Source of the DNA: Zygophlyctis sp. KS116
Taxonomy: Eukaryota; Fungi; Chytridiomycota
Length of the DNA: 29,400 nucleotides
NCBI GenBank assembly: GCA_054661495.1
Contig: BAAFSQ010000117.1
Coordinates: 1-29,400 of the forward strand
Direction: 5' to 3'
The position numbers and the translations under genes were made by a program. The notes beneath the pieces are model-generated. The model was not told the origin of the DNA and did not search any database. It saw only the letters and a program-made list of their open reading frames with translations. This document shows, piece after piece, positions 1 through 29,400 of the stretch (its first letter is position 1; the number at the start of each line of letters is the position of its first letter).

Positions 1-349
1 TCGTAATCTAATGGTTAATATACTACCAGGTGAAGTTATTAAACCGGGTGAAACAAAGTGCATCACAAATGAAGGAATGCCAATGTACAAGCGTCCATTT
101 GATAAGGGACATTTATTTGTTACATTTGAAGTCATATTCCCTCCTCCTAATTGGGCTGATTCTTCAACTCTTGCTCTTTTGGAAAAAGCACTTCCTCCTA
201 GAACTTTTGTTGCTGCTTCTGGTGAAATTGAAGAAGTGGTGCTATCTAATATTGATCCCATGCATCAGAAGAGATCTACGGGTCATGCAATGGAAGAAGA
301 TGAAGATCATCAACAAGGTGGTCCATCTGTCCAGTGTGCGCAACAATAA
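1..349 (+). CDS. YDJ1: Type I DnaJ/Hsp40 co-chaperone (Ydj1/Mas5-like), 3' part; begins upstream of window
   Basis: DnaJ C-terminal motifs PGEVIKPG, EGMP, GHLFVTFEVIFP. Ends in the farnesylation CaaX motif VQCAQQ*. Confidence 0.92.
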   Translation, partial: RNLMVNILPGEVIKPGETKCITNEGMPMYKRPFDKGHLFVTFEVIFPPPNWADSSTLALLEKALPPRTFVAASGEIEEVVLSNIDPMHQKRSTGHAMEEDEDHQQGGPSVQCAQQ

Positions 350-381
350 AAAATTGAGTTTAAAATTTTCAAGTTTAAGAA

Positions 382-2359
382 ATGGCTGACTCTGTCCAAT
401 TCCATTTAGAGAAGATGCTTCCAGAGATTGAAGATCTGGAAAAGAGAGGGATCTTTAATGCAGTATGTTTAACATTTTTCATCTTTTAGGCGGAAATCAA
501 ATCAATCATTAGAAAGAGAACTGGTTTTGAGTATGCAATCCATAAGAAAGTCTCTCAAAAGTCTGATTTCCTTCGATACATTGAATATGAAATTAATCTT
601 GATCGGCTAAGAAGAGCTCGGAAAGCCAGACTTGGACTTGATAAGCCGCCAAAGAAATCAGGCGCAGGGAAAAAGGATTCTAGCTTATCAGATCATTCAT
701 TGATTACTAGAATTCATGGGCTCTATAGTAAGGCATTGAAAAAGTTTGCAGGAGATGTACTACTGTGGATGCAATATTTTGATTGGTGCAAGGCTACGAA
801 AAGCTCAAAAGCACTCGGATCAAGTTATGCAAAGGCCATTCAGTTACATCCTACTGAAGCTAGATTATGGATCGCTTGTGCAAAGTATGAATTTGAAGAA
901 AATTCAAATATTGCTAGTGCTAGAGGTAATTATGCCATTTTAAAGGGATTTAGTTTTGTTACAAAGAAGTCTTCGTATTAATCCTGATAATCAAAATCTA
1001 TGGATAGAGTATTTTAGATTAGAAATGTTGTGGATTGAAAAGATCAAATTAAGAAGAAAAGTTTTGTTAGATGAAGATGATGACTCTGGTGATAAGGTGG
1101 TTGTTCCGTCTTTAGAGATTGAAGACTCTAAAGACTCTTTAAAGTTTGATATAGGGGATATTCCTGAATCTAGTCAATCTGAAGCATTTGAAAAGGCTCT
1201 TTTAGAATTGGTTATTCCAAGAGCAGTTTATCGTAATGCTATAAAAGGTATTTTAGAATCTAGAAATAATATTAAGCGATTCCGCAAGATTTAGAGTTTA
1301 GAAAAAGGTTTATAGCAGTCTATCAGGAATTTCAAGTTTTAGAACATATTGCATTGGAAGAAATTTATTCTGGGATTTCTAATGATTTTACAAGTATTGA
1401 TGCAGCTTCATTACTTTGTCAAAGATTTATTAATGGTATTCCATTTAATAATCAATCTTTTCCTTTTAAGCTAAAGGAAACAGTAACTGCATTTGAAGAG
1501 TATCTAAATTCTTCTCCATCCTCTGAATTTTTGTCTTGCTATGTTGAATTTCTACTATCTACTAGAGACAATTGTCAAGATTTAAATTTGGTAATTTTAA
1601 ATTTTGGTTAATTTTAGAAACAATACTTGTCGATTATTTTAAGTAGACTTTATGAACTTGGATCTTCTCTACATATTCTATCATGTGATCATTATGTGGA
1701 TTGGGTTTCTATTAATGAAAATAATATGGATATTATTGAAAAAGGCTTGCAAAGTTTCAAGAATATCTCTACATTATGGCTTTTAAAAATTCAATGTTCT
1801 GATTCTTCAATAGTCAATTCTATTTATAAAGAGGCTCTTTCTTATATAAAAGGTCAAGAATCTTATCCAATTTGGTGCTCTTATCTTGATTATCTTATAA
1901 AGATTAATTCAGAGTCAATATCATCAGAGTTTATTGTAATTTTTTAAATATTAACATGAAAAGGAATCTTTATCTCCTAATTTCCTGGATGGAACAGCTT
2001 ATGAAATCAACATTATTGAAAAATATTTGAATTGGGCATGTTTACATGGGATTGAAAAAGTTCGTGAAATTACTAGATTACTCTTATCACTCAAAGTTAG
2101 ACCATCAAATTTCTATCGTCTCGCAATATCTCTTGAAAGTAAATCTGAACCTAATGATTCTACCCATATTTGCAGACTATTTGATGAATGCATTCAGTCT
2201 GATAAATCAGAGATTCAAGTATGGATGGATTATATCAAATACAAAGTATCCATTGGGGATATGAATGGTGCTTGTCATATTGCTGCTAAGGCTAAAAGAG
2301 AAGTTCAGGATCAAGATAATTTTATAGCGGTCTTTGAGGAATTAAGAAAATCATTTTAA
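382..2359 (+). CDS. UTP6: U3 snoRNA-associated protein 6 (HAT repeats), 6 exons
   Basis: N-terminus MADSVQFHLEKMLPEIEDLEKRGIF-EIKSIIRKRTGFEY...DFLRYIEYE, followed by HAT repeats (LWIACAKYEFE, LWIEYFRLE). Introns 463-489, 926-953, 1248-1276, 1591-1617 and 1936-1963 join the ORF fragments in frame. Confidence 0.9.
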
Positions 2360-2401
2360 ATCAAAATCAATAGAAATTGTTTCACAAATTTTTCTTTGCC
2401 A

Positions 2402-3189
2402 ATGAAGGATCGTAAGAAGCTATTGAGTGCATTATCAAAGTCTTCATCGAATCTTCATAAACTGACTCATGGGAATAGTAAGGCTGTCAATGCATCCAAA
2501 AATAAAGTTGATAAGAATAAGAGCAAGTTGGCCGGAGCAAAGTTTAGATGGATCAATGAGAAACTTTATACGATTTCATCAAAAGAAGCATTAAAACTAT
2601 TCAAAACAAATCCCGATATGTTTAATAACTATCATGATGGCTTTGATACACAGGTGCAGCATTGGCCTCAAAATCCCGTTGATATCTTCATTTCTAAACT
2701 TGCAACTATTCGCAAAGGTTCAGTAGTTGCTGATATGGGATGTGGAACAGCTAAAATTGCTAGATCGTTATCAAAGAAATTGGTTGTACATTCATTTGAT
2801 CTTGCCTCTGATAATGATCTAATCACTGTTGCGGATATTGCGAATGTGCCACTAGATAATAAGAGTGTAGACGTTGTAGTTTTCTCATTAAGTTTAATGG
2901 GAATTAATTATATGGATTTCCTCATTGAAGCTTACAGAATATTAAAATATGGGTACGGATTTTGAATTTTATAAATAGTGGTGAACTTATGATTGCAGAA
3001 GTTACTAGTCGTTTTAGCGACCTTCCAAAATTTATCTCTACTTTAGGAGATTTGGGATTTAAACTTGTGTCTTCAGATGATTCAAACAAGATGTTTATTC
3101 TGTTTTATTTTAAAAAGGAAAAGATGGATGCAATTTTAGAGGTTAATCGACAATCTCTATTGAAACCATGCATTTACAAGAGACGCTAA
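2402..3189 (+). CDS. RRP8: 25S rRNA adenine-N1 methyltransferase Rrp8/nucleomethylin
   Basis: GAKFRWINEKLYT, YHDGF..QV..WP.NP, VADMGCG, FSLSLMG and terminal LKPCIYKRR. Intron 2953-2978. Confidence 0.95.
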
Positions 3190-3302
3190 AAGGATTTTTA
3201 TGATTAAGGATGTAGATTATATTCTAGATAATTGAAACTAGACAATGAATTGAAGCATTTCAAATTGAACTATGGATTTGAGATTTGTCCGGAAGTTAAC
3301 TT

Positions 3303-3312
3303 GTTACGTCAC
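3303..3312 (+). promoter_or_regulatory. CRE/ATF-like element GTTACGTCAC
   Basis: Lies 8 bp upstream of ATG 3321. An identical 10-mer lies upstream of SEC1 in the same relative orientation. Confidence 0.35.
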
Positions 3313-3320
3313 TTAATAAA

Positions 3321-4172
3321 ATGAGTTTTGCTGTTGCTGTAAGTGATAATAGATTTGGCAGAGTGGGTCATAATCAAAGAAACTTGAGTAATGAAGTCTT
3401 TAATTTTGGGAGTGATTTGCTTGGATCAAGAGGTTTGATCTAAATGTTAATCTTTAGGAGACAATGATCGCTTCAAAAAGCTGGATTCAGCTGCTGTAGA
3501 AAGAGATCGACAACATCAAGAGAGACAGAAAAGATTAGAAAGAGATGATTTTAGAAGGTAATGCAGGTCTATTGATCGGTTAGAAATTGGAAGTCCGAAA
3601 TTGAGCGTTCAAGATGGCAAAAAATGGCTCAAGATTATGATATTAAACAAGAATGTCTTAATGCAAAGCAAACAAAGGCAAGAATAGGAAAAAACAGTGT
3701 CAGTTATAATCCAATTACATTGGAATATCATAAGAATTCAAGCGGAGAAGCGCTCGCACGGGAAGACACAAAGGCAGTGGTATAATTCATATTTTGATTA
3801 AATGATTAGTTAAGAACGTCTATCAGATCTTTAAATCTTTATCTGAAAAATAATAGCTTTGACCCGATGCGCTGCCAAGATGTGCCAAAAGATGTCTCTA
3901 CCGTTTTCGGCGTCAAAGATACCGCTGCCCAAACACAATCGGCAACTCATCAATCACTAAAATCAAGCACATTGACTCCTCCAAAGTATGGAAGAAGATC
4001 TCAACCTCCAGTAAAAGCAAATCCCGATGCAGCGAGTCTGGACATTCCAAAAGCATTACTCAACTACACAAAATCAAACGTTCAACTACTCAAAAGTACG
4101 AACGACAAGTCAGTTGGCGATATACTTGCATATTTAAGAAACGATAAGGAAAGATGGTCAAGATATTATTAG
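3321..4172 (+). CDS. Hypothetical protein, 4 exons (charged coiled-coil region plus SVSYNPITLEY motif)
   Basis: ATG at 3321. Introns 3433-3457, 3558-3583 and 3780-3809 give one continuous frame into the 3867-4172 ORF. No family confidently recognised. Confidence 0.7.
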
Positions 4173-4207
4173 TAGGCTTCCCAATGATTGAATTTATTTT
4201 TTCAGAA

Positions 4208-6267
4208 CTACCACTTAATAAATCGTATTCCCAAGTAGGCAATAAATCTACAGCCTATAATCATGACAATCAAGGCAACTGCACATACTCCAATACTCAA
4301 TTGGTCTAAACCCAAAGTAGAGATTGTTGCGCCTGCATCTTTACAACCCGATTCGCCCTGGCAGTCAATCGAAAGACCTGATAACTCATTCAAAGATACA
4401 GCCACGTAAGAGTATTTGACATAACTAAGTGCGTCTAACCATACAAAATAGCCAGGATTGGCCGCTGGGGAAAGGAAGAAACCTCCAAATAAACGAGAGA
4501 CTTCCAAAACCATTCTAATTGATTAAAAGAAAGATGACTTACGGCAAAACAGTTACAGATAAAGTAGTTGTTCGGGCGAGTGCAGATACCATTAATGCTA
4601 CAGATGTTGCCGTCAATGATGTTAATACCATAAATGCCATGAAAACAAAGAATTTTCCAACATCAGCTTGCAATCCTATCATCCAATATACTATACAAGA
4701 GAAAAGGATGGGACCAGGGAGCTGTATAATAGTATCTACAACATTTTTCGCCATAAAGTAAGCCGAAACCTGATAGGTACCAGCAGCTCTTTCACGAAGA
4801 ACTAACAAGCGTTCCGACGGGAAAGAGTTGATGACTGATAATGCTGAAAAAATCCCCTGATTAATTACGAGGAAAAATATAACTGGTTGCCTGCGCTTCT
4901 GACTTTCAGGCCCGTTTCCAATTTGGTAAAATGCACCACCAATTAGTAAAGCCATCAAAATATTCTGAACCAATAGTGTAATTATCACAGAGTATGAGCG
5001 AATATTTTCCAAAAGTGTTCTGCGTAAGAGCACAGAAAACTGGTGCATCCAAGAAGGTGGAGTATGCAGAATCACATCAGAATATATTTCATATTCCTCC
5101 TCTGTCTTATTGTTTACAGGCTTGAATACTTTCATCAACGCATTGTCAACTTCAGAATGCTGATGAGAAATACTGTTAGAAGAGAGTGATGCTGGAGGAG
5201 TGATAACATCCAGGAAATGATCAGCAGGATTAGTTAGTGGAGGGCAAGGATACCCCGCTTCAGTAAAGAAGTCAACCGTCTTATTCGCTGGACCATAGTA
5301 AACAACCAATCCTGCTTTTAGCAACATCAAATCATCAAATAATTCGAAAATTTTGGTCTGGGGCTGATGGATTGTACACACAACTGTACAGTCACCTGCT
5401 GCAGCTAAATCCCTTAAAATTCTAGTCACTATGTTTAAGTTTTTCAAAATAATTACAGCTTAAAGCAGTAACAGAGTCAAGTCCAGAAGTTGGCTCATCT
5501 AAAAACAAAAGTCTAGGATGTGTTAATAGTTCCATAGCAACACAGACTCTCTTCCTTTCTCCACCTGAAACTCCTTTAATTGTTGGAGTTCCAATAAGAG
5601 TTTTACGACAGTGATCTAAACCAACCTTCTTGAGTGCTTCATCGACTCTTTCTTTTCGCTCCAGAGCTGTCATACTTGATGGCAATCTGAGTTCAGCTGT
5701 GTAATCCAATGTTTCTTGAACAGTAAGATTTCCATTTAACAAATCATCTTGCATCACATATCCAGATAAAGCCTTAAGCTCAGAATTAGAGTAGGGAACT
5801 CCGTTAATCTTTGACATACCATTCATTTTAGCTCCTGCCATTCTTCTTGCCAAAACATTCATGAGAGTTGTCTTTCCTGATCCCGAGGGCCCCATAATAG
5901 CTAAAAAACGAGACTTTACCATACCAGAAGCATTCTTCAACAAGACTTTTTCACCGTCGGCTGTTGTTACAGAAATATCTTCCCATACTAGCGCAACTGC
6001 CCGATCATTTCTCTTCTTAAACTCTGTGCAGTACTCTGCCATAGATCGAACAGTCATTTGTACGTTCTCATGCTCAACTTCAACTTCATCATCATTTAGA
6101 AGTTCTGGAAAACCAATGCTTGCCATGGACTTTACAGTAAACTGAGTATCCTTATGGTCAACGGTCAGATGCTGAGATTCTACAAAGCTGACGGTGAGAT
6201 CCTCCTTCTGCCCATGCCCAACAGAGTTTTCATGAGTAGCCTTTTCAATGTCCAATACTTGTTCCAT
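4208..6267 (-). CDS. ABCG (White-like) half-size ABC transporter, NBD-TMD
   Basis: Walker A GPSGSGKTT, signature VSGGERKR, Walker B LFLDEPTSGLD, TIHQP, NPADH, RERAAGTY. Introns 5429-5456 and 4515-4542. Confidence 0.95.
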
Positions 6268-6556
6268 GGGAAGTTTTTTAATATTTTTAAACAAAACGCC
6301 ACAGGGAATTCAGTATAAATAGAAGATTATTTATAACTTGAACTACTATTTATAGAATTGTGAGGCAATGATTCAAATCGGAGGCTATATATAACTCATA
6401 ATGGACAGACACGGTTATAAATAGGTATATATATATGTAGATTAAAGACAAGCTACTGACACGCTCTCCTCACGCAACGTACTATTTTTCAAACGAACCA
6501 TTCACAATAATCCAACTACTTGTAGTCTGCATCAATTGAGAATCTTGAACTTTTTC

Positions 6557-7406
6557 CTATTTTTTTAAAAGATAAATCTCCCTCATAAATCCTTTTACAT
6601 GACTATCTCCAGTACCCAGAAGATCAACAGACTTGAATCCAATCTCCTTGATCAAAAACTCTGGAAAATCTTTTGGCTGCAGTTTAATTTCTTTCCAATT
6701 CCTTTCCATTTCACAGTCTTTCACTCTCTTATGATAAGAATCAAAGCTTTGAGGTTCTAATATCAATATTCCTCCCACATTTAAACTATCAAAACATTTT
6801 TTGAAGAAACACATCAATCCTTCATCCCCATAATTTAAATGAATCCACTGCCTTAAGACCCAGATAAAAACTTACCTTTGTAATAGATAATGCAAGTATG
6901 ACATCTGTTTCTTCAATTGGTTCCTGTAACCAATTTCCAGCTCTAAATTGAATATTATGAGGAAATTTGTCACTGCTTCCCTTGATCAATGGCAACGTTC
7001 CATAATGATCCAAGACAATGATTGGAAAATAATTCAAATCAGACCCATGCATTAATGATGATCTTCTATACAACTGATTTCGGGCCTTTCGGACTAAAAC
7101 TGGATCGATATCAATTCCAACAATTTCCAATGGTTCAAACAGCGATGCAACATCAATAGTAATCTGCCCAGCATTACAACCAACATCAAGAACTCTTTTG
7201 TCTTGAAACCATTCTTTCCGAAAGAGTTTGATCCTATTATCGGAAGATCCTCTTTTCTTATAGTAGGCGGGATAGTTTCCAAATGCCAAGTACGGCTTTG
7301 GAGCTGAATCAGGTGGCCATTTGATACTCTTACGTCGCTGCTGGTTTTTATCGTTAGCATGGGATAGATGGGAGAGATATGGATTCTCAATTGGAACTTG
7401 CGTCAT
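6557..7406 (-). CDS. BIN3: Bin3/MePCE-family RNA methylphosphate capping enzyme
   Basis: FGNYPAYY, VLDVGCNAG, GIDID and LALSITK|WIHLNYGDEGL across intron 6848-6875, then LILEPQ. Confidence 0.92.
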
Positions 7407-7430
7407 ACAACAAAACCCTTGACAACTTTA

Positions 7431-10400
7431 CTATGCTTGAGCTGCTCTTGGAACATCATTCTTTAGATTGGCAACCAGCTTTTGATTTTTAGCTACAAGT
7501 TCCCGTAGTTTAGACTTTAAATCCTTGTTTGTCTGACGGTAATATAAGAGATCTTTCTCAAGATCATCAACTTTTTGATCGTGTACATTATCAACTGAGC
7601 CATCCGTTTGATGATTTTGATCAGACTTGCAAGATTTTTCTGCAAGTGATGCTAGTTTCTTTTCATAACTTCGGATTGTTTTTTGGAGCTTAAGTCCGAG
7701 TTTTGAGCTTTCTTTTCCAGACTCTTCCTTCAAGGATCTTAATTCCTGATGAGAATCTGAGAGCATTTTTCTAACATGTTTATATTCTCGAAGTATATTA
7801 ATAAATATATGGCGTAATTCGGACAAGGAAGATGTTTTCTAAAATAAGACATGAATAGTTTTACCAAGGTAGGAATTAATTCAAGGGCATCAACATCATC
7901 ATCAAATTCTTCTAGAAGAGATTCATAATCCAAATCATCTTCCTCTGCGTCTCGGTGATTTGGATTCAGTTTTTCTATTTTTGAGTTTTAAAATGTCTTA
8001 CGCTCAAGAGACTGTTTATCAGATCTTAATTTTACAATTTGGTATAGTAATAGCGCCCGTTGTTTTTTCAAATTCTAAATTTCAGCTTTAAAGGAATTAC
8101 GGCGTTAGCATCATTTCCACCAGATAAATTTTGAATATTTTTCTCAATAATTTCGGCTTCTTTTTGTTTCGTTTTTAATTCGGCACTTATCTTATCCATT
8201 TCATCAACCTAAAATTCAATCTCAAAAGTCATACCATTTTTATGATGGAATCTTCTTGATGTTCCGTGTCTTGCAGAGATTCTCCGGCTTTACTACTGAT
8301 GAGAATAAATCACAATACCTCATTTCGATTTCGGACATCATGGTTTTCAAGGATTCGTGAGTTAAAGATGTGCGAGAAACTCTTGTGGATAATTGGCCAC
8401 CTTCCTTAATCTTTTTAGATATTGCAGATATTTCCTCTGTCTTTCTATCCAGCTTTTTACGCAAGTTGTCATTCGCATTTTCGAGTTGTCTTAATTTTTT
8501 TTGTGAATCTTCATACTGTTTATTGATCGCTGCAACTTCCTTTGATTTGCGATTTTCCATTTCGGCTAACTTTTCCATATCTTCTTTAGCTTTTCGTTTT
8601 AATGCAGATATATGGTTAGAATGTTTCTCAGACTCGGCGTTGAGGTCCAACAGTTTTCGCTCCGCCATTTCTTTATCTTTGGAGAGTTTATCTTGCTCCT
8701 TTTGCTTTATTTTGAGCTTTGCCAGCTAATGATGAAAAGTTTTAATATTACCTGTGTCTCATAAATCTTGATCCTTCTCTCATATTCTTCCTTTAGCTTA
8801 TCCTTCATATTATCTTTATCTCTAATATCTTCAGAAAGCTTAACTATTTCTCTTTCAGAGTTTTCAAGCTCTCGCTCTAATTTCTGGATTTTGTCAGTTA
8901 ACTGATGACGCATCTTCTCTGCTCTAATTTGTAAGGCTTATATAACAATTACTCTTTTCCAGCCTTTGATAGATCTTTGAGAAGATCTACCTTTGCCTTT
9001 ATTGCAGCTCCTAATTCTTGAACTAAATCTTCGTATGATGAATTCTGATATTTTTCAAGATCTGTTACAGATGGACTATAATGTTAATTCAGAGGCGAAA
9101 AGTACTTGATTTTTACTGGGAATTGCTCTTCTACAACTTCTTCCAAATCACTATCATCCTATTGATTACTTAAAAACTATAAATACCCCAACGCTTGTCG
9201 CATATCGACTACTTTCTTCGAGCTTCTGACGATCAACTCTTTTGGAAATGGTTGTCTTTTTAAATTCTGTTTTACTAGGCAAATCCAACTGGGAGTCAGT
9301 TTGAATTTCGACTTCACTGACCACCTTGACTGATAAGATAGCATGCTTTTCTTCGATTAAGCGTTGTTGGGTCTTTTCCATCTCTTCTATAATTCTACTA
9401 AGCTCCTCATTCCTCTTTTGAGAGCTTATTAATTCAACCTCAATATTCTTAAGATCCTTGGTTTGCTTGTCCCATGATTCTTCAGGAGAGTCGGCCCTTT
9501 CATTTAGCAAAGTCTATACTTACACAGACTTTTTCAGTTTACGTCTAAAAATTCTAGCAGAAACTTTCTCTATTTTAGACATAGATTCTGAGCCACTTAT
9601 TGGAGGTAAGAACGAAGCTTCTTTAGTTTCTGGTTTGTCCTCCTTTATAGATGCTCTAAAATGGTTTAACCAAATATTATATACAGGTAAATGTGAGGCA
9701 AATGAGCTTCTAACATTGCTTTCAACTCATTTTCCTGTTCTAGGGAGATATCTTGCCTCTGAAACAAAAACGAACTTATTTCTAAGGCATTGTTACGCTC
9801 ATCTTTAACCTTTGAAAGATCATCTTCCAATAATTTGATGTCCGAAACAATCGCTCCAAATTTTGAAGATAAATCTTCCATTTCTTGTCTTGCATCACTT
9901 AATTGGCACTGTAATTCAGTGTTTTCTTCCACACTAAATTGAAGGGAGTTTCGTACGGTTTGTAAGTCTTTTTCTAGTGAACTTTTTTGTTCTTTAGCAC
10001 TTTCAAGATCACGAAGCGCATCTAAAGTTACAAAGTAAAAGTACTGGTTCCCTTCATTGCTCTATTTTTGAGTTCATCCATGAATGTTAACATCCACTGG
10101 GGATCATCAAAGTTTGCAACCGTACTAACAGTATTTGTTGTATCATTTGCTCTTTCTTTAAGCTGCTCCTGCAATGTCTCAATCTGTGATTGCATATTGG
10201 AAAATTCTACAGCTTGCTGATCTACGATGTTGATTATAGCTTTATTCTGTATTTTGCGAGCTCTATAAGCATATCTGAGATATAAATGGGAAATAATTAC
10301 TTGAGGGTATTTAACGATTCGTCCAGATCATGCTCCATTGGACTAGAAAATTAAGCGAATCATATAAATGTTACCTTATGCAGGCAATCATAACAGTCTA

Positions 10401-11566
10401 ATAGTCAATTCTGTGAGAATTTTACCTTTGCATTCCCTCCCAAAGAGTCTTGTAGCAGCCTTGTTAACTTGCTATCACGATAAGGAATGTGTCTATCACT
10501 CGATGGAGTACCATTTATGGAATTACCTTTTGAATCTTGCCCCAAAATACTAATAACATTGCCTAATGCAAGTAATCCTGAATTGATTTTGACTGATTCT
10601 TTTAATCTAACACCTTCAGCACCAGTTTTCTTTAACTATCTTTGAGTAATTTCTACAAATACCCTTTCCGAACCTTTCGTTAAAACAGATTAATTCATAC
10701 CTGCCAAATCAACCAAGTGAAATTTAGATCTCTTCAAAATCAATTCTTCATTTTCTTGAAACATTGAGTCCGATTTTTGCATCGCTCTTTCTTCCAGAGT
10801 AATCGTAAATATGGCATGCGATCGGCTAGAACGAGAATGTACTTGAGTATCACCAATACTTCTGTTTAATATCCCCGCCTCAATGCATCTACAAAATCAA
10901 AAATATCAAAATCTACTTTTGCATCCCATCAGCAGTATTCACAGTCTCTTCATGGATACCAGAAATTATAATAGTCCCTTTACTGTCTCTAATTGATATC
11001 TCCCTTGATGAATTGTCCGGCATTAATAAATCTCGGATTTGTTCTTGATATATTTCTAAGAAGGAAATATATATTTTATAAAAGCATGAATCCTTTGGTT
11101 CCTTTTATAATTTCATAATGATATACCTTTAGATGATCAAATAGATCAGCAATTACGCGAGGGATTATGCCCCCACTTTCGCTTGACCAATCCTTGATAT
11201 CTGATCCCATCGTATAAGTTTTTCCTGAAAAGGTTTGTCCACTAATTTAAGAAATGTTAAGAACGTACTAGGCGAAAACTGTAGCATTAAATCCTTGAAT
11301 AAATTGAGGTATTAATGGCGCCACTAGAGTTTTATAAACGTCTTCTTGAGTATTTTCAGGCAAAAATACATGATCAAAGGTAAATGCTCGCTTTTCTTTT
11401 CCGATGATGACTTGTGCTGAGTCCGGTACTACCTGGATTCGGACAGGTTTTGTGGACAGAGTTTGTATTCCGGGCACAATAGCAGGACGAAGCTAAGGAT
11501 GAAAACTTGATCACATACTCTTAATGCAACTCTTACTTTTGCCAAATCTATCTCATCAGTAATCAT
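7431..11566 (-). CDS. Kinesin-4-like (KIF27/KIF7-type) motor with long coiled-coil tail, many tiny introns
   Basis: KVRVALR|[12 protein letters not shown]|[22 protein letters not shown]|SER|[31 protein letters not shown]|[10 protein letters not shown], reconstructed across introns such as 11493-11518, 11242-11268, 10674-10700 and 10636-10662. Not every tail intron was mapped. Subfamily is inferred. Confidence 0.88.
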
Positions 11567-11610
11567 GTCGGAGAAAACACACGTCTTAAATGAACCGACG
11601 CTTCAAAGTG

Positions 11611-12975
11611 TCAACTAAAATCTAATATTATAATTTTAGACTCATGATCTTTTCCTTTACAATTCATAACCATTTTCTGATGATCTGCAATGCATGCTGA
11701 AATTGGCCCCAGCTTTAAATCGATTTTGAAAATGATATCACCATCCTTATTCCAAAACAAGAGGTTTTCGTCCCATCCACCACTTATTAACCATTGCGGA
11801 ACTTTCAAAAGTACTTTGACCCAGTCAACATGCCCGATTAATGTTTGTTCAAGCTCAAAATTACTAATCTTCCATTCTAGTACGTTAATTTTCAAATGTT
11901 ACTTTTAATCATTTTATCCATTGATCCTGTCCATAAAAATTCATCATTGCATGCAAGACATAAAATATCTAAAGAATGCCCTTTGATAACTTTAATGCAT
12001 TTAAAAGTCCTGATATCCCAGATCTTTATAGTATGATCAGTTGATCCGGTTGCAAAAAGATCGTTATTAATTTTTATCATTGTGAATATATCAGATTTGT
12101 GCCCTTGAATGACCTTGAAAAGTTCTATTTCAGTCTGCCGTATTACTTTAGATGAATTTCTTCTAAATCTATATTTTAGAATATTGATAAGATTTGTCTT
12201 GAAAGTGTAAATATATATGTTTCCATTTAGCCCTGATCCGATCAAGTACAAATCTCGAATGAAAAGTAATGATGTAAATCCTAGACTATCGCATTGTTTG
12301 ATTGATGTTTCTCTTTTACCATTGATTAGATTCCAAAGTGTGATCTGTCCAGGCTTATGCGCTGCTGCTAGAAATTCATGATGAATGCAGACACTGGTAA
12401 TTGGAGAAGAGCACGTAAAGGATTTATAATCTGCTGCTAGATCATTTCTATTAAGTATGCTTATTCCTATTTCAGTCCCAATAACAATATTTTCTTGATC
12501 CCCATCGAGGCTTAAAACATTAGAGTAAAAAGATTTACCATTTAATGGGTTGATTTTGTGAAAGAATCATACTTTTTTGGCAGAACCGAATTTTTCTCCA
12601 ATTCTGTATTTGCCGATGAAATTGAAAATAAATCATTTTCCATCCATAACCAATTTTATCTGAATGTCTATCTAACAAATAGTTCCATTGAGGTCCGATG
12701 GGTATTTCTTCTTGTATTATAAACCTCTGCCATAACTGAGGTAGATGTGATAGTTTCCTCCATGCTCTATTTACTAAACCACATAATAATAAATCGGATG
12801 GAGTTAAATAGATAAATATTTGTTTAAAGTTACAAGCATTAAATTCGGACATCAATTCCTCCTGACTTTCAACAGCAGTAGCGATGGATGAAGATCGACT
12901 GAATTTAAAGGAAGCTGATGATTTAATGCTTGATGTTAGACTTGAAAATGAATATTTTGTCCTTATCAAAGACAT
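11611..12975 (-). CDS. F-box/WD40-repeat protein
   Basis: F-box-like QIFIYLTPSDLLLCGLVNRAWRKL and WD40 repeats (GHKSDI...ATGSTDHTIKIWD; GHVDWV...SGGWDENLLFWN). Introns 12511-12538 and 11877-11902. Confidence 0.85.
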
Positions 12976-13081
12976 AATATCCTGTTATCAATCGCGTTAT
13001 AAATTCACCGGCGCTCCTTCAGACGCATCTTACTCTGTTCAAACTAAATACCGTCTTGAAATTAATTCAATGATTGTTTAT

Positions 13082-14087
13082 TCATAACTTCAATTGTAAA
13101 AATAATAATGAAACCATGAAGATAAAAAGATAAACAATCATCCGTACAGGGTAAAAGATCAAATATCCGAATCCAAGCATTATTCTAGCAAATCCTCTAA
13201 AAAATTCTATTGGATGTCTGATTGCAGATATAATATTGTCTGGAAAGTTACTAAAAAAGTATTTTAAATCATCAATAATCATTGTCCTTGCCCACTTCAT
13301 ATCATCAGGAAAACTTAGTATAGAGTTTGCCATATGTGTTACGGCTGATAGTCCGACTGTTTTTTTTCTCAATTCTTCTATTATATCATCATCCACTAAT
13401 GAATCTGATATTTCAAGGTAACTTATGATGAGCTTTTTCTTGAAATCTCTAGTCTGTTGTGACATTTGAGACATATCTTTAGGAAATCTAATTATTAATA
13501 TAAATTTTAAGGTACACTTTCATCAGCTCAATAAAGTTTTTTTCCAATTCTTTCTTCTTTTCAATAGGTAATTCCTGTCCATCTGTATGTTCAATCTTGA
13601 ATAGTCCATAATGATCACTGATAAAATGATTATTATGAATATGCCGAAATTCTTCACGGTCACCCAAATCCCTTAAAATATCCAAAAAGTTTGATTCGCT
13701 TTTGTAATATTCACTCCAATCATACTTTTTGTAGAATCCTGCATTCAAATATCTATTATAAAGTAATCGCAAGTCATCATCCATCAATACATTGTAAGCT
13801 TCATTCAACTGCTGAAACATTTGATTTGCATTTATATCTTTATTTTTATCTGGATGTAAACTAGATATTAGATCAGATGAAACTTACCGTAGTGACATCT
13901 TCTTATAATTCCTTTTAATGGCATTCAGGTCAATCTGATCTTTACTAATCTTGAATAATCCATAGAAATCCCTCCTTAAATGTTCCTGAGTAATATGTGC
14001 AGTCGCTTCCTTATTTAATGGTAATGCATTGACCGATCGCAAACATAATGCAATCATAAGAATGCTATACAGAGTGAATTTCATCAT
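13082..14087 (-). CDS. Secretory-pathway J-domain protein (signal peptide, J domain with HPD, C-terminal transmembrane region)
   Basis: Hydrophobic N-terminus. DFYGLFKI...IKRNYKKMSLR|LHPDKN...FQQLNEAYNVL...R..Y. Introns 13861-13887 and 13488-13515. Hydrophobic C-terminus. Confidence 0.85.
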
Positions 14088-14275
14088 TTTTGTCTGCAGA
14101 TTTTACCGGAGCAGCGAATTTTACTGAGTTCGCACCCGTTCACTTTTAATTATTCTTGGCCATCATTGATTATTGGGTCATACATTACTCTTGACAATTA
14201 TTCTTGTCAATCGGTTCAATCCATTCTTGTTTAAAAATACTCTTAAAGTGATATGAACTCTTTTACGCTAGAGGA

Positions 14276-15019
14276 TTAAACAAATCCAATTATTAATAAA
14301 AATAATCTAATAATTACTGCAAATGGCATCATTAATAGACTTAAAAGACCACAAACCAAGGCTACAAAAAGATAAAATAAAAGAATAGCGAATCTAGAGA
14401 CTTTCCTAAAAGATCGGACAGGATGCATAATCGTCCACTTTGCATTATTTGGGAAATTAAACATAAAGTTTACCCATTCTTCCTTAACTTGATTATAAAA
14501 ATTTAAGAGAAGATTCCATGCTTTATCTTGGCTTGATAATTCTTTCAGAGTAGTTTCAACCTCTTCCGATATATTTAACTGATCTTTAAAGGATTTTGAG
14601 AGTTTATATTCTTCCCATGTCATAATATGATAAGCATCTGAAATACGATAGTTATAATAAATAGAACTTTGATGATTGTCGATTAATGTTGCATAAGCCG
14701 CTTCTATTTTTTGACATGTTTCTACAATTTCTGCGTCTATAGATTGATCTGAATGAAAACTAATTTTTAAACTTAATATGAGTTACAAGGCCTTTAGCGA
14801 TTGATATTCTCTTCCTAGAGCTTCAAGATCAACATTTGCTTCAGGTCTAATCTTGAATAGACTATAAAAGTCTTTGGTTAGATGATCGCCGATGATGATG
14901 TGGGTTTTATCATTTACTGTTGTTGAAGCGATTGATCCTAGATACAATGCATTCAAGAGTGACATGAAAATCAATAGATTCATTACAAAGGAAAATTTAA
15001 AATTCAATGCAAGCGCCAT
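14276..15019 (-). CDS. Tandem paralogous J-like protein (HSD instead of HPD), signal sequence and C-terminal TM
   Basis: DFYSLFKI...REYQSLKAF|FHSDQ...QKIEAAYATL. Intron 14760-14786 is at the same codon and phase as in the neighbour. Shares the NFP.N....HP...FR C-terminal motif. Confidence 0.8.
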
Positions 15020-15054
15020 TTTCACTGATGGATAGATTTGGTTGGTTGGAATTA

Positions 15055-15100
15055 TATGATATTACAGTTATAATCCGTATGATATTACAGTTATAATCCG
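15055..15100. repeat. Perfect 23-bp tandem duplication TATGATATTACAGTTATAATCCG x2
   Basis: Copies at 15055-15077 and 15078-15100, in the divergent intergenic region. Confidence 0.95.
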
Positions 15101-15179
15101 TTGAGTCTAGTCAGTAGCCGTTTTATAATGTTTCAAATGACTGGCCTTTGGTGGCGTAAGTCTTTGAATTTATTTAGAA

Positions 15180-16189
15180 ATGAATATTTGGAAGAATGCA
15201 AGTGATGCAACAAAAAAATCAGTATATGTTATGCTTATAATATGTGGAATCATCATCATTGTTGTGCCGACTGTTTGGTTACAAAATACTAAAAAGGCAG
15301 AAAGCCGGATGAATGGATCTACTCTAAATGCTAGTAATGCTCCAGATACTCTAATTATTGATATTAAATTATCAACAGTTGATACTGATGATTATTCGTA
15401 CACTTTATTAATGAATTTAAAGCCTTCTGGAAATTTAATGAATCAAAAAGGTAATCTAACAAGGTTTAATGGAGCAATTGATCTTTCTATTAAAGGAGAG
15501 AGATTTTCTCTATTTAGAGATTCACCAACATCTGCGATTCATTTCAAGTCAAATTTTGCTTCAGGAACATCTAATAGTTTTCCGTTTGATGCTTATATAG
15601 ATGAATTTGATATATCAGGAACTTTAATGAATGAATCTAATTCTCAAGCGGTCAAATTTATCAATGTTGTTGCTGCTTACACTGGAAGTTTTGATAGTTT
15701 TGATACTGAAGTTTCTGCTGATTCATTTCAGACAAAATCAACTGTAAGACTAAGGATTAAGAGAACAGGTACTACGCAATTTTTTTCTGTGAGTGTAGTG
15801 ATTTTAATGTGGGCTCTTTCATTAACAATTTTAACTTTGGCTGTCACTATTTGGGTTCGTAAGCGAATCGTAGAGCCTCCGGTAATTTTTAAATAAGTTT
15901 TTCTAATATACAGACGATCGCAGTTGCTGCAGGACTCTTGTTTGCAATACCACAATTAAGAAACGTTCAACCAGGAATACCATCAATTGGATGTGCATCT
16001 GATACAGTCGGATTCTTTTGGAATATGGCTTTGATTGCGGTTGCTCTTTTATTGCTAATGTGGAATTATATTATCTACAAGAAAGAAAACTCGGACACTT
16101 TTGACCTTCCCAATAGAAAAAATACCGCTTGGACCACTAAAACTTCTGGACTTACAGCATTAACCATGCCTTATTCACGAAAACCCTGA
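15180..16189 (+). CDS. DUF4436-family membrane protein
   Basis: N-terminal TM, FPFDAY motif, C-terminal TMs with LFAIPQLRNVQPGIPSIG..D. Intron 15882-15913. Confidence 0.8.
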
Positions 16190-16287
16190 TGACTTGGGGA
16201 TCTATAATTCATCAAATATCTACAATAACACCTGGAAAGCATTTTCTTTTAATAATATATTTTATATCATAGAATATAACGAATTCT

Positions 16288-18462
16288 TTAAATAGTTAAC
16301 GCTGCAAGAGAGCAATCTAATGTATCTAATTGAGTATCTAATTTCCATTTATGTAAATAAGTGCCTTCTAATGGCAGAAAATTCGAGATCTAGTATTATA
16401 AAGTTTTAACTTACCTCAATCTTGCACGAATCGAATTGAGACGAAATATCTACTTGTTCTTCTTTAGACATTGGGCAAAACGAACAAAATCCAGATATTT
16501 TAGATCCTGCCACATTTTCATCATTGCATCCAATCAAAAGCTGTAGCTCACCAGACATGCAAAGACCTTGTAATTTCTCAAAAAGCTGATAAGCCAAAAA
16601 TAAGAAAAATTCAGGATCAAAAGAAGCATAATCAGTATGCTTTAGCTGATGTGATGCATAAAGCAAGTAGTTCAAAATAGCCGCCAAATGTTGTTGAGTT
16701 TTTCTGCAGTTTTTCAAAGACGTATTTCCAAGAAAGTAATTTCTTAAAAACTTGATAATTTTCCTCCAGTCTACTCCATTAGTCAGTCAATTTACCAGTC
16801 ATATCATCCTCTTCCTTTGAAAAACTTGAAATTTCCTCATCTTCCCATCTTCTTTGTGATTCTGATATTTCCTTCTTTGTCGACATGGTAGTATCAGAGT
16901 TATTTTTACGAATTAATGCCGAAAATGCTTTAATCCAATTCGGCATAAACGTTTCACAAGCAGAAACTAAATCTGCTGTAGTGGGCGACTTCATCATCGA
17001 CAACCACTTATAATTCCGCTCATTACATGCAATTATAGCTGCATTTTTCCAATTATCTACAGTCAATACACCTTTTTCAATCTCCCTGATTCTAAATTCA
17101 TCATAAAAATACCGAAATCCCTTGACTTTTAAATTTTGTAATTCATGTGCAATCTCTAAACATGACATTGATTTAAATAACCACAAATGCATCGCCATTG
17201 TATAAGGAACATCCTCTGAAAGTAAAGAATCTACTTGCTGTCTTGAAACTCCAAATGGTAGTTTCCTTTTAAACTTTTTTGATAAATAGTTTCTGAAAAT
17301 ATCCAGTAATATTTTCATAAAAGCCTCACCAATTGAACACCCATACTGAGAAACTGTTAATAGTTTATGAGATTTTAAAGATCCTTGTAAAACACTAAAA
17401 CACGATTCCAAAAGTCTTCCTGAATCCAATTCAACCAAATCAATTCTTTCCTTTACAACCCCCTTAGAATGCCCATTTATAGTAGAAATTTCTGTAAAGT
17501 TTTGTAAACCCAGTAATATCTGACTTTTATATTCCAATTCTAAACCTGCCAGAATCATTAGAGAAACATACTGAGAAACTATTGAATAACTTGATAAATT
17601 ATCCTTTATAAATCTTGTCGTAGTATCTACTACAATCCTTTCAATATTATCATTTTGATAAATTTTAAACTTATTATTTGCTTCTATTAGTATTAATCTG
17701 AGTATCCATCTTAAAGCTCCCGTCTGATCCAATTTAGTAACATTAAAATGCACTTTAGTACATTTTAATAGCCCACAATTACTCTTTATACACCTATATT
17801 TCGAATCATCCTTTAGTATATTAGAAAAAACCAATAAATAGTAATTTGTAGCCGAGAAATATGTACAATAATCCAATTTAATAAAAATCCAAGGATTAAA
17901 TCCGAATCCTGATTCATGACACTTTGCAAAAGACCATTCTCTAATCGTTGCAATAATTTTAAAAACATCTAAATCCTGATTAAATCTTGACCGTGAAATC
18001 CTTTCAAACTGATCTCTAGCAAACGATGGCAAAACCACTATTTTTCATAAATTTAATTAAAATACATTTTCTCCTTACAGCCGGCCTATAAAACAAGAAT
18101 GACAATAGTATAGGAACATTATCCTCTGATAAGCCATCCCTAGTATTATTTTTAGACTTGAATTTTCTTGAAACCATAAAGTCTGAAATCTTTTGTAGCC
18201 CCCAACAATTTACTTTTTTCAGTTTCTCCGGACTATACAATACCCATTTTAAAACCAATGAATGATTTTCATCCCCCAACTTGAATAGCGGATCTATAAT
18301 TTGTGAATTTTTCGACTGTTTTGGGTTTGTCCGAGAGTTTGCAGTTGGATAATTTGGATTAAATGTACAATTTGATTGACCGCCTTGTACAAAAGAGTGT
18401 GCATTACCAGCCAAACAACTTTCCAGATTAATATCATTCAAAATGGGATAAGAAATCGTCAT
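16288..18462 (-). CDS. Hypothetical ~698-aa protein, 4 exons
   Basis: Introns 18038-18065, 16771-16795 and 16390-16414 join the three listed ORFs and a final exon in frame. No recognised domain. Confidence 0.72.
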
Positions 18463-18532
18463 TTTATCTACTTTTAGCGCCAATTTTATTAAAATTAAAC
18501 GGTTTTAGAGCAACGCCAAGTCGTAGGTTGGT

Positions 18533-18844
18533 ATGTTTTCTTTCAAACTATTCAATGGTCCAGCCAAACTCATTTCTTTGACTCCAGAGGAAATCAAGGT
18601 TGAGAAAATCATAAAAAAGACTTTTAAACCAACCAAAAGTCAATTAGAATCTGTGGTTGTCACCGCTCAAGATCTTAAAGATCAAGCTGATTGGTGGGTA
18701 ACTCCAGAAAAATGGAATAAAAGAATACTACATCTATCTTGTGATTTTATTGATGTAAAACAAATATCTAGAAAATCTAGAAAATCAAGGAGAAATCTTA
18801 GAAGTAGGAGAACTGTTAGATCAAGAAGGCCTAAAAGAATTTAA
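18533..18844 (+). CDS. Small hypothetical protein with Arg/Ser-rich basic tail
   Basis: 103-aa ATG-started ORF divergent from the previous gene. C-terminus SRKSRKSRRNLRSRRTVRSRRPKRI. Confidence 0.45.
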   Translation: MFSFKLFNGPAKLISLTPEEIKVEKIIKKTFKPTKSQLESVVVTAQDLKDQADWWVTPEKWNKRILHLSCDFIDVKQISRKSRKSRRNLRSRRTVRSRRPKRI

Positions 18845-18934
18845 ACTTGCTACAGTATGTACATGTCAGCACCCAGGATAAGAAATAATTTTTTTAGTCT
18901 ACCATAACCGTATGTTTACATTGAGATTTGATAT

Positions 18935-19114
18935 ATTGAGTTTGAGGGAAGAGGTTGAATTAAATCTTTCTTAGAAATGGTATTTTCTAAAACACAAAGA
19001 AAATTCAACGATTTGATTGAAAAAAGCAAACAGTATCTTCTAAGAACTGACCGCTGGGGGTGCGTCACAGTTATCAAAAAGAGAAAAGCGCATCACACTT
19101 AAACCTGGCATGAG
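18935..19114 (+). pseudogene. Degenerate fragment of the trypsin-like protease gene (copy of 21730-21932)
   Basis: Near-identical to 21730-21932, with a 21-bp deletion removing VTFAHGE (the catalytic His), a 2-bp frameshift, then truncation. Confidence 0.9.
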
Positions 19115-19369
19115 TTATGGATTATTTTATATTGTAAAGATCAATGAAATGAACAAATCTTTCTTATTGCTCTGTAACTCTATGGAAATTCAGTCATTTC
19201 TTGTTCTAGATTTCTCTAAAACTATTAGTTGTAGATTTATATTTCGATCAAGTGAATGAATACAACACTGATACTTATTAGACAATCTGATCCGATACAA
19301 TCATTAATGCATCGATTCAAAAGACCTCGAGCGCCTCTCCACGATTTCAATCCACCCCCATTTGTTTAC

Positions 19370-19375
19370 TATAAA
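19370..19375 (+). promoter_or_regulatory. Candidate TATA box of the LRR gene
   Basis: TATAAA about 45 bp upstream of ATG 19419. Confidence 0.45.
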
Positions 19376-19418
19376 TGGGGCAACTGATGCACTTTACTCT
19401 TTCAAAAAAATAAAACAA

Positions 19419-20793
19419 ATGTTTGACAACAAGATCTTCTTGACATTGACTCTTACTGCATTGATCGCTGGAGTGGAGTCTCAGGCTAATTGCACTTCAA
19501 CATCTCCTCAATGCTGCTGGGTTGTCCGATCATGGCAACTGATGGGGATGACTACTACTGTTTCTTCTACTAGTAGCACTGCTTGTTGCTCAATGGCTGG
19601 TGTGACTTGTGATTCTTCTAACAAAGTTATTAAGATTGTCTGGAGTTCTAAAGGTCTCTCAGGTTCAACGATTTTTAGCAACCAGCTCTCAGGTTCGATC
19701 CCTGGTGAAATTGGAAATTTAAGAAATTTGCAAATTCTGTAATTATTTTCTAAATTTAAATGAAAGTTGTCTTTCCTTCAATCAACTCTCAGGTTCAATT
19801 CCTGCTTCAATTGCAAATTTGATAAATTTGACTACGCTGTAATTATTTTTTAAATTTAAAATTCAAGTGATCTAAACACTAACCAACTCTCAGGTTCAAT
19901 TCCTGCCTCGATTGGAAATTTAAGAAATTTGCAAATTCTGTAATTATTTTCTAAATTTAAATGAAAGTTATCTTTTTCTAAACCAGCTCTCAGGTTCAAT
20001 TCCTGCCTCGATTGGAAATTTGATAAATTTGCAAGAACTGTAATTATTTTCTAAATTTAAATTGAAGTGCTCTTTCTAACAATCAACTCTCAGGTTCAAT
20101 TCCTCCAGCGATTGGAAATTTGACAAATTTGACTACGCTGTAATTATTTTCTAAATTTAAAATTAAAGTGGTCTTTTCAACAATCCATCATTAAATGGAC
20201 CTTTTACTGCAAAATGTGGACTGCCAGTGTAATAATTTTTATTTATAATGGTAAGATATGCTAGCAATACTAGAATTACTATTTGTGGTTGTGTATCCAC
20301 TGTAACTCCTGCTGTTCTTTTCCCTCCTGCAGGAATCCCCCTTGCTTGTCTTTCTACTGGATCTGCTACACCATTAACTAAAAGAGCTCAAGTATTCTCT
20401 CAAAACATTGGAGATTGGAAATTCACTTGCAATACTGATTCAAACAATAATGCATTAGGCAATCCATACCAGGATTGTTTGAATGCTCAACGTGCATTTT
20501 GTGACCCAACATACATTTCAGGAAATTCAACTCGTATAACTGCCTGCAAGAATGCTGTTGACACCATGACTAGAAGTTTATCACCAGTTTGGCAGACTGT
20601 TCGCAAAAACTGTGGCCAATGGTCTTTTGATGGTCTTATTGGCTCAGTGAATTCTCAAAACTGCATCAACGCAAACAATGCTTTAAAGTCTGCCTTCTAT
20701 ATCCTCCCAGATGGTACTAGACAATATGTCGATGATCCATTTATTGGCTCTGTGAATGTAGGTCTTTGGGGAAATACAGCTGTGATAGCGTAA
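19419..20793 (+). CDS. Secreted plant-type LRR protein (~401 aa): signal peptide, Cys-rich N-cap, LRR array, KR site, 6-Cys C-terminal domain
   Basis: Exons 19419-19738, 19767-19838, 19868-19939, 19968-20039, 20068-20139, 20169-20228 and 20256-20793 splice in frame. LRR consensus LxLxxNQLSGSIPxxIGNLxNLxxL. Confidence 0.9.
19680..20168 (+). repeat. Tandem array of ~100-bp units (72-nt LRR exon + 28/29-nt intron), about 5 copies
   Basis: The intron GTAATTATTTT(C/T)TAAATTTAAA...AAG recurs at 19739, 19839, 19940, 20040 and 20140. Confidence 0.97.
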
Positions 20794-20820
20794 ATGCAAA
20801 TCATTTCATCGTAAATCATT

Positions 20821-20942
20821 ACAAAAAACTCTAAAAAACATCAAAAAAACTATAAAACTCTAAAAAACAACAAAAAAACTATAAACTCAAAGAAACTACA
20901 AAAAAACTATAAAATCCCAAAAGAAAACAAAAAAACGTAAAC
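20821..20942 (+). repeat. A-rich minisatellite (~28-29-bp unit, CAAAAAAACTATAAA...) downstream of the LRR gene
   Basis: CAAAAAAAC units start at 20842, 20871, 20899 and 20928. Almost no G on the + strand. Confidence 0.8.
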
Positions 20943-21771
20943 GAATGAAACACGATCTCTTATCTATCTTAGAACTGATATCTCATGAAAAACTAAAAAT
21001 AAAATGGTTTATGAATAAAAATCTCTCACTTGCTCGTCGAAATCCCGGTGTTGAGTTCTCAAGTCAAAGTAATCTATCCATGACGATTTGTCACTGATAA
21101 TGATCCGTAAAATCATGTGTCATAACACAAATTCTTTCATTCGATATGTTTCTGTGCTGAGGGAGAGTAAGAAGAAATGTTTTTATATTATTTAATATTG
21201 AATTTCTCAAAAAAGTAGTTCTCAATAAATAAATTATTGACAAGTATTGTTTTATAATAGATTTGAATCCGGATCAGGAATATGGCTGTAAGATTTATGG
21301 TTTTGACAAAATCGTGCATTTGAAGAAATCACACTAGTATGATAAAAAAATCATTGGCTGTATTTGAATGGTTTTTATTCCCTATTGACACCATTAACGT
21401 TCAGAGCATGTTGGTTTAGTTCCGGGATATTTACCAACTAAAATCTCAAACCGTTTTTGCTCATTACGTTTAAATTTAAATAGAATACTTTCAATGTCAG
21501 TAAGCTTATTATTGTCAATTCTGCGCTTGAGTTGGATGCGATTGGGAATTGTCATAGCATACAGCACAAATAGAGAATAGACTTAATTTATTTTTCTTAA
21601 ACTAGATGACGTTTAAGATCGGACAATTCACCACTGTCTAAGTGCTCATTTGAAGCCTTGTAGACTTAAAGTACTCTTTACATTCATCATCTGAGATTCA
21701 AGGTGAAAAACTGTCACTACCACAAGAAGATTGAGTTTGAGGGAAGAGGTTGAATTAAATCTTTCTTATAA

Positions 21772-22398
21772 ATGGTATTTTTTAAAGCACAAAGAAAACT
21801 CGATGATTTGATTGCAAAGAGCAAACAGTATCTTCTAAGAACTGACCGCTGGGGGTGCGTCACCGTTATCAAAAAGAGAAGAGCCGTTACTTTTGCCCAC
21901 GGAGAGCATCAGTCTCTTAAACCTGGGATGAGCATCAAAATCTACCACATTGAAGGAAATATAGAATATGATGTTGAAGTGATCAAGACAAATGCCAAAA
22001 GTGACTGGGTTCTGTTGGAAAGTGGTGTTGATTTGTGCGAGCGTGATCCAATATGGGGACCTGTTGCTGACGGTCATTGCTATGTTCAACTAGGACTCTT
22101 TGTACCTCATCAGGAAGAGTCTCCGCTTGCCATTTCAACTGGAGTCGTTTGCTCACAGCGTCCGACTGCACTGGGCCATACTCTTGGGTCTTCTGGAGCA
22201 AATACTGGTGATTCTGGTGGTCCTTGTTTTGAAGAGTCAATAACAAGTGAATTAATTGGAATCAATGTTGGCTGCGAGAACATTCCTATCAGTATGGAAA
22301 AGGATACTGTGGCTCAGATAAATGACAAAATCTCTTCTAGATATGCTTCTAGAGCTCATATTATCCCTGTCAGTAGTTTTCAGTTTATTGAAAGATAA
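21772..22398 (+). CDS. Trypsin-like serine protease domain (Crinkler-associated type), probably 5'-truncated
   Basis: Catalytic triad motifs TFAH, SDWVLL and GDSGGP. No signal peptide. Its start (RKLDDLIAKSK) matches the segment following the Crinkler header at the window end. Confidence 0.82.
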   Translation: MVFFKAQRKLDDLIAKSKQYLLRTDRWGCVTVIKKRRAVTFAHGEHQSLKPGMSIKIYHIEGNIEYDVEVIKTNAKSDWVLLESGVDLCERDPIWGPVADGHCYVQLGLFVPHQEESPLAISTGVVCSQRPTALGHTLGSSGANTGDSGGPCFEESITSELIGINVGCENIPISMEKDTVAQINDKISSRYASRAHIIPVSSFQFIER

Positions 22399-22503
22399 TT
22401 AATCATAAAAGTGTATAAGAAACTCTATTGATAACATCAAGTTATTAAAAGATCAATAGAATACTTTGAGTGAGGGGAGGGTGTTTGTCTTGGTAAAATA
22501 GAA

Positions 22504-23667
22504 ATGCAGTTGTCAGTACATTCATTACATTCATTCATTCGTCCTTTTCTCCAAGGATCAGAGTTTGATGGAGACTCAAAGACATTGGCAGACTTTATAT
22601 CGCTAATGCTCAAGAACAAGAAAACCAAAGATCAAATTTCTAGTGAATTATCTGAAAGTAATTAATGCAAAAATAATAAAAAGTTATTGGATCCGATACT
22701 GCTATTCTACTTACAAATGAAATGTTTGATTGGATTGAAAAGAATTGTATTGATTTGAATAGTGAAATTGGAACTAGTAGGATTTTAGGCGCTGCTCTTA
22801 AACAGGCTACTGCGACTGTAGAACCTATAGTCAGTTTTAGTAAAAGAAGAAGAGAGGAAGAGGCTCTAGAACCCAAAAAATCTCTAAAAATTTTGGATCG
22901 TCTTGGGCCTCAAATTGACAAAAACTCTAGAAATCAAGAGGATACTAGAGTCAAATGTAGTTTTTGGCCAAATTGTACTAGGTACTCTGACTATTTTTTC
23001 TAAATTTCTTAGAGAAGAGTGCACATTTATTCATCCAACTACAATGTGTAGACTAGGTGCAGAATGTTCAAAAGGAGACTCTTGTACATTTATACACTTG
23101 TCTGATTTAAAAAAGGTTGAGACTAGTAAATCTGAAAAATCAGCTTCTTTAAATCCTACAACTAATACAATGGTAGCTTGCAAATTTGGAATTAATTGTT
23201 TAAAGCCAGATTGTACCTTTGGACATCCATCAGTTCCTTCAAATGCTCTAAATCAGTCATTGACTAAAGTTGGAATACTTTGCAAGTTTGATCCTGGCTG
23301 TTTAAAATCATCTTGTCATTTTTCTCATCCTTCAAAAACACTCTTGGCAAATAATATTACTCCAACTATAAGTAGCAATATTCAGTGCAAATATGATCCT
23401 TTTTGTACTAGATTTGGATGTACTTTTAAACATTCACCAAAAGACTCTTTAGGAATTTCAAAAAAGTTTTCAATGTCTGAAGAAAGTCTGTCTAGTCCTA
23501 TTATTATAACAAGTCCTAATGGACCAAATATCCCAGTCAATTATACTCAAGGCAGACCAGGAACTTTTAAAAACAAGTCTCTAATATTGAAATCTCCTCA
23601 TATATCAGACCGAGGATTTGCAGTTTCTGAATCTGAAACAAACCAGTTTAAAATGGAACTTGAATAG
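22504..23667 (+). CDS. NAB2: Nab2/ZC3H14-like poly(A) RNA-binding protein
   Basis: N-terminal PWI-like domain (LADFISLMLKNKKTKDQISSEL) and five C-x5-C-x4/5-C-x3-H fingers. Introns 22658-22683 and 22982-23012. Confidence 0.82.
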
Positions 23668-24211
23668 AATCTTCATCTTTCCCCCAATTTTGAATCCATT
23701 CCAACACTTTTTCACAATTTTTATCCATATCCATTAAAGAATCATTTTGTAATTGTACTACTAAACCTTGAAAATGTTGACTTGCTTCTTGTAAAATAAC
23801 TTGCATAATTTCTGCAGTTACATTTTCTTGAATTTTTAGACTTGAATAATTCCTATTTTCCAGTCTAGAGTATAATATAGAATTATCAGTAGTTGTAACA
23901 ATAACCAAATCAAACCAATCTTTTGGAAAGAAATCCACACCATGATAGTCTAATATTAATCCTCCATTTTTCACATCATCCTTGAGAGCATCGACGAGAG
24001 CATCTTCATCTAGAACCCAAGATTCCAATTCCTCATCCCATTCCGAGACATATTTCCTCGACAAGATAAGTTGACTGACATTCAAATGATTCAAGTCTGA
24101 TCCCAAGGATATCAGCTCTGCCATTGTTGTTTTTCCAGTCCCTGGAGTTCCTGTAATTAGAATATTTGGTTTTTCTCTTGTTGATCTTGTTGATCTTGTA
24201 GTTGCAGGCAT
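23648..24211 (-). CDS. FAP7: Adenylate kinase 6 / Fap7
   Basis: PNILITGTPGTGKTT, ILDYHG..FFP..WFDLV, LYSRLENRNYS..KIQENV.AEI. Intronless. Confidence 0.95.
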   Translation of the reverse strand: MPATTRSTRSTREKPNILITGTPGTGKTTMAELISLGSDLNHLNVSQLILSRKYVSEWDEELESWVLDEDALVDALKDDVKNGGLILDYHGVDFFPKDWFDLVIVTTTDNSILYSRLENRNYSSLKIQENVTAEIMQVILQEASQHFQGLVVQLQNDSLMDMDKNCEKVLEWIQNWGKDEDSIQVPF

Positions 24212-24603
24212 TGATGGCAAAATTATTATCTAGTCAATTGTAGAGTTTGAAGTAAAATTTGTTGTTCGCTAGTGGCCTGCACCTGGAAATTACTTTCTCA
24301 TCAAGTATCAATTTATTATTCTTCTTCTAAAACTGAATTAGAAAGAAGCTGAAAGAATCTATAACCACGATGTCTGCTTTCGATTTTTATGTGCATCACA
24401 TCGTACCACTCCTGGCGAATTCGAGCAGAAACTGAACCGACGATAAATTCATCATCTCTGTATTATCCACTTTCATCACAAAGAAAGACCAATTAGGCAC
24501 CACAGTATCCAAATTTATGAGTTCCAATCCAAATAGAATGATCAGTCTCTTTGAAGCGAACGTAAATTACCGCGGGTGTGGCACATAGCCTTGTCTAATC
24601 AAA

Positions 24604-24928
24604 ATGATTTCTCACATTGTTCTATTCAAAATTAAACCAGACACAACTCAAGCGCTCTTAAACGTATTTACTAGTAAACTAAAGTCTCTTGAATCTATAT
24701 CTGGTGTATTAAAGGTATTTTAAAATGATTTTATTGAAGGTGTCTGTTGGTCCGACATTTACCACTGATAGATGTAGAGGATATACTCATGCTCTGGTAG
24801 TTGAACTACAAGATAAGGAAGCCTTGACTTCCTATGCTAAAAATGAAGATCATTTAAAAGTAATTCAGGAAAATATATTGCCAATTGTAGAAAAGGATGG
24901 GATTCTAGCAATGGATATTCAAGATTAG
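24604..24928 (+). CDS. Stress-responsive A/B barrel (Dabb) protein
   Basis: MISHIVLFKIK...GYTHAL...AL..Y....H. Intron 24715-24739. Confidence 0.88.
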
Positions 24929-24992
24929 AGAAATTTAATAGATTCTCGTAATTACGCTTTAAAATTTATAATGATGAATTAATCAACAGTAT

Positions 24993-26257
24993 ATGATGTT
25001 GGACAAGACAAGCGCAAGTGGGATCAACAAGAGTGGGTTCAACAAGAGTCATTACAGGATGACAAGAGCTCGGAATTTTCTTCGGAATTTAACTGAAAGA
25101 ATGTCATCAAATCCGCTAAAGCTGGATTCAGCATTAGGAAAGTTTCTGCCAACAGTAAATAAGACTGCCATTGGTTCTATGCCGGTAAGTAATGCAAAGG
25201 CAGAGGATGCGTCAGTAAAGTCAAAACTCACTGCAAATGATTTTCATATCATGAATACTTTGGGTTCTGGGTCGTTTGGAAGAGTACATTTGGTCAGATC
25301 AAAGCTTGATAACAAGTTTTTTGCAATGAAAGTACTTAAAAAGAATGAAATTGTTAAACTCAGACAAGTAGAACATACGATAAATGAAAAACAGATTCTA
25401 GAAGAATTAAATATGCCTTTTCTAGTAAAAATGTTGGGGACGTTTCAGGATTCTAATTCTTTATTCATTATTTTAGAGTATATTCAAGGTGGAGAGCTTT
25501 TTTCCTATTTGAGAAAATCTGGCGTAAGTACTTTTTACTCTTTACTATTAGAGATTTCCTAATCATGTTGCTAGATTTTATGCCGCAGAAGTGGTTCTAG
25601 CATTTGAATATCTTCATTCTAAAGATATTATTTATAGAGATTTAAAACCGGAAAATATTCTCTTGGATCATTTAGGACATGTTAAAATTACAGATTTTGG
25701 TTTTGCTAAACATGTTCCAACTGTAACTTGGACTTTATGTGGTACTCCGGATTATTTAGCTCCTGAAATTATTCAATCTAAAGGCTATGGAAAGGCTGTG
25801 GATTGGTGGGCTTTAGGTGTACTTATTTATGAGGTATTATAAATATTCATAAAGAAAAATAGATGATTGCAGGACATCCTCCATTCTATGATGAAGACCA
25901 TTTCAAATTATATGAAAAAATTTTGGCATGTAAATTAAGATTTCCTCCTCATTTTGATCCAAATGCAAAGGATTTAGTTAAAAGACTACTATCTCCAGAT
26001 TTAACAAAACGATTTGGAAATCTTAAAGGTGGTTCTGATGATATTAAAACTCACAAATGGTTTGGAGGAGTAGATTGGGAAAAATTGCTCTCTTTGGAAG
26101 TAACTGCTCCATATATTCCAAAAATTTCTTATGAAGGAGATACAAGTAATTTCGATTCATATCCAGAAGATCATGAACCATATGGGGCAACAGGCCCAGA
26201 CCCTCACGCGTAAGATTACGATTTTTAACTTTTAGAGATAGATTTAAAGATTTTTAA
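24993..26257 (+). CDS. PKA1: cAMP-dependent protein kinase catalytic subunit
   Basis: [53 protein letters not shown] and terminal FKDF. Introns 25524-25551, 25834-25862 and 26210-26235. Confidence 0.96.
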
Positions 26258-26289
26258 TGTTGGACGTTTTTTATTATTAAGAATTAAAA

Positions 26290-28669
26290 CTATTTTTTTT
26301 TCGTTTTTTCCTTGAAAGACTCTATAGGTTGTGTTGATGTAGGACTAATGGCTTCTCCGGAGGAGATCATTGTGTTTGATGCAAATGATGTTCCAATTTT
26401 TGTTCCTAATGGATCGGACTTGTGTAATTCTTTTAGAATATCTACGACCTGAGTAGGGTTGTAGATAGCAGTTGTACCTTGAAATTATTATGATGATTTT
26501 ACCAATAAATATATCACGATTCCATTCCTTGCTCACTTCATAAGCTACACGCATTTCGGAAAATGATAGACCACCCAGCATAAATACGATAACTGGAGGT
26601 CCATTTTTCGAGTTTACACTTTTTAGATCAGCGGTGGAAGTGGGCTTTGCTTGTTTTGTATCCTTGATCCATGTTGTTCTCGTAGTTCGTAAGGAAAAAG
26701 GAATTTTAGGATCCGTTGGAGTCAAATTGTCCTTGTCTGACTTGCTAAAAAATGCCATTGGTTTGGATGTTTTAGCACTAGAAACGGATTCGGACGGGGA
26801 ATCACCAATGTAGGGAAATACAGTACGTGCCAACTCTTGGGAAAGTTCATCCTAATTTTAATTTCGCAATTTAATTGTACCTCTAGTACTCGTTTCACCA
26901 GTGGAACATATCTTGATAGATCATACGTCTCTTTATTCTTTTTGGTTTCAAGAGCGTAACTCCCCCAATGCGAGTACCTACCACCATCTCTTTTTGATGT
27001 GGCACTGTCCATTTTTACTCCAAATATTCCCAGATTTGTGATTGCCTGGGTTTCTTCGAGGCTTAATTTTGCATTTTCCAAGAGTCTCCTTCTTTCCAAA
27101 TCTGGAATCCCTTCATAGGCTATAATATACACCATGAGCATTCTAACTTTATCATACGGTCTAATCATCAAATTCAAAAAACAAACCTGATATTAGCGTC
27201 TAGTAGAAGTGGAACAAGGTCGATTATAGCATTTCTAGGGGGTTTACCACTAGCAGTCATCCCTGTTGCGACGTCCTATGCTTAACATTATATATTTACA
27301 AACCTGCTCAAAGGCCGCAATAGCATTAAGTTTTCTCTTCTCAAAAAGAGATTTACATTCTTGACAGATATTAATATGTACAGAATATTTTGTCTTCATT
27401 TCTTGGAATTGGGGGAGCGCACTTAAAGTATCTTTCATTAGCTTTAGATTATCAATCTGCTTTCTGATGTCAGTTTTAAGCCTTGAATTTACCCATCCGT
27501 TTGCTGTACGCCAAGCGCAGCTGCTGCAGCTTTATTCTCTTGAAGAAATTTGTTAAAGTTTGAGCGGACATATTCAACCGCCTCTGAAAAATGCCAATGC
27601 TTCAGCAGTGACTTTAAGTTTAGTTAATGTCATAATATTACAAGAATTGGATCTGAGTCATCAATATTTACAAAATTCTTGATTTGACCATTATCTGCGG
27701 TGGAAGCATTTCCTTCACATTTAAAGCTAAAATAAGTTTCAGCGAATTACACGTATCTACTTCCTTCTAATGCCAGCAAATCGTTGAGCATTGCCTGATA
27801 GGTAAATTCATGAATGAGAGGAGATATCATGTCAAAAGATCGATCGATAATTATAATTGTAGCCCTCTTTTTCTTTTTCAATTCTGCAAAATCTGTATCA
27901 AGCTGAGCATAATTATCTATTTCTTTTTGTAAAGATTTCCCCAGCTTTTCCCCCAGACAAGCAATATTTCCAGACTGGTAAGCTCTAATATATGGATATT
28001 CCTCCATAGTAATCAATAGGGATAATATCTAGATCATTGTGCGATACAAAATTACCTTTTTTGCAATCTTGTCTAATTCCTTATTTACTACTGCAGGAGA
28101 GTCTGAATTATATAAATAAAATGGAGCTATCGGTTGCTCTAGCGTGAAAACTAATTGTTCGAATGCTATCATTAGCCAGGAAAGTGAAATACCAATATAA
28201 TCTACATTAAGTTCTTTGACAACTTTGATGTATGTTGTGGCCGCTGACTTTTTAAGCTTTTCAAATAGTGCATCATCCAATGCTATATTTTAAATCTAGA
28301 GGCCGCTTACTAGAAATAAAAAATATATGTGCCGCAGAATAATGCGGACGAGGACCTGAGAAGTCATCAATGATTTTGTTTAATGATTCCTCGGTCGGAC
28401 TAATGAAATAAATAGCCTCAAGACTAGGAAATGACGGCCTCTTCTTATTCAAGTTTTCAATAGCTATTATCAGTCTTTAATACAATACCAGTGACATTCT
28501 CTTCTAGAATCTCAAATGACTTGAATGTAGAGTCAAGTATGCGTAGCCCTTTGACATCCGTAATCAGCAACTTCCACTTTGCTTCGGGCTGGACAAAACG
28601 GATCATCTCATTTAATAGCTCTAATGATTATGCATGATAAATACTCTGTCGTAGCTTTTCTCGCAACAT
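26290..28669 (-). CDS. SEC1: Sec1/Munc18 (SM) family protein, multi-exon
   Basis: WKLLITD...EILEENVT, KRPSFPSLEAIYFISPT, DRSFDMISPLIHEFTYQAM, ALPQFQE, YDLSRYVP, IVFMLGGLSFSEMR. Many ~25-30-nt introns, for example 26478-26502. Confidence 0.92.
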
Positions 28670-28694
28670 TTTAGATTGATAGTTCGTGATTTTC

Positions 28695-28704
28695 GTGACG
28701 TAAC
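28695..28704 (-). promoter_or_regulatory. CRE/ATF-like element GTTACGTCAC upstream of SEC1
   Basis: Reverse complement of GTGACGTAAC, about 25 bp upstream of the SEC1 ATG. Confidence 0.35.
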
Positions 28705-29013
28705 GGGATTCTGCACTACGAAGACTTAAACTTAATCAAGACGATGGTTTTATTTTCTATATGAAATAATAAAAATAAATAAATTCCTTTACAATGATTT
28801 TTTCAATTCTAGCGCACTATTCTTTCTAATCTGATCTGAAATTATTCCGTAGTTGATGAAAAGTAGTATATAAACAGCACCGGATGATACCATTTTATTG
28901 TAACTGAAATTACCTTATAAATTCATTCTAATCAATGCATCATAGTTAATGAATCCATAAGTACAGTTCAAAACTAAGATTTGGTGGCGCTTATCTTGCA
29001 GCAATAATTAAAA

Positions 29014-29400
29014 ATGTCGCAAAAGCTCTGGGTTGAATATCAGACTCCTGCAAAGAGATTTGGTCCTACAAAAGTCTCTATTGAAGGATGTTCTGATGTG
29101 GATGATTTTAAAGGTAGCATTAGAAATTTTAGCTAATTTATAGAGGAAATTAAAAAAAAGTTTGAAGTCACTGGGCCTGCATCACATCTCACTCTCTACA
29201 AATCTGATGGAACAACTGAAATTGATGTTGGAGAATCTCCTACTGATTACTTGGAAGGAAATTCTGATGAAAATCCACTCATTGTCCGTTCAATCCCTAT
29301 TGAAAAAGGTATTTTAATTTATAAAGTTCTAATATCAGAAGAATTAGCTATTGGCTCGCCCAAGCGAAGAAAAGTGGATAGTTTGATTGAAAAAAGCAAA
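29014..29400 (+). CDS. Crinkler-like effector: ubiquitin-like header, probably fused to the trypsin-like domain; runs off the window
   Basis: MSQKLWVEY...PTKVSIEGCSDVDDFK|EEIKKK...LTLY...NSDENPLIV. Introns 29114-29143 and probably 29309-29338. Ends RKVDSLIEKSK, matching the start of the trypsin copies. Absent from the ORF track. Confidence 0.75.

Follow-up and report, generated by a model that had tools for sequence, protein, structure and literature searches.

The stretch of DNA analysed here (the window, 29,400 nt of contig BAAFSQ010000117.1 from Zygophlyctis sp. KS116) holds a gene for a secreted leucine-rich repeat (LRR) protein whose internal repeats each occupy an exon of their own and whose presumed binding face differs from one repeat to the next. 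The question raised by this locus is whether such a gene belongs to a diversifying recognition system and, if so, how the diversity is produced. In our judgement the gene is likely to belong to a large family of secreted plant-type LRR binders with fast turnover in a freshwater chytrid, and the family to be a secreted recognition or effector LRR repertoire whose diversity arises in the germline through unequal crossing-over, gene conversion and diversifying selection. A preliminary description of the locus had placed the DNA in a zoosporic fungus, and the best named matches of a neighbouring PKA exon are indeed the chytrids Blyttiomyces and Borealophlyctis (76 %). The runs that contain this stretch are from lake, freshwater or estuary sampling, with the exception of one coded organism.

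The LRR gene has an open spliced frame of 401 aa in seven exons (19419-20793, forward strand, as are all its parts), encoding a signal peptide, a Cys N-cap, plant-type LRRs, a cap, Lys-Arg and a 135-aa six-cysteine domain. Exon 1 (19419-19738) carries the signal peptide, recognised by inspection, the Cys-rich N-cap, an insertion with the word TIFS and the first half of an LRR. It is followed by four LRR exons of 72 nt, namely the CLSF (19767-19838), DLNT (19868-19939), YLFL (19968-20039) and ALSN (20068-20139) units, and by a C-cap exon of 60 nt (20169-20228) with the GLFN strand and the cap cysteine. Each phase-2 72-nt exon encodes one 24-aa repeat of the plant type LxxLxLxxNxLSGxIP. The six introns, all phase 2, lie at 19739-19766 (28 nt), 19839-19867 (29 nt), 19940-19967 (28 nt), 20040-20067 (28 nt), 20140-20168 (29 nt) and 20229-20255 (27 nt); the last was missing from the preliminary description, which was otherwise exact about the four internal phase 2-2 exons and their near-identical introns of 28-29 nt, introns 1 and 3 being the same at 28 of 28 positions. 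The last exon begins with a CGC linker (20256-20385) ending in Lys-Arg (20380-20385), a Kex2-type site, and continues with the six-cysteine helical domain, a putative released cargo (20386-20793).

The five repeat introns of the gene share 92 % pairwise identity, compared to 61 % among 28 predicted control introns of the window, which are AT-rich and have a mean length of 28 nt. As tiny AT-rich introns are the norm in this genome, part of the similarity is baseline, and 92 % is still far above it. An average of only 28 nt for the predicted spliceosomal introns across the window is in itself very short for a fungus. Comparison of the four internal exons gives differences at 68 % of bases in the five x codons and at 10 % elsewhere, and thus the introns are more conserved than the x codons, as had been claimed. 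The two codons before each donor also belong to the variable face, so that the intron falls within the central leucine codon of the xxL|xLxx strand. The variable words had been placed directly after the acceptors, which is correct for all units except TIFS; GLFN opens the C-cap exon and not a full repeat. Compared to the paralogue C580, exon 1 has an in-frame insertion of 30 nt (about 19656-19685), and TIFS is inside it. The insertion probably distorts the first repeat, and this copy of the gene may be a drifting allele.

RNA contigs over the gene were sparse and splicing of exactly this gene was not seen in them. The joined architecture recurs in intronless homologues from public assemblies, in support of splicing and, in the relatives, also of expression. 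An assembly artefact was rejected as the source of the array, the same architecture being found in independent samples and in the intronless homologues, and an origin as a retrocopy was rejected because the introns are retained.

The gene is part of a duplicable unit of 2.8 kb bracketed by 155-nt direct repeats (94 % identical, both on the forward strand). The left copy (18935-19089) is a truncated 5' piece of a multicopy trypsin-like gene, and the right copy (21730-21884) overlaps the start of a trypsin-like ORF. Inside the unit, a promoter and 5' region common to the family (19268-19418, forward strand) is identical over about 150 nt to that of C580 and has 13 genomic matches, and behind the stop codon there is an A-rich tandem repeat (20811-20955, forward strand), variable in length and common to paralogues. 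The trypsin-like ORF (21772-22398, forward strand) is multicopy, with a weak Pfam Trypsin_2 match and 10 genomic matches, and we take it to resemble Crinkler-type protease effectors. From the DUF4436 gene to the zinc-finger gene the distance is 6.4 kb here and about 0.7 kb in the syntenic relatives L101 and L102, in which the LRR gene is absent and an inversion is present; the LRR gene thus lies in a lineage-specific island. The island (16100-22500) is at an inversion breakpoint and has two further ORFs without a Pfam match, of 419 aa (16779-18038, reverse strand) and 103 aa (18533-18844). Nearby, at 13082-15025 (reverse strand), a local duplication cluster (repeat families D5 and D7) comprises three to four related small genes in tandem, which have signal-like starts and motifs resembling DnaJ.

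In the assembly of 12.7 Mb and 1175 contigs a DNA pattern of the NQLSGSIP type had 248 matches compared to one for the control, and the cassette motif is thus not due to chance. The N-cap had 92 and the C-domain 45 genome matches, and the multigene family anticipated in the preliminary description is therefore real. The cassette statistics that follow were drawn from 45 genome segments (166 kb) and not from every locus. They comprise 282 cassettes in 53 arrays of 1-23 units, with introns of 24-31 nt; 276 of the cassettes are exactly 72 nt long and none contains a stop codon. The words of the concave face were nearly all different (222 among 229 junctions). An own N-cap stands ahead of the array in 40 of the 53 cases, nine arrays are cut by fragment edges, and only three are truly 5'-truncated and pseudogene-like. 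No inverted or non-coding spare cassettes were found in the introns on either strand of the 166 kb. The suggested antibody-like assembly of the kind known from variable lymphocyte receptors (VLRs) found no support, since no reservoir of donor cassettes was seen in these segments.

Family members consist of a signal peptide, one to several N-cap/LRR/C-cap modules and a variable ending, which may be the KR/six-cysteine domain, a single membrane helix, a beta-rich domain, a Thr-rich stalk, or nothing. Pfam LRR_1, LRR_4, LRR_8 and LRR_14 were matched on spliced homologues, and several members are frameshifted or truncated. Most members are soluble. A single membrane helix with a short basic tail and no kinase is present in C406 (L060), C778 (L039) and C852 (L048), an architecture of receptor-like proteins that is reported to be rare in fungi. 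Fusion to a kinase, considered as a candidate, was rejected, as no kinase, NACHT or GTPase fusion was seen in the members examined; a ROC-COR GTPase was found neither in the 401-aa frame nor in the tails of the 53 arrays. The window protein has no NACHT/NB-ARC domain, WD40, TPR or ANK repeats, transmembrane helix or kinase, and ends in a globular domain. The LRR members at L059:1509-2090 (reverse strand) and in C306 end in a beta-rich domain of ~160 aa without a Pfam match, which is possibly carbohydrate-binding. At L059:3812-4855 (forward strand) an HNH_2 endonuclease ORF of higher GC content lies between two LRR family genes.

The preliminary description had passed over both the KR-linked six-cysteine domain and the interchangeability of the C-termini. 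At least 90 % of 62 homologues retain K42 and R43, and the domain behind them has 135 residues and six cysteines, five of which are invariant. Its AlphaFold2 model had a pLDDT of 94. No relatives were found in Pfam, by PDB sequence search, among ESM Atlas features or in three fold searches (best match VIA, Z 3.8). The domain would thus seem to lack a match to any known family or fold, which is no proof of a new fold. The domain also occurs alone directly behind a signal peptide, as two KR-separated six-cysteine copies behind a signal peptide and without LRRs in L018 (G000:C27) and C93, and as KR-separated tandem copies in P0062; as it is found behind a signal peptide alone and in KR-separated tandem, it is an independent secreted unit. 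The conserved dibasic site thus precedes an independent domain, as in secreted precursors processed by Kex2, and Kex2 is predicted from the sequence probably to release it. A putatively released six-cysteine domain together with interchangeable C-termini points to a design of address plus cargo.

The structure of the LRR part was modelled with P0051, a natural full-length intronless homologue, instead of the joined protein of the window itself. The model is a plant-type LRR solenoid with capped ends (pLDDT 90), and its strands carry the x positions on the concave beta-sheet, where the preliminary description had expected them. The nearest solved structures in a Foldseek search were the plant LRR ectodomains of SERK/FLS2 and PGIP.

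The five x positions had an amino-acid entropy of 3.2-3.8 bits, compared to less than 1 bit at the core. Within x codons, positions 1 and 2 were more variable than position 3, and the third positions stay T or C. The non-synonymous excess at xLxx positions proposed earlier was borne out in a codon model of 118 unique related cassettes, with an omega of 4.55 at x codons (2 delta lnL 62 compared to an omega of 1) and 0.37 in the framework, values to be read with the caution that tree-based omega is unreliable under recombination. With a tree made from the framework only, omega was 5.5 at x codons and 0.40 in the framework. The three codons after the intron had an omega of 5.3 and the two before it 2.6, the latter falling to 1.2 on a star tree, and variable convex sites had 0.57 and the core 0.07. 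In close independent pairs replacement at x sites was 0.25 compared to 0.11 for silent change in the framework, and it also exceeded silent change overall (Fisher p about 1e-6). In pairwise counts against the silent sites of the x codons themselves the ratios were weaker (0.62 compared to 0.48; 0.25 compared to 0.21 in close pairs). By arithmetic on the codon model, silent change is no faster at x codons (about 12 compared to 15 tree units), which makes local hypermutation less likely. These statistics show diversifying selection for difference at the five exposed beta-strand residues, the rest of the cassette being homogenised.

Exchange of cassettes was the other element of the preliminary description, and the data agree with it. 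The mean distance between cassettes was 0.25 both within and between arrays, and nearest neighbours were collinear in only 3 of 83 cases. Distances of adjacent segments were uncorrelated, a test that is weak alone as the segments are short. Exact duplications of multi-unit blocks occur in C610, C778 and C43, and identical tracts of 77-80 nt are common to different contigs. The promoter and about 160 nt around the cap are the same in C580 and the window gene, and C580 has two internal cassettes compared to four. In L086, from a different species, the same architecture has its own homogenised intron (91 % identity within the array, 64 % to the window). Such a species-specific homogenised intron is a classic mark of concerted evolution; a role of the introns as a fixed recombination signal was rejected for the same reason. 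Reshuffling of cassettes by recombination within and between genes is thus supported.

Variation was also seen between lake samples. In L078 the repeat-bracketed unit of the window is present twice in tandem. Identity to the window is 95-98 % in its flanks and 96 % in its intron but drops to 78 % in its last cassette; TIFS is missing from the second copy, whose cassettes are different. L097 and C80 have promoters that are 99.9 % identical over 1 kb, whereas L097 has six cassettes and a KR domain and C80 eight different cassettes and no KR domain. Both L078 and L097 are contigs from short-read metagenomes, in which repeats can be chimeric; both of them refute a single-copy gene with a fixed number and order of cassettes across strains. 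In two runs the contig depth at 20987-21759 was about half of the value for the single-copy flank upstream (50.7 compared to 98 and 24.4 compared to 41.6), a weak hint that the source population may be polymorphic for presence and absence of the bracketed unit.

The pattern of cassette turnover is observed, and unequal crossing-over and conversion would be its mechanism. The unit would be the 100-bp exon plus intron in phase 2, carrying one 24-aa repeat. Near-identical frameworks and introns would let units mispair, and as a consequence unequal crossing-over and short gene conversion would change the number, order and identity of cassettes, the symmetric exons keeping the reading frame through each exchange. 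The LRR module would then act as a variable 'address', followed in this subfamily by Lys-Arg and a small disulfide-bonded domain that is probably cleaved off by Kex2 during secretion or set free at the target. The selection pressure presumably comes from a changing partner, and diversification would take place at the level of the population, across generations.

Programmed somatic assembly as in VLRs, or targeted hypermutation of x codons, would instead produce the diversity within a clone. Such a process would fit with nearly every cassette being unique, with the almost complete loss of linkage between adjacent segments, with the third positions of x codons staying T or C when positions 1 and 2 vary, and with the somewhat raised silent differences at x codons in pairwise counts. 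The arrays are, however, complete genes with their own promoter and N-cap (the three 5'-truncated ones among 53 being pseudogene-like), inverted intronic cassettes were not found, the codon model shows no increase of silent change at x codons, the species-specific intron leaves no fixed recombination signal, and two samples, L087 and L088, have a nearly identical array; we regard this process as highly improbable. It is likewise very unlikely that high, possibly programmed reshuffling in clonal lineages provides antibody-like anticipatory binders that carry a cargo of new fold, released by Kex2, to variable targets. Diversity might also come mainly from alternative splicing, as all cassette exons are phase 2-2 and skipping of any of them keeps the frame. 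Exon skipping is rare under intron definition, which is favoured by very short introns, and the introns of 27-30 nt are of this kind. Moreover, homologous transcripts carry long complete arrays and variation is already ample at the DNA level. In the intronless contigs L092 and L094 identity jumps from about 80 % to 100 % at a point no more than 2 nt away from an exon junction, as in a splice variant, but a crossover inside a homogenised intron or an assembly chimera explains the jump equally well. Even with skipping demonstrated for brown-algal ROCO genes (PMC11378527), we see little probability that it is the main source here.

A neutral reading, in which an unstable, minisatellite-like coding repeat of 100 bp evolves with relaxed surface residues and without adaptive diversification, would explain the frameshifted or truncated members and the position of the locus in a rearranged island missing from the syntenic relatives, and exposed residues vary in any LRR. 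It is largely refuted, and left with a small probability, by an omega above 1 at concave but not at variable convex sites (4.5 compared to 0.57), by the absence of stop codons from all 282 cassettes together with the core omega of 0.07, and by x codons that are four times more divergent than the introns. Recognition of self and non-self, or of mating partners, among chytrid thalli would resemble the het genes of Podospora: the evolutionary signature is that of the NWD allorecognition genes (PMC1805685), and C406, C778 and C852 have a single transmembrane helix. Most members are nevertheless soluble, none has been seen fused to a kinase, NACHT or GTPase, and the neighbours are multicopy trypsin-like and HNH genes, which are typical of effector-rich regions, so that we give this function a very low probability. 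Within the preferred reading of a secreted repertoire diversified in the germline, the most likely driver, favoured with some reservation, is an arms race with the host, in which the proteins would recognise or inhibit surface or defence proteins of the host; a defensive role against microbes or hyperparasites comes second and is rather unlikely.

The closest parallel is the shuffling of LRR exons in Ectocarpus ROCO genes (PMC3341825; PMC11378527), which likewise encode a 24-aa plant-type LRR in each 72-nt phase-2 exon and combine exon shuffling with positive selection on the concave face, the latter here under the recombination caveat. ROCO proteins are, however, cytosolic and contain ROC-COR, whereas the chytrid proteins are secreted and without a GTPase, and have homogenised introns of 28 nt, a putative KR-released domain and no inverted intronic cassettes that we could see. 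In the NWD/HNWD genes of Podospora, such as het-d and het-e, WD40 repeats of variable number evolve in concert within and between loci and a few interaction-surface codons are under positive selection (PMC1805685). These are intracellular NLRs with WD40 and NACHT, in contrast to the chytrid proteins, whose LRRs are extracellular and encoded by one exon each, and which have no signalling domain. The VLRs of lamprey and hagfish work in a similar manner, with a capped LRR solenoid, a hypervariable concave face and modular cassettes. They start from an incomplete germline gene, which is completed somatically with flanking donor cassettes, whereas the germline genes of the chytrid are complete and numerous. 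The chytrid family thus works like ROCO shuffling and the Podospora NWD genes, and is not a ROCO, NWD or VLR.

Plant PGIP, LRR receptor-like proteins and ectodomains of the SERK/ERECTA type share the LxxLxLxxNxLSGxIP repeat and Cys caps, and differ in that the chytrid proteins have no kinase, an unrelated C-terminal domain and cassettes mixed between loci. The six-cysteine domain resembles Kex2-processed fungal precursors (killer toxins, KR-repeat proteins) in the signal peptide, the conserved Lys-Arg, the small disulfide-rich product and the KR-separated tandem copies in C27 and P0062; its lack of a sequence or fold match and its fusion to a variable LRR set it apart. Large LRR expansions with signal peptides and a proposed role in host interaction have been described for early-diverging fungal parasites, in Spraguea lophii (PMC3749934) and as high-copy orthogroups in a Lobulomycetales MAG (PMC13618815). 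We liken them by description; one-exon-per-repeat shuffling, selection analysis and a cargo domain are not reported in the parts of these sources available to us. Secreted LRR proteins have been described as rare in fungi, with fifteen candidates in 10 of 49 species, and LRR repertoires for pattern recognition were found to be almost wholly absent from them (PMC2939053). No report of LRR exon shuffling in chytrids, or of this family, was found in the open-access literature.

The family provides a convergent case of the brown-algal design of one exon for one LRR, and adds an uncharacterised secreted domain without a structural match. In a chytrid genome of 12.7 Mb the cassettes number at least 248 and the N-cap modules about 90, and their evolution bears the signature of an arms race, with single loci turning over between strains. 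How planktonic chytrids choose their hosts and overcome them is poorly known, and this family offers a specific and countable candidate repertoire.
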